From assembly GCA_036630325.1 (NCBI GenBank), contig CP142726.1:1488001-1552000 (forward strand): a stretch of 64,000 bases of DNA, in the 5' to 3' direction. Source of the DNA: Vairimorpha necatrix. Its lineage: Eukaryota. Within the stretch, counting starts at the first letter, position 1, and every line of letters begins with the position of its first letter. The translations under genes and the position numbers were made by a program. This document shows, piece by piece, positions 1 to 64,000 of the stretch. Below the pieces are notes generated by a model, which searched no databases, had not been told where the DNA came from, and worked only from the letters and a program-made list of their open reading frames with translations.

Positions 1-1556
1 CTAACCTTGGAATAATGAAAACATTTTAACACTAAATACATTTATAAAATTTTTTTTTAATAAAAAAAATATACTAGCGACATTTATTTGATATAAAAGC
101 GACCGTATAAATACAACTTTCCGCCTTTTAAAAATCCATGGTTTTTTCTAATGATTTTTCGCGCCTATTTAATTTTTGTTTTACAGACTGTTTTTGTGGA
201 TAAATTATGGATATGAGAACTTCAATCTCAAAAAAAAAAGTAAGATCAATCCAATGTACACAGTTGCTTCGTTCCATGTTATCCACGAGGAAAGATATTT
301 ATTATATAAATTTTTTCATCACACATATGACTATTATTCAGGTATGTAATTTTTAAAACTTCCGATATATTGAACATTGCTTCTATTTGATTGTCTAGTA
401 ATAGAAGCATTGTAAAAAATGATATTATGAATGCTATATGGGTTTAAAATTTTTATTTCTAATATCTTAGATTGTAAACAAAGGTTTGATATAAGGCAGA
501 GTAGTAATTCAAAAGGTTATAATGTGGTTTTCGATATAAAGTTATTGTATCGAGCGATTACTTTAAAATGCGATATTTTCATTGTATTTAAATATGATCG
601 CGTCGTGGTATGGTTCTCAAGATCAAGACAGAAAAAAACATCTAAACATTGATATTAAGGTCATCTTTAATACTAAATGAGAATTCTCCTGAGTATGTTT
701 TAATTAAGTCTTCTATTCCGTCATGGTTATGTTGTAGAATTTAATATATAATTTTATGAAAGTATTTAGAACATTTAGAGCTAATTTTCTAGGAATATAG
801 ATTGTTCTACTGATGAACGAGGGTCGGTTTGCTATTCATATTATGCTAAAAATAGTCATAAATAAAAAATGAGAATATAATCACATTAGATTTTGGGGGT
901 ATTTAATTTATTTGCATGTTATGCGTCTAAATTGTTTTTCTAAGATTGATGTAACATTATTTTACATAATATATACAAAAATTAATATAGAAGATAAAAT
1001 TTCACAATAACACCGATTGATTATAATAAGGATATAGAAATATTTGTATTTTTTCAATCTGATTAATGCAGCTTTGATATAAATAATTTTTTTATTTTTA
1101 TACCTTCAAAGATATAAATATTGACGTTTAAGTTTGCTCTGTAAAATCCATACAAATTTCTTATTCTTAATACATGAATAATAAATTTTTTTTATAATTA
1201 AAATAAATACCCTTTTTTGTACAACTTAAGAAACTTCATTAAATAAGATTACAGACCTTTCTATTTTTATATGAGGTCCTTTAATTAATTATTATTATGT
1301 CTAAATGTCCAAAAGTAAAGTTTTTTGTTTAAAATTTTGAGCAGCACCAAATTAATTTTTACAACAAAATAAACAGTAACTCTAAAACACGTTTTTCCAT
1401 AAAATATTTCTCAATGTAGACGAAGAAAATAATATTATCGAAATGTTATCATACTTTAATTCAAAAGATTGCGTGTAGCTTCATAGAATCATGTAAAAAA
1501 TGTTAATTGTATGTTGTTTTGTTTTTTATCAAATATATAAAATCAGTTTAAATATT

Positions 1557-1874
1557 TTATTTGTTTATAGTTATTCCTTCTATTTTTTTATTCTTAGCTG
1601 ATTCCGCTTCCTTGTTCCAATACCATCGAAATAATTTAGCAAATAAATAAATAAAACCACAGAATATAAACCCCCCGATAAGTACATAAGCCCATGCCGT
1701 ACGGGTTTCCATGTTATCTAGTTTTTGTCCATCCTTTAATAAAAATTCAGTTTCGTTTGTATGACTACTGTTGTTATTAATTGTATGATAATAAATTTCT
1801 CTTGAAGTAGAATTCGCATTTATTGCATTAACTACAAATATTGATGATATAATAAAATAAAATAATAAACTCAT
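1557..1874 (-). CDS. Small type-I membrane protein (signal peptide, N-rich ectodomain, one TM), lineage-specific
   Basis: ATG at 1874 (MSLLFYFIISS) follows a CCCC motif; hydrophobic N-terminus, NxS/T sequons, TM AWAYVLIGGFIFCGFIYLF, basic tail. The ORF-track start at 1889 is a TTG. Confidence 0.7.
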   Translation of the reverse strand: MSLLFYFIISSIFVVNAINANSTSREIYYHTINNNSSHTNETEFLLKDGQKLDNMETRTAWAYVLIGGFIFCGFIYLFAKLFRWYWNKEAESAKNKKIEGITINK

Positions 1875-3980
1875 CTTGCGATGGGGCAAATTTTTTCGCT
1901 TAAATATTTTTTTTTAAAAAAAAATTGCTTAAAACAGTAAATAGTATACAAAAATTTTAGTTTTTATTAAAAAATTAAGTGTGGCAAATTTTATAATTTA
2001 ATAATTTATATATCTAAATGTATCTTGTTTTTTAAAACAATATGTTAAATATCTTAATTTTTTTAATATATCTATTTTGAAACTTATATAAAAATTGTTC
2101 AAATAAAAATTTTACAAAATTAAAGGAAGAACAATTTATGTTTTAAAAAAAAATGCTAAATAAAAAATTCATCCTTTTATACCTTATTTACTACTTTGAA
2201 TAATATATTTAAAATAAACATAGAATATTTCGATTTTCTAATAATTTACTGAAAAAAATTAGCTGATAGATCAATGTATCGAAATTATTGTTATTTTGCG
2301 TTTTAATGCGCTAACTATGGTTTATCTAAAATATGGCATTAAAAATTAAATGATATTTGTTGACAAAGAATGATTATAAACTAATAATTCTATTTTTTTC
2401 TGGGCAAACACTTTTGAAAAATTTTATTTTTTGATTTTTTTTTTCCTATGTCATAGGAAAATTCTCATAATGGCTAGATGGTTGTTAACGATAAATAGAT
2501 AAATTTAGTGAGTTTTCTTACCTTAGAAATTCTTAAATGTTAAAGATTATCTAATTTATGAAATTTAATGTCATAGTTTATAGTATTGTAATTAAAACCA
2601 CATTTACATTTTTCCGATAATAAATAAATTTACCGATAATTAATATATTTCCTACCAAATTTATTCTCTATTAAAATGAAACGCAAACTCTATTTTTGAA
2701 ACGTAATGTAAAAACCTAATGCTTTAATGTATTGACATTTACATTTTCAAACATTTATTTTTTAGAGTTTAAATACGTGTTCCAAATTACCCTGCCGCGT
2801 AGACATTATCAAAATAGTGAATATCATATATTTCGTGCTAAGTAGATGGACCACCTCTCTTCTTTGATAACATAAACTTAATGTATTCTTCAAAACAAAA
2901 TCAATTTTCCATCTCTGCGGCGTACTTTCTTACCACTTTACCATACTCCATATATAAAGATTATTCTGTCATAAATTTAGGCAATGTCCCAATCAATTTA
3001 CACAAATAGCATATGTAAGAATTTATATTTTTTGCTAAAACCAGTCGATACTTGTCTGTTATATCCTGAATCATATCTTTGATTCTTTTTTTTTATATTA
3101 AAGTTATTTATTATTAGAGTTGTTAAAATGAAAAAACATAGTAATATATATTTGTTCAATAATGCATAAAAACAAACTAATAGTTTGAGATACTGTATTT
3201 TTTATTTGTATTGTTGATTTTTTATTTACTATAAAGCGAAAAACTATAATTTTGTATTTTAGTACAAATTAAAGATATAAGATTTTTGATTTTTTTATTG
3301 TAATCTTTTTTTTTGTGTTCCATATTGAGTTCAAGAATATCACTTTGTTTTTTTGTTCGAGGATTACACCTTCATCTTTCCTCTATGATATTCCACGAAA
3401 CCCCTCTCAAAGTATTCTACATTGTAATTTTTTTTATTGGTTGGTATGTTATTTTGAGTCTTTTTACGTTTCAAAAAAAATTTATTTATCAATAACCAAG
3501 GTTATTTGGTGTTAAGGGGATTTTGTGTTGCTATGATTCAAATAAAGGTAAAATGTTTTTGGCAAATTTATACAGCTATTTATTTTTAATTTGTTTGTTT
3601 TTTATTAAAAATCTTTTCTAATGTTAAGGTCGATTAATTTATTCCTTGTGGAAAATATTTATACAATAATTGATGAAAATCATTAAGTAAATGACAATAT
3701 TTAATTAATATTTTTAATTAACATTAAATAATTTCGTTATCGGCCAGAAACACAATACATTCATACAATAGATTTTTGTTTGGAATAAAGTATAATATTG
3801 TAAATGTTTAATAATACGTTTTAGTAGTAGGACGCTATGAGCAAAGCATGAACTACATTTGCCATAACATCTTCTTGTATGAGTATTGTACATTTAATGA
3901 TAACAATAGTAAGTTTTTGAGAAGCAAAATGATATTGAAAGTCTACAAACTACGAAAAATCAAAATAGCTTTATTTTCTT

Positions 3981-4301
3981 TTATTGATATATAGTGACGA
4001 TTTTGCAATTTTCTGCTTTAGTAGTTTCTAATTTACGCCAACTTTTACATTTTATAAAAGGAAATTTCATCAAACGAATAATAACACAAACGCAAATTAT
4101 GAGAACCAAAATACCCAGAAGCAATCGTTTTACAATTTTTCTAGCATATAAATCATTATCATAATTTTTATTTTCCGAGACATAGGTATTGGTGTTATCA
4201 TTATTGGTCGTAGAATTCTGAACATGCGTTAAAGTAACATTTGTTTTTATAATATTCCTTAATAATATTGATAAGTAAAGAAAGGATAATAACGAAACCA
4301 T
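3981..4301 (-). CDS. Small type-I membrane protein, same architecture as 1557..1874
   Basis: CCCAAATG start context; signal-like N-terminus, N/T-rich linker, TM LLLGILVLIICVCVII, tail FPFIKC. Confidence 0.7.
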   Translation of the reverse strand: MVSLLSFLYLSILLRNIIKTNVTLTHVQNSTTNNDNTNTYVSENKNYDNDLYARKIVKRLLLGILVLIICVCVIIRLMKFPFIKCKSWRKLETTKAENCKIVTIYQ

Positions 4302-5974
4302 TTGGGACTAAAAAAATTTTAGTAAATATTTTGATCACAAATCTATGTCATTGATTAAAAGTATAGAAAACAGACCTTAAATCCTTTATATGATGTGTAT
4401 TGGTGTAGTTTAAGAATAACAATATGCATGTATAATTGATTAAAGCACAATACCTACACTTATGATCTAAATTATATGTCATCTAAATTTGTAACCAAAT
4501 TTTTTTAATTATCTCATAGATTGGCTAGATTTTATATAACGCCAATATTTTATCATAAAACAAACGGGATGTAAAATGCTAAAAAAAGAGGATCTATTTG
4601 TCTTCTTTGCTGTGTTTTTAACCTAAAATTAATATATCACATAAATGCCGCTTAAATCTTTTTAAAAATTAATATAAACAATGTTATAGCCCACAGTTTC
4701 ATTAGATCTATGAGCAGCGTCAGCGCCGCGTACAAAAGATATCAACATAGATATTTTTTAAAAAACATAAAATATATGAATTTTTTTAAACATAAACTCA
4801 ATTCAGATAGATAATGATCCAATAATTTTCATTTAAAATCAGCAAGTGAGAGTGAAAATTTTTTTAAATGAAAAAGGAAATAAAAAAGAACAAAAATATT
4901 TATTATATACATTTTTTGGTGATTGGTATATTAATTTATACAAAATTTCTGGCAAATTCTAGTTGGAAAAATCTTGAAGTCGAAATATAAATGACTTATG
5001 TATATAATATTGTGTATAATGAATCTTAGATAAATTTATATTTATAGGCTATGTATTTATTTTAAGCTATTGTTTTTATAAGAGGCGGATACAGAATTAA
5101 CTAGTAGCATATCGCAGGAAATCTGCTTTTCAAAATGACTAATAATTGAGTTTATTTTTTATATTTTTATCATTTTCTGTGTGTAATTTTATATAATAAT
5201 GTGAAATAAACTATTGATCGATTTTTTATGTCATCTAAGTCTTATCTTTTATTAATTTATCAAATTTTATTTTGCACTAATAATATCATTAAATAAAAAT
5301 GCGATTTTATGGTTTTCAGTGGATCGTTATACCCCTCTTTTGTCTGCTTGAAATGTACCGATTTCTAACAACTTTTAAGGCTAATATTTTAACAATAGTT
5401 CTATTAGATAAGATACCCACGGGGTTCTTATAATCTTGTTCCGGATGTGTGTTTGAATCGGCTGATATGTCTTACGCTTGAACTTATTCACTGTGTTCTT
5501 TATTCATTATTGTCAAAGTTATGTATATGATATTTTCTTTGCATAAGGTTATAAATAGGGATCAGTTCGTTTGGGCTTTATCATATTTCGTAAATAATTT
5601 TCTCTTACTTTTTGTAGTACATCTTGAAAAAAGGCTTTCCGGCGTCTAATTCATTTTTATTAGTCAATTATATTGTAATATAGATTTTTTTTATATTTCT
5701 AGAATATTTTTTTGGTGTGTCAACGCATGAAACGAATAAGGAAAATAGATCATTTAAATGTATTTCGATTACATATTATCTGTTGTGTATTTATTAAGTT
5801 TTTAAATATGTATAACATATTTTTTTCGATCTCGTAAAAAAAAAACTAATTTACCACGTCTAAATGTATATTTAAAATTTCTATATATGTATTTATGAAT
5901 GACAAATTAACAATTTTGGTTTTAAGATATAATAAATAACTAATTTAATTTTTTTATTTTTAATAGTTTGATTG

Positions 5975-6260
5975 TCAATTTTCCTCCTTGTTTGACTCAT
6001 CAGCATAAACCCATCTACATTTTAGAAAGGGAAATTGCAACAAATGCTTAATGTCTACAACACAAAACACGAGAATTATTGCAAGGCATTGAATTGCAAA
6101 AATATTTGATACGGAGACATCTTCATTAATGAGTTTATCTTCAGCAACATGCGTACGATTATTGTTATCGTCAAAAAAATTCATCTGGCAATTCGGCATT
6201 TGCTCTTACTGCAGCTTCTACTAATATTTGTATCTTAAAAAATTGTAAAAACGAGTTCAT
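5975..6260 (-). pseudogene. Frameshifted small membrane-protein paralog (or homopolymer assembly error)
   Basis: ATG at 6260 gives MNSFLQFFKIQILVEAAVRANAELPDEFF then TGA at a T7 run (6173-6179); removing one T joins it to DDNNNRTHV...FPFLKC, matching FPFIKC of 3981..4301. Confidence 0.55.
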
Positions 6261-7055
6261 ATGTGGTAAATTTTTTTTTGATATTTTTGTTATTCAACAA
6301 AATATAATTTTGCCGAGTATTAAGTGAAAAAAATGTTCTTTATTACAATATCTAGTGTTATACAGTAATTAAATATCAAATTTATCTATATTTAAGAGGA
6401 TACTTTAAAAGACATATCACCATTGTGTTTACTTCAATTAATAGTTATTTACATATTATATCGTAGTTTGTATGTTAAACAACTATATACTTTTAAAAAA
6501 GAGCTTTTATCATAAGTGAAGTCATATAATAACAGACAAAAAAATAATATTATTGCGGGACAAGATATAATATTTCAACTACATTAAATTAAAACTAGTT
6601 TTGATTAAATTTTTGACATAACATTCGAATATTTAACATTTAGATATTTCTATTTATCCTATGCAGTCCAAAATTTTGTGATTGTCTAAAAATTAGGCCA
6701 AAATATTCCGATTTTTTGCAATTGTGTTATATTTACTTTTATGTCAATATTTATATTCTTAAATTATCTTTTCGCTTTGAAAATTGCTATTTCTTTCTAT
6801 ACTATTTTAATATGATTTGATAAAAAATTATCATAATTGTCATTTGCTTAATATAATTGTAACTAGTACATGATTTCTTTATTTCAAAATGTCGTGTAAA
6901 AAAAAACATTTTAGATTGTATTATCTGACTTTTATAGTGTCAATGGCTACTTAAATCCATATATAATTTATTTAAGTATAAAATCATACTAATTACTTTT
7001 CAAAAGATACGCTCACAATTTTTTTTTACAGTTCTTGGAGTTTTTTCTAAAGTTT

Positions 7056-7600
7056 TTATATTGGGCTCTTAAATGCCCCTTCCTGCTCAGTATCAAGACC
7101 ATGTTGGATTGTCATAGTTAAGCTTTCTAAAGTAATTTTAAGGACTCTTGTTTGTATATATGCTTCCGTTCTGGGTTCTAATCGGAGCTCTTTGATATGC
7201 ACGCGGAGAAAATTAGTTACTATTCCATCCCTAGTCATTATTTAAGGAATTATTTTCGGCTTATATTTATAGAGAGAAGGCATATGATTTACAAGCAAGT
7301 CGTATTTATGTTTCTAAATTAATTTACATATTATTATACTCTCTCATTTTGATTGTGTTCCACTGTTTACTTTTATCTCAATCTTTTCATTTGATTTTTG
7401 ATTCTCTTCTAATAAAATTTCCATCTTTTTATCATTGGATAAGACTTAAGCCTTATTACAGCTGTAAGTATAGATTGGAGCAGGCACATGATCATATTAA
7501 AAGGCCATATGATCTACTGTTTTTGCGGCCTCAAGATTGAGAGCATCTTTCATTAAAATGTTTCTATTTTGTGTGCACATGCTTTGCCTTACTAATTTGA
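7056..7600 (-). mobile_element. Degenerate 3' fragment of a non-LTR retrotransposon (restriction-like endonuclease type)
   Basis: Broken minus-strand frames give RKTVDHMA, KYDLL, IIP*IMTRDGIVT and EAYIQTRVLKITLESL, resembling the zinc-knuckle/REL-endonuclease C-terminus of microsporidian LINE-like ORFs; multiple stops and frameshifts. Confidence 0.65.
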
Positions 7601-8142
7601 GTTATGTTTACATTTTTTTTTCATGTAGCATCTTGTTTATTATCTACAAGAAGATAGTTATTGGGTAATACCATGCATATTACTGCATTTTAAGCCTCGG
7701 AAATTTACAAGTGTATCTTTATTTTAAAAAATTTTGCTTCGTATTTCTTTCTATACTTGTTAAATTCGTGTGGCTGTTCTTTTCAGAGTGCGCAATTCCT
7801 TTGCGTCTAAGTCATTTTTGTTTATAAACTATTCATGTCGAAATATTTATTTTGTTTTTTAGTTGAAGCTCTCTTACAGAATTTTATGCACAAATTTATG
7901 CATAAACTTTATTTGTTTGTTTATAAATTCCTTATCGATAGATATTTATTGCTATAAGATCATATTTGTAAATTTTTTGTCTAATTTGCATATTTTTTGT
8001 CTAATATGTCAGTTTTTTTGTCTAATGCTTTTATTTATGTATTAAATAAGAATAAAGATTTGTGGCCAATATTGGCCTTGGTCATTTATGCAAATTACAA
8101 GTAAATTTAAAAGAATATTTTTTTTTATTTTGTTTTTTTATC

Positions 8143-8649
8143 TTATAATTCCAGTGTTTTCTCTGTTAATCTCATCACTTTCCTGGTATATGCATTTATA
8201 TCATTTCTATATTCAGTAGCAGCATCTAAATTCGCCGGACTATCACAATTCGGACTATTTAATAGACACACTATGCTCATTATAACACTCTCTGGATGTC
8301 TTACTGGCATCCATCTTTCATTCAGTTCTTCGTACCCATAGGCGTCTTCTCCCGGTTTATGTAAAATGCTAATACACACATTCCCGTCACTGTCTATATT
8401 TGGATGCCACATTTCAGAAATAAATCTAAAAGAAGGTGGAGCTTCAGGATAATTTACTGGGAAGATCATCTTGGCTTTAAATATGCCATTTTCGTATGGT
8501 GTATCTCTTGGACCAAATATTAAGACTTCCCAAGTATAAATATTATTTTCAATTAGGCCTACACTAAAATGTTCATTAATTTTTTCTTGGATTTTTTTGT
8601 ATTCGTTGAGAATAAAAACTTTTGATCTGTTCCCTTCGTTTTGTATCAT
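8143..8649 (-). CDS. Ubiquitin-conjugating enzyme E2, Ubc7/UBE2G-Cdc34 class
   Basis: HPN motif and catalytic Cys ([17 protein letters not shown]) followed by the acidic loop [15 protein letters not shown]. Confidence 0.93.
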
Positions 8650-8782
8650 TTTGATTTTAGGGGAAAATTTTCAAGAAATTTATAAAATTTTAAAAATGGA
8701 AAATTTGCAAATTCGTTACTGTTTGAAAATTGATGATATTTTTTTGCTTTTTTTCTTGTTTATTTTTTTGGTTTTTTTTATA

Positions 8783-8791
8783 CCCCAAATG
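8783..8791 (+). promoter_or_regulatory. Microsporidian CCC-like start-proximal motif (example; recurs across the window)
   Basis: CCC within about 15 bp of the ATG at 8789, 15741, 17142, 18281, 21440, 22595, 28164, 36264, 37471 and most minus-strand genes. Confidence 0.85.
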
Positions 8792-9265
8792 ATCGACACT
8801 ACGTTGAAATACAAAATATTTCCAGAACAAAAAGGCGTCTCTCTTGATCCTTACGCCACTGCTGAAGAATTAAAAGCCAGTAGAAGGATAAATGAAATGA
8901 GAGAAGGCTTTACAGTCCCCAAGACTGCTATAGACGCCACTTATATTGACAAGAAATGCCCTTTTACAGGGGATGTCAAAGTGACTGGTAAGATCTTTGA
9001 AGGGGTAGTTTACAAAATGAAAGCTGATAAAACTATAGTAGTAAGAATCAATAGACTTGTCTATAATAAGAAATACAGGAGATATGGGAGAAGACACACT
9101 AATGTGAGTACTCATATGTCACCATGTTTTGAAGGGCTTATTCATGTTGGAGACACAGTCATCTGTGGAGAGACAAGAAGACTTAGTAAAACTAAGAGTA
9201 GCGTAGTACTAGATTTTAGAAAAAAGAGTACTGAAGGAAACTTCAAGAGATTAGAAGATTTCTAA
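8789..9265 (+). CDS. RPS11: 40S ribosomal protein S11 (uS17)
   Basis: [30 protein letters not shown] motifs; true ATG at 8789 after CCCCAA (ORF track over-extends upstream); divergent from the E2 gene across about 140 bp. Confidence 0.95.
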
Positions 9266-9679
9266 TAAATTAATTATTATAAAAAAAAGTAAATATTTTT
9301 ACAGTCTAAACTCTTCAATTTTAAAATTCAAAGAATAAGCTTTATTGGCTATTTATGAAGTAGCAACTAAAATTTAAAACCAAATCTTGTTACGAGTAAT
9401 TTTTAACATTTTATAGCTATATCTAGTCTTTTTAAATCTACAAAGTAGCAAAGTAGTCTATGAATATAATTTCAATCGCAATTTACTAAACGAGTAAATT
9501 TTCATATTTGTAAGCTATAGTTAGTCTTGCCGATCTAAAATAGTTTAAAAAAATGTGATCCATAAAATTATTATATCTTTTTAAATATTTTGTCAATTAC
9601 ATAATCTATACATTCCAAAAACATTGGTTTCCTTAAATACATTTTTTGTCCATTATTTAACTCTTTTATGAGGTTTATA

Positions 9680-11090
9680 AATGATTATATCAGTAGGTAA
9701 CAATTTTATAAAAATACTTGAACTAAAATTGATTTTTTTTTCTAAAACCACATCACTTTTCTGTAAATCATTTTGATTAAACTTGACTTTTGATTCTTGA
9801 TTTTTTACGAAAAACATTTAAATTATTTTTTAAACATAATAAATATCTCTTAAGCTTGTTTTTGTAATGATCTTTTTGTTCTGTGTGAATTAAACAATGA
9901 CGTTATTAAATTAAAAAGTAAAGAAAAAACAAAATACTTAAAAATTATAAGCAAAGAACAACAATTTTTAGGTTTACCCAGCAAATAAACATTAATAATC
10001 GTTTTAACATTATTAAACAGCTGTTTTTGTTCGTTTAGAAAGTACAAATGTTTTTAATACCATTTGACATTAATTAAATTAATATAAATATAAATTTCCT
10101 CTATTACCCATAAAATGAATATGAATTATTTAGTACTATTCAATATTCTTACAATAGTAAAATCGTCTCATGCAGAACATGTAAATGAAGGCGCGGCCGA
10201 AAATGAAGTTATAGATATCGGAAATGAAACTGTTAAAGATAAACATGAAGAATTGGATGAAAAGCCTGTAGACAAAGACGAGAACGAAGATGCGGATATC
10301 AAGAATCTAGTAATAGACGATCATCCAGTAGGCATTAAGAAAGAATATCTGAATGTTATCGAATTCGTTGATATGATTTCTGATATCATGAATATCGAAA
10401 CTGATCCCCAAAAAGATGTATTAATAGGCATTTATACATATTTCGATGGCCAAATCGACCAAAAGTCTCTTTTGTTTACTGCCGCAAGTTTACTCAATAC
10501 TGATAATTTTACCAAGATGGTCGATCCTGATGATAATAATAAGTATAAAAGAAGAGGCTTATTACGAATCAAAGATAGTTGTAATTATAAATTACTTACT
10601 AAATTATCGGGAATTGAAGATTATTACAATTATCCCGAGAAACTGGAAGAAACAAATACCCAAACAGTGTGTGATACAATAAAGTATTATGGGTATGTTA
10701 TGAAAGACGATTATACTGTAAGAAATTATCTGAGAGTAATGGGGGAAGGCGATTATGGACAGATAAAAGATATGCCTGATGTAGTTAACCTTGTAAGGCT
10801 TTATGAAGATTTTAAGAGACTGTTTGTTTTGTAAACTAATTAAAAGTATTTATTTAATAACTAATTATTTTTTATATAAGATTGACAGTATTATGTACTG
10901 TAAAATGAAACAATATGTGTATGATCATCATAATTATATAATTACAAAGATCTATACCACGTGGGACTTAATTTTGTTGTTTAAAAAAAACATTCTGTAT
11001 ATATAGTACAGATTTATAAACGGATAAATACATAGAACAAGTTCCTTGATACATAAGTAATTATACACAAAGCAAAACATTAAAGAATAA
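9680..11090 (+). repeat. Segmental duplication copy 1 (~1.4 kb; copy 2 at 13971-15373)
   Basis: Direct match from AATGATTATATCAGTA to CATTAAAGAATAA, including gene and flanks. Confidence 0.95.
10115..10834 (+). CDS. Putative secreted protein, 239 aa, paralog A
   Basis: CCC upstream of ATG, signal-like N-terminus, acidic N-terminal half; intact paralog at 14399. Confidence 0.85.
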   Translation: MNMNYLVLFNILTIVKSSHAEHVNEGAAENEVIDIGNETVKDKHEELDEKPVDKDENEDADIKNLVIDDHPVGIKKEYLNVIEFVDMISDIMNIETDPQKDVLIGIYTYFDGQIDQKSLLFTAASLLNTDNFTKMVDPDDNNKYKRRGLLRIKDSCNYKLLTKLSGIEDYYNYPEKLEETNTQTVCDTIKYYGYVMKDDYTVRNYLRVMGEGDYGQIKDMPDVVNLVRLYEDFKRLFVL

Positions 11091-11502
11091 GGATTTTTTG
11101 CTTTAGCCTTCCTTACTAATTTAGATTCAAAATTTTTATTTTTAGCCTGTTTTCTAAAGTCGAAGCGGAAAATTGTAGACGAGCAAAAATGAAAAAAATA
11201 TAGTTTTAATAAAATAGCAGAATTATCAAAAACGATAAAAATTTTTCTGGGTTTTTTATTATTTTCCCTTTTATTAAATGATCAAGACTTATCCATATTG
11301 TACATTCCATGTATAATAAAGGTAAGTCTTGATTAATCTCTATATAAACAATATTATATAAGGTTTTTACATCGACAAAAACGATATTTCTTCAATAAAT
11401 CAAAATTATAGAAATATATGTCATTTAACTCTTGAGAGAAATATAACATATCATATTAATTTATGTTTTATATGATTCAAAAAACACATAAAAGATTATA
11501 AA

Positions 11503-12761
11503 GGGTGAAAGATACCACAGTACCCCCCTCTGGGGGTGTTTACTTTAATTTTTCGAGCCCCCAAAACGAAGTGCAAAAAAAGGAGGAGCAGGAAGGGGAC
11601 AAAAATTACTAGATCTTTATGATAGTAAAAATAATAATTAATTATATATTTAGATATAAAAATTGATTTTAAAATAAGATTTATTAGTAAAATGCCTTTT
11701 TTATTAACATTTCGAACGTATTTATAGGATTATTTCTTTTAAAAGTAAATAAATTTAGATAACGATTTATATCCTTTTCAGTCCGATGTCTGGCAGGAAT
11801 CACTCTTTTAACACCAGCCCATGTCCTTCAATCGTGTTAGTACGAACACCATTCTCTGGATTTATAAAACCAAGAGAATGGTTAACAGTGTAGTGTTCGT
11901 ACAACCCCAATTGATTTAAATTTTTATAATCTTTCCAACAGTCGGTAAATACAATACTTCCGGGACTTACATATTTTTTTATTAATCTTGCAAGAGTTTC
12001 GGCTTTTCTGTTTTTTACTTTTAGAAGCACTAGACTTCTTTCGGCTGTTCTTTCCACCACCCAATTACCCACACACTGTCAACTTTGTGGCCTTTGTTGT
12101 ATTTTTTCTTTCCGAATTTAGATTCATCAATCTCTACAATTATACCTGGACCTCCTATTTTTTTATTGCCAGTTATATGTTTACTACTTTTTCTGATAAT
12201 TCTATAGATTGTTTTTTTGTAGATATTAAGTAGGTTTTTTATCATTCTGAAAGTTGTATTTTTAAACAATAGATATAGAACCTGACATATTTTTAACCAA
12301 GACAATTTAGCATTTAAAAAGGCTTCTTTTTTGTTATTATATATTCTTTTCGACATCCTTTTGCGGTACAAAACATTTGATTCTGTATTTCCAAACGTCG
12401 ATGTACATTTCCAAGACATAATGGACAAGCCTGCCTTCTAATGTACTTAAAATCATTTTTCCATTATTTTCTCGACATCCTTATAGAGATCTGTCATTTT
12501 AAAGCGCTATTAAATAAAAACTAGGATAAAGAAAATAAATTTGTATAAATTTTAATTTTTTTATATCATATATTTAGAAACAAAATTTGGTTTGAAATTC
12601 AATTTTAAGTCATTTCATTATTTTATTATGTATTTTTACTATCATAAAGTTCTAGTAATTTTTGACCCCTTCCTGCTCCTCCTTTTTTTGCACTTCGTTT
12701 TGGAAGTTCGAAAAAATAAAGTAAACACCCTCAGAGGGGGGTACTGTGGTACCTCTCTTCC
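11503..12761 (-). mobile_element. Merlin (IS1016/IS1595-ISXO2-like) DNA transposon 1
   Basis: ~130-bp imperfect TIRs starting GG (11503-11633 / ~12631-12761); perfect 9-bp TSD GATTATAAA at 11494-11502 and 12762-12770; internal DDE transposase. Confidence 0.93.
11684..12497 (-). pseudogene. Merlin/ISXO2-like DDE transposase, frameshifted
   Basis: Zn ribbon CPLC...CTAKGC, GGPGIIVEIDESKFG, VFTDCW, VNHS, TNTIEG; split over several frames (about 3 frameshifts). Confidence 0.9.
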
Positions 12762-12994
12762 GATTATAAATAATACATATTACATCATTGTTAGACTACA
12801 AAAATCAATGAAGTACCACTAATATATATACTTAAAAAAATAATAACTTAGCCTAGAATCTGTTATAAATAACAAAAACTGATTGGAAACATGTCTAATA
12901 ATAACAAAAATAAATTCTAATGACAAAAGAGCAAAGATAATCTTACAAATTTAGACTGATTTTAACACATTATTAAAAGGTAAAAGAATTAATG

Positions 12995-13970
12995 GGAGCT
13001 ATGGCAGTCTGGTGGCCAAAAATCCCTTAAAAGGAATTTTTAAAAAAATCACCTCAAAAATGAAAAGTCAAGAGGAGGAACTTTTTGAAATTTTTTTAAA
13101 ATATATTGAAAAAACAAGCAAATCATGTATAAAATGTGGTTCTATAAGTAAAAAATATAATGAAAATTTTATTTTTCGATGTACTTGGTCTAAATGTAGA
13201 AGTAAATGTCTTTATTAAAAAGCACTTCATTCTACAATAACAAGCTTGGAATTAATACTATGTTATTTATTATTAAATTATGGTCTGTTAATGTAAAGTA
13301 AAAAGCTATTGCGGAATTTCTTGGAATTAGCATTAAAATTGTAAGAAAAAATATTTCTTTAACAGTAAATTCCATCGAAAATTCTGTTTACGTCGAAACA
13401 GGTATAATAGGAGGACCTGGGATTGATGTGGAAATAGATGAAAGTAAGTTTGGTAAATTAAAATACCATAGAGGCCATGGGTAGAAGGAGTTTGGATTTT
13501 CGGAATGGTAGAAAGAACACCTCAAAGAAAAATTGTGTTTGTTCCTGTTGATAATAGAAGAGCAACTACACTAGAAGAACTTTTAATTAAATATGTTTAC
13601 CCAGAATCTATCATACATAGTGATTGCTTCTCTTCATATTCTAGGTTGTGTTCAATTTTTCAACAACATAAGACGGTTAATCATTCAAAAGAATTTGTTA
13701 ATAATAATAATTCATGCCATACTAATACTATCGAAGGTAATGTGAGCGCTGTTAAAAGTGAAACTTCCATAAGGCATAGAACAAAAAGATTAATAAAGAG
13801 TTCTTTGGTAAGATTTATGCTTAGAAGAAATTTTGAAGGGGATTTGTTTGATAAAATTATTAAAATGATTTTTAAGTTTTTATTTTTTTCCTCTTGACTT
13901 TTCATTTTTTGGGTGATTTTTTTAAAAATTCCTTTTAAGGGATTTTTGGCCACCAGACTGCCCTTTAACC
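12995..13970 (+). mobile_element. Merlin (IS1016/IS1595-ISXO2-like) DNA transposon 2, ~976 bp
   Basis: 74-bp near-perfect TIR core (13003-13076 / 13889-13962) with GG termini 8 bp further out by analogy to element 1; no matching TSD. Confidence 0.9.
13060..13897 (+). pseudogene. Merlin/ISXO2-like DDE transposase, disrupted
   Basis: CIKC...CTWSKC Zn ribbon, GGPGIDVEIDESKFG, IHSDCF, VNHS, HTNTIEG; frameshifts and a stop between 13218 and 13505. Confidence 0.9.
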
Positions 13971-15373
13971 AATGATTATATCAGTAAATAATTATTTTAT
14001 AAAAATACTTTCAAATTTTTCTGATTTTTTTTCTAAAACCACATCACTTTTCTGTAAATCATTTTGATTAAACTTGACTTTTGATTAATACAGAAAAACA
14101 TTTTAAATTATTTTTTAAACATAATAAATATCTCTTAAGCTTGTTTTTGTAATGATCTTTTTGTTCTGTGTGAATTAAACAATGACGTTCTTAAATTAAA
14201 ACGCAAAAAAAAACAAAATACTTAAAAATTATAAGCAAAGAACAACAATTTTTAGGTTTACCCAGCAAATAAACATTAATAATCGTTTTAACATTATTAA
14301 ACAGCTGTTTTTGTTCGTTTATAAGGTATAAATATTTTAAAAATCATTTGACATTAATTAAATTGATAAAAATATAAATTTCGCCCATTGCCTTAAAAAT
14401 GAATATTAATTATTTAGTACTATTCAATATTCTTACAATAGTAAAATCGTCTTATGCAGAACATTTAAATGAGGGCGCGGACGAAAATGAAGTTATAGAT
14501 GTCAGAAATGAAACTGTCAACGATAAACACGTAGTCTTGAATGAAAAGCCTGTAGACAAAGACGAGAACGAAGATGCAGATATCGAGAATCTAGTAATAG
14601 ATGAGCATTCTGTTTGCATTAAAATAGAATATCTTAATGTTTTCGAATTCATCGATCTGATTTCTGAAGTAAAGGACGTCGAAACTGATTACCAAAAAGA
14701 AGTATTAATAGCCATTTATACATATTTCAAAAGTCAAATCGACCAAAAGTCTCTTTTGTTTACTGCCGCAAGTTTACTCAATACTGATAATTTTACCAAG
14801 ATGGTCGATCCTGATGATAATAATAAGTATAAAAGAAGAGGCTTATTACGAATCAAAGATAGTTGTAATTATAAATTACTTACTAAATTATCGGGAATTG
14901 AAGATTATTACAATTATCCTGAGAAACTGGAAGAAATAAATACCCAAACAGTGTGTGATACAATAAAGTATTATGGGTATGTTATGAAAGACAATTATAC
15001 TGTAAGAAATTATCTGAGAGTAATGGGGGAAGGTGATTATGGACTGATAAAAGATATGCCTGATGTAGTTAACCTTGTAAGGCTTTATGGAGATTTTAAG
15101 AGACTGTTTGTTTTGTAAACTAATTAAAAGTATTTATTTAATAACTAATTATTTTTTATATAAGATTGACAGTATTATGTACTGTAAAATGAAACAATAT
15201 GTGTATGATCATCATAATTATATAATTACAAAGATCTATACCACGTGGGACTTAATTTTGTTGTTTAAAAAAAACATTCTGTATATATAGTACAGATTTA
15301 TAAACGGATAAATACATAGAACAAGTTCCTTGATACATAAGTAATTATACACAAAGTAAACATTAAAGAATAA
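13971..15373 (+). repeat. Segmental duplication copy 2 (copy 1 at 9680-11090)
   Basis: Direct match to 9680-11090; begins immediately after the right end of Merlin element 2. Confidence 0.95.
14399..15118 (+). CDS. Putative secreted protein, 239 aa, paralog B
   Basis: Same length as 10115..10834; C-terminal half nearly identical, N-terminal half divergent. Confidence 0.85.
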   Translation: MNINYLVLFNILTIVKSSYAEHLNEGADENEVIDVRNETVNDKHVVLNEKPVDKDENEDADIENLVIDEHSVCIKIEYLNVFEFIDLISEVKDVETDYQKEVLIAIYTYFKSQIDQKSLLFTAASLLNTDNFTKMVDPDDNNKYKRRGLLRIKDSCNYKLLTKLSGIEDYYNYPEKLEEINTQTVCDTIKYYGYVMKDNYTVRNYLRVMGEGDYGLIKDMPDVVNLVRLYGDFKRLFVL

Positions 15374-15740
15374 TTACATTTGTTCAGGTTCCTGAGGATA
15401 CAAAGCTGTTCAGCAACTGAATTTGACAGCCCAAAGAGAGAATGTCTAAAAATAATCCAGGACCTTATGGACGAATGTCAGCGTATGCGAAAAATAAAAT
15501 AATAATGAAAGATATTGTACTTAAAAAAACAGAAATAATCTTAAAAAATGCATACCGATTATATCTGTTATCTTTATATAGACTCTTATTCGCCGCTTCC
15601 AATGTGGCAAATTTTTTACACTAATGCTGATTTTAGCCGTCTTCTAATTTTACTTTTTATTTTCTTGCTACTCTTCTTCTTCTTGTTTATGCCATATTTT
15701 TTTTTTATCTAGCCAGTTTTATTCTTTATCTTTCCCCTAA

Positions 15741-17006
15741 ATGAATTTGTATAATCTCATTACCAAAGTCATAACTCTCAAATGTGTCCAATCACTCCCT
15801 TCTCCAAAATACAAGTTACTCAAACTTAAAAAAATTCCGTCCGTTATTAATTTATCAAAAAAATATTTTACATTCACTACAGTCCACAAGTTTACTAATC
15901 TCAATATTCCTGTTCTACTTACTGATACTGGTGATACTGAAATTTCTTTAATATTAAATTATAAATATTTTTCGTATAGCGAAATAATAAATATTATTTG
16001 TAGTAGACAGATGCCTGTTTCATATGAGACAGTTGGAGACGTGATACATTTCAATTTGAATGATGAATTTTTAGAATATAAATATTTTATAGGGAAAATA
16101 CTTTATGATAAGACAGGGCATACAGTTATTAATAAAATAGGGAATATTAATAATACATTTAGGAATTATGATTTCGAATATATAGGCGGGAAAGTAGATA
16201 TTAATGAGTTAAAAGACAAAGACAAGATCGACAGAGACAACATCACGTATTTTATCGCCAAAGAAGAAAGTGGAATTGTCGATATAAACAAATCTAGCAG
16301 CTTAGAAAATATAACAAATAATAGTCATAGAGAAGACACACTAAATAACAGTTATAGAGAAAATAATAAACATAATGCCTTGACGAAATTAACTTGTCAA
16401 GATTTTAATCAAAAAATACTCGCCGAATTCATAAAATCTTATAAATCATCCAATTTCATCATAAAACTCGACAAATTACGAACTTGTCTCGTTGAAAATG
16501 GTGCGAAATTTCATATTGATATTAAAAATGTCTACTGGTGCAGTAAATTACAAGAAGAACGCAGAAATTTACTCTCAGAAATAAAACCAGGTGAAGTTGT
16601 CTGTGACGTGTTCTGTGGTGTAGGGCCGATGGTCATACCTTTGTTACAAAAAAAGTGTCTTGTTTATTGCAATGATCTGAACAAAGACGCGATATTTTGC
16701 CTTAGAGAAAATATTAAAATTAATAAAATCGAGACAGGATTTTTTATAGAAAACTTAGATGCTAAAATATATTTAGAGAAGATAAGTGACATAAGAATTG
16801 ATCATTTTATTCTTAATCTACCAGAGTACAGTATTGATTATATAAAATATATAAGGAAAGGGAAGATACACTGCTATTTCTTTAGTAGAGAAGAAGAAGT
16901 AGAGAAATTGGTGGAAGAAAAGACGGGTCTTGTAAATGGAGATATAAGGTTTATAAGAAAAGTGTCGCCTAGTAAAAATGTGTATAAGTTGACAATGATA
17001 AAGTAA
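15741..17006 (+). CDS. TRM5: tRNA (guanine37-N1)-methyltransferase
   Basis: SYETVGDVIHFNL, TVINK, VYWCSKLQEER, SAM motif DVFCGVGP, NDLN, NLP; CCCC before ATG. Confidence 0.92.
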   Translation: MNLYNLITKVITLKCVQSLPSPKYKLLKLKKIPSVINLSKKYFTFTTVHKFTNLNIPVLLTDTGDTEISLILNYKYFSYSEIINIICSRQMPVSYETVGDVIHFNLNDEFLEYKYFIGKILYDKTGHTVINKIGNINNTFRNYDFEYIGGKVDINELKDKDKIDRDNITYFIAKEESGIVDINKSSSLENITNNSHREDTLNNSYRENNKHNALTKLTCQDFNQKILAEFIKSYKSSNFIIKLDKLRTCLVENGAKFHIDIKNVYWCSKLQEERRNLLSEIKPGEVVCDVFCGVGPMVIPLLQKKCLVYCNDLNKDAIFCLRENIKINKIETGFFIENLDAKIYLEKISDIRIDHFILNLPEYSIDYIKYIRKGKIHCYFFSREEEVEKLVEEKTGLVNGDIRFIRKVSPSKNVYKLTMIK

Positions 17007-17141
17007 AATTTTTTATTAGATGTTTTTTTAGATTTATCCCTTTTTTGAATTTTAAGTTTGAAAGAGTCAGCCCCCTTTAGCCTCTTTTGTTTAGGTCGAC
17101 TCCTTTTTGTTTTATTTATAATTTCGTAGTAACCCCCTCTT

Positions 17142-17870
17142 ATGGACCCCTTTAGTATTCAACAAACCAATATGTTTATTACTAAATTAATAAATTTAGT
17201 CCAGAATATCTTCTTCACTACCATAAATATGTGTATAGTCGCCATTCAAATATTCTTTGGTATAATATCTTTGTTTTTCTATAATAATTCTTATGATTCT
17301 AGCCATATTGGGCTATTCATTTTTGTATACACAATTATAAACATCATAACTCTTATGACTTTATTAACCAAAATTTTGTATTATTTCAACATACTGAGAT
17401 CTACAAATACCCAATACATAACATTATTTCTTTACGAACTCGTGTGCCGACTTTTAAAATTTAAATTAGTCGTGTTTTCCCAATATTTTCATATTTATGA
17501 ATATAACATAATAAGGGAAAATGTTATAATTTATTACGTCTTAATATTAATCACACTTGTAGATTTGATTAGTACCTTGTGCCTCATTCTGAGCTTCCTT
17601 GCCTATGTCATGATTTTTAATGTCTTCATGAAAGTAGAAGATATTAATCAGAAATTTGTTACTAAAGAGGATATTAATAAATATGACGCATGCGCCATAT
17701 GTCTGGAAGAATATGAAGAAGATGAATGTGTGTATGAGTTGTCTTGTCAACATAGATTCCATGATAAATGTATTTCAAATTGGTTTAAATTTAACAAAAT
17801 ATGTCCGACATGTAAAAATAATCTCTGGATACAAATAGAAATTTACAACGAGGAGAAGATGAAATTATAA
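17142..17870 (+). CDS. Multi-pass membrane RING-H2 E3 ubiquitin ligase
   Basis: About 4 hydrophobic segments then CAICLEEY...CQHRFHDKCISNW...CPTC. Confidence 0.9.
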   Translation: MDPFSIQQTNMFITKLINLVQNIFFTTINMCIVAIQIFFGIISLFFYNNSYDSSHIGLFIFVYTIINIITLMTLLTKILYYFNILRSTNTQYITLFLYELVCRLLKFKLVVFSQYFHIYEYNIIRENVIIYYVLILITLVDLISTLCLILSFLAYVMIFNVFMKVEDINQKFVTKEDINKYDACAICLEEYEEDECVYELSCQHRFHDKCISNWFKFNKICPTCKNNLWIQIEIYNEEKMKL

Positions 17871-18280
17871 CGCAAATAAATAATTAATAAAACATGTTCT
17901 GATTGAGATATCTTATTATTTATTTATAAATTCAAAATGATATTTTTAATAGATACAGAAAAAATCCAAATGTATGTTTTTGAAATAGCAATGAATATTT
18001 CATATGAGACACTAAGACATTCAAAAAAGGTGTGTGAATTTAAGATCTCTCAATTCTATTTAAACAGGAACACAAAGACAAATTAATCAACATTTGAATC
18101 TTTGCTAAGTATAAATAAAAAAGATTTCATAATGATATTTATAATAGATGCCAAGATACCAAACAAGAAGTATAAATTTTTGTAAAAGATAAATCTTCTA
18201 TTGGTATCAATGTAGAACAAAATAAGTAATAATACATATTAATTTTTACATCTCCTTGACAATTTATTGTCCCCTTTAAA

Positions 18281-18766
18281 ATGAAAGTTAAAAGACTAAT
18301 AGAATGCTACATGAATGAGAAAAATACAAACGCATTTCTAAAATACAACCAAGAAGTCGTCGCCTATTTCTATACCAAAATAATAGACCAAAAAAATATT
18401 ATAAAAAAAAATCCACAAAAATCAAATATACTAAAAAGCATCTACGAACTGGAAATAGAAAGACTAGAATATTTGATAAAATCATATCTAACAATAAGAA
18501 TAAACAAAATGAAAAGAAATTTATTTATAGATGAAAATTGTTTATCGGAAGATGAGAAAAAATTTTACAAAATATTGAAAGACCAAATAAATTATAAAAA
18601 TGAATGTAATGAGTCTGTAGATGTAGTGGGATTTATTTGTAAAAAAGATATAGGGAATGTTTTGCTAGACGGGGAGAGTGTAGAAATGAATAAAGGGGAT
18701 TTTTATATTGGGCCTTTGTGTGATGTAATGGATTTATTGAATCAAGATGAAATATATTTAGTGTAA
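18281..18766 (+). CDS. SLD5: GINS complex subunit Sld5-like
   Basis: ELEIERLEYLIKSYLTIRINK, LSEDEKKF and a C-terminal beta domain ending LLNQDEIYLV. Confidence 0.75.
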   Translation: MKVKRLIECYMNEKNTNAFLKYNQEVVAYFYTKIIDQKNIIKKNPQKSNILKSIYELEIERLEYLIKSYLTIRINKMKRNLFIDENCLSEDEKKFYKILKDQINYKNECNESVDVVGFICKKDIGNVLLDGESVEMNKGDFYIGPLCDVMDLLNQDEIYLV

Positions 18767-19061
18767 AATAAAATTTAATTCAAATTTCACTGATAAATTT
18801 TATCTTTTAAATAATTTATGAAAAAATTTTTTAGGGTTTTTAATATTGTAAAATTTTTATAACTAATCTAATAATAGATATAAGCTATGGAATCATAAGA
18901 ATGTAATTACTAATAAGTATGCTATAGATTTATGGCAGAGTAGAACATTGAAGTCAATTAATATAACAGTGGAGATATTGTCTTAAACATAAAAAACACA
19001 AGGAGAATTATTAAATAAGTAAAGATTAAAAATAAAAGAAATTTTTTTTATGTGCATGTTT

Positions 19062-19808
19062 TTAATTTATGAAATCATCATATTGTTCGTCTAAAAGTTC
19101 ATTAAAAAACCCAGTACTTCTTTTACAAAGAGGACACGATTCTTTCAATGATAACCACTCGTCAACACATGTACAATGAAAATGATGACTACATGGTAAA
19201 AATTTGACCTCATTACCTATTTCATATTGCTCAAAACATATGGTACAAGTACACGACTCATCTGGTAAATCAGCCTGGTCATTAAATTTGACTACTTTAA
19301 GCTTAGGCTTCACACATTCTTTCAATAATAGTAGTGCTATTATCGCCATAAGTGGTAATACAAACATTGCTATACCTATTGTAATAAACAAAGCAGTCAT
19401 ATAATAAAGTACTCGATTAGTATTCGAACAATTAGTACATTCTTGTAACCAGTGGAATCCTATAAGATACCAAAACAAGACTAATGCTTCTATAAAATTA
19501 CTAAATAAAGCCAGATCTGGATTATCTCTATAATCTGATATTATTTGTATATTAAAAAAAGATCTATTTTTAGATAAGAAAATGATACTTCTAATTATTG
19601 TAATTACAAGGAATACACCCAAAAAAGCTTTAAGTGGTTGTTTACATGGCTCATTTCTTTTTAGAAATAGTACAGTGGAGATTGATACTATTTTTATAAT
19701 TTTGATAATTAGTTCGGTTATAATCATTAGTCTTATGCAAGATAGAGCAGTGAATCTATTTCTATGGGATGAGACTAAGGTAGAAGGACTTTCATTTAGT
19801 AGATCCAT
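19062..19808 (-). CDS. Multi-pass membrane RING-H2 E3 ubiquitin ligase
   Basis: 4 TM segments then CTICFEQY...LPCSHHFHCTCVDEW...CPLC. Confidence 0.92.
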   Translation of the reverse strand: MDLLNESPSTLVSSHRNRFTALSCIRLMIITELIIKIIKIVSISTVLFLKRNEPCKQPLKAFLGVFLVITIIRSIIFLSKNRSFFNIQIISDYRDNPDLALFSNFIEALVLFWYLIGFHWLQECTNCSNTNRVLYYMTALFITIGIAMFVLPLMAIIALLLLKECVKPKLKVVKFNDQADLPDESCTCTICFEQYEIGNEVKFLPCSHHFHCTCVDEWLSLKESCPLCKRSTGFFNELLDEQYDDFIN

Positions 19809-20121
19809 GTAATATCAAATTGGAAATTTTTATAAATTAAAATACTTGTTTTATTGGTGAAACTGAAAGGATCAATTAAAAAGGAGAGTATCCTAATTGG
19901 TCATAAGAAATAAAAGACAGCTTTTTTTTACATTGTTCAAGATAAACAAAATTGTAAGTAATTTATAAAATATTATTGTATTTAAAATTAAAGTAATAAG
20001 CCAAATATGTCTAATGAAAATGTTTAAAATAACAGTTTTTGTTATATCGGTAAGTTTTAAGCTCAAATTATATTTTTAAAAATTTTTACTCAAAAAAGTA
20101 ATAAATTCTATATAAGTTTAA

Positions 20122-20637
20122 TTAAGGATTTGGATAATCTTCTATATTAAATAAATCTATTCTATGCATCAATATTAATATATAAAGAAATATTAATACC
20201 AAAGGCAAAAGAAAAAGTGATATCTCTATAAAAATGATACTTTTAGTTGTGTAATATAAAAATGGCTCAGTATCACTGCATTTGTCACATAATTCTAAAT
20301 AGTCGAATCCTCTAAAATACAAAACAAAAAGACAAAGTTCCACTAGAACTTCGTACGACTCAAGTCCGGAAATATCTCCAGAAGACAGTGTAACTTCGTG
20401 TAAAATTTTCGTCTTTATTTTTGACGCGAAGCTTAAAGTTCGCGCACTGTTTAATAAAAAATATAAGCAGAGAAATTTTAATAATGGGTGTTCTAGAGAC
20501 ACTTGTCGTTTTATGTAAAATATACAGAGGAGGATTATACATTGTATAAGTCTGTATATTAGTTCTATAATGTATGAAGTTCTTAATAAATAGTTTGTGT
20601 AGTCTGATCTAGTACGCGTGTTTAAAATGTCTTCCAT
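20122..20637 (-). CDS. RING-less paralog of the 19062..19808 membrane ligase
   Basis: Shared motifs (IIELI/ITELI, PL, GFDYLELCDKCSDT vs GFHWLQECTNCSNT, LYY, LPL) but stops before the RING domain. Confidence 0.75.
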   Translation of the reverse strand: MEDILNTRTRSDYTNYLLRTSYIIELIYRLIQCIILLCIFYIKRQVSLEHPLLKFLCLYFLLNSARTLSFASKIKTKILHEVTLSSGDISGLESYEVLVELCLFVLYFRGFDYLELCDKCSDTEPFLYYTTKSIIFIEISLFLLPLVLIFLYILILMHRIDLFNIEDYPNP

Positions 20638-21081
20638 TGAATTTTATAAATTCTTGACTTTTTTAGTGTGTTTTATAAGAAGATGATTGGATTTTTTATT
20701 GGTTTTATTTAAAACAGTGATCTTTTTAAGATATTTGTTTCATAATTTGCTAAATTATATTTTTTATATAATAAATAATTTATTGCACTGTCTCTTTTGA
20801 TATAGTGGTATTATTTATTAGCTTTATAAATTCACTAGCTTTTTAGATAAGTTTAATTTCTTGCAAACTACTATTGTAAATTAATCTCAAATCTAATTTA
20901 ATAAGATAACTTATTAAAATTCATATTAAATTGATTCACAATGTTTAATATAGACTTACAATGTTTATTTACTTCTTTGTAAATATTCCAAATAAGAAAA
21001 TATACTTTATTAACAATTGTGTAATTTTATTTGAATATTTTTTATTTTTCTATAAAAATTTCAAATTTTTTTTCGTCCAGA

Positions 21082-21339
21082 ATGACTTGCGTGTTAAAAA
21101 ACAAATTAACACACGAAAACAAAGAATATTTAGAGAAATATTTCGAAATAAATCCCAATCCATCAGAACAACAAAAAGCGAAACTCGCTCTAACTTTTGA
21201 TGTCTCAATATGTAAAATAAAAAACTGGTTTCAAAATAAAAGAGCCAAATCGCGTCATAATTTGCCTTATGACGAATGTGTTTACGAAGAGAAAGTGTAC
21301 CCTACATGTAATTCCTTATATATGAGATATTATTTTTAA
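21082..21339 (+). CDS. Small homeodomain protein (85 aa)
   Basis: LEKYFEINPNPS...IKNWFQNKRAK; ATG at 21082 (ORF-track start is an upstream TTG). Confidence 0.9.
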   Translation: MTCVLKNKLTHENKEYLEKYFEINPNPSEQQKAKLALTFDVSICKIKNWFQNKRAKSRHNLPYDECVYEEKVYPTCNSLYMRYYF

Positions 21340-21439
21340 AATTAAAATATTTTAAAAAATATTTTTAATTTATTTGTATTTTTAATATTGTTTTTTTTTT
21401 AATTTATTTGTTTATTTAATATGCGTTTTTTTATCCCTA

Positions 21440-22252
21440 ATGTTTTCTCATCCACTTTACGAATTTAAAAATAATATTAAAGGCTATAAAGGCAGTGTCT
21501 TAATAATAGGAGGCAGTGTTTTATACACTGGCGCGCCCTATTCAAGTGCAGTAGCTTGTTTCCTTACTGGCTCCGATCTAGTGTATATTTTCACTAGTGA
21601 TGAAGCGATAATCCCGCTTAAAGGCTTGTTACCTGAGGCTATCGTGTGTAATATCAAATATCAGGAGTGGATTCTCGACAGAGTTGATATTTGTATATTT
21701 GGCACAGGACTGGGAATTATAGACATAGAAACAAAGAAAGAAATAAAAAAGATACTTGAATATTTAAACAAGAACAATAAAATGATAATAATCGACGGAG
21801 ATGGCATCAGAAATATAGAGCTGTTAGGTCTTAAGAAATATGAGAATGTGATATTTACGCCGAATATCAACGAGGCTAAGTTTATTGGTTCTTTGAATAA
21901 TAAACAATACGCCATATTCAAAGGCGAAAAAGATAGAATAATTTCGTTTGATGATAAAGTGATGATTGTGGATTGTGCGTCATGTGGCAAAAGATGCGGC
22001 GGGCAAGGAGACCTCTTGTGTGGAATATTGGCCTCGTTGATAATTAAATTAAAAGAAGACACAAGTGGTATAGAAAAGATAAGCAAGATAGAGAAAATAT
22101 TAAATTCGATGTCACTGGCCAGTAAAATATTAAGATTGTCGGGGTACAGGGCGTATAGAACTAAAGGCGTGTCTACGATGCAAAGAGACATAATTAAAGA
22201 AATCCCGGAGGCATTTAAAGAAATTATATTTATTAATAAAGAAATGAATTAA
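21440..22252 (+). CDS. NAXD: ATP/ADP-dependent NAD(P)HX dehydratase (YjeF-C / CARKD family)
   Basis: KGYKGSVLIIGGSVLYTGAPY, GTGLG, IDGDG, TPN, KG..D, KRCGGQGDLLCG. Confidence 0.92.
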   Translation: MFSHPLYEFKNNIKGYKGSVLIIGGSVLYTGAPYSSAVACFLTGSDLVYIFTSDEAIIPLKGLLPEAIVCNIKYQEWILDRVDICIFGTGLGIIDIETKKEIKKILEYLNKNNKMIIIDGDGIRNIELLGLKKYENVIFTPNINEAKFIGSLNNKQYAIFKGEKDRIISFDDKVMIVDCASCGKRCGGQGDLLCGILASLIIKLKEDTSGIEKISKIEKILNSMSLASKILRLSGYRAYRTKGVSTMQRDIIKEIPEAFKEIIFINKEMN

Positions 22253-22594
22253 AAAATGGATCTTTTTTGAAATGTTATAAATGGATCTATATTATATTAA
22301 TTTTAAGTACTTCTCAAAGTTTAAAAAAATTTCGTAAAAATTAGATCTTTTAAATAAATACATGTAGAAGACATTTGAATTTAAAATATAAAGACGATTG
22401 CTCAGTTCATTATAGATTTGTTTAATGAATAAGTTATTAAATAATAATATAAAAATCTAAGTAGATGTCAAAATGCCGTTATATTTTTTAAAATATTAAT
22501 TAAAACCGTTAAATTTATTTAAATTAAATCAATAAATTATTCAACAAACAAAAAATTGTTTTTTCCAAAACAATCACTTAATAATTCACCCCTT

Positions 22595-23665
22595 ATGAAA
22601 ATTCTCAATGAATCGATAGATAAGAAAAAAAGTAGCGGGAATTTCGATCTACTTCCAGAATGTCCTGATGACATCTACGAACTAAGTAAAATAATCGTAC
22701 AAAATGATAAAATTAAATCTTACACACATAGAAAACTTTCTATAGATGGTAGAAATCAACAGAAAATCGGTCTAATTTTGACTATAAAACTTGAAAGCTT
22801 TACAGCTGACTTGGAAAATGGGATTTTATACGCAAAAGGGAAAGTGTGCGCAGAAAATGAACATGTAAAATTGGGCTCATACCACACATTAGAAATCGAA
22901 CTAGATAAAAAATTCAGTCTTTACAAAGATAATTGGTCAAAATCAGATATAAATATTTTAAAAGAAGCTAGTAAAGGATCACAAAACATTTTATTAATTA
23001 TTATTTATGAAAAAGATGCAGTACTTTGTTTAGTAGGCAAAAATCGTATAAAAATTATCAACAAAATCGATATAAAAAACAAAAAATTTAATAATTTAAT
23101 AACTATTATATCTCAGAATATAGATAAAGTTGAATTTATAATTCTTTGTTCAGCTATAAATTTGTTAAATGATATAAAAAAATTTTTATTAGAAAATATT
23201 GAAAAAATAAAAAAACAGATAAAAAACCCAAAAATAAATGTAAAAGAAAAAATTTTAGATATAAAAATACCATCAGAAATGAAAAATTTTACTAACAAAC
23301 AAATAGTAAATTATATTTTTACAGATGTAGAAATATCAAAAAGATTTAATAATTTAAAATATATTACAGATATAAAAGAAATGAGTAATTATTTTTTATT
23401 ATTTGATAGAGGAAATATGGATTATTTAGTAGGTAAAAAAGAAATTAGAGAAAGTCTTGATTATGGAGCATTAGATAAAATTTTTTTTACTGATGAATTT
23501 TATAGACCACATGAAATTGAAAAAAGAAGAAAAATTGAAGATTTTTGTAAAATATTGGAAATTAGTAGAGTGAAAATTTTTATAATACCAGTGAATCATT
23601 TGTTAGGAGAGAGATTGAAAGAAATAGGTGGGGTATGTGGAATATTGAAATTTCTCTATAAATAA
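22595..23665 (+). CDS. DOM34: Pelota/Dom34 ribosome rescue factor
   Basis: LLPECPDDIYEL, ENEHVKLGSYHTLE, GERLKEIGGVCGILKF; ATG at 22595 after CCCC. Confidence 0.9.
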   Translation: MKILNESIDKKKSSGNFDLLPECPDDIYELSKIIVQNDKIKSYTHRKLSIDGRNQQKIGLILTIKLESFTADLENGILYAKGKVCAENEHVKLGSYHTLEIELDKKFSLYKDNWSKSDINILKEASKGSQNILLIIIYEKDAVLCLVGKNRIKIINKIDIKNKKFNNLITIISQNIDKVEFIILCSAINLLNDIKKFLLENIEKIKKQIKNPKINVKEKILDIKIPSEMKNFTNKQIVNYIFTDVEISKRFNNLKYITDIKEMSNYFLLFDRGNMDYLVGKKEIRESLDYGALDKIFFTDEFYRPHEIEKRRKIEDFCKILEISRVKIFIIPVNHLLGERLKEIGGVCGILKFLYK

Positions 23666-23874
23666 TCAATCTACTAGAAATAGATACATTTCTGTTTTTT
23701 AAAACAATTAAAAATATCATTAAATAAGCCTATTTTATAATAAATGTTTTTTACATGAGAAACCTCATTTAAAAATTTTTAATAAGTTGAAAATTAAAAC
23801 AGAGGCATACACATGTAGTTAAAATTAATATAGATAAACTTTTTGTTTATATTTTTACACTTCGAATCACAATT

Positions 23875-24180
23875 AAAATCTTATAAAATCAGTATATAAT
23901 CTTTTTTATGACCTTATAAAATCAGTATATATATTTTTTTTAAATTTTAATAATAAACTTAATATATATATATATCTTTTTTAAAATCTTATAATACAAT
24001 CAATACATAATCTTTTAAAATCTCATATAACTTTAAACTTAATATATAAATTTTTTATAAAATTTAATATATAATCTTTTTTATAAAATTCAATAATACA
24101 ATCAGTATATAAATCTTTTTAAAATTTAAATTATAAAATTAATATAAATTTTTTTATAAATAATTATAAACATTTAATTA
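23875..24180. repeat. Degenerate AT-rich tandem repeats (TTATAAAATCAGTATATA-like)
   Basis: Repeated unit visible at 23881, 23913 and further decayed copies. Confidence 0.6.
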
Positions 24181-24182
24181 TT

Positions 24183-25436
24183 TTATATCTCTTCAGAATC
24201 ATCTTTAAAATCTTTATAATCCCCAGAGTCCGCGTTATTTTCTTCTTTTATTTTTTCAAATAATTCTTCATAGTCACTGTCATCATCTACAAATGGTTTA
24301 GGTGGTACAATCATTTCCGCCGTAGGAGCATGTGACACATCTCTAAGATTTTCCGTGATATTTTCTATTAGCTTGTTTATATATTCAGTGGTGTTTTTAT
24401 TGATCATGTTGCTAACAGGTACATCAATTTTATATGTAGGCCCGAAATATTCATAGAATTCATTAAATGGCAAATCTGATTCGATTTCTTCTCCCAATAC
24501 AGTGGCTGTATCGTAAGCCCATGCTCTGCTTACATTTCCTATTGTGTACCCACCTCCGCCCAGTAAAATTAATGGGATATTGAAAGATTTGACATGTTTG
24601 ACACATTCCGAGTGGCCGATGTGCGACAAGTTGAAGCAGCCGAGTTTGTCGCCGGCCAAGGAATCCGCTCCGCATTGTAAAACTATCGCATTTGGGCGAT
24701 ATAATTCCATGACTTTATTTATGACAGATTTGAATAATCTAATGTATGTTTCGTCATCTATGCCATTATTAAGTGGTACATTTACTGAGTAATTCTTCCC
24801 TTTCCCCAGGCCTATGTCTTCTATACTGCCAGTCCCTGGGAAGTAGTCGCCGTGTTTATGAAAAGACACAGTCATGACACGATCAGTAGTGTAAAAAGCT
24901 TCTTCTACTCCATCTCCATGATGAACATCAATATCAATATATAAGACTCTTTTATTATATTTTAGTAGTTCTAATATTCCCAGTACGATATCATTTACAT
25001 AACAGAATCCTGAAGCTTCACTCCTTTTCGCGTGATGTAGTCCGCCTGACCAGTTTATTGCCACGTCATATTTTCCTGTATTAATTTTCTGGGCTGCGTA
25101 CATTGTCCCGCCTGCGGTAGACCGACAGAAGTCGTATAATCCTGAGAAAACAGGACAGTCGTCTTTTACGTTGAATTTGTTGAGATCATTTGAGATTTCT
25201 TGCATGTTTTCTGTTGTGACACTTGACAGGAAGTTTATGTAGTCGATACTGTGGAAATTTGTCAGATTTTTATAAGAAGCCATGTAAGGCTTCAGAATAT
25301 CCATTTTTTTATATAACCCGTAATTTACTATAAGAGAATGAGCCATTCTTACTCTTAGTGGTTTCATAGGATGACCTATTGAATAATGATAAGTTCCTAT
25401 TTCTGGATCATAGAAATAAACAATGTTTTTAGACAT
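24183..25436 (-). CDS. RPD3: Class I histone deacetylase
   Basis: GHPMKP, DCPVF, GGLHHAK..EASGFCYVNDIV, DIDVHHGDGVEEAF, GGGGY. Confidence 0.97.
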   Translation of the reverse strand: MSKNIVYFYDPEIGTYHYSIGHPMKPLRVRMAHSLIVNYGLYKKMDILKPYMASYKNLTNFHSIDYINFLSSVTTENMQEISNDLNKFNVKDDCPVFSGLYDFCRSTAGGTMYAAQKINTGKYDVAINWSGGLHHAKRSEASGFCYVNDIVLGILELLKYNKRVLYIDIDVHHGDGVEEAFYTTDRVMTVSFHKHGDYFPGTGSIEDIGLGKGKNYSVNVPLNNGIDDETYIRLFKSVINKVMELYRPNAIVLQCGADSLAGDKLGCFNLSHIGHSECVKHVKSFNIPLILLGGGGYTIGNVSRAWAYDTATVLGEEIESDLPFNEFYEYFGPTYKIDVPVSNMINKNTTEYINKLIENITENLRDVSHAPTAEMIVPPKPFVDDDSDYEELFEKIKEENNADSGDYKDFKDDSEEI

Positions 25437-25679
25437 GAGGGGGTAATAAAAAAAATATCAAGATAAAATTATGCAAAATAAAACCATGCAAAATAAAATA
25501 TGCAAAATTATCAATGAGATATTGTCATTAGTTTATGCATTTAATATTTAAAATTATTTATAATTTAAAATTATGCATTTATGTAATACATTAGTTTATG
25601 CATTGATAAAATGTCAAAAATATACTTGATAGATCTTATCAAATATTTACTTTATAATTTTAGTTTTACACTAGTAAAT

Positions 25680-25952
25680 TTATTTAAGTCCTCGCTCAGT
25701 TAAATTTATCGCATTCTCAAATGTATCAAAAATTCCTTCATTTGTTATTTTCCAATAATAAACATTCCCTTCTACTTTTTTATTATTAATGTAAACTGGA
25801 CAGTCTTTTGTATTGAGGAGTGTTTTCTTGAGATTTAGACCTCTGAGCTCAGCCTCGTCATCTTCCAAATTTACATGTTCAATCTTGACATTTTTGATAT
25901 TTTTACTGAAAAATGGGAAAATGTGCATGAATTTTGAGTGTCTACTTGTCAT
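25680..25952 (-). CDS. 90-aa protein, candidate minimal RNase H2 subunit C
   Basis: CCCCCC-ATG context supports a real gene; motif order HIFP / EAELRG.NL / YYW / D..ENAI resembles RNASEH2C/Rnh203 (tentative). Confidence 0.5.
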   Translation of the reverse strand: MTSRHSKFMHIFPFFSKNIKNVKIEHVNLEDDEAELRGLNLKKTLLNTKDCPVYINNKKVEGNVYYWKITNEGIFDTFENAINLTERGLK

Positions 25953-26093
25953 GGGGGGAAATAATTTAATAGATATAATATATTGTATATTATTATATAT
26001 TTAAAGGATATAATATATTGTATATTTAAATATTATTATAGATTGTATATATAATTTATTTATGTAAAAATTATCCATATAGTTTATAATTTC

Positions 26094-27494
26094 TTATGTG
26101 TTCATTTTGTAAGGAATCTCAAGTCTGAGATATTTCTTTATTATTTCTTCTTTATTCTTCTTTAAATATTCCATCACATCTTCTTCAGGATACACAATCT
26201 GATAAATCTTTATTTCTTTTACAAAATATTTTATAAATTTCTTCTCTATTTGAAGTCTCAAATCAAGATCTTTTATCTCAATCTTGGGTTTCTCAAATAT
26301 TACACTTGTTTTATTAATTAAATTTATCAGGAATTTATTGACTTTTTCTTCTTTATTTTTTAGATATTCAAAATACAGAATATCTTTATGATATTCTCCT
26401 AATATTAAACAGATAAAATGAATATTGAAATCTGAGAAATTATTAAAATCTAAATATTTGCATAAAAATAAACCTTCTTCGATTTGTCTGATTATTTTGA
26501 GAATTTTGGATGAGCAGCATAAATTAAATTTAGAAATTATTACATTTAAAAATTCAAAATTTAAAAAGAGGCCACTTTGAGATTTGTTACCGTCACTTTG
26601 TTTTACAGACTTATCATCTTCATTATAATAACTCTTATTATGATCATCATTGAGAATTAATTGACAAGATGTTTTTAAAAATATTATGTACAAATTATAA
26701 AGCCAATTTCCTCTCATCAAATGTATAAAATATTCTTCCTCTATAATCTTAATATTGAATACTGCTTCTGTATACTGATATCTTACCATATCATAAATTC
26801 CTTTATAAGCATATTTACTATCTAATATTTTGAATATTTCTATATTGACTCTTTCTTTAGAAACTTTATTTCTCAAATGATTTTTTAATTCTGCATAATT
26901 TAAAGAATCAATTACACGAGGAGAAATTGAAAAATCCAATTTTGAATGAAATCTAAAAAGGCGTAGAATTCTAAGTGGATCATCTTCAAATGTTTTATAA
27001 GGATCAAGTGGTGTATCTAACAATCTATTTCTTATGTCTTTTAAACCTCTACCAGTAAAATCTTCTATTTCTTTACTTATCAAATTGTAAAATAAAGAAT
27101 TTATAGTCAGATCCCGCCTGAAAGCATCTTCTTCAGGAGAGCCTTCTTTTATAGAAGGGATTCTTGAAATGGAATATGTTTCAGATCTTAGATTTACAAA
27201 ATCAATGAGGAGACCATTGACACTACAGACAGAAGTTTCTAAATGCTTGGATTTTTCGGGATTTGATTTTATAAGATTGACTTTTGAGACAGAAGATTTG
27301 AAAGAAGATTCTAAAATGAGGGCGAAGTTGTAGCCTGAAATATTTTGGAGAGCTATGTCTAGATCATAAGAAGTTATGCCCATGAGTTTGTCCCTTACCC
27401 ACCCGCCTGCTACTCTTGGGATAACATTGGAAGGTCTACAAGAGAGGATCATGTCAAAGACTTCTTGTTCTTCTTTAGAAATATCAAAATTCAT
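26094..27494 (-). CDS. CCA1: CCA-adding tRNA nucleotidyltransferase
   Basis: RVAGGWVRDKL, DLDIA, NPEKSKHLET, DFVNLR, EDAFRRDLTINSLFY, DDPLRILR; likely ATG at 27494 after CCC. Confidence 0.93.
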   Translation of the reverse strand: MNFDISKEEQEVFDMILSCRPSNVIPRVAGGWVRDKLMGITSYDLDIALQNISGYNFALILESSFKSSVSKVNLIKSNPEKSKHLETSVCSVNGLLIDFVNLRSETYSISRIPSIKEGSPEEDAFRRDLTINSLFYNLISKEIEDFTGRGLKDIRNRLLDTPLDPYKTFEDDPLRILRLFRFHSKLDFSISPRVIDSLNYAELKNHLRNKVSKERVNIEIFKILDSKYAYKGIYDMVRYQYTEAVFNIKIIEEEYFIHLMRGNWLYNLYIIFLKTSCQLILNDDHNKSYYNEDDKSVKQSDGNKSQSGLFLNFEFLNVIISKFNLCCSSKILKIIRQIEEGLFLCKYLDFNNFSDFNIHFICLILGEYHKDILYFEYLKNKEEKVNKFLINLINKTSVIFEKPKIEIKDLDLRLQIEKKFIKYFVKEIKIYQIVYPEEDVMEYLKKNKEEIIKKYLRLEIPYKMNT

Positions 27495-27595
27495 ATAAAA
27501 AAGGGCACAAAATAATCTAAACTGGTCTTCTAAACAAGTATTAAGACGAAGAGCAAGGCATAACTTCATGTGTCTAATGACTCTATAGTATAAAA

Positions 27596-27704
27596 AAAGA
27601 CCAAAAAATTTATTATTAAGAGAAAGACTATCAAATTTATTATTAAGAGAAAGACTATCAAATTTATTATCAAGAGAAAGACCAAAAAATTTATTATTAA
27701 GAGA
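27596..27704. repeat. 27-bp minisatellite, about 4 copies
   Basis: Unit AAATTTATTATTAAGAGAAAGACTATC. Confidence 0.9.
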
Positions 27705-28163
27705 ATTATTTTAGAATACCAGGACAAAGTTCTAAACTGATTTAATGTCGAATTTAATTCTAATTACACAAATTTGCATCAGATAAATTACAAGTGAATA
27801 ATTTGAGACAGCAGAATGCACACGATATTTAAAAAACAGCAACCTATAAAATTATAACTCGTGTCCATGAGCCAGGATACAATCGAATAGAATAATGTAA
27901 AGATATGTGTGAAACCACATTATAAATAAGACTCAAGAACATGAGACAATTGATAATGATCTGAAACTAAAAAAGAAATGCAATAAAATGTGCTATTATA
28001 CAAAAGGAAGCACAGCGATACTTCACGTCGTATAAAAATACAATTTAAAGGATTAAAAAGATGCATCATAAGGAATCATCCATGTTCTGCCAAATTTTTG
28101 CTTAACTTTCCACACTATTGATAATAATACTTAAAAATTTACACTGTTCAATTTTTTCACCCC

Positions 28164-29753
28164 ATGAAAAATGAACTCTGCGATTTGTTTCATAAAAATT
28201 TGTTTGCTGTGAACAAAGTAAGTCCAAATGAAGATACAAAATATCATAATGTTAATAAAGAAGATCATTTCAATTACAATAAAAAAGATCATTTCAATTA
28301 CAATAAAAAAGATCATTACAGTTCCAATAACGAAGATCATCAGAACAACAGAAATCATATAAAAGACGGTTCATTTTATGATCCGCTTTCCTTCTCCATA
28401 AAATTCCTTTATCTCCGTAATCTCTGCTCTTATTCCCCTCTCATCCTCCCCGCTGATTCTATCTCTTGTCCTTTCTTCAAGATGTGTCTCATGTCGTCTT
28501 ATAATGATTTCTCATTTCTAGACGAGTTCAAGTTTCTAGACCATGAAATTGTAGGAGCCCTCCCTTTAAATTCAGATATTCCAATTTTACATATTAAGAT
28601 CCCTAATACTAAAGAAATCTATCTTTATAAAACTAAGAAATATGAGTTTGATTTCTCTGTTAGTAAGTTGTCAATAGATGAGCAGATCTATTTGATATTT
28701 CATATGATGAAGATTTATAAGACTGAGTTAGATACAAATATAAGGAATATAAAAGTAAATGCTTATATCGATAGATTAAGCTTCTATAAGAATGATAAGC
28801 ATCCACATATAGATAGATTAGTAAAATATTATAATAGTCTTATTAATGATGAATACATAGAATTAGAGAAAGAAGTTCATAAAGTTTACACTGTGACGTA
28901 TGAAGATATTATGAAATTTCCTATGATTTTCAGACGAGATTTAGAAATTCAACTTGCTCGGGTTTATTTTAAATATTCGTACTATGAGAAATCTCTAGAG
29001 ATTTATAAGAAATATAAAATGTGTAAGGAAGAGATAGAATGTTTAATAAAACTAAGAAGGAATGAAGAAGCAATAGAAGAAATAAAGAGAGCACTTTATA
29101 AACTAGACAAAGAAATATTATCTAAGACGAGATCTAAACATAACCAAGAAAACATGACTTTTAAAGATAATTTAACATTTAAAGAGAAAGTCTTGTGCTG
29201 TGACTATTTGATAAATTTGGCCTGGTTGACTGAAAATGTCGAATATTTCGATCTCGCTCATAAAATTTACCCAAGTTTCGAGCCCTTAGAACAAAAGGCT
29301 TTATATTTTTATAAAACCCAAGATTTTATAAACTCAAAATTTACATACGAGCAAGTTTTGACTATTGTCCCACAAAATGACAGGATTTTATTCGCTCTCG
29401 CGTCTGTGAAGATCCACCTTGAGGAATATTTCGAGTGTATTGACATTTTCAAGAGACTTCTTGAAAATGATAAAAAGAATCCCGAATATTTAAGAAATCT
29501 TTCATTATGTTTTTATAAGATCGAAGATATTGAGAACTGTATGAAATATTTGAAGAGAAATGCTTTAAAAGATCATAAAAGTATGGACATGTATTTCAAG
29601 TTAGTGATAAAGAATAAGAAGAAAGAAGAGATATTGTGGTGTATAAGAAAGATTGAGAATATGAAATATTTAGAAATAATTAGTAAATATTTGATAGAAG
29701 AAGGAATAATTAAACAAGAAGAATTTAATGAAGCATATTCCAAAAGAAAATGA
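28164..29753 (+). CDS. TPR protein, TTC27/Emw1-like
   Basis: CCCC-ATG; C-terminal TPR array (LEIQLARVYF..SLEIYKK; YFDLAHKI; ILFALASVKIHLEEY; NPEYLRNLS); N-terminal 8-aa repeats NKKDHFNY. Confidence 0.75.
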   Translation: MKNELCDLFHKNLFAVNKVSPNEDTKYHNVNKEDHFNYNKKDHFNYNKKDHYSSNNEDHQNNRNHIKDGSFYDPLSFSIKFLYLRNLCSYSPLILPADSISCPFFKMCLMSSYNDFSFLDEFKFLDHEIVGALPLNSDIPILHIKIPNTKEIYLYKTKKYEFDFSVSKLSIDEQIYLIFHMMKIYKTELDTNIRNIKVNAYIDRLSFYKNDKHPHIDRLVKYYNSLINDEYIELEKEVHKVYTVTYEDIMKFPMIFRRDLEIQLARVYFKYSYYEKSLEIYKKYKMCKEEIECLIKLRRNEEAIEEIKRALYKLDKEILSKTRSKHNQENMTFKDNLTFKEKVLCCDYLINLAWLTENVEYFDLAHKIYPSFEPLEQKALYFYKTQDFINSKFTYEQVLTIVPQNDRILFALASVKIHLEEYFECIDIFKRLLENDKKNPEYLRNLSLCFYKIEDIENCMKYLKRNALKDHKSMDMYFKLVIKNKKKEEILWCIRKIENMKYLEIISKYLIEEGIIKQEEFNEAYSKRK

Positions 29754-30081
29754 AATAATATAGTAATATAGAAAATATATATTAAGATATAATACATAAG
29801 ATACATTAAGAAGTAATATAATAGATATTTAAAAATAATATATTAGATATATTAAGATACATTAGATATATTAAGATATATTAAGATATAATTAGGGAAT
29901 GAAAACATGGGTTTATTTATTATAAAAGAAGACAAGGGAAAAGATTTAGATGTATTAAACGAGGACACGACACGAATATTCAGAAAACAATATATACTAC
30001 ATTTGCCTTTTTGAAATATTTAACACTCGTAAGACTAAAAAATTAGATATATCAAATACAAATAAATTTTAAAGTAGTTTT

Positions 30082-32094
30082 TTAATTGGGCGAAACATCA
30101 GGCTCATTGAGCTTTGATAATAAACTCTTGATGGAACAAGGCTCCTCAAAGGGAATATCCTTGAAATTTACATTTTGTTTACAGAGCTCATCAAAATCTT
30201 CCTGGAAAATATTCTTCACTTCAAATGTCCCATGAAAACATTCATAAATTCCACATTCCTTCAAAATCTCCACATTGCTACTCGTCCCAAATACGAAGAG
30301 CTTCTTTTTATCTTCTTCTTTTATAAAAATCTTAATACATTGTAATATCGCATTACTAAATCTAGGGCCAATATTCACAAAATCTATTAAACCTTCTATA
30401 TCATCAAGAATTACAATAGATTCTTCACTTTTATAAGCATCCATAAACTTATTTTTAATATAATTCACTTTCTCATATTCTGATAAACCAATAATATTCC
30501 TAGGAGAAATCATTTTTATAAATGGAAAAAGAGATAAAATTGAACATTTCACTGCTAAATTAGTCTTCCCTACTCCCGGGTCCCCATAAAAAAGTAAAGA
30601 ACTCGTATTATACAAATTCGTATTCTTAAGTTTCCTTAAGAAATCCCTACCTAAATTTACTGCATTTTGGAAATTAGAAGTTTCATAAAAAGTCCTTTGA
30701 AATTTACAAAAATCTAATTCATTAATTCCAAATGAAGGTTTCACTTCATCGAGGGCTCTCATAAAATCATTCATATCTACTAAAATATTCGTATCTCCTT
30801 TAAATTCATCTTCTTTATGAACTTTCCTTTCTAAAGCGTAAGAAACTGCACTTTTTATTACTGCTGTAATTTCTGCTCCTGTATAATTTTTACTTAATTT
30901 CGCTATATTTTTCAAATCTACATTTTTGTCAATATAATTGGCTTCAGACATGGCTTTAGTGTGAATTTTAAATATTTCATTTCTTGCTTCTTCGTCAGGT
31001 AAGGAAATTTCTAAATGTATTTCAAATCTCCCTGGTCTTAATAAAGCGTCATCTATCAAATCAAGTCTATTTGTCATTCCAATTACTAAAACATTTTCTA
31101 ATGATTCAACTCCGTCCATTTTACTTAATAATTGATTTACTACTTGATCACCTACTCCAGAATTCTGAGAACTACCTCTCTTTTTACAAATAGCATCTAT
31201 TTCATCAAAAATTATAATATGTAGACCACTTTCTTCTTTTTTAATTTTCCATTCTTCTTCTGCGTCTTTAAATAAATTTCTTATATTTTCTTCACTTTGC
31301 CCAATATATTTATTTAATATTTCTGGACCATTTACAATTTTAGGAGGTCTGGCATTTAATAAATTCCCTAATCTTTTAGCTATTAAAGTTTTCCCTGTCC
31401 CTGGCGGGCCATAAAGCATAATTCCTTTTACATGAGGAATTCCTAATTTCTTAATTACGTCTTTATCAAAAACCCTTTGGACGAAAGCGCGTCTGAACAT
31501 TTTAGAAAATTCATTTTTTAATCCACCAATTCCCAAATTCGCGAAGTCGAAATTCGGGTCAAGTAATAAATTGTCTTTATTATTATTTAGAAATGTCATT
31601 TTCTGGGAATTAGTATTAACATAAATTTCTGTATTTTTTAATAATATTCCATTACTAGTATCATTATTTGTTAATAATTCTCTTACTGTAATAATAAATC
31701 CAAGATTATTATAATAAAAATATAATTTCTGCTCAATATTAAAAGGAAAAAGCCTGTAAATATTAGAGAAATGAGAAATGAAATCTTCTGCGTCAATATT
31801 CTCATTAGACATGTTTATTAATTCGACTTCTAGTCTTAAAAGCATGATTTGGTCACAAAGGACAGTTTTAAGAGGCTTGATTTTACAGATGTCTTTTTCT
31901 GGGACTTTGTTAAGAAATTCCCTTTGGATTTTACTAAGGAGAATTTTGGAAGTATTGTGGAAAGCAAATTTGAAAATTGCATTGTCGTCTATTTTAATGT
32001 AGTCATAATCTATGAAATCATTAGAATAAGGAATGTAAACTAAGTTGACTTTACCTTTGTCTGTTTCTTGAATTTTACTGACCGTGAGTTTCAT
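30082..32094 (-). CDS. SEC18: Vesicle-fusing AAA ATPase NSF/Sec18
   Basis: GIGGL..EF..MFRRAF, GPPGTGKTLIA, IVNGPEILNKY, FDEIDAICK, RPGRFE, second Walker A GDPGVGKT, GPRFSN; ATG at 32094 after CCC. Confidence 0.96.
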   Translation of the reverse strand: MKLTVSKIQETDKGKVNLVYIPYSNDFIDYDYIKIDDNAIFKFAFHNTSKILLSKIQREFLNKVPEKDICKIKPLKTVLCDQIMLLRLEVELINMSNENIDAEDFISHFSNIYRLFPFNIEQKLYFYYNNLGFIITVRELLTNNDTSNGILLKNTEIYVNTNSQKMTFLNNNKDNLLLDPNFDFANLGIGGLKNEFSKMFRRAFVQRVFDKDVIKKLGIPHVKGIMLYGPPGTGKTLIAKRLGNLLNARPPKIVNGPEILNKYIGQSEENIRNLFKDAEEEWKIKKEESGLHIIIFDEIDAICKKRGSSQNSGVGDQVVNQLLSKMDGVESLENVLVIGMTNRLDLIDDALLRPGRFEIHLEISLPDEEARNEIFKIHTKAMSEANYIDKNVDLKNIAKLSKNYTGAEITAVIKSAVSYALERKVHKEDEFKGDTNILVDMNDFMRALDEVKPSFGINELDFCKFQRTFYETSNFQNAVNLGRDFLRKLKNTNLYNTSSLLFYGDPGVGKTNLAVKCSILSLFPFIKMISPRNIIGLSEYEKVNYIKNKFMDAYKSEESIVILDDIEGLIDFVNIGPRFSNAILQCIKIFIKEEDKKKLFVFGTSSNVEILKECGIYECFHGTFEVKNIFQEDFDELCKQNVNFKDIPFEEPCSIKSLLSKLNEPDVSPN

Positions 32095-32272
32095 ATGGGC
32101 CAAAAAAAAACAGAATTAAATATTTTATTTATGCATGAAATATTTTATTTATGCAGATCTAAGATTTTATTTATGCATGAAATATTTTGTTTATGTATAA
32201 CTTTGTTTATGCAAATTTGAATTTATTTATGTATAACCTTGTTTATGCATAATAAATCTTAATAATATTTAG

Positions 32273-34462
32273 TTATAGAATACATATAAATAATATAATA
32301 TTAATTATAAACATTAAATTAATCATCTCATCTACATTCTCTTTACTAATACACAATCTATCTAATATCTCCCCACACTTCTTACTTAATGTTTTCTCTT
32401 CTTCTTTTTTTCTTATAAATATCTCATTTACCATTTTCTCAATTAATAAATCACTATCTGTTTTTATATAAAATCCATATTCTACTTCTTTCTTAAATAT
32501 TTCTAACATGTCTTCTTTGATCTTATAATTCAGTTTTATGGGAATAGTGTCTAGTATCTGGTACATATTCCTGATATTATCAAAATATTTGGAACTGTCT
32601 ATTTTATTTTTTATAATTTCTGGAAAGTCGTCTCTTACGAATAAAAGCTTATCAAAAAGATTTTTAAAGATTAAAATTCTGTAAGAAACTTGTTCATTGA
32701 ATAATTTGTGGAGATAAGATTGGTAAGATTTGATATTTTGATTGGTGGTTTCTAGGAAATTATTGATTATTTTTTGGAATTCTAGGAGGTCTTTAGAATT
32801 TTCATTTTTAGCAATATTATGAGCTTTTTCTTGTGCTAGGAAATTCACAGCTTTTTCATTTACTGGAGAAAAATTGCTAGAATTTTGATCTTTTTTGATT
32901 GTTAAATTTTTTGCACTTTGTACTGGTACTAAAATCCCCTTAATAGAATTTTGACCTTTTTGTACTGGAAATTTTGGCCTTGATTCTGGTACTATAAAAT
33001 TTTGACTTTTTTGTGTAAATTTGGGCCTTGTTTCGGGTAATGTAAAATTTTGACCTTTTTCATTTGTTAAAACTTTTGATCTTGTTTCTGGTACTGTAAA
33101 ATTTTGACCTTTTTTGCTTGTTAAATTTTTTGCACTTTGTACTGGTACTGTAAAATTTTGACCTTTTTCGATTGTTAAATATTTTGCACCTTTTTCAGGT
33201 ACTAAAACATTTTGACTTTTTTCAGGTACTAAAATATTTTGACCTTTTTCTTGTGCTAAAATATTTACTGCCTTTTCTGGTACTAAAATCCCCTTAATAG
33301 AATTTTGACCTTTTTCAGGTACTTGAAACTTCTTACTAATACTTTGACTTTTCTGTCTTAAGTAAAATTGACATCCATCAATTTTCCCATATTTACAATC
33401 TTTATCTAATATTTGTCCATAAAATAACATTACTAAACTTATAAAACTTATCATTGTTATTATAAAACACATTAATACATAAAAAATCTTATAAAAAACC
33501 ACAAAATTAAAAACAGTACTACAAAAAAATACCATACAAATAATTGATATTATCAAAAATATGTATCGTATTTTCAATATATTTTTTATAATCTTGTTAT
33601 GTCTTCCTAAAAATCTCGTCTTTTTATTATTATTTTCTAGTTTTATAAAATTATTTATATAATTTAATATAAATTGATTATTATTAATCTTTTTTATATC
33701 GAAAAATTTATCAATTTCTGATTTTAAATCTGCAAATTCAAATTTGAAATATTTTGGTGAACTGTTTAAGGCGAATAATTCGGTAGATATTTTTCGAGAC
33801 ATTTTTATGAAAATGTCGAAATCTTTAGTGAAATCTTGGAGTAATTTTTGAGTGATTTTTTTTCTTTCTTGTAAATTTTCATAGAATTTATTAAAAGATG
33901 ATTCGTTTTGGATTTTTAGTTGGAGTGTGTTTTTAAATTTTAGTATGAAATCTGATGTCTGGTATAAAGTTGGGGAGTCGTTTATTATGTTATTTTTATA
34001 TTGTGAAATGTTCCTGTCTTTTTTATTATAATTTTTAAATTGTTCCGTATAAATCTTATGATTTTGTTTATTGTCATCATTAATTTGTTTGGAGCTGTCA
34101 AAATTGAAATTTGTATTGTTATTTTGTTTTGTATTATCACTTAGTAATTGTGATATATTGTCTTTATTTCTTCCTCTAGTACTCTTTTCAATATTAAGTC
34201 TTTCTATGACTTTGATTTTGTGTAGTATTAGTGCACACAATATTAATAATATTCCATACCCGAGTCCCAAATTAATATGATCATAAGATTTCCAAATGAA
34301 GGAAATGACTATTATATTGAAGATGAGAAGTAGAAGAATAAATATGACAAATTGGTATCTTTCTCTTATTTCGTGAATAAATAAAGAAGTATCAGGGAAG
34401 TGTACGGGGCACCAAGGATTAGAGTTCTTAAGTAGTCTTTTATGAGCATGGATGATATATTT
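32273..34462 (-). CDS. Multi-pass membrane protein with internal PEKGQN repeats; start codon unresolved
   Basis: Frame stays open upstream of the ORF-track TTG to 34462 and adds another TM (YQFVIFILLLLIFNIIVISFIW); about 5 TM segments; no in-frame ATG at the 5' end. Confidence 0.7.
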   Translation of the reverse strand, partial: KYIIHAHKRLLKNSNPWCPVHFPDTSLFIHEIRERYQFVIFILLLLIFNIIVISFIWKSYDHINLGLGYGILLILCALILHKIKVIERLNIEKSTRGRNKDNISQLLSDNTKQNNNTNFNFDSSKQINDDNKQNHKIYTEQFKNYNKKDRNISQYKNNIINDSPTLYQTSDFILKFKNTLQLKIQNESSFNKFYENLQERKKITQKLLQDFTKDFDIFIKMSRKISTELFALNSSPKYFKFEFADLKSEIDKFFDIKKINNNQFILNYINNFIKLENNNKKTRFLGRHNKIIKNILKIRYIFLIISIICMVFFCSTVFNFVVFYKIFYVLMCFIITMISFISLVMLFYGQILDKDCKYGKIDGCQFYLRQKSQSISKKFQVPEKGQNSIKGILVPEKAVNILAQEKGQNILVPEKSQNVLVPEKGAKYLTIEKGQNFTVPVQSAKNLTSKKGQNFTVPETRSKVLTNEKGQNFTLPETRPKFTQKSQNFIVPESRPKFPVQKGQNSIKGILVPVQSAKNLTIKKDQNSSNFSPVNEKAVNFLAQEKAHNIAKNENSKDLLEFQKIINNFLETTNQNIKSYQSYLHKLFNEQVSYRILIFKNLFDKLLFVRDDFPEIIKNKIDSSKYFDNIRNMYQILDTIPIKLNYKIKEDMLEIFKKEVEYGFYIKTDSDLLIEKMVNEIFIRKKEEEKTLSKKCGEILDRLCISKENVDEMINLMFIINIILFICIL
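32825..33330 (-). repeat. Intragenic degenerate tandem repeats (EKGQN-x-x-VP units)
   Basis: Recurring TTTTGACCTTTT and GGTACTAAAA blocks; longer block GGTACTAAAATCCCCTTAATAGAATTTTGACCTTTT present twice. Confidence 0.85.
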
Positions 34463-34976
34463 CTAGATATTTAAACATTGTTTTAATGTAAAACACTTCA
34501 TGTGTTTTACATCAGATTTATGAAATATATAAAAAATTATCTAGTAGCATTTGTCAATATAGAATCTATAAGTATATTGTATCTAGCACTTCATACTGTA
34601 AATTAATCAGTTCACATAATATTATTTTTCGTTATTTTTTACTTTTCTATGGCTGCCCTGTAGAAGCACGTGGTGTTTCTTTTTTATCAAAATCAGGCCC
34701 ATGTCTTTTTGAATTTACAAGGTCATTTTTACCGGTTAAGTTGCACACGTCAATAATAAGACTAAATATATCTAAATTTTTATTATATAATTTTCTTCAT
34801 TTTTTGAAATATATTTTGTTCATGCTAAAAATAAAATTTTAAAATATATAAATTTGTATATAAATTTGTAAATTTTAAAATATAAATTTGTAAATATTTT
34901 ATACAATTTTATAACTTGACATTTCATATTTTTTTTAATCTTTTCTTATAAATTATTCCACTCCTTAAGGGTATTT

Positions 34977-35591
34977 ATGTCTTCAGAATCAGAATGTAAA
35001 TATCTTTTTAAATTTATTCTAATTGGTACAAGTGGCGTAGGTAAAACTTGTCTAATGACGAGATTCGCAGATGAAATCTATGAATCCAATCAAGCCAGTA
35101 CAATTGGTGTGGATTTTAAGATTAAAACTATTAATCTTAATAATACTAAAATTAAATTACAAATCTGGGACACTGCCGGTCAGGAGAGATTCAGAGCAAT
35201 AGTCTCTAATTATTACAGAGGTGCTCACGGTATTCTTGTTGTTTTTGATATGACCAATAAAGATTCTTTTATAAGTTTAGATGAGTGGATTAATGAAATA
35301 AAGAAGAATACGAAAGAGAGTGTAGAGATCATGATATTGGGGAATAAGATAGATAAAGAAGAAGAGATAGTTGTAAGCGAGAAGGAGATAGAAGAGTTTT
35401 TAGAGAAGCATAAGATTAAGAAAGAGTGTTTTATAAAGACTAGTGCTAAGGAGAATATTCAAGTGAACAGTGCATTTGAGTCTCTGGCTGGGCGACTTAT
35501 GGGGAAATTTGAAGGATCAACATTTGACAATTCTAAGAAAGAAGGATTTAGTTTAAGAAGTACAGAAAATGGAGGAAAATGTTGTATGTGA
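34977..35591 (+). CDS. YPT1: Rab1/Ypt1 small GTPase
   Basis: GTSGVGKT, STIGVDFKI, WDTAGQERFR, YYRGAHG, GNKID, TSAK, C-terminal CC. Confidence 0.9.
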   Translation: MSSESECKYLFKFILIGTSGVGKTCLMTRFADEIYESNQASTIGVDFKIKTINLNNTKIKLQIWDTAGQERFRAIVSNYYRGAHGILVVFDMTNKDSFISLDEWINEIKKNTKESVEIMILGNKIDKEEEIVVSEKEIEEFLEKHKIKKECFIKTSAKENIQVNSAFESLAGRLMGKFEGSTFDNSKKEGFSLRSTENGGKCCM

Positions 35592-36263
35592 CCCAATAAA
35601 ATATAATGTTTAATAATATATAAAATATAATGTCTATTTATATATATATTAGTATGTCTAATTATATAAATCTTAATTATAATGTTTATTTATATATATA
35701 AAATATATTATAATGTCTATTTATATATATAAAATATCTATTATAATATAATATCTATTATAAATATTTTATAAAATATTTCATAAAATATTTATGACTT
35801 TATTTGAATAAAAATGAGAAATTTTATTGCAAAATGACTTATAAAATTTTGATAATATTTTTTTATAAAATCTTGTTAAATTAATATTTTCATTTTGGCA
35901 TTTAGAAATGTCAAACTTGTACATTAAAAAAGATAAAATTTTGAGAGTCAGTTTAACTGACAATAAAATAAGAACTTTTTTATAATTTGAAAGTCAAAAG
36001 GTCATTTCATTCAATAAACATATAATTTAATATATATTTTATAAATATATAAATTTTATAGATTTATTTACTTAAGGTATAAGCTTTATAAAATAAGTCC
36101 TTATTTTATATATTTAGACTTGCTTTATGAAATAATTCCTTATTTTATATATTTATAATTATATTGTAAGTTTGTTTACTCGTCTATTTATTTATTTTCT
36201 TTAGTGATCTTTATAAACAAAATAAATCTTTTCTATAAATATTCTTCTAAGAATTATCCCTAA

Positions 36264-36992
36264 ATGTGCTCTAGCAATACAAATAGCTCAAGTATACTTT
36301 CAAGTGAAAATGACTTCCAATATGAAAATAGAGACATTTATAATGAGAAGCCTTTTGCTTGTTCTTATGATTTTTCAAGTGACGAAATAACCAATTGTGG
36401 CTTAGAATATGACCCATTTAGCGAGAAAATTCTTTATAATAAAAAAAAAGAAAAAAACTGGCTCTTACAAACTTATAACTTCAAGAAGACCTTCTCTCTG
36501 CCTCATATCAATAGGAAATATCTTAAAGATTTCTATAGAGAATCTAATAATGGAGAAATTTTCTCTCTGCCCACTTTGGGCACAGGAAGATCAGACAGCA
36601 TTCAGAGAATCTCGGCCTGTGTTTTAAATGACTTAATAAATAATAAATACAATATTGACTACACTATAGTGGACTGTAGATTCCCTTACGAGTACGAAGG
36701 CGGACATATAAAAAATGCTATAAATGTTAATAATACTAAAAAAGTCAAGGGACTTTTTAAAAATCCGAAAATATTAATTTTTCACTGTGAATATTCGTCA
36801 GTTAGAGCGCCCAAGCTCGCGCATTATGTGAGAAATTTAGATAGGAAAAAAAATGCATACCCGAAATTGACACTCCCTGAAATTTATATTTTACAAGGTG
36901 GATATAAAGAGTTTTATTCACAATATTCTGAAATGTGTACGCCTTGTGGATATGTGAGCATGGGGAATATCAAACATGATTCCCGGAAATAA
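36264..36992 (+). CDS. CDC25: Cdc25/Mih1 M-phase inducer phosphatase
   Basis: IVDCRFPYEYEGGHI, catalytic HCEYSSVRAP, YP.L..PEIYILQGGY. Confidence 0.93.
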   Translation: MCSSNTNSSSILSSENDFQYENRDIYNEKPFACSYDFSSDEITNCGLEYDPFSEKILYNKKKEKNWLLQTYNFKKTFSLPHINRKYLKDFYRESNNGEIFSLPTLGTGRSDSIQRISACVLNDLINNKYNIDYTIVDCRFPYEYEGGHIKNAINVNNTKKVKGLFKNPKILIFHCEYSSVRAPKLAHYVRNLDRKKNAYPKLTLPEIYILQGGYKEFYSQYSEMCTPCGYVSMGNIKHDSRK

Positions 36993-37470
36993 AGAATTAG
37001 ATTTTAAAAATAAAATATTTATAGTACTAAAAAAGCACTAAAAAACATATTATTAAATTAGTATAAAACATAACATAAAATTATAAACAAAATTAATAAA
37101 ACTGTGTATAAAATAAAACTTGAATTTATATTATGTTCTATGGTCAAAATAAGACATAATATTAATAAAACTGTGTATAAAAGTGTAATTATATTATTTA
37201 TAAACTGTGTATAAAATTGTAATAATATTAATAATACTGTAAATAAAATAAAACATAATGTCATTTATGTTCTATGTTCAAAATTACATTCAATTTGGAC
37301 TTATAACTTTTTATACTATATTATGAAAATTTTTACATTTTGTAAATTTGTTTGTTTTATGCAAATTTTCTATAAATAAAATAAATTTGCATAATCTAAT
37401 GAAAGAATGTGAAAATGTCAAAAAATTCTTAAAAAAGAAAGATTTAACAAATCATGTAAAAAATTATCCC

Positions 37471-39543
37471 ATGTCTATGGATAATCAAGAAATGCATTTA
37501 CTAAAAATTTCCACTGAATTATTGAATAATCCAAATCTTCAAATTCTAGAAGAATTCGAAGATTGTCTTTCTAATTTCAATTTCTCAATTCAAATTCATG
37601 GATCAGTTATGTACAAAATACTCAAAAATATAGATAAAATTCAACAAGGAAAATGTAAACCAAATATAAAAATAATAATATTATTCTTAATCAAGATAAT
37701 GTATAAACAAACTAAATTAGAAATAGGTATAAAATCATATTCTTATGAATTACTTATAAAAAATGATAAAAATCATTTTGAAGAAATATTTATTTATGAT
37801 TTACCATTCATTTCTAATTTTAAAGATATCAAATCTAAAATCCTTTTAGATTTCTTTAGAAATCAAAAGGATGAAGAAGATTTATTTAATTTAATATTCA
37901 AAGAAAACAGAATATTAAATTTCGAAAAAATAATTTATAAATTAACAGATATAAAAAATTTAGATTTTATTTATTCATTTATAAATTATTATTTGATAAA
38001 TCGTCAAAGAGAAGAAATAGAAACAGGATTAGATATAATTTTCTACACATTTAATTTTTTATTAAATGAATTATCAAAAGGTATAGAGAAAAAATATATA
38101 AAAAAAATATTTAATTATTTTTTAAATATGATGTTAAATAAGAAAAATTTAAAGAGATACAAAATAGCAGGATTTTTATTGAAAATTAATTTAAAAAATA
38201 TAATTTTTAATAAAAAGAAAGTTTATAAAATTTGTAAGAAATTATTAGAAGATAAATCTATTAGAATATTCGAGATATCAATATTAATATTAAGTATATT
38301 TGATAATAAATATTTAATTAAGATTTTAGAAGATTGTCAAGATTTAGATAAAATTAGAATAATTTTTAAATATTTGAAATTTATAGATGATCCTATAATT
38401 TACAAGAAATATTTAGAAAATTGTAAAGATTTAAGAAATATAAATTTCAATATACAAAATTATCCTATGTTCGCTAAAATTTATTATAATTTTTATAATA
38501 AGCAAGTTATAAAATATATAAATTTTAAGAAATTAGAAATTACAGATATTTATACATTAGATTTAGCATTAAATTATTCGAAATATTTTCCAAATAAAAT
38601 TGATGAAGAATTTATTTCTTCATTAATTTTTGAAGATTCGACAAATTTATTAAGAAATATTAAAATTATAGAAATATTGACAAATATAAATGAAAATTTG
38701 ACTGTACAGATAAAAAATCAATTAATAGAGAAATTTAAGAAAATGATTTGGCAGAGTCCTTATACAAAATGTATAGGAATGTTTTTTTATAAAATAGATT
38801 ATAAATTTAGTAGAGAGAATTGTAAAGATGATTATATTTTAGTAGTTTACGCTGCTATGAATCATCCTGATTTTTTGCGACTTTATTCTGAATTTGTTTG
38901 GTCTACAAACAAACTCAGATCTCTAATTTACATATTACAATTTAAACCTGAATTTGGTATTTCCTATACTCACAAATTAGAAGAGATTTTAAATTCCGAT
39001 ATAATTTCTTACAAGTATAATATTTTAGAGTTTCTAAATTTTCTTATACTTTTACTAGATAAAGATTTAGAAGATGAAATTTCCGATTTTTATTATAAAT
39101 TTATTCTTAAATTTAAGAATATTTTTTATAATTTTCTTAAAGTCCAAGATATTAGTATTAAGATACAAGTTTATAAATTTCTTTATAAATGTGTTATAGA
39201 GAAGATTTTACTTAAAGAGGAAGTAATTCCTCTTTTAGTAATTTTTTATAAATATGATGAGTGTCTTGATATTTATAGAGATTTAATAATTAAGAATATT
39301 TTTTATATTTTTAATTTAAGAATTTTAGAGTATAAAAAGTACAGTGTTTTTTACGATGAATATTTCCTTAGGAATATTTTCAAGAATAAGAAGATCAAAG
39401 TAGATGAAGATTATAAAGATTTGATTGAGTATTATGTTATTTATATTAATTTTGGAGAGATTGAGATATTTCAAGATCGGGAAGATTTATTAGAGAAGAT
39501 TAAGAAGATCAAGAAAGAAGATTTCTTCTTACAAGACAAATAG
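37471..39543 (+). CDS. Large helical-repeat protein, candidate reduced Scc2/NIPBL cohesin loader
   Basis: Long ORF with CCC-ATG at 37471; HEAT-like segments (LLEDKSIRIFEISILIL; QDISIKIQV...EEVIPLLV). Coding status is secure, identity is tentative. Confidence 0.55.
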   Translation: MSMDNQEMHLLKISTELLNNPNLQILEEFEDCLSNFNFSIQIHGSVMYKILKNIDKIQQGKCKPNIKIIILFLIKIMYKQTKLEIGIKSYSYELLIKNDKNHFEEIFIYDLPFISNFKDIKSKILLDFFRNQKDEEDLFNLIFKENRILNFEKIIYKLTDIKNLDFIYSFINYYLINRQREEIETGLDIIFYTFNFLLNELSKGIEKKYIKKIFNYFLNMMLNKKNLKRYKIAGFLLKINLKNIIFNKKKVYKICKKLLEDKSIRIFEISILILSIFDNKYLIKILEDCQDLDKIRIIFKYLKFIDDPIIYKKYLENCKDLRNINFNIQNYPMFAKIYYNFYNKQVIKYINFKKLEITDIYTLDLALNYSKYFPNKIDEEFISSLIFEDSTNLLRNIKIIEILTNINENLTVQIKNQLIEKFKKMIWQSPYTKCIGMFFYKIDYKFSRENCKDDYILVVYAAMNHPDFLRLYSEFVWSTNKLRSLIYILQFKPEFGISYTHKLEEILNSDIISYKYNILEFLNFLILLLDKDLEDEISDFYYKFILKFKNIFYNFLKVQDISIKIQVYKFLYKCVIEKILLKEEVIPLLVIFYKYDECLDIYRDLIIKNIFYIFNLRILEYKKYSVFYDEYFLRNIFKNKKIKVDEDYKDLIEYYVIYINFGEIEIFQDREDLLEKIKKIKKEDFFLQDK

Positions 39544-39757
39544 TCATATAACATAATAATACATTGTATAATATTATATTATATTGTATAATTTTGTATA
39601 TAATATTTATTATATTGTATAATATTGTATATATATTTTATTATATTGTATAATATTGTATATATATTTTATTATACAGTATAAATTACTAATACAAAAC
39701 ATCTCTTAGTTGATTAATTTGATACATTTGTTATAAATTGTCTTTGTTTATCAAGTC

Positions 39758-40474
39758 ATGAATATTAATCTCTTAGTTTCTCTTCTAGAAATGTCTATTA
39801 ATACTTACCACGATGAAGATCTCCCCAGTTTAATTTACAAGTATGGATATGACAGAGACGGGATGAGATGCAAGTTATTTGATTTCCACGGGGCACTAGT
39901 CCTGGCCATCAAGGGGACTTCCTTGAATATTCTGGGGTATGAGTTAGGGGAGACATCAGAGAATGACAAGGAGATGGTAAACATAATGTTTAAGAAATGT
40001 AAAAGACACAGACAAGAAAGAGATTGTGAATATTTAAAGAAGATTAAATTTGATAAATTAGGCTACTTGTCTAAGTTACAGAATATTCTCACATATGTGA
40101 AATATTTATACCCAAATAAGAAGATCTTCTTGACTGGCCACAGCCTGGGCGGGACTCTGGCCAGTCTCCTGAGCCCGACCTTCGATCTCCAGTGTGTCAC
40201 TTTCTCCTCCCCTGGGGACTTGTACATTTCCAGAATATTACAAATAAGAAATAAGAAGATAAAAGAGAACTTGTCTCATTTTGGAATGTGTAATGACTCG
40301 ATCTTCTCTGGGAGATGTGACAGACTGTGTAAATTACTGGGGTACTCAGTAGACACAGTCAAGCACAATGGGAGGGTCTACTGTCTAAAAATAAGGCCGA
40401 ATATAAAGAGTGTAATATTTCATAATAGTAGTGTATTATTAACATATCTCAAGAAACTCTTACACCAAAACTAA
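39758..40474 (+). CDS. Class 3 lipase, Atg15-like
   Basis: VLAIKGTS, TGHSLGG, VTFSSPG, HFG..NDSIF.G.C. Confidence 0.85.
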   Translation: MNINLLVSLLEMSINTYHDEDLPSLIYKYGYDRDGMRCKLFDFHGALVLAIKGTSLNILGYELGETSENDKEMVNIMFKKCKRHRQERDCEYLKKIKFDKLGYLSKLQNILTYVKYLYPNKKIFLTGHSLGGTLASLLSPTFDLQCVTFSSPGDLYISRILQIRNKKIKENLSHFGMCNDSIFSGRCDRLCKLLGYSVDTVKHNGRVYCLKIRPNIKSVIFHNSSVLLTYLKKLLHQN

Positions 40475-40479
40475 TGACA

Positions 40480-40660
40480 TATTAGTATAATAAAAGATTA
40501 CAACAGATTAGTATAATAACAAATATTAAAAGATTAACACATATTAGTATAATTTGAATTATAATAGCAGATTAGTATAATAACAGATTAGTATATAACA
40601 GATTAAAATAGTAACAATATTATAATAACAGACTAGTATAAATTAGATTAGTATAATAAC
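40480..40660. repeat. Degenerate tandem repeat AGATTAGTATAATAAC
   Basis: Roughly 7-8 imperfect copies downstream of the lipase gene. Confidence 0.8.
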
Positions 40661-40782
40661 AAATAATTTACATTAATCTTACTTTAGTGTAATACAACAA
40701 AGTCACATGAAATTATGAATAAATCAAAATTCTTAATTTGATAAATTAAATTAATTATAAATATAATTATCTTAATACTCTT

Positions 40783-41008
40783 TGTCAAGTGACAGATCTC
40801 CAGTGGTCCTAAGATTGCCCTGGAGCTCAGAGAATACGATTCTATAAGTATTCTCTTTCTTCTCCCAACTATGTTTATGGAGGGAAAATATATAATATTT
40901 TCCCGCCTATAAATATAAAAGAAAATCATACCCAGAAGGGTATGAAGAATAATAAAAACATTAGTTTAAAACATTCTTCTCAGACTGATGGGAAACCATC
41001 AGTCCACA
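40783..41008 (+). repeat. 5' LTR
   Basis: TGTCA...CCACA, identical to 42980-43205; contains TATAAATATAAAA. Confidence 0.97.
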
Positions 41009-42957
41009 ATGGTGGTAACGGTGACGAGGATTTGAACGATCACCTAAATAGTCTTATCACTCACATGAAGAAAATATGTCTGAGCAAGAGGTGGACAGAA
41101 TTTAACGGCGAAAATCCAAAACAAGCCGAAGATTTTTTAACTCAGTTCCGCGAAATTGAGGACGTGTATACGCAAGAGAAAACGCTAGATATTGCCAAAT
41201 CTAAACTTAAAGGCAAGGCGTTAACATGGTTCAGAGCGTTCGAGGGTGATGAAATTACAGACTATGATTCATTCAAAACCCAGTTTAAAAAAAAGTATTT
41301 AAAAGAAAAACTAGCAGAAGATATAACTGATAGGTTCATACATCTATACGTGGAGGGTCCAAAAGAAGGCGACATTTTAAGTTACGCTTACGACCTCAAA
41401 AGATGTGCAAAAGGAAACCCTGAATATTTTGCCAGATCAAAGATTTCTATAGGAAAGAACTCCCCTGATAGGTTGAAGGAGTCTATTGAAGAAACGAAAG
41501 ATTGGTTGGAATTGCTGGAATTAGTTGAGAACAAACAAACTTTTATAAATAACTATTTAAACAAAAAGAAAACACTTAGTAGGAAACCAACATATGAAGC
41601 CACTAAACGAGAAAGGAAAAATAATAAACTCATTGGTCAAAAGGCAGAACAAGTATATTCTGCCAAGCTTTTAAAGTTGGGGAAAGAAAAAAATACTACT
41701 CAATTACAAGATATCCGCCCGAGGATAAATTTATATTCGGGAACAACACAAATATCCGCTCTTAATGATACCGGATCTCGAGTGAATCTTAAAAGTAAAA
41801 CAATGATTCAGAAATTGGAATTAAAACCAATAATAGATACGCTTAAGGTAGATAGAAAAGGAGACCAGGTTGAAGCAGAAGGGAAAACACAAGTTTTTAT
41901 CAAAAAGCCAAAGATCAAGAAAAAATTAAAGATCGAGGCTCATGTAAAAGAGAAATTACCGGAAAACTTCATCATTGGCATACAAGATACCAAGAAACAG
42001 AATCTACTAAAAAGTCTCGATAAAATGGAATATGACAGAACAAAGAAATCTGTTTGTACAACTATGGTGAAAAAACCAGACACGTATATAACAGAAATGG
42101 GCGGAGAGAATCTAGTTCAAGAAGAAAAGGAAAAAAGTAATAAACTTGATATAAAACCTTCTATAACATTCCATATTAAAGACCAAAGCTCAAGTGTACA
42201 TCGTAGCATAGATTTGAAAGTGCCAAAGGATCTTACAGCATTAAAGAACATTCAACATAGAAGACTAATAAGTCAAAATGAAGCGATAAGAGTCAAGCCC
42301 GTAGAGCTGGTGAAAGAAACCCATACTGGAGAAACTTGTTCGACGTGTACTATCCCGATTGCTTTAGACAAAGGATTTTTCAGGGACAAAGGAATATATG
42401 TGAACCCGCGAGAACTTTACATAATTAAAAAACAAGTTGGTTACCCAACTCCTTACATTGAAGAAAATCATGATCCACCTGAATGTATAAGATGGGGCTT
42501 GAATTTAAGGCATCGTCAGATAAGTACCTGGGAGAAATACAGAGAACAGTCGCCATATAACGGACTAATAAAAAATGTTCACAGGCGTAGTGTACCCCCT
42601 GGGCTTAGAAATATACCATTCAATTGCAATTTTATGATAAATGGATGGCGTAAAAATTACGACGAAGGTTTAGAAGTGCCTCGCTACACACATATCATTT
42701 ACACGATGATTAAACCAGGAGAAGAAACAGGAATAGTTATAAAACATGAGAAATTAGGTGTTCATAAACTACAAAACACAATACAAAGGCGAAACCCGCC
42801 GATAAACCTCAAGAAGAAAGTGATTGATAAAAGGGGAAAGTCATATATTACCCCTGTAGCCAAAATAAAGCGAGCCTATAATTCATATAACCTAAATAAG
42901 GACGCAGTCACTATTTACTGTAAGTACTTTAAGATGTGTCGTCAAATGGGAACCTAG
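40942..42957 (+). CDS. Gag-protease-degenerate RT polyprotein (671 aa)
   Basis: Gag capsid-like FNGENPKQAEDFL...LKGKALTWF; protease ALNDTGS; RT relic (VNPREL, YPTPYIEE, VPPGLRNIP) without YxDD; no RNase H or integrase. Confidence 0.85.
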   Translation: MKNNKNISLKHSSQTDGKPSVHNGGNGDEDLNDHLNSLITHMKKICLSKRWTEFNGENPKQAEDFLTQFREIEDVYTQEKTLDIAKSKLKGKALTWFRAFEGDEITDYDSFKTQFKKKYLKEKLAEDITDRFIHLYVEGPKEGDILSYAYDLKRCAKGNPEYFARSKISIGKNSPDRLKESIEETKDWLELLELVENKQTFINNYLNKKKTLSRKPTYEATKRERKNNKLIGQKAEQVYSAKLLKLGKEKNTTQLQDIRPRINLYSGTTQISALNDTGSRVNLKSKTMIQKLELKPIIDTLKVDRKGDQVEAEGKTQVFIKKPKIKKKLKIEAHVKEKLPENFIIGIQDTKKQNLLKSLDKMEYDRTKKSVCTTMVKKPDTYITEMGGENLVQEEKEKSNKLDIKPSITFHIKDQSSSVHRSIDLKVPKDLTALKNIQHRRLISQNEAIRVKPVELVKETHTGETCSTCTIPIALDKGFFRDKGIYVNPRELYIIKKQVGYPTPYIEENHDPPECIRWGLNLRHRQISTWEKYREQSPYNGLIKNVHRRSVPPGLRNIPFNCNFMINGWRKNYDEGLEVPRYTHIIYTMIKPGEETGIVIKHEKLGVHKLQNTIQRRNPPINLKKKVIDKRGKSYITPVAKIKRAYNSYNLNKDAVTIYCKYFKMCRQMGT

Positions 42958-42979
42958 GAGGCTTTAAAGAAGGGGGGAG

Positions 42980-43205
42980 TGTCAAGTGACAGATCTCCAG
43001 TGGTCCTAAGATTGCCCTGGAGCTCAGAGAATACGATTCTATAAGTATTCTCTTTCTTCTCCCAACTATGTTTATGGAGGGAAAATATATAATATTTTCC
43101 CGCCTATAAATATAAAAGAAAATCATACCCAGAAGGGTATGAAGAATAATAAAAACATTAGTTTAAAACATTCTTCTCAGACTGATGGGAAACCATCAGT
43201 CCACA
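42980..43205 (+). repeat. 3' LTR
   Basis: Identical to the 5' LTR, preceded by the PPT. Confidence 0.97.
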
Positions 43206-43281
43206 CTCTTTTTCATTATTTTGATTACGTATTTAATTAATTCTTAAATTCCTCTTATTTCATTTTACTGCCCATCACTTC

Positions 43282-43764
43282 ATGTCCTACCACCACATCA
43301 AGAAATTATTCGACGAATATTTAAAGAAAAATCATCCAGAAGTCGATTTTTATAATAAAAATGACATAGAAAATACAATGCAAATGTACGGGAAACACTA
43401 CAAATCTGTCATCCCTTTTAGAAATCTCTACTTTAGAAAAAAGATCTTTGAGACGGAGAAAACTCAATTCTTAAGGAGAAATCCTTATATTCATAATTGG
43501 AAAGAAGAGGAAGCAGAAAAAAACGAGAAAAATGAAAATAAGAAAGGAGACGGAGAAAGAAGGATTTATAAATGTACATTGGGGAATTGTAATAGGCAAT
43601 ATACTTCAGCCTTCGGGCTGAAGTATCATATGAAAGAAGGACACTCAGAAAAAAAACTCAATGTTCATAAACCATTTGTGTGTGATGTAAAAAATTGTGG
43701 GAGGAAATATAAAAATAATAATGGGCTGAAATATCATCTTAAGACATTTCATAATATAAAATAA
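43282..43764 (+). CDS. C2H2 zinc-finger transcription factor, Sfp1-like
   Basis: Two C2H2 fingers; KPFVC...CGRKYKNNNGLKYH resembles the Sfp1 signature KYKNxNGLKYH. Confidence 0.85.
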   Translation: MSYHHIKKLFDEYLKKNHPEVDFYNKNDIENTMQMYGKHYKSVIPFRNLYFRKKIFETEKTQFLRRNPYIHNWKEEEAEKNEKNENKKGDGERRIYKCTLGNCNRQYTSAFGLKYHMKEGHSEKKLNVHKPFVCDVKNCGRKYKNNNGLKYHLKTFHNIK

Positions 43765-44114
43765 ATAAATAATTTGTAAGTTTGTTTGTTTTTTGACTCA
43801 GCATGACTTAATGATTAAAAATAAAGAAAGACCAAGTGTAATTTGCATATTAAATAAAATATTATTTGCAAATTAAAGTTAATTTTAATTTTGAGATAAA
43901 CTTTATTATGCATGAAATAAAACATTTTAATTATACAATATAAATAAACTAATATATATTTATATTGCATAATAAATTTAAGATATACTTTATTTATATT
44001 GCATAATTACTTTGAGATGATTTAGTTATAAAAAAGAAGACATTTTAGATTATTTATATGAATTAATTTATATGAATAATAATATTAAATGTATTTTTAA
44101 TATATTTGTTTTAT

Positions 44115-44447
44115 TTATATTTTCTTTTTTACATCTTGGATTAATTTATTAATCATTTCACTACTCTTATTAAACTTATCATCAAGTAACCCTTCCTTCT
44201 CAAATACCTCTTTCATTAAATTTATCTGCTTATTCTGTATCTCTATTATATTTAATAAAACTCTTATATTATCTTCATTAACTCTGGCTAATTTAGTATC
44301 ACATTTCTTTAATGTATTCACAAATTTATTATAATCTTTAACTATGTAGTCACTGTAATCCTCAATGATAAATCTGCCCCTTTTTGTAATGCAAGGCGGG
44401 TTAAAAAAATGTCTGGATTTTAAGGAATTAATTTGAGAAATATTCAT
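44115..44447 (-). CDS. Small hypothetical protein (coiled-coil C-terminus)
   Basis: 110-aa ORF with CCCC motif upstream; KRGRFII motif; no family recognised. Confidence 0.7.
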   Translation of the reverse strand: MNISQINSLKSRHFFNPPCITKRGRFIIEDYSDYIVKDYNKFVNTLKKCDTKLARVNEDNIRVLLNIIEIQNKQINLMKEVFEKEGLLDDKFNKSSEMINKLIQDVKKKI

Positions 44448-46537
44448 GTGGAAAAAAGAGGGGTACGGATGAATAAATATTTTAAAAGTGAAACATACTG
44501 AAACATGACAGGCAAAATTGAGTGTTTTAACTTTGTAAAAGAAAAAAGAAAAATGTATAATAAATATAAAATAAAAAATAAATCAGCATAAATAAACTCA
44601 TCTTTTGATAAATAAGTCATGTCTCACAAAAATCAACCAATCAGAATATGAAAGAAAAAGCCAATATAATTAAGGAAATGATCAGCATGATAGTATAGAG
44701 TAAGATCTTATAAGTAGGCATTTAATGATAATATATACGAGAGAAAGCATGTAAAACTTCTTTGTGTTATTTGATTTTATTACCAAAAAAGATTTACAGC
44801 TGATATTATAATAAAAAGAAGGTACATACGTCTTCGCACTAACTCGGAAGAATTTATTAGCGCACGGATTTCGGCAACAAAATATTATCCTGAAAATATC
44901 AGCAAGCTTTTTACATTGAAATTTATCATGTCTACTTCGTCAAGTATCTCTAATTAATTTGAAAAACAAAGAGAAAAATAATCTTGTGTGTAAGAAGTAA
45001 GTTTAAGAAACAATGAGATGACATTATATACAAATTTATAAGCTAATGGCCTTATGGCTGGATGCACACAAGTTTCATTGAATCAACTTAATTATTATCG
45101 TGTACAAATTTCGCCATAAATATGATAAATTGTAAAAAGAAGAAAGGGAATTTTTTCGCATATTGTATCAACCCCGCAAATCAAGAGCCAACCCATTTTC
45201 ATGGAATTTCTTGTCTACAAGTTCCAAGGCCATTTTGAAGTATTAAATTGTAAAAGGAAACATAAATACGAAACGACAGCGGAATGTACTCATACATGAA
45301 AATAAAGTACAATAAATTAGACAGAAGAAATGATCATTCAGAAGTAAAAATCATAAGTAGTAATAATTTTCATAAAAAAAATGGTAAAGAAACACGAATA
45401 CGCTTGATATTTAAATACGTTGTCTTTTTTTATAGCCAAATGTCATTTCTTATGTTTTGATCTGAGGCGTAATTTTAACTAATTTATTGTACCTACTACT
45501 AAAGAGCCTCTTAGATATTCAAATAAAGAGGCGGGTGTCCTGTGCTCCTGAATACATAAGATAGATTATGGGTTGAAGGTGATTAAATGATCTTTACTAG
45601 AGAATATCTGAAGAATTCACGTGCTTCTACGACTGAAGTATTTCAAGTGGATATTTTTTTGTGCTTTCGAGGAAAAGGTAAGTAGAACTGTTTCATAAGG
45701 ATTATGGTGTGATTCTTACTCACTAAAACACCTTCGTATAATTTGACGGTGCAGCAACCTCCGCCGTATCCATTGGATTTGGGCCCAGGAATACTTTCCA
45801 TTTACCCCCAAATCGCGTTTAGAGGTCCTCACTACTCACCTATTTAACGGCCATGAATTTATAACACGAGGAGAGACATCATCGTACTGACTCAAAAGTC
45901 TCCACATTCATCTGTATCGCAGACACGTCTCCTTAAACCACCACATCACCAGAGGCATTCTTATCGGACTGCGTTGACCACCAGTCTCCTACTAGTTTCG
46001 GCCACCGTGTTACAACATCTTGTAGAATAGGGTCCACAGGTCCTTCTATTGCCCTACTTCGTCTAGCATCTTAGTTGGCTCTAGGATCCCACTCTAGAGT
46101 GCACCAGCCATGGGCACAAATTAGGCTATATCCATCTGATACTTGCATGTATTATTAAGTCACCACAAGGGTGATACTTTTTGGCTTTGGGGTGCGTTTC
46201 TACATTAGATGCTAATCCCATTGTGTCTAGACGCCCTCAAGTTTCATTAAATCAACTTAATATTAATCGTGGACATTTTCATCATCTGAAGTTTTCTAAC
46301 AGCATTATATAAAGTAGAAACATTATCAGTGCCCCATGCTTTTATTCAGCCATTGTTCAATAATAGCATATCCTTCGACGCGCCCAACGCCTATAAAAAC
46401 ACCACAAGTTTATAAGCCCAAAGTAATCCAAGTGCTTATACCCGGGATGTGAGGATTTCCATATAATTAAATGAATGTCATTATATAAATAAATTATTTA
46501 TACTTAAAAAGAAACTTTTTTTTAAATATTTTATTAT

Positions 46538-48559
46538 TTAAAGTTCTTCTCTTCCTCCAGTCTTCTCCTCCTCAACTTGCTTAGTTTCTTCTACTTGTTC
46601 AGGTTGTTTATCCAAAATAGATTTAATCGATTCTCTGAACATGTTAATTTTATCCTCCAAGTCTGGTTTAGAAGCTGTTGTTTTATTGTCATCAAGCCAT
46701 TTTTGCACTCCATTGACAATGCCTTCAATATTAAGCTTATCTTCTTCACTAATTCCAGGTTGACTAACTTTGGCTTGTACCACTCTGATTTCTTCTTCAA
46801 GTTGTCTAAGTAGGTCAAAGATCTCTTTAAGTTCTCTGTCTGCTTCTGCATTCTTCTCTGCATCTTTAAGTAACTCGGCTATCTTATTATTATCTAATCT
46901 GGCTACTGAACTCTCAAATGTTACACCTGTGGTCTTTTCAGTTACTTTATCCAAAGCTGATACTTCAATAGTTCCATCTCTTGACATTTTAATAGTAACA
47001 GCAATTCTTGGTTCACCTCTACGTTGACCAGGTGCTACTTCTAATTCACAGAATCCTAAGTAATTATTGTCACTGAATCTATGTCTAAATCCTTGGGAAA
47101 TTTCAATTCTGACTTTAGTTTGTCCATCTTGAGAGGTTGTAAATTCCATAACACCTGACCCAGGAATAATAGTGCCTTTAGTAAGAACAGGTTGAAAGAA
47201 ATCGCTGTCAACTTTGACACCAACATGAAGTGGCGCTACGTCGAGAATAGCGACAGACATGTTTTCTGGTAACATATTGACTTTATTGGCAGACCAGAGA
47301 CATGCTCCTTCTGCTACAATAGTGTCAGCGTTAATATCATCGTAAATCGTAGCCTTGGGAAAGGTCTTTTTTAATAATTTCTTAATATAAGGAATTCTGG
47401 TACTTCCTCCTACCAATAATATTTTAGAAATAGAATCTTTGTCTACTGGCGGCTGACCAGAACCATCATCTTCTTTTCTGAACATTCCGTATTTTTCATC
47501 ATTAAATTTGGCCGAGATATCATCATAAAATTTCTTGTTTAATTCGTCGAATTTAGACATTGTTAAAGAAAATTCGATGGAGTCCATTCCTGAATATACA
47601 AAATTATCTTTATGTTCTTGTTTGTCTTCTTTAGTGTACCCATTACATAATTTAATTTTGAATTCTTCTACAAATCTTCTTAATCTCAATTCTAGAGTCT
47701 TATTTTTTGTTACCTCAATGTTCTTTTTTTCTTTAAGAATCTTACTGAAATATTTGGTAAGTGCGTCATTGACATTCTCTCCTCCTAAATAATTGTCTCC
47801 ATCATGTGTTTCAACAACAATCATTTCACCTAGAAAATCTACGACTGAAATATCAAATGTACCACCACCAAGATCAAATACAAGAATCTTATCTTCTTTA
47901 GAATCTTGAGAAAGATTCTTTTTAATTTGGTAGGCATAAGCAGCGGCCACAGGCTCCCTTTGAATCTGTGGTTTTACAAAACCAGCCTCTAAAGCAGCTG
48001 CCTGGGTGGCCTCAACTTGAAAACCAGAAAAATAAGCCGGAACAGTAATCACCAAATTTTTAATGGTGTAATACATTTCAATCTTCGATTTGATAGCCTT
48101 CAATACTTCACAACTAAGCTTCACTGGGTCAGTAACTCCAAGTTCATTATTATTCTCATCTTGTATTAAAAACACAGTCTTGCTCTTATTTCCCTCTTGA
48201 ATCTTCTTTATTTTGTAAGTGACACTGTCTTGGAACTTCTTTTCTTTTGACAATTCTTTAACATCAGCCAAGCCTATTGCTCTCTTGTACCCAAAGAAAT
48301 ATCTCCCTGGTACAGCATTACTAAGATTATGAGTGTAAGCTTCCCATCCTGTCATGTAAAATGGTTTACCATTAACTTCATTGTAGTAAGCAACAGAAGG
48401 ATAAGTGTATTCACCATTATCGAATTGCAAGAATGAAGCCTCCTTGTCATTCTCCTTGAAGATACTTACACAACAAAATGTAGTACCCAAGTCAATACCA
48501 ACGGCAGCTTCCGGTTTTTTTGTTGCTAAGATATGATTTAACAAAAATAACAAATTCAT
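46538..48559 (-). CDS. KAR2: ER-luminal Hsp70 (BiP/Kar2-like)
   Basis: Short signal peptide, GIDLGTT, TVPAYF, VFDLGGGTFD, LVGGSTRIP, C-terminal REEL retention signal; GGGGC-ATG context. Confidence 0.88.
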   Translation of the reverse strand: MNLLFLLNHILATKKPEAAVGIDLGTTFCCVSIFKENDKEASFLQFDNGEYTYPSVAYYNEVNGKPFYMTGWEAYTHNLSNAVPGRYFFGYKRAIGLADVKELSKEKKFQDSVTYKIKKIQEGNKSKTVFLIQDENNNELGVTDPVKLSCEVLKAIKSKIEMYYTIKNLVITVPAYFSGFQVEATQAAALEAGFVKPQIQREPVAAAYAYQIKKNLSQDSKEDKILVFDLGGGTFDISVVDFLGEMIVVETHDGDNYLGGENVNDALTKYFSKILKEKKNIEVTKNKTLELRLRRFVEEFKIKLCNGYTKEDKQEHKDNFVYSGMDSIEFSLTMSKFDELNKKFYDDISAKFNDEKYGMFRKEDDGSGQPPVDKDSISKILLVGGSTRIPYIKKLLKKTFPKATIYDDINADTIVAEGACLWSANKVNMLPENMSVAILDVAPLHVGVKVDSDFFQPVLTKGTIIPGSGVMEFTTSQDGQTKVRIEISQGFRHRFSDNNYLGFCELEVAPGQRRGEPRIAVTIKMSRDGTIEVSALDKVTEKTTGVTFESSVARLDNNKIAELLKDAEKNAEADRELKEIFDLLRQLEEEIRVVQAKVSQPGISEEDKLNIEGIVNGVQKWLDDNKTTASKPDLEDKINMFRESIKSILDKQPEQVEETKQVEEEKTGGREEL

Positions 48560-49150
48560 GCCCCTAAAAATAAAAAATTCTTAAATAGTTTAAACAGCCA
48601 ATCAAATTGCAACATTTGTTTTTATTTTTATGCTAAAAAAATGGTAGAAAAACAAACAGAAAAACAAACAGAAAAAATGAAAAGTGTCAAATTATAAAAT
48701 GTAAACAAACAAAAAATTATAAAATTTTAAAATGATCAGATTTGATCAAATCTACATTTTTAATGACGTGACAATATTTTTAAATTATTTCATTTACATA
48801 AGATATTCTAGATAAAACACACTTTTTATAAACATTCTAGATAAAATGCAATAAATTCACATTCTAAATATTAAAATTTAAGATATAAAACTCTAGATAT
48901 TCTTAAATTGTTCTGCATAATTATTTTAGATGTTCTTATAATATTGATTTATTCATGATACGTTTTCTTGATAATAAAAGAAAATAGTTTTTCTTCTTTT
49001 AATTATTCATTATTTAAAAAACGGGAGCCTCATTTTGTTTTTCTTATAAATTACAACATTTTTTTGATATTTATTTTTATTTTAAAAAAGTATTGCTTTT
49101 TTTCTTCAATAATTTTTTCAAAAAAAAACAATGCTTTTTAAAAATAAAAA

Positions 49151-49930
49151 TTATTTTTTATTGTAAAAAAATAGAGCTACAATCAAAATTACTAATAAAA
49201 TCACTACAATATATAATAAAACACTTAATGTTATCCCAAAAGGCAGTCTAGGATTTTTTTTGTTACGCCCTCTCCCTTTTTTTGATGGTGATCTTCTATT
49301 TTGATCTTTCTCAGATTTCTTCCTTTCATTCTCTAAATCATTTCCTGTGCAATTCGGATCTGATCTATTATCTTTAATTAATTCGCCATCTGCAGAATTT
49401 TTATCTGTTGAATTACTCATTACATTATTTTTATTTAACTTTATTATTTCGCCCAGTTTTAATATGCAAAATTTGAAGTTTCCATCTAGATTAAATGCTT
49501 GTGAAGGCGCGTATAAATTCTTTTTTTCTTTTTTTGTTCTAAAAAGAATATCAAAATAAAATTGTCTACCAAGATTTATATCTATGCTGTATTTATAATA
49601 TTCCTTAGATCCTATAAATTTTTCACGAATATCTATGTCAGAAATTTTTTCTGCTAGATTTCTAATTTCTTCATAATATTCTTTATTTACGAATTCTAGG
49701 TAATAACCTTCGAAATAAATAGCAGTTTGAACTGTTTTAGGACTATATTTACATCGAAACATTCTTTCATTTAATCGTTTTTCAGGACTAAGAAAAAGTT
49801 CGTATTCTACAGCGAAGTCAGTGGCGTAAACACCAACGTATAAGTCACATTTATTGGACTCTTTATAATGTACAAATAAAATCAATTCACAGTGGCCAAA
49901 AAGAAAATTGAAAATTAATAATAGAAACAT
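49151..49930 (-). CDS. Type-I membrane protein, lineage-specific family member 1
   Basis: CCCCTT-ATG; FLFG signal, C.LYVG, conserved ~150-aa domain, C-terminal TM + KK. Confidence 0.85.
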   Translation of the reverse strand: MFLLLIFNFLFGHCELILFVHYKESNKCDLYVGVYATDFAVEYELFLSPEKRLNERMFRCKYSPKTVQTAIYFEGYYLEFVNKEYYEEIRNLAEKISDIDIREKFIGSKEYYKYSIDINLGRQFYFDILFRTKKEKKNLYAPSQAFNLDGNFKFCILKLGEIIKLNKNNVMSNSTDKNSADGELIKDNRSDPNCTGNDLENERKKSEKDQNRRSPSKKGRGRNKKNPRLPFGITLSVLLYIVVILLVILIVALFFYNKK

Positions 49931-52469
49931 AAGGGGATGAAAAAGTGTAAATATATAAAAAATTAATATAAACCGTAAAATTACGTTATTTTATATTAAA
50001 TTGTAATTATTTGACTTTTTTCCATAAGAGAGGTTTTTGTATATATCATAATAAGTTTGCCCATTTTACCAAATTTATTTTAATCATGTTGTACGCTAGT
50101 AATATTTTGCAGGCAAAATTCATTACAATTCGGGACAATTTTCAATTTCTTTTTACACATCATTTTTTAATAAGTATAAACAAAACATGATTATTAAAAA
50201 GATATGCAGTATGAAGAAATTTAATACAGATAAAGGATTTTATATTATTCATGTCAATATTTTTACAGTTGTACTGTCAAGCATCTGAATATATTAAATA
50301 TCTAAAAATACTTATAAATAAAATCACGGGAATAAATAGGTCATGGTTTATCATATTGATACATATCTGTACATGTTGTATTTTAGAGGACTAATTATAC
50401 CTGATAAATGCTAATTGTTATCTAAATAGCGAAATATATACAATAAATTTTTGAACATAACTGAATATTGCTTTAGCCTTTGTATGTATAATTGAGAACA
50501 ATGGCATGCTATTAATTTTAAAGAAAAATTAAATTATGAGGTGTTTTATAAAATTTAATAAACATTTTGATGCTTTAAAGACATTTTAAAAAAACAAATA
50601 CAACAAGTTAAAGATTTTTTTAGCTATGACAATTGCATATTCAAAGTATCATTTAGTAATAAATAAGTACTTTTTGAAACATGCGAGGTATGATAACAAA
50701 AAAAAAAAACTTCAAACAAAGTGTGACATCATATTAACTCGCCAAATCTGAGGCGCATATTAAGATAATTTATATTTAAAAAGGCTTGTATAAATATTCA
50801 GATGACGAAATGGACGATGACGGCGCGGTGAACGAGGAAACACAAAGAATCGTAATTATCTCTAACAAAGAGTGAAAACTAATACTTGCAAGAAGTTTGA
50901 CGGAACAGAATGTACCTCAAAAATTTGAAAACTAACTCTTATAAAAAGTCAAAAAATATTTAAATGAAACGAGTAAATGATATTTAAACCACAAGAGGAT
51001 AAAGAATGAAGCTTTTAATAGGCTTTATAACTTAAAAATATATATAATGAATTTTTTACAATTTTGGTCGATAAAAGACAAGCAAGAAAGTTTAAAGAAT
51101 ATTCATAAAAACGAAATAGTCTTACCAATATATGATAGAGGCATCAAATTTTCAATAAAAAATATCGAACTATAGACAAGCCTTGATAAATTCTCATTGT
51201 GTTTTAGAGATAGTGATACGATAAATGAAAATAAAATTATATGAATATCACGAGTACACAAACCAAATAAATTAGATGGGAAAAAAATTTGTGCTGCTTA
51301 AATTCAAAATCACAGAGGTTCGATAGATAATATGTTTAAAACAGCCAAAATATTTTCAATAAGTTTTTTTAAAAGTGTCGCTACATCTTTTGGGTAGTTG
51401 TATATAAGATTCATTCCTGATGTATTTTTCTATTTTCATTTTTTATTTTTAATTGTATAATATTGATTGAGAGATACTATAATTATTTTTTTTATTTCCC
51501 AAATCATTGACAGATTCGGCATTTGTATTTACAATTTAATGGATAAATTTGGAGTCACAAACAACAAACGATATGATACAAAGCCCCGTTTATAATTTTA
51601 GTCACTTACACTACATATTCCCCAAATAGAAATGCTGATACGGGCGTCGTCCTAAAAAAAAATTTATCAAAATACTATTTATATTCACCTCCTACTCTTC
51701 ATAACACGACGTTCGAGCTATATCGCCTTCTTATGTAGCAGGATTCGAAATTTAAGTACATCAGGTCCGAGATTTCGTATACATTTATGCTGCATTTATT
51801 TTTATATTGTGCCTTTTAATAGTTATATCACGTATAAAACCTTAAAAGAAGTTTTGTGAGCCAACTTTTTTCATGGAATGGGCATTTCCCCCAACAATAC
51901 AACATTTAAAGTTGTATATGAGTAAATACGTAGCTTCGCTTTATATTTGTTTTTAGCACATTTGTATGATCAAAATGATCATATAAAAGCTTTTAAAACT
52001 GATTTGTTCACGAAACAAACACAGTCCCGAAATAATTTTTTGTGAATTCCTAATTATTAAGTTTTTATAATATAAAAATAAAAATAAACAAGCGTTCTGC
52101 TACCGTATTATAAATCTAGTGTTAGTTACAATTCGAAATTCGCTATTCTAGTACTCAAATAATAGAGCAGTTTGCATTTTTAAAATTCTTACAAACATGC
52201 TAATGCTTTTTAATTAAAAGAACGCTGAAAATTTCTATTGGATTAAATGAAAGACAAATACAAATTTTTTCTTGCTTCTCAATTCCAGATTTTGATGTAT
52301 TCAGTTAGTGTCTACATTTTAATATGAAGTAATAATATTTTTCTCGAGTAAATGATACATTAAAAAAGGCATTGTAATAATTCAAAAATAAATTTTTGAT
52401 TTATCTTTAGGATAAATTTATCAACTTTTTAATGTTCAAAAAATATTAGAAATGTGTGATTAGATGTAT

Positions 52470-53364
52470 TTATTTTTTAAATTTCCAATAAATGTTTGCT
52501 AATACAGCAACTGTTAAAGCCAGAATACCATAGCTAGCGTACCAGAGTGGCACAAAAAGCTCCTTAGGGTAATATTCATCGGCGTTATTTTCAGTTGATG
52601 GCTTTGTTTCGGTTCGACTAGTCTGATTAGATTGGAGTTCTTCATTAGCCTTTTCCTTTTCTGAATCATTCTTTTCATTTTTATCTAAAATGCTTTCTTC
52701 CTCGTTTTCTAGAACGATTTCTTCATTATTATCTAAAAAACTTTCTTTGTTTGTATTATGATAAATTTCATGGTCTTTTTTAATATTTACTATTTCTGCA
52801 CTGATATCGAAATTTTTAATTTCACTGGATAAATCTACACTCAATTTAAGTAGCTCATTAAGTGTTTTGGTTGTATTTATTCGTAACAAATTGCTTAATT
52901 CAAGTTGACTAGATTATAATTGCCAATTAAATTTGAACGATTTGGTTTGAGCCCAAAAGATCGCGTTGGTTTTCAAATCCTAGATAATAAAATTAAAGTA
53001 AAAATTTCTGTATTTCAAGAGCCTCGCACTGCGTTTATAAATATTAAGGCTATTCATAAAGATTGCATATAGCTCACTGTCGTAAATTTATGCCAAATTT
53101 TTTTAGTTTTTTTCGATCATATTCTGATAATTTATACAAAAGATATCCATTGTCCAAAAGTTTTCTCGAATAAATTTTTTGTGTTCATATTTTCTAATAA
53201 TCTATTTTTTTAATTTAATTCGTCAGAAAGAATTATTCTTATGAGGCCTACTTTAATAGCTTCCTGATCAGCACCAATGTAAATTTCACTTTGTACGTTT
53301 TCTAGGTGTTTTATATATAATGAAAGTGACAATATCCAAAAAGAAAAAACAAAATCAATTTCAT
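52470..53364 (-). pseudogene. Disrupted family member 2
   Basis: MKLILFFLFGYCH, frameshift to LYIKHLENVQSEIYIGA...IILSDEL, later YFNFII*DLKTNAIFWAQTKSF (cf. FDFILYDPKTKEITWAHSQSF); the 3' 139-aa frame with TM is still open. Confidence 0.8.
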
Positions 53365-55491
53365 TATCAATAGGGATCAATAACAAATTGTAAAATTAAG
53401 TGATACATTTAATTTGATCTTTTTTTTTATAAAAAATAACATTATTATTTTTTAGATTACAACGTGTTAAGTGGATTAGAAATAAAATTTTTTGTACGAT
53501 ATAGACACTCAAAAACGCTTGTATTTGTTACAAGTGTAAAACGTATCAAATTCGCAATAAACTCTTAAGTTCTTTTTAAAAAAGAAATTCTATTAACGAA
53601 TGATCAAATTTACCATCCAACAGACATGTAATTGGCTCTTAAAAGATTAATTTGGTTTACAATCGTATATTGAAAGTGTGCACAATTTATATACACTTTC
53701 AAAGTTTGGAATACAGAGTTTATACATTTTAGTAGGGTAATACTCGATTATTTTTTTATATGGTTTTATTAAGTAACAAATAAAGAATTAATTATAAATT
53801 TTTTTTCAATAAAAATGCAACAATAACAACTTTACCCGCGGTTTATGAATGTTTATAATTTAATTCGTTCTATTCAATAATTTACTTGCTCCTAATAATA
53901 GAGATCTCGTTAATATTTTCAAAACTTTATGCTTTAATGAAAAAATCGGCTTATCTAGTTTTTGAACTCTACATAATGTTCTAAGTAAAAACAACTTTAA
54001 ATTCTTTTTATCAAATATATTTAAGAAGCATTTAGTATGATTAATATTTATTTTAGAAATCATTCCGATCCATTTTATTTTTTAGCAAAAAATCATTTTT
54101 TAATGTTCATGCCTACTTGCTCTTATTTACACTTTGCATTTCCTATATTGTTTAATTTTTAATTTTATACATCGGTTTTTAGCATAAACTATTATAAAAA
54201 AAATTGATAATCCGTCAAGTTTGCTACTATTATTGCTAGTCTATCCTTCAAACTGTAGCTTCTTCTCTTTTTTGTGCCGATTTGCTTTAAGCTCTCTTTA
54301 CTTAAGCGCGAGGAATTTTTTTCGGCTTCTAAATATATTTTAGGATCTAAGCGTCTTTTAAGTGTGATATCCCTTTCAACGATCTTATCCAATTTATAAA
54401 TATTTTATATTTTTATATTTATTTTATATATATCTCAGCTAAAATGAAAGATCTTATAATGGTTTGTGAAAGTAAATATTCGTTTATACTTTTTCAAATC
54501 AATATATGTCATAATTACAATAAAAGTTATTTAATCTTCTTCGCCATCTTTTGTAATAATTTTTTTTCTACGGTACTTCATTAAATCATTTTCTGTTTTT
54601 TTAAACGATATATAGTTTTTATTTTTTTTTTTGCAGCCTTAGTCACGGTTAGATTGTCCGAAATAAGATCAACTAGATTAGGCTAACGTCTACCGTTTTT
54701 TCGGATCAATTTCTTGCATAATACAAGGAAAATCTCCAGACAAATTTTCTAGACTATTTATTGTGTGTAAAAACAAAATATATATTCTTATTTGTTTTTT
54801 ATTAAATAATTTATATACATATATATAAGGTTGAAATTTAAGTTAAGGGCCCATTACATAAATAATTACAAGGCCAGGTCGTTTTTGCATCTTTTTAAAC
54901 TTTCGAGGTATATTTTAAATCTTTACGCTGTAATAATTAGAAAAAAATAAGTATCTTAGATAAATCGAAATCGGAAATGTGTAATTACTTTATGTTCCTA
55001 CAAATATTTGGCAAATGGCGTATAACAATCAGGATACACCAACTTATGACGCTTGGGAAAAAAACTATGATATTGTGTTTGAAGTATATTTTGATATAGG
55101 TCCAAAAACGTCATTTTTACTGTTGACCTTGTGATATATTCAGATTTACTCCAAAAGTCGCAGTGATTTAAAATTTTCTTTTAAACGTGACTAATATTGA
55201 TAGAAAATATGAAGTATTTAAGCATTGGCTTTCAGATCATGTATTAAAACAAAAGTTTTTTAAGATATAAAGATTATTATATTCGACTATAGTTGTTTTG
55301 AACCAAAGCAACAAACACACCGAACTTGACTTTTCTTTACAAATGTAACTTTTATATCTAATGCTAAGACAATAAGGCTAATATTTAATTGGTGCGATGA
55401 AATAATTTTAATATGCAAAATTTGTATTTTAAAAAATATGTTTAAGTTATAGACTAATTACTATTTATATAATAATAAATTTTTATTAATT

Positions 55492-56325
55492 TTAAATAAA
55501 TTTATATTTCAAAAAAAATCCTAACAACGTAAAAACAAATAAAACAAAAACCCCCAATGAAAATATCACAGTGTTATTGTGGAAATCATTAGAATTATTG
55601 GGGCAAGAAACAAGTAATGTTTGAGTTTCTTGATTGTTTTTGCTTTCGCTAATATCATCTTTTGAACATTTCCCACACGTATCATTTACATTACATTTTT
55701 CTAATAAAGATTGATGATTTTGAGAAATTTTCATTTCATTTTCAATTTTTTTATCTTGCATATAAGAATCAAGATTATTTAAAAGTTTTAAATCCAATGT
55801 TAGTAACTCCCTCGGTATTTCTGGTAAATCTAAACTTATCTGTTCGCTAAGCATTAGCAGACTAGAACTTGGAATAGTATTAAAGTAGAACGATTGAGAA
55901 TGGGCCCAGGTTATTTCTTTGGTTTTAGGATCATATAAAATAAAATCAAAATGTAATTTTTTACCTTTTGGTAATTTTAACTTGCATTCAAAATATTTTT
56001 CACTTTTGCAAAAATTTTTGCATAGTCTACTATCAGGAATCTTCAATCCAATTTCTTTAATTTTATCATATTCGTTGGGTGATACTTGAAAGAAAAGCTG
56101 TCCGTTGTCAAAAATTGTTTGAGCAATATTATTAGTGCTTTGGGGACTATTTGTTGCTTTATCCTTCAAACATAATGTCTCAGATAAAACTATTTGTATG
56201 GTATTCTTATCAGCTTTATTAGTAGCACCAATGTAGATCACACATTTGCCGTCTGCTTGATTTTTTATATGTAAAACATACAGACAAGATCCAAAAAGTA
56301 AATAAAAACATATTTTCTCGAACAT
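55492..56325 (-). CDS. Type-I membrane protein, family member 3
   Basis: CCCCAT-ATG; YLLFG, CVIYIG, WAHSQSF, C-terminal TM. Confidence 0.85.
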   Translation of the reverse strand: MFEKICFYLLFGSCLYVLHIKNQADGKCVIYIGATNKADKNTIQIVLSETLCLKDKATNSPQSTNNIAQTIFDNGQLFFQVSPNEYDKIKEIGLKIPDSRLCKNFCKSEKYFECKLKLPKGKKLHFDFILYDPKTKEITWAHSQSFYFNTIPSSSLLMLSEQISLDLPEIPRELLTLDLKLLNNLDSYMQDKKIENEMKISQNHQSLLEKCNVNDTCGKCSKDDISESKNNQETQTLLVSCPNNSNDFHNNTVIFSLGVFVLFVFTLLGFFLKYKFI

Positions 56326-56704
56326 ATGGGGCGAAGTAAAATCAAATTTATAAATAATAAATTTATTCGATTGTTTAATAAAAAATGCTAAACAAAATCA
56401 ATGCGAACTTGGTTTTTTTATGCATTACGCATATATATTTTTTTAAACATCTTCTTTCCGAATTAAATTCGAATAATTAAACTTAAAAATAATCTATGAG
56501 GTATTTACATGATATCTGATAAATTTAATCAATTAACTTTTAAAAAAAATTATAAATATTATTAAACATTAAAAAAGGTATTTTTGAACATTTTGAATAA
56601 TTTTATATAATCCAACGCAAATTAAAAAAATCAAACCTAATGTAGCAGTCGTATCCTTAATTATCAAATAAACAATTTTAATTTTTTAATAAAAGTTGAA
56701 TAGC

Positions 56705-57867
56705 ATTTTTACTTTAGCTCCCTTGTCAGTATAACACAAAATTTTTTAGTTTTAGCTCTAATTTTCCGAAGTCGAAACGGAAAAAATGAGGAATAGTAAA
56801 AATCAAAAAACAAAGTTGTAGAAAAATAGCATGTTTACTATAAATTAATAATTTCTTTTTTTGTTTTTTGATTTTTTTTTAATTATTCCTTCTTCCAATT
56901 ATTGATCAAAACTTATCTTTATTCTGTGCAATGTATAATAAAGATAAGTCTTGATCAATCTCTTTATAAACAAAATTATATAAGGTTTTCACATCGTAAT
57001 AAGCGACTTTTCTTAATAAATAAACACACATATTAATATATGATGCTTTACTTATAAGAAAAATTTTGCATATCATGTAAAATTGATCTATTAAGTGATT
57101 CAAAAATGCACAAAAGATATCAATATTAGGATCAGGTGTATAATACGACATATGACCCCCCAGTGGGCATAATAGAACATATCAAAAAAAATTTGCAGAT
57201 TTAGATATAAAATAAAAGATAAAATATTGATTTTTTTTATTCAAAAAAAACAGTAACCCAAGTAAAATAGTTAGAGTTCAGCTTCTGTATTTATCTTTAA
57301 ACATAATTTCATCAAAATAATATTGTAATACTTCTTTTTTGGATCATGTGTATAATACGACATAATATGTGGTATTATACACATGATTCTAAGAAAAGTA
57401 TTTTAAAATATGAATTACTCTTCAACTTGTAGATTCATTTTCATCTTCTTTTTAAAAAACAACAAGGTACCTCCAAGACATGGCAAATAAGTTTTTTCTT
57501 TATGAATTTCAATCAAATGACCTAATTCATAGGTCCTAATGACAAAAGTTGTTCCAATCTTGAGGTTCTGTTTCTCGTTTTTTTGAGTAAAGTAAAAAAT
57601 ATTTTTAATGGGTATTTTACGATATAATATGTCGTATAATAACCATGATCCAAATATTTTAACATCATTTGACAATAAAATCATTGAAATACTGAAAAGG
57701 ACCAAATTAATATACATATGCTTAAAAATAGCTAAATAACCTAGAATCTGCTTATGATAGCAAAAATGATTATAAACATGTTTTACAATAAAAAAAATTC
57801 AAAAAAAAGAATACAAATTTGAATGCTTTTAGACCCATATTTCGAATAATAACATTGTTTTAAAGGA
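56705..57867. repeat. Dispersed hairpin-bearing repeat, copy 2 (interrupted at 57129-57651)
   Basis: Aligns by eye with 11095-11500 and 12775-12980; 23-bp hairpin at 56901-56959. Confidence 0.75.
57129..57651. mobile_element. Putative GG-ended MITE with internal palindrome
   Basis: ~24-bp motif GGATCAKGTGTATAATACGACATA forward at 57129 and 57341, inverted at 57366-57389 and (more degenerate) ~57628-57651; flanks CAATATTA / AAATATTT match 6 of 8. Confidence 0.6.
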
Positions 57868-60800
57868 TTTAAAATCATGTTTTTTGTAAATATATATCAA
57901 ATTAGATCTTTATAAGACGATTTTTTTTACTATGTAGATTTTTGTTTATTCCCTTCCGCATTTGACGCTTCGCCTTCCGAAAAAAAAAAATTAAAAAATA
58001 ATTGTAATTTATTTGTGGAAGGGGATCAAAAAATATTAGGTCAATTTATGCTATATATTTATGTTAACGGTATTTATTACTTAAAATTATATAATATGCC
58101 TGTCATTTAATTTTATTTAATTTTATTTATTTTTATAGAACGACCTTATAAATATTACTCACATGAATCAATTGAACCTATATATCTAGAATTTTAAAAA
58201 AGCTAAAAGTATGCGTTGTTGCTTCTTTTTCGCTATATTTAACAGTTTACAAATTGTAGTAACGATACATGTATTCCTGTCGGAATACTTGGCTGTAAGA
58301 GAATATTTTTTTATTTAAAATTTTAGACTTTAAATACATAATGAATAGCGTAAATAGAAATATTATACCTATGTTTAAGCTTGAGTAGCGCATGATCAAT
58401 GAACTGTTAATTTTTAATTTTTCTTATAAACTAAATCAAAGACCACTGTTTAATTTAAATACTAAAATACATATTAAAGAAGTATAAAATAAATTTTTTT
58501 ACATTAAAACTAAATATGCAAAATATTTTGGGATTTTTCTAGCTTTTAAAAAAATAGTATACACATTTATGCTTCCCAAAAACAAAACAACTACTTAAAT
58601 ATCTTGATTTATTGAAACCTACGAATTAGCCCATTTTCAGCCCGTCTTGGTCTCCTTCTTTAATTTTTTTTATGAAATAAATCGAATGATAGGAAAACAT
58701 TGTACTTACTGATAATCACAAATATATTTGCAGTTTAAATCGATGTTAGAACATACTAAACAAAAGACAGATAAATAATAAGATGTTTTTTCCGTTTGCA
58801 AATTGAATAAACATAGTTAAATTTGTATTCCCAACATTTTACCATCTTAAAATACAATACAAAAACATTTCGATCATGTGTTGATAAAATAAGTATTAAA
58901 GAATAAGATTAATTCCTATCGCGCTTTATGTATATTGAATTTAACTACTTGGCATGGCATAAGTTACGAAAATGATTAGAATCTCATGCTCAACAAATTT
59001 CATCTATTAAAATCTTAGAATGATACGATAAAAACTAATAATTTATTTAATCCTGTTCTTATGTATGATCTTAAATGTATTCCTAGCGTCCAGATCTATG
59101 TGTATCGAAGTAATCTTATTTACTGATTTCGCAAGTAAAAAATTTTATCGGTAAGTACAAGTATTAATCTAAAAAAGATCAAATGATCATTCGTTCCAAT
59201 TTTATTCTATAATATTTTTAGAATTTGTTAAAATTTTTTTTTATATGCATCAATAATTAAATTTAAATAACCTCGCCGAGACAACAATAGATAGAACGAT
59301 GATACCATAGAGATAGAAAATAGGAGAGCTTTGAATATGTTTCTTAGGATTACTATCATCAATTTCTGAATAAAAAATGTAGGTAATTCAAAGTTGTTTC
59401 TATTTTTTCGATCAACATGTCCACTCACATCGCTTTAGTTTGGTTTGACAAATTCGGCCAAGCTTGAGCATTTTATATTAATTTTTTTTCCAAAATTTTT
59501 AATGATAAAACTATAAATATATATGACTGATTTGTTAACTTTTATTTATGTAAACTCAATAATAAACATGTCATCTTAACTATTAAGTGACATAAGACTT
59601 TGTAAGTTCTTTTTATTCTTTACTTCTTTTAAAATGTTATGACTAACCGATAAACATTTGTTGTTTAAATATGCAAAAATTGTGTCTAAATTCAATAAAA
59701 TAATTTTTAGATCAATTTTTCCTTTGCAACGCTCTTTACGAGAATAAGTATTTTCGTTTAAAACTATTTATTGGTTGTATGCCATCGAGACAGTAGTATT
59801 TCTCTTTTTAAACAGGATATACTCAAATACACAGCTTTTGTAATCTTCTGCAAATAAATACAACATTTATAGTATTTCACACTGTGTATAAAATTATCAC
59901 CGATTATGATGTTCGAACTTAGTTCTCGTATTTTTTATAAAGCGGTTAGAGTAATCTCGAATTTTGCAACTAATATTATGATATCGATAAGATAATGTCT
60001 GTATGTTGTTTTTTTAGAAAATCTAGAAATAGCGAGAAAATATCTTATTTCATCAATTTGAACTTCTCTGATATAAACCCAATGTATAAATCACGACGAT
60101 CAGATTTTCTGTGATTTACAAATAAACATAATTCACAGATAGTAAAAAAGTAAACACAAAAATAACTTACAAAACTCTGAAGATCGAACAAAATTCGAAT
60201 TCAAAACTAAATTAAATTGTCAATATTTCGGCAGATTATCATGAATACGTCTTAAAATTAAGTGTTTCCATTGAATCTACAAATTTTTCTTTTTTGGTTA
60301 AGTAATATCTAGTTTTTTTATGATTACCATGTCAATCAAAAAGCGTCAAATAGTTGTAGACTTCAGCCTTATATAATTACACATGTATAGATTAAAATAT
60401 AATTCAAAACATAATCGTGCATTATGCGGATTTATATTATCAGAGGGTATGATATACAAAAATCACCTTTATGTATATTATTGAACACATTTTTCAATTA
60501 CTCAAACTCAAAATTATTTAGGTACTTATACAAGTCAATATTTTTATAGATCTTCCCATGTGGCATTATAGATTTTATAGACAATGTAATCAAACCCAAT
60601 TATTACATCATATTCGATTACGATATATCAAAAGATTCGAAACAAGAAAATAGATTTAGGTTTAAAAAAAATACTATATAGTTTAGGTTAGTAAAACCTT
60701 TGAGAAAATTAAGTAGAGGTCTATATATTCCGTATAATGTACAGTCATTATGCAAAAAAAAAAGTTATAAACACGTCTCTTGACTAATTTTGCCAATTTT

Positions 60801-62314
60801 TGGGACATTTTTGTTGGGGCAGTTATTAGATTATTATAAGAATATGGTTTGCACATATTGTAATGTACTTTTTTTTGAAACAAAAAGAGAATTATGATAC
60901 TAACAATATTAGAGGTTTTATTGTAAAAATAAACGAGTATTTATATAATTAATGCGTTTTATTCCGTTTTTAAACTCGGTTGATATAAGATTATAAGCAA
61001 TGTGAAGGTGTAAGAATGCGTTAAAAAAAAATTAGTAGTTGGTAATTTGATTTAGTATAGTTGTCTCTTAAATTTTATATAAAACATTGAACCGATTTAC
61101 ATCTTCTATATATGTCTTCACTTAAAAAATGAAAAAACTAAATTTTTACTTAAACCAATGAACACTAGATACTAAAGAAATTTTTAGACTACCAGTAAAA
61201 ATGATCAATAATATTTGAGATACGCGATAAACCTGAGTTTGATAAGAACATAGTATCATATGTAATTGTACATCTAGGGAGGTTAATACACTTTGTAAGA
61301 TAAAGCATCATTTTTTATTTCATGTAAAAATGTCACATAATTTCCACAGAGACTGATATTTAATCATGATTTTAAAATAAGGCTTATTTTTGGTTTTTTT
61401 CTGACTTCTAATATATTCGAAAATTAGCTTTTTATTAACTTCTTATATTTATCTAAGGCTATTATTCGTATAATATCGTTAATTCTAGTTAGGTATTTAA
61501 ATAATGTTTTAAAAGATATATATACACGTTCGAGACTTCCTTATAATATTTTTATAAAATTATAAACTATTAACAAAATAATATAAGTTCTCGATTGTCA
61601 TGTATATGTACAATAGTGAATAACACAGCAAAATTATTGTATTAGACATATATGCATGATGCTTTAATAATATAAAATTTAGTTGAATAACAAATTAAGA
61701 TTATATGAATAATAATATAAAAATGCAAATATAACATTTTATTTTCTAATAAGAAATTGTCAACTGTAATAAATAAATATTTTAACACTAAAATATTTTA
61801 ACAATACAAATGTTGGATAATTATAATTTTATATGTTATTTGGTGGTAAATGACGAAACAAATCATAGCTGACTATATACAATATAGAAGCCATAATAAA
61901 CTACAAAAATTATATACTTAAAATATGAATATTCTCGAATGCTTGCACAATTCAAAATTATAAAGTATATAAAACAACACAAATAATAAATGTAAAATTA
62001 TAAAAAAGAAATGAGGTTACAACTATCTATATAGGTATTGAAATGTATCAAAAAACAATTTTATCGTAGAAAGCAATGAAAAAATACATATTCAATAATT
62101 TGAATTATAAGCCACGATCAAAATTATACGTGCTGCAAAGATTAAAATTTATCTGTACAAAAAAAAATGTGTGTTTTTCCTTTTTTTTGCTTTGTAGCGA
62201 GAAATTTTAATTATAAATATACGGAATAAAATAATTACGCAAGAATGAAAGCATGAAATGACCATTTTAATAGCAAATAAAAAAATATTATTTTTGCATA
62301 AAAAAAAAAATTAA

Positions 62315-63286
62315 TTACTTTTTATATTTAGAATAAATACATACTGAAAGTGCTGCTACTAAAAACATGATAACGTAGTGGTAATATCGCAATGAGCCTC
62401 CATAAGGGACATCGGGGGTTTTAGAATTATTGTTATTTGCACCACGATTTGATGAAGGTTCTGCATTTTTCTTGTTGTTATTGTTGTTTCCAGTTTTCAT
62501 ATTAACATTTGAATTGTTTAAATTTCTTTTTTCTGTTTTATTATGATTATGATCATTAATTGTACGTTGAAAATTATTTTGTTGATTATCATCACTAGAC
62601 TCGATATCCAACTCTGTTATCATATTTCCCCAGGACTTTATAGAAGATGAATTTATCAACTCATCTTGTAACAATAATTTTTTCTTGATTTTCTCATTCT
62701 TTATTTCTCTTAAAACGTTGGGAGTGTCTAAATCGCATTTTTTGTTTAAATATTCAATAATTCTATCTAGGCTCGATGCATCAATTTTTAAATCACATTT
62801 GTTTTGCCAGCACGAATTTTCAGAAATAAAATTCTTATCAAGAAACAACGGAGAGCTATGTGCCCATGAAACAGTGTTGGTTTTTGCATCATATAAAATA
62901 TATTCTAAAAAACAGGTTTTGTACTCATCACAGTTAAAACTACATTTAAAATATTTTACACTATCATTAAAATAATCACGCAGTTCGCTGTCTTGTATAT
63001 TTGAACCTAAAATTCGAAGTTTTTCATATTCTTTCATGTCTATAGGAATTAGAGGTAAACCAAATTCATTTACTAATGTTACAATATCTGCAACGTATGA
63101 GTTAGAATCAATTTTTATTTCCAAAATATTTAAATCATTAGAGAGAAAAATTTTGACTTCATCATATTCATCAACTTCTTTTGAAAATCCAACGTATCCA
63201 TCACAAACATTATTTTCTTTGTGATTTACAAAAAAAGTTATTTTACTGAAACCAAAAAGAAAATACAAAAATATTTTACAAACCAT
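62315..63286 (-). CDS. Type-I membrane protein, family member 4
   Basis: CCCTT-ATG; YFLFG, CDGYVG, ILYDAKT..SWAHS, N-rich stalk, C-terminal TM + KK. Confidence 0.85.
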   Translation of the reverse strand: MVCKIFLYFLFGFSKITFFVNHKENNVCDGYVGFSKEVDEYDEVKIFLSNDLNILEIKIDSNSYVADIVTLVNEFGLPLIPIDMKEYEKLRILGSNIQDSELRDYFNDSVKYFKCSFNCDEYKTCFLEYILYDAKTNTVSWAHSSPLFLDKNFISENSCWQNKCDLKIDASSLDRIIEYLNKKCDLDTPNVLREIKNEKIKKKLLLQDELINSSSIKSWGNMITELDIESSDDNQQNNFQRTINDHNHNKTEKRNLNNSNVNMKTGNNNNNKKNAEPSSNRGANNNNSKTPDVPYGGSLRYYHYVIMFLVAALSVCIYSKYKK

Positions 63287-64000
63287 AAGGGTTCAGATAA
63301 TTCGTTTTTTATATATTAAATTACAATATACATGACTTTGACGTCTTTTCAAATTTATGATTTTCGTAAAAAAAAACCGAAATTGTAATATATTTAATTT
63401 AACAAATGTCGAAAAATAAAAGAAAGCCTCTAGAAAGGCTTTATGATATGTTTAATTAACCTCAATATCTAAGTAAATACATATTACATATTACATATTT
63501 GTTATTTGTTAGTATTAAATATGCTACGAGAAGAAAATCTTGTTACAGACAATTCACTTTAATTTTTATTAACATTTATTGGGTTATACGTCAAATATTA
63601 ATTCTGATCAAAAACACCCCATAAATAAATTAACATTCTTTAGATCGCATATGTATAAAGATCAAAAAATTTAGACTTTTATCAAGAATAATTTCTAATC
63701 TCTGGATAATATTTATTTTGAACTTGAGGCTTTACTCTAGTAAAATAATGAACAGATGACATTTTTTTTTTATTTAAAAAATCAGAGGATTGCGTTATAT
63801 GTAATTATGTGCATGTAAGATAACAATTATAATAGTCAAAAGTTTCGATACTAGTTTTAATATTTTTATTTTACTAAAAGTATAAAATTAGATTTCATAG
63901 AAAATGAATTTTTTCATTTTTCTTTTACAAAAATAATCCACACGAAAGCATTATATTAATACGTTGGTTTGCATTGAATTTATATTCTTATAAGGAAATA

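Follow-up and report, generated by a model that had tools for sequence, protein, structure and literature searches.

A recently integrated, apparently non-autonomous Ty3/gypsy-type element of Vairimorpha necatrix with Gag, protease and a reverse transcriptase-like tail in one frame

The element and its place in the window

The window analyzed here, a 64-kb stretch of the V. necatrix genome, contains an LTR element of 2423 bp, of which 1971 bases are internal. Its features, together with those of the open reading frame (ORF) that it carries, are as follows.

40778..40782, plus strand: left copy of the target site duplication (TSD), CTCTT, by direct reading; the same as 43206-43210
40783..41008, plus strand: 5' LTR, 226 bp, with TG...CA ends and 100% identity to the 3' LTR
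40870-40917: imperfect palindrome in the 5' LTR, from a blastn self-match
40908-40919: TATAAATATAAA in the 5' LTR, by direct reading
40942: ATG of the ORF, in the 5' LTR, by direct reading
40942..42957, plus strand: single ORF, P0001, of 671 aa, with Gag, protease and a reverse transcriptase (RT)-like tail in one frame
40951-40956: AATAAA in the 5' LTR, by direct reading
40983-41004: 9-bp hairpin with a GAAA loop in the 5' LTR
41010..41021, plus strand: PBS-like site TGGTGGTAACGG, by direct reading, within the coding frame
41065..41640, plus strand: Gag (capsid) region, approximately residues 42-233, from Pfam, phmmer and alignment
41704..42030, plus strand: retropepsin region, approximately residues 255-363, with motifs NDTGS and IIGIQD, from alignment to relatives
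42079..42954, plus strand: RT-like tail, residues 380-671, about 290 aa, without YxDD, from profile search, hhalign and shuffles
42966..42979, plus strand: polypurine tract (PPT) AAAGAAGGGGGGAG, by direct reading, adjoining the 3' LTR
42980..43205, plus strand: 3' LTR, 226 bp, from pairwise comparison with the 5' LTR
43206..43210, plus strand: right TSD copy, CTCTT, by direct reading

The two LTRs agree at 226 of 226 positions (40783-41008 versus 42980-43205), as the first-pass annotation had claimed, and a 27-nt pattern from the LTR start has exactly two occurrences in the window, where 100 shuffles lead one to expect 0. Two direct LTRs with TG...CA ends and a short TSD, here the 5 bp CTCTT on either flank, are the features by which an LTR retrotransposon is recognized. 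A single spacer base separates the 5' LTR from the PBS-like site, which begins with TGG, and the PPT directly abuts the 3' LTR, its core being present also in a related element, L002. LTR identity, combined with the intact TSD, PBS-like site, and PPT, upholds the earlier view that the insertion is very young. No tRNA gene was found in the 64-kb window, and reading by eye located no PBS complement in the LTR of the kind used in Tf1-type self-priming. Judging from their sequence, the LTR motifs listed above may include a promoter or poly(A) signal.

The host genes are microsporidian, as had been proposed, in that every named top relative of the Hsp70 is microsporidian. The insertion is located 77 bp upstream of a zinc-finger gene and is the only copy of the element within the 64 kb; tblastn with the polyproteins P0021, P0026, and P0038 and with the integrase of L002 detected no other retroelement sequence in the window. 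ORFs of 673 and 670 aa, considered as candidates for further copies, are an Hsp70 and an AAA ATPase.

One frame for Gag, protease, and an RT-like tail

P0001 starts at an ATG within the 5' LTR, 67 bp ahead of the LTR end, and its frame consequently runs through U5 and the PBS-like site. It continues without interruption to a TAG at 42955-42957, and the purine tract begins 8 bp later; the uninterrupted 671-aa frame and its end point were thus described correctly at first pass, and the peptides picked out there (VNPREL, YPTPYIEE, VPPGLRNIP, and RYTHII) are all found in it. The Gag ATG of L002 is also within the LTR. In yeast Ty1, the Gag ORF likewise begins within the 5' LTR and the PBS is inside coding sequence, although Ty1 is, unlike the element described here, an autonomous member of Ty1/copia.

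The exact P0001 protein is missing from a collection of 15 billion proteins in which four of the four neighboring genes tested are present, and the ORF therefore appears to be unannotated. When the complete ORF was submitted to a word-indexed protein search, none of the 8000 candidates scored. With phmmer, 32 matches were obtained among 1.84 billion representatives, all inside residues 1-437 and none reaching past that point. Among annotated microsporidian proteins there was no orthologue of the ORF, the best match being 29-36% identical.

A Gag/capsid domain of the Ty3/gypsy (Metaviridae) type is supported by Pfam PF03732 (Retrotrans_gag) over residues 84-133 (E of 8.5e-6, 26.3 bits against a cut-off of 24.1), so that the Gag assignment made earlier holds; Ty3_capsid, at 20.1 bits, stays under its cut-off of 29.1. 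Part of the Gag region is covered by 30 of the 32 phmmer matches, with P0017 and P0028 matching mainly in the protease. The alignment with relatives shows no CCHC zinc knuckle in Gag.

The protease assignment is likewise sustained, here by the DTG motif and by comparison with relatives. The protease domains of P0002, P0017, and P0028, which match Pfam gag-asp_proteas at 4.8e-12, 3.5e-7, and 8.6e-8, respectively, line up with NDTGS and IIGIQD, and P0001 is 27% identical to P0002 over 391 aa (E of 2e-36). The D-T/S-G retropepsin of Ty3/gypsy is recognized through this alignment, the direct Pfam match in P0001 being weak and below cut-off (E of 0.072, 14.1 bits against 28.2). The retropepsin is probably intact.

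The remaining 290 or so residues had been read as an RT relic, and this stands for their first half better than for their second. The first half resembles RT fingers, and the second half can be aligned collinearly to the RT palm and thumb. An RT profile constructed for this analysis, into which 117 of the 122 polyproteins supplied were taken, matched residues 389-509 collinearly when the tail alone was searched with hmmsearch (E of 3.2e-4 at Z=1), and none of 2000 shuffles reached the score of residues 380-512; the linker part of this profile also gives weak matches to unrelated lysine/glutamate-rich stretches. With a core-only RT profile, the score was reached by 5 of 3000 shuffles for residues 440-512 and by 31 of 3000 for residues 440-671, compared with 362 and 575 of 3000 for Gag and protease control segments. 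An hhalign comparison of the tail with RT gave a score of 26.9, where shuffles averaged 15.6 (standard deviation, 3.2) and 1 of 250 reached it (P of 0.005), and the Gag and protease controls scored 15.7 and 15.9. Collinearity in the resulting alignment extends over 243 columns. Taken alone, the palm half shows no significant likeness to RT (122 of 2000 and 176 of 3000 shuffles, p of about 0.06; hhalign P of 0.26), and Pfam RT (RVT_1) has no match in the ORF even at an E of 10.

Other searches with the tail add little. In the ESM Atlas, the clusters closest to it are RVT_1 at 0.86-0.87, which is under the tool's level of 0.9 and serves as a lead only, and a PDB sequence search returned only chance CD28 matches (E of 0.9-1.3). 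AlphaFold2 for the tail alone gave a mean pLDDT of 28.4 and a pTM of 0.15 with 0 residues above 50, values not interpretable as a fold.

By direct reading, YxDD occurs nowhere in the ORF and the tail has no DD dipeptide, so that an RT with the catalytic aspartates of Ty3/gypsy is not encoded. It had also been proposed that YxDD is replaced by RYTHII; the lack of YxDD is borne out, but the replacement itself depends on the alignment, as the half containing VPPGLRNIP and RYTHII does not reach significance alone. RNase H and integrase, which lie downstream of RT in Ty3/gypsy, have been lost, as anticipated: Pfam detects neither, tblastn with three full polyproteins matches the Gag part only, tblastn with the L002 integrase finds nothing in the window, and the 1971 internal bases leave no space for them. 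The element is therefore non-autonomous. A tail consisting of a fused pol C-terminus was considered and rejected, as there is no similarity to the L002 integrase (best E of 1.4). On these comparisons, the tail of about 290 residues is most likely an RT domain that has diverged heavily and is catalytically dead.

The frame of the tail is open beyond chance, in agreement with the first-pass annotation. Residues 380-671 contain 0 stops in frame, where the two alternative frames have 33 and 25, and none of 20,000 base shuffles was open, the minimum being 6 stops. About 21 stops would be expected in the absence of selection, and a composition-based estimate for an open tail by chance is 2e-10. A frame so much more open than chance suggests that the copies able to propagate are those in which the whole frame can be translated.

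Relatives, known systems, and further copies

The phmmer relatives include full Ty3/gypsy polyproteins with PR-RT-RNaseH-IN, P0021 and P0026, the latter microsporidian by name and located on a 5.4-kb contig. The Gag of P0026 is 26% identical to that of the element (E of 1e-11), and that of P0021 is about 28% identical. L002 shows a related design of the autonomous kind, in which the order is integrase, AAAGAAGGGGGG, LTR, TGG site, and Gag, with AAAGAAGGGGGG directly ahead of the LTR in the same position as the PPT of the element and with a Gag 35% identical to the element's. P0002, a metagenome protein of 536 aa whose contigs do not exceed 2735 bp, shares the layout of Gag, protease, and short tail. 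Metagenome scans contributed little else: alignment A1 contained no conserved stretch, alignment A2 matched 343 stretches of which 0 were confirmed, and a scan with P0002 recovered L001 alone, a distant element whose order by eye is PR-IN-RT, and not P0002's own contig.

Microsporidian Ty3/gypsy LTR retrotransposons are described as encoding a single polyprotein (Parisot et al. 2014, PMC4202319). The unbroken frame that was singled out at first pass is therefore real but normal for this group (PMC4202319). The element shares with these retrotransposons, as described there, the host group, one-frame gag and pol, and the layout of LTR, PBS or PBS-like site, and PPT (PMC4202319), along with the Gag homology noted above. 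It differs in lacking RNase H, integrase, and YxDD, where the relatives encode RT, RNase H, and integrase, and in measuring 2.4 kb against the 5.4-kb contig of P0026.

Descriptions of non-autonomous LTR elements come mostly from plants and usually concern either non-coding (TRIM, LARD) or Gag-only (TR-GAG) forms. TR-GAG elements are described from plant genomes as shorter than 4 kb with a Gag-only ORF (Chaparro et al. 2015, PMC4350172). By that description, the likeness consists of the short length (2423 bp, below 4 kb), complete LTR termini, one Gag-supplying ORF, signs of recent activity, and lack of the enzymes needed for mobility (PMC4350172). The ORF found here is not Gag-only, however, and adds a protease and an RT-like tail of about 290 aa, so that the label "TR-GAG-like" fits the size and LTR features and is otherwise loose (PMC4350172). 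A literature search found no description of non-autonomous LTR elements or TR-GAG from microsporidia.

A second parallel is provided by the mouse IAP 1-delta-1 element, in which an internal deletion leaves a fusion-protein ORF, gag and pol are needed in trans, and the fusion protein is reported to promote retrotransposition in cis (PMC6466679). Both are non-autonomous with one fusion ORF, and a cis effect of the V. necatrix protein would be an inference from this likeness (PMC6466679). IAP 1-delta-1 is, in contrast, a mammalian endogenous retrovirus with a recent deletion and a recognizable pol part, whereas the RT of the element is beyond database recognition (PMC6466679). A cis-acting fusion protein of this kind would explain selection on the frame (PMC6466679).

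Public sequencing runs were compared with positions 39700-42979, comprising one LTR, the left flank, and the internal region; for runs X1 and X2 the comparison used contigs only, with 80% likeness allowed. In terms of contig depths, which are explicitly not copy numbers, the summed LTR depth was 1321-3517 in X2 against 60.5 for the flank, and 115-141 in X1 against 0-4.3, the cover of X1 being partial and its uncovered parts carrying no information. One 133-nt LTR contig with 2 differences had a depth of 317.7. Five contigs in X1, and in X2 four at 40783 and two at 40782, pass from the 5' edge of the LTR into unlike sequence, and their consensus agreement of 0.56-0.68 points to different flanks. 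The internal region stays near flank depth, that is, near single copy, in both runs, and with so few copies the element is not conspicuously successful as a parasite.

A second variant of the internal region, 7-23% diverged, is present in both X1 and X2. Its indels, which keep the frame, consist of length differences of 3 nt (142 skipped, 139 between) and of a +1 and a -1 change separated by 6 nt. Among the substitutions listed, which are confined to the protease region, there are 38 in 36 codons, 15 synonymous and 21 not, with 0 stops, a modest synonymous excess. One X1 contig tracks the LTR and the PBS-like site as far as 41040, where it departs from the element; together with an LTR-like depth far above the internal depth, this hints at an autonomous partner with the same LTR and PBS. 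X4 yielded just four short pieces of less than 90% likeness.

Origin and possible role of the element

These results are probably best explained by a recently integrated, trans-mobilized, non-autonomous derivative of the microsporidian single-polyprotein Ty3/gypsy lineage. Such a derivative would retain the signals that reverse transcription and integration require in cis (LTRs, PBS-like site, and PPT) and one ORF from the 5' LTR, encoding Gag, retropepsin, and about 290 more residues, after loss of RNase H and integrase. As the polymerase part is unrecognizable to searches, yet the LTRs are undiverged, the last transposition postdates the death of the RT. An autonomous relative would then have provided RT, RNase H, and integrase in trans, and selection probably acts on translation of the whole frame. 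The mechanism we consider most likely is that the protein, with its Gag, protease, and RT-like parts, captures its own encoding RNA, a cis effect, and enters helper particles in the manner of a Gag-Pol precursor, as is reported for IAP 1-delta-1.

A more specific proposal, which we offer only tentatively, is a lineage with Gag, protease, and pseudoRT in which the dead RT has been kept by selection as a structural module. Such a module could, for instance, serve to dock the element's precursor and RNA into particles made by the autonomous helper, or could hold primer/template.

It is unlikely that the element is non-autonomous with a C-terminus of 290 residues that is not RT-derived at all, an unrelated or novel replacement of pol in which the motifs are chance occurrences in lysine-rich, AT-biased sequence. 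The blank Pfam result up to an E of 10, the lack of any match covering the tail among 1.84 billion representatives, the chance CD28 matches from PDB at an E of 0.9 or worse, the Atlas values of 0.86-0.87 below 0.9, and the nonsignificant palm half would all be expected from such a tail. It fits poorly with the finger half, whose scores surpass those of shuffles with two profiles and with hhalign where the Gag and protease controls do not, and with the collinear alignment of 243 columns, which falls exactly where RT follows the protease in relatives.

We think it distinctly improbable that this is a one-off dead copy, a defective genome co-packaged once, with no lineage and no selection on the frame. 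Such an event would be compatible with the single copy in 64 kb, the near single-copy depth of the internal region in two runs, and an ORF without annotation in the public record, but the loss of every recognizable catalytic motif from the RT requires long divergence, and a tail for which about 21 stops are expected without selection, and at least 6 were seen in each of 20,000 shuffles, has none. The diverged variant (7-23%) with frame-keeping indels in two runs and the shared layout of the 536-aa P0002 also argue for a lineage. Finally, an old immobile element or domesticated Gag-protease gene, with LTRs made identical by gene conversion or assembly and with the ORF under host-level selection, could account for a frame clearly under some constraint and for a position 77 bp upstream of a zinc-finger gene where LTR co-option is possible, but is very hard to reconcile with the intact TSD, PBS-like site, and PPT, with LTR-like sequence that is multicopy with different flanks in two runs, and with the lack of an orthologue among annotated microsporidian proteins, where the best match is 29-36% identical.

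With a trans-mobilized derivative as the preferred explanation, the locus sets a demonstrably recent insertion against a long-dead polymerase domain that is still translatable. Retroelement activity in Vairimorpha necatrix is thus current, and an LTR is now located 77 bp upstream of a host gene. The element makes testable the question of whether a defective retroelement's own translated product, enzyme remnant included, must exist for copying by a helper. If the proposed pseudoRT lineage is true, it would represent a retrotransposon pseudoenzyme that serves a parasite of a parasite in a reduced microsporidian genome.

Anatomy and setting of the element

The 2.4-kb LTR retrotransposon that the first-pass annotation placed at 40783-43205 is real and lies at those coordinates, its identical LTRs, target site duplication, purine run and ORF all having been located. 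The repeats agree at 226 of 226 bases, both begin with TG and end with CA as read from the sequence, and the window contains exactly two instances of a 27-nt pattern taken from the repeat start, against 0 expected by 100 shuffles.

Features of the element
40778-40782, left CTCTT, directly before the first repeat
40783-41008, first (5') repeat
One spacer base past the 5' repeat, PBS-like site TGGTGGTAACGG, read from sequence
40942..42957, single ORF encoding a 671-aa product (P0001)
42966-42979, purine run AAAGAAGGGGGGAG, adjoining the 3' repeat
42980-43205, second (3') repeat
43206-43210, right CTCTT, directly after the second repeat

The P0001 stop codon lies 8 bp from the purine run. Its ATG, a detail new to this analysis, lies within the 5' LTR, 67 bp short of the LTR end, so U5 and the PBS-like site fall within the coding frame. 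G+C is about 32-33% in the element versus roughly 20-30% in its surroundings, and it is the only retroelement sequence found within the 64-kb window, with neither a further copy nor a solo LTR.

An LTR hairpin (40983-41004; 9-bp stem, GAAA loop) stands 4 nt from the LTR terminus, and the 126-nt leader at 40935-41060 folds with a z of -4.0, equalled in stability by 0 of 200 shuffles. The metagenome contig L002 carries a GGAA-loop hairpin of other sequence at the equivalent place (about 1465-1486; fold alone not significant, z -0.9), and from these two examples a hairpin beside the PBS may be a conserved U5 element. An imperfect LTR palindrome (40870-40917 and 43067-43114; 82% over 49 nt) overlaps the start of TATAAATATAAA (40908-40919).

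The earlier assignment to a microsporidian host is supported by the Hsp70 encoded in the window, since its named relatives down to 35% identity are all microsporidian (Vairimorpha 50%, two Nosema 49 and 47%, next Astathelohania, Ordospora and Encephalitozoon). Other intron-less eukaryotic genes encode an AAA ATPase, a class-3 lipase, a C2H2 zinc finger and a poly(A)-polymerase-head protein. When four neighbouring proteins were looked up among public proteins, all four were there, assigned to a 1.62-Mb contig; the exact 671-aa P0001 is absent from that collection, and the ORF seems to have been left unannotated in the public record.

Further features of the window are set out here as separate observations. 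The zinc-finger gene (C2H2, 160 aa), which runs in the element's direction, has its ATG 77 bp downstream of the 3' LTR end (43206-43282), and the LTR could influence its expression. Shortly before the insertion site (40472-40670) come degenerate direct repeats of 36-45 nt built on a ATTAGTATAATAACA core; in the sequencing run X1 this stretch carries one deletion of 16 nt and one insertion of 10 nt. A duplication (9810-10208 and 14095-14492; spacing about 4.28 kb, 91-93% identity) overlaps in each copy the start of a 239-aa ORF (10115..10834; 14399..15118), and a 509-aa minus-strand ORF without a Pfam family (32273..33802) contains tandem 27/54-nt repeats at 32816-33315.

Gag, protease and the origin of the tail

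Pfam Retrotrans_gag matches P0001 at residues 84-133 (26.3 bits; cut-off 24.1). When 1.84 billion representatives were searched exhaustively with phmmer (E up to 0.001), 32 matches came up, all inside residues 1-437 and at most 36% identical, including two complete Ty3/gypsy polyproteins with protease, RT, RNase H and integrase: P0021 and P0026, the latter by name from the microsporidian Enterospora canceri. The top match, P0002 (536 aa, from metagenome contigs no longer than 2735 bp), is 27% identical over 391 residues (E 2e-36). The protease of P0001 is established via its relatives, because its own Pfam match is weak (E 0.072) and theirs is clear (4.8e-12 for P0002); ALNDTGSRV and FIIGIQD align with ALIDTGATI and LILGMPE, and by sequence the enzyme looks intact at the DTG motif. 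Unlike some relatives, P0001 lacks a CCHC knuckle in the alignment.

The tail, residues 380-671, was compared with an RT profile made from 117 Ty3/gypsy polyproteins, selected by BLAST out of 122 for a match to the P0026 RT spanning >200 residues. With all filters off, residues 389-509 are collinear with the pre-finger and finger region (E 3.2e-4 in a one-sequence search), VNPREL standing opposite VDYRKL and YPTPYIEE opposite YPLPRIDD. As the linker part of this profile also gives weak matches to unrelated lysine-rich stretches, a core-only profile was needed.

Shuffles reaching the observed score
Full profile, residues 380-512: 0/2000
Full profile, residues 380-671: 7/2000
Full profile, residues 510-671: 122/2000
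Full profile, control residues 1-379: 256/2000
Core-only profile, residues 440-512: 5/3000
Core-only profile, residues 440-671: 31/3000
Core-only profile, residues 513-671: 176/3000
Core-only profile, Gag/protease controls 1-232 and 150-381: 362/3000 and 575/3000

With hhalign, tail and RT form one collinear alignment of 243 columns (P 0.005), pairing LNLRHRQI with LDLxSGYHQI, VPPGLRNIP with MPFGLxNAP and RYTHIIYT with VYLDDILIYS. This alignment scores 26.9, a value that 1 of 250 shuffles reaches; the shuffles average 15.6 (sd 3.2), and Gag/protease controls give 15.7 and 15.9. For residues 513-671 taken separately the score is 14.5 (P 0.26). By protein language model, the clusters nearest to residues 400-671 belong to RVT_1, at 0.86-0.87, a level that the tool treats as no more than a lead.

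An RT origin of the tail is thus likely on sequence comparison; the finger half supports it well, and the palm half no more than suggests it. The first-pass reading of an RT relic is supported for the half with VNPREL and YPTPYIEE, which goes beyond shuffles; the half with VPPGLRNIP and RYTHII is not significant by itself (P 0.26). That the tail has no relation to RT would fit the lack of any match covering it in the protein database searches run, phmmer and Pfam included; set against the finger-half alignment, this is unlikely. Modelled alone with AlphaFold2, the tail reaches a pLDDT of 28.4. The sequence itself, without recourse to alignment, shows no YxDD in the ORF and no DD in the tail, and a conventional polymerase is excluded. 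RNase H and integrase, already reported missing, were found neither by Pfam nor by tblastn with polyproteins. The element is an LTR retrotransposon with Ty3/gypsy Gag and protease, and is without the RT catalysis, RNase H and integrase of that group.

Relatives and other copies

L002, which shows a related autonomous design, is a 2034-bp contig (1-2034), filed under a Clostridium MAG, that runs from an integrase C-terminus through AAAGAAGGGGGG, a roughly 350-bp LTR and TGG... to a Gag 35% identical to that of P0001 (alignment A2); it is probably a mis-binned piece of a eukaryotic LTR retrotransposon. As it joins an integrase to a P0001-like Gag, Gag relatives of our element do occur in integrase-bearing elements. 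The L002 start codon sits some 80 bp within the LTR (region 1408-1500), and an ORF start inside the LTR, like the PPT core, is a lineage feature. An N-terminal MK..NNK motif is common to P0001 and its relatives P0002, P0003, P0008 and P0011 in the alignment, and the 'SVHN.G' peptide encoded by LTR end and PBS is also present in P0002. Another metagenome element, L001 (1-6693; 158-nt LTRs, 99% identical; 1746-aa polyprotein), has by eye integrase motifs ahead of RT (YVDD) and differs in class.

Two public runs contain roughly half (0.54 and 0.41) of the words sampled from the element, and a third contains a small share (0.09).

Depth in runs X2 and X1, summed over contigs and not a copy number
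Flanks: X2 60.5 throughout; X1 0-4.3
LTR bins: X2 1321, 3517 and 2680; X1 115 and 141
Most internal bins: X2 12-117; X1 0-17
Last 90 bp ahead of the 3' LTR: X2 472; X1 7.3

Contigs exit the LTR 5' edge into unlike sequence in X2 (four at 40783, two at 40782) and X1 (five), and their low consensus agreement (0.56-0.68) implies different flanks and so LTR-like sequence at several sites. A 133-nt LTR contig of X2 with 2 differences has a depth of 317.7. Near-identical internal pieces occur in X2 (522 nt with 3 differences, 425 nt with 7) and X1 (167 nt with 0, 349 nt with 6, 626 nt with 11). Both runs also hold a second internal variant, diverging in X2 by 7% over 41000-41628, 18% over 41695-42026 and 23% over 42169-42300. 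Its length changes keep the frame (142 nt to 139; +1 and -1 six bases apart), and the 38 of its substitutions that are listed affect 36 codons, of which 15 change synonymously, 21 non-synonymously and none to a stop; among these, the synonymous share is a modest sign of constraint, for the protease region only. One X1 contig matches LTR and PBS to 41040 and diverges beyond, a hint that it could carry a different internal region. A 238-nt contig of X3, a run labelled bovine metagenome, equals tail region 42467-42704 with 0 differences. A one-off dead copy would suit the single occurrence in the window, and with a tail free of stops and a frame-keeping variant in two runs it is improbable.

A frame kept open

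The claim of an unbroken frame is borne out: residues 380-671 contain 0 in-frame stops versus 33 and 25 in the other frames, base shuffles of the tail were open in 0 of 20000 cases (mean 21.5 stops, minimum 6), and the chance of an open tail from composition is 2e-10. Having drifted so far from RT without any stop, the tail has been filtered for translatability, and anatomy and open-frame argument are both solid. An old or domesticated locus, for which the open frame might speak, is very improbable beside an intact target site duplication and PPT and LTR-like sequence at different flanks in two runs.

The label 'TR-GAG-like' is loose: in the strict sense the element stands outside TR-GAG because, according to PMC4350172, the TR-GAG ORF encodes Gag only. 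Searches of open-access text turned up neither non-autonomous LTR elements from microsporidia nor a Gag-protease-dead-RT layout. As published microsporidian Ty3/gypsy elements encode a single polyprotein according to PMC4202319, the one Gag-protease-RT frame is inherited and not new. With identical LTRs beside a polymerase part that can no longer be recognised, the element would have drawn on RT, RNase H and integrase from another source when it last integrated. Filtering of the frame would most likely work via the element's own product, for which the closest worked example, described in PMC6466679, is mouse IAP 1-delta-1, a non-autonomous element whose gag-pol fusion protein promotes retrotransposition in cis.

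What the first reader, a model, noticed from the sequence alone, without database searches (positions are those of the whole stretch)
40783..41008. LTR is a chain of hairpins, with the Gag ATG inside a stem and a GAAA-tetraloop stem at the U5 end
Seen in 226 bp: TGTCA/TGACA (40783-40794), CTCCAG/CTGGAG (40798-40825), AGAGAATAC/GTATTCTCT (40829-40856), GGGAAAATAT-ATA-ATATTTTCCC (40882-40904), TCATACCC-AGAA-GGGTATGA (40926-40945, containing ATG 40942), GAAGAAT/ATTCTTC (40944-40979) and GACTGATGG-GAAA-CCATCAGTC (40983-41004). Several stems are GC-rich in an AT-rich genome. The ORF starts inside the LTR and reads through the PBS, although the downstream ATG near 41065 is an alternative start. Inference: these are structured packaging, priming or translation-control signals, and the overlapping stems at 40944-40945 could act as a switch.
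Basis: partly seen in the sequence, partly recalled or inferred. Interest (0 to 1): 0.7.

Follow-up and report, generated by a model that had tools for sequence, protein, structure and literature searches.

The report
Hairpin-rich, protein-coding retrotransposon LTR
The end repeat of a young jumping gene in a probably microsporidian parasite folds into real, conserved hairpins; the last one, next to the tRNA priming site, looks like a selected RNA signal, while the hairpin over the start codon probably forms only at the far end of the RNA, so this is a compact variant of signals known from retroviruses and yeast Ty1.

Summary
All seven inverted repeats are at the stated coordinates. The LTR folds far better than shuffles (z -8.2; 61 background windows never below -3.3). 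It is the 5' LTR of a young, non-autonomous Ty3/gypsy element primed by tRNA-Leu(UAA). The stems are unequal. The U5 stem holds the top covarying pair of 18,533 and keeps pairing through amino-acid-changing swaps. The first stem is negligible. The U3 stems are conserved but hardly covary and may be paired DNA factor sites. The LTR ATG is very likely the real start: 40 of 41 ATG-bearing LTRs keep frame across five lengths. A TATA-like box at -28 and host-type CCC/GGG motifs put the RNA start in the ATG stem's loop or 3' arm, so this stem probably forms only in the 3' RNA copy, not as a translation switch. Similar AUG hairpins occur in 3 of 12 lineages tested, on separate RT branches, and in 0 of 64 motif-bearing host genes. 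Overall covariation and G-U versus A-C tests were not above null. No RNA data were available. The scan noted coding LTRs elsewhere in this genome before, but not the hairpins.

The parts
40778..40782 (+). Target-site duplication CTCTT (second copy 43206-43210)
40783..41008 (+). 5' LTR, 226 bp, TG...CA, 100% identical to the 3' LTR
   Evidence: 48 matches in the genome with 40 of 122 candidates scored
40783..40794 (+). S1, 4-bp hairpin at the LTR start; negligible
   Evidence: -2.1 kcal/mol; no compensatory switch
40798..40825 (+). S2, U3 inverted repeat; arms conserved, loop variable
   Evidence: 1 of 12 arm columns vs 10 of 16 loop columns variable among 7 subfamily representatives; no compensatory switch in the 16-LTR set
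40829..40856 (+). S3, U3 inverted repeat; broken in the older L099/L100 subfamily
40879..40907 (+). S4, U3 stem; its 3' arm holds TTTCCCGC (40899-40906), an exact E2F-type site
   Evidence: 40881/40905 is A-G in 24, A-T in 9 and C-G in 3 of 43 LTRs; E2F consensus GCGSSAAA from PMC4862756 passages; two E2F_TDP genes in the genome
40914..40921 (+). TATA-like box, 28 nt upstream of the ATG (inferred core promoter)
   Evidence: host TATA-like starts peak in the -30 to -25 bins (17 of 34 sites)
40926..40945 (+). S5, AUG hairpin; 5' arm holds CCC, 3' arm holds GGG and the ATG; predicted to straddle the U3/R border
   Evidence: -11.9 kcal/mol; 93 WC and 3 G-U of 96 cells in 12 young LTRs; loop 4 of 4 columns variable
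40942..42957 (+). Single 671-aa ORF: Gag, protease-like DTG region, decayed RT N-terminus, integrase C-terminal remnant (in-frame deletion derivative)
   Evidence: Retrotrans_gag E 8.5e-6; 48% identity over 572 aa to autonomous L077 plus weak C-terminal hits
40944..40979 (+). S6, weak stem around AATAAA whose 3' arm is the pyrimidine-rich tract downstream of the poly(A) signal
   Evidence: -7.0 kcal/mol; re-paired with other sequences in L078 and L099; missing from the alignment fold of 11 LTRs
40951..40956 (+). AATAAA poly(A) signal, read in frame as Asn-Lys
40982..41005 (+). S7, U5-terminal hairpin ending 3-4 nt before the LTR end; best-supported RNA element
   Evidence: 40988/40999 is A-T 27, T-A 11, C-G 5 (43 of 43 paired), first of 18,533 column pairs; 40984/41003 is A-T 37, T-A 4, G-T 2; the swaps change Gag residues
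41010..41023 (+). Primer-binding site, 14 nt complementary to the 3' end of tRNA-Leu(UAA); inside the ORF
42966..42979 (+). Polypurine tract, directly after the stop codon
42980..43205 (+). 3' LTR; supplies the U3-R part of the RNA, where S2-S5 can form
   Evidence: 3'-end folds

Best explanation
This is the compressed control region of a young, non-autonomous Ty3/gypsy retrotransposon. SHOWN: LTR pair, TSD, tRNA-Leu PBS, PPT, an ORF starting in the LTR, conserved stems, covariation in S7. INFERRED: the LTR uses a host-type promoter (TATA-like at -28, CCC/GGG next to the ATG), so the RNA starts a few bases before the ATG. That places the ATG and AATAAA in a short R (about 40935-40972) and makes R-U5-PBS coding. 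The 5' end of the RNA then carries only S6 and S7. S7 is an RNA hairpin kept next to the PBS at the cost of Gag N-terminal sequence; most likely it presents the PBS or tunes tRNA-primed initiation, like retroviral U5 stems. S2-S5 exist as RNA only in the 3' copy (U3-R). There S5 hides the second AUG and competes with S6, modestly freeing the tract after AAUAAA. So the 'switch' is a 5'-copy versus 3'-copy difference, not a translation switch. The U3 stems are either 3'-end RNA structure or paired DNA sites.
For: Folding z -8.2 vs background minimum -3.3. Stem columns are conserved. S7 has the top covarying pair of 18,533 and non-synonymous compensations. A U5-terminal hairpin of unrelated sequence ends 2-6 nt before the LTR end in L083, L084, L088, L113 and L094 (-4.8 to -13.4 kcal/mol). 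ATG-to-LTR-end distances are 67, 70, 73, 76 or 79 nt in 40 of 41 ATG-bearing LTRs. An in-frame ATG lies inside the LTR in 13 of 14 LTR lineages and straddles the end in the 14th. 64 of 100 non-element ORFs have CCC or GGG within 20 nt of the ATG; E. cuniculi 5'UTRs are 1-7 nt (PMC2803860). The region 17-30 nt after AAUAAA is more open in the 3' context in 7 of 7 subfamilies of this clade. In the L131 lineage the AUG stem uses two G-U pairs and is lost in part on the - strand fold.
Against: No RNA ends or structure probing. Over all 56 stem pairs, compensatory switches (11 of 56) are not above the null of unrelated complementary column pairs (1039 of 6639). G-U vs A-C is 8:5, 11:7, 2:3 and 1:1 in three other lineages; the - strand alignment fold is as good as the + strand (-94.8 vs -90.9). 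The accessibility shift is only +0.03 to +0.23, AAUAAA itself is equally open in both contexts in the window copy (0.84), and the two contexts had different 3' flanks. The U5 hairpin is absent from L096/L141, L128, L131, L136 and the tiny LTRs, so it is not required by all these elements.
Confidence: 0.55

Rival explanations
1. One reading: the RNA starts upstream of 40926, the AUG is sequestered in S5 at the 5' end, and S5/S6 exchange toggles translation versus packaging (possibly through two start sites).
For: The AUG is paired with probability 0.97-1.0 in three lineages on separate RT branches, each with its own sequence and an anti-AUG CAU at the stem base. Only 1 of 100 host-side ORFs has a hairpin of -7 kcal/mol or better there, and it leaves out the AUG. 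S5 and S6 are partly exclusive in folds.
Against: The CAU arm begins only about 8-13 nt after the start of the TATA-like box in all three lineages, too close for a Pol II start by general knowledge. Measured microsporidian 5'UTRs are under 7 nt (PMC2803860 abstract). Sister lineages lack the hairpin (L096, L084, L128, L142). S5 has no compensatory switch.
Confidence: 0.17
2. The U3 inverted repeats (S2-S4) are DNA promoter elements, pairs of factor sites in opposite orientation, and their folding is a by-product. This can hold together with an RNA role for S7.
For: Folding is equal on both strands and as DNA. The S4 arm matches the E2F consensus exactly, and the commonest state at 40881/40905 is a mismatch (24 of 43). 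Other lineages' U3 arms are CCAAT/ATTGG pairs or TGAAAC/GTTTCA pairs (their factor assignment is recalled). The genome encodes E2F_TDP (2 hits) and STE (1 hit) proteins.
Against: None of these motifs was enriched upstream of 70 host genes (low power). The young autonomous L033 and L078 subfamilies lack the strict E2F site but have a perfect stem. Arms of 13-17 bp in L128, L131 and L136 are longer than single sites.
Confidence: 0.35
3. The perfect inverted repeats are made and repaired by template switching (quasi-palindrome correction) during reverse transcription and have no function.
For: Mostly perfect Watson-Crick stems, double-sided changes, and no significant G-U bias.
Against: Hairpins of unrelated sequence recur at the same functional positions (U5 end, AUG) across lineages. 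The element interior, also reverse-transcribed, is unstructured. G-U pairs are fixed in young subfamilies.
Confidence: 0.1

Closest known systems
Microsporidian Ty3/gypsy LTR retrotransposons (Parisot et al. 2014, PMC4202319; passages read)
   Same: Gag-type hit, LTRs, PBS, PPT; autonomous relatives with one long ORF and an RVT_1 domain.
   Different: In the passages seen the paper gives no primer or RNA-structure analysis ('primer' 0, 'secondary structure' 0 occurrences in the main text). The window copy lacks a functional RT and integrase.
Saccharomyces Ty1 5' TIPIRT domain (PMC5454406, PMC4974528; passages read)
   Same: The PBS lies inside the GAG ORF, and structured cis-signals overlap coding sequence. 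That the Ty1 AUG lies inside the LTR is recalled, not from a call.
   Different: Ty1 is copia-type, uses tRNA-iMet with a bipartite PBS, a pseudoknot and CYC5/CYC3 pairing. Here the PBS is a single 14-nt match to tRNA-Leu, and a CYC-like pairing was tested and not supported.
HIV-1 polyA hairpin and R-U5 stem-loops of retroviral LTRs (PMC2645353 abstract; PMC2664473 and PMC3601003 passages)
   Same: AAUAAA in R is present at both RNA ends, lies within a stem-loop, and its folding depends on a neighbouring hairpin; stem-loops in R-U5 are common in LTRs.
   Different: Here S6 is weak, AAUAAA is predicted mostly open, R-U5 is translated, and the neighbouring hairpin straddles U3/R and holds the start codon.
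Ty3 of S. cerevisiae (PMC11381356, passages read)
   Same: Same superfamily; cis-signals at both RNA ends.
   Different: Ty3 has a bipartite tRNA-iMet PBS outside the ORF start and a frameshift; neither applies here.

Membership tests
Ty3/gypsy LTR retrotransposon (non-autonomous derivative) | Two LTRs with TG...CA ends and a target-site duplication | tested here: met
Ty3/gypsy LTR retrotransposon (non-autonomous derivative) | PBS complementary to a host tRNA 3' end, and a PPT | tested here: met
   14 nt to tRNA-Leu(UAA); PPT
Ty3/gypsy LTR retrotransposon (non-autonomous derivative) | Gag capsid domain | tested here: met
   Retrotrans_gag above cut-off, Ty3_capsid E 4.6e-4
Ty3/gypsy LTR retrotransposon (non-autonomous derivative) | PR-RT-(RH)-IN order in the family | tested here: inconclusive
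   Relatives have RVT_1 after the protease-like region in a 1,228-1,255-aa ORF; the integrase was read from the alignment text only, with no profile scan
Autonomous Ty3/gypsy element | Intact RT and integrase in this copy | tested here: not met
   No RT or integrase Pfam hit; alignment to L077 stops at residue 568
Retroviral-type U5 stem at the PBS (works-like claim) | Conserved hairpin directly 5' of the PBS with compensatory changes | tested here: met
Retroviral-type U5 stem at the PBS (works-like claim) | Needed for tRNA annealing or initiation of reverse transcription | not testable with these tools
   needs in vitro priming assays
HIV-type polyA hairpin | AAUAAA occluded in the 5' copy and freed in the 3' copy | tested here: inconclusive
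   AAUAAA 0.84 unpaired in both contexts; downstream tract +0.03 to +0.23 more open in the 3' context
Ty1 CYC5/CYC3 cyclization | Co-evolving pairing between U3 and the region after the PBS | tested here: not met
   Matched subfamily duplexes were not better than mismatched ones in a 7 x 7 table
Rfam RNA family | Match at gathering score | tested here: not met
   5 weak hits, all far below gathering score

The most novel reading that the evidence does not exclude
Microsporidian retrotransposons, forced by ultra-short 5'UTRs to put the start codon inside R, have evolved at least three times an anti-AUG hairpin across the U3/R border. It forms only when the RNA includes U3 sequence, so RNA start site or RNA end decides whether the AUG is readable: a minimal device that marks the 3' copy or an untranslated, packageable RNA form, and couples this to poly(A) choice through competition with the next stem.
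Probability: 0.25. Interest if true: 0.65.

Novelty: new variant of a known kind. Interest (0 to 1): 0.4.

Why it matters
Structured R-U5 signals and a coding PBS are known from retroviruses and Ty1, so the basic finding is expected. What is added is a very small system where promoter, start codon, poly(A) signal, priming hairpin and PBS share about 110 bases and many young subfamilies supply natural variants. It shows RNA structure overriding Gag sequence (non-synonymous compensations) and a recurring AUG hairpin absent from host genes. It gives a clear test of how an LTR tells its 5' copy from its 3' copy when the 5'UTR is only a few bases. I found no paper on microsporidian LTR RNA structure in searches (open-access library only; the original Nosema Nbr element paper is recalled and was not seen).

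Tried and rejected
Rfam: no family. RNA evidence: no RNA holder listed; the one run, of unrecorded kind, gave fragmented contigs of several subfamilies and nothing on RNA ends or an empty site. Relatives outside this genome: none from a protein search limited to 1,176-3,355-aa proteins (weak evidence) and none in metagenome contigs, so all covariation data come from one genome. Global covariation count: not above null. Default alignment folding of all 43 LTRs gave only fragments (-11.6); with relaxed parameters on 11 mostly young LTRs it recovered S1-S5 and S7 but not S6. G-U vs A-C strand tests: inconclusive (4:1:5). U3-to-post-PBS cyclization and U3-to-PPT pairing: no matched-subfamily advantage. 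Extended tRNA pairing: a 7-nt match of the S7 3' arm to the anticodon stem is lost in L033, not claimed. Host promoter enrichment of E2F, PRE and CCAAT motifs: none in 70 genes; genome-wide TTTCCCGC count 256 vs 188 control includes LTR copies. Pattern scan 68 enforces the stem it finds, so its 48 hits show only loop variation. Earlier-findings searches by words and by sequence returned nothing. Six of 31 loci gave no LTR pair and were dropped; elements under 98.5% LTR identity or without TSD were dropped from the 50-element set.

Full report
Observation. The 226 bases are the 5' LTR of a 2,423-bp element with an identical 3' LTR and a CTCTT target-site duplication. The LTR folds at -79.3 kcal/mol, z -8.2, but almost as well on the other strand (z -7.0) and as DNA (z -8.6), so energy alone does not say which molecule matters. 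Sixty-one background windows never fell below z -3.3 and the element interior is unstructured. S1 is trivial (-2.1) and S6 weak (-7.0); S2, S3, S4, S5 and S7 are -10 to -19 kcal/mol.

The element. The single ORF (40942-42957, 671 aa) hits Retrotrans_gag. It aligns over 572 aa at 48% to a 4.0-kb autonomous relative, then jumps to weak matches near that protein's C-terminus: an in-frame deletion derivative without working RT or integrase. The PBS at 41010-41023 pairs 14 nt with tRNA-Leu(UAA), of which two genes were found (33 distinct tRNAs examined, not the full set). The host is inferred to be a microsporidian from the compact AT-rich 15-Mb genome and the CCC motif before start codons; I ran no taxonomic test.

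Which ATG. Among 43 distinct LTR sequences from 65 copies, 41 keep the ATG, and in 40 of these the distance to the LTR end is 67, 70, 73, 76 or 79 nt, so insertions keep the frame. ATG 40942 has CCC at -11 and GGG at -4; ATG 41065 has neither in the 16 nt upstream. Of 100 non-element ORFs, 64 have CCC or GGG in the last 20 nt and none has both. An in-frame ATG inside the LTR is the rule here: 13 of 14 LTR lineages, with the 14th straddling the end (50 young elements). Earlier notes of this scan reported this coding-LTR layout for other elements of the genome; my counts agree.

Which stems are selected. Stem columns vary less than other columns (32 of 110 vs 72 of 116; 16 LTRs), arms less than loops in every stem. 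Conservation without covariation cannot tell RNA stems from DNA sites. Over all 56 stem pairs, compensatory switches are not above the null (11 of 56 vs 1039 of 6639). S7 is the exception. Pair 40988/40999 is A-T, T-A or C-G in 43 of 43 LTRs and ranks first among 18,533 column pairs; 40984/41003 also flips. The tetraloop is GAAA or GCAA in the young subfamilies and 6 nt in L097/L099. These swaps change Gag residues (QTDGKPSV, RSVGKPTD, RTAGQPVV), so pairing outranks protein sequence. Unrelated hairpins end 2-6 nt before the LTR end in L083, L084, L088, L113 and L094, but not in L096/L141, L128, L131, L136 or the tiny LTRs. S6 is re-paired with different cores in L078 and L099 but is missing from the alignment fold.

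The ATG stem. S5 is fully paired in 12 young LTRs, with 3 G-U cells and a freely changing loop. A hairpin whose 5' arm starts with CAU and whose 3' arm ends in the AUG also occurs in the L131 group and in L141, with other sequences. The three sit on the three main branches of an RT tree, and sister lineages lack it, so it arose repeatedly or was lost repeatedly; 12 of the 14 lineages were tested. Host genes do not have it (0 of 64 motif-bearing ORFs at -7 kcal/mol or better). However, in all three lineages a TATA-like box starts 27-28 nt before the ATG, as in host genes, and 5'UTRs mapped in E. cuniculi are 1-7 nt (PMC2803860, passages and section 6). The RNA should therefore start in the loop or 3' arm, and S5 can form only in the 3' copy. 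Folds show that S6 forms when the RNA starts 6 nt before the ATG and is displaced when S5 can form (window copy, L033, L078). The effect on the poly(A) region is in the same direction in 7 of 7 subfamilies but small, AAUAAA stays mostly open in the window copy, and the two contexts had different flanks. This resembles the HIV-1 polyA hairpin logic (PMC2645353, abstract) but is not shown.

The U3 stems. Low folding z in LTRs is general in this genome (about -2 to -13 for young LTRs of 160 nt or more, -1 to -2.5 for the 110-nt family). The strand test is inconclusive: 8 G-U vs 5 A-C, similar in three more lineages, and the - strand alignment folds as well as the + strand. The S4 3' arm is an exact E2F-type site (consensus from PMC4862756 passages), the genome encodes two E2F_TDP proteins and one STE protein, and other lineages' arms are CCAAT or TGAAAC pairs (assignments recalled). 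Against this, the motifs are not enriched before 70 host genes, and two young autonomous subfamilies lack the strict site. The DNA-site reading stays open for S2-S4.

Comparison. Stem-loops in R-U5 are a common LTR feature (PMC2664473, PMC3601003; passages). Ty1 has its PBS and structured cis-signals inside GAG (PMC4974528, PMC5454406; passages). Ty3 differs by a bipartite PBS (PMC11381356; passages). A Ty1-like cyclization pairing was tested and not supported. Searches showed no paper on microsporidian LTR RNA structure; subscription papers are not covered, and no supplements were read.

Verdict. The U5 hairpin is a well-supported RNA signal, probably for priming. The ATG hairpin is real and recurrent but probably belongs to the 3' RNA end. 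The U3 stems are undecided between RNA and DNA. It is a new variant of a known kind; interest 0.4.

Noticed in passing
window 40942-42957: The RT stub has drifted far from the autonomous relative, yet the frame stays open over about 670 codons in 5 copies of this subfamily and 5 copies of a second subfamily only 63% identical. The L088 lineage also has 2.3-2.5-kb derivatives with open 687-745-aa frames. This suggests selection to keep the whole RNA translated.
   Followed up: partly
L128-L135 (110-nt LTRs): A 13-17-bp U3 hairpin; AATAAA lies upstream of CCC-ATG in some subfamilies, so it would be absent from the RNA 5' end.
   Followed up: partly
L131 lineage U3; L088, L096, L141, L127 U3: U3 inverted repeats are built of CCAAT/ATTGG pairs (L131) or TGAAAC/GTTTCA pairs (others), resembling NF-Y and Ste12 sites (recalled); Ty elements of yeast are also pheromone-linked.
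   Followed up: partly
L005/L046 (G000:C5:24365-24431): One copy has a tandem duplication of LTR positions 160-226 plus PBS, with the frame still open.
   Followed up: no
L031 (G000:C10:656000-665500): A 4.0-kb relative is nested in opposite orientation inside a 2.4-kb-type element.
   Followed up: no
tRNA usage across lineages: This clade uses tRNA-Leu(UAA); most other lineages examined have a PBS matching tRNA-Ser (11 nt), and the tiny-LTR group has a third PBS type that was not assigned.
   Followed up: partly
window 40480-40680: Degenerate tandem repeats between the lipase-like gene (39758-40474) and the insertion site; length differs in the one other sample laid.
   Followed up: no
G000 RT hits such as C6:562793-563554: A frequent RT family spans about 762 nt instead of about 480, implying a large insertion in the domain or another retroelement class; no LTR pair was found at one such locus (L138).
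   Followed up: no
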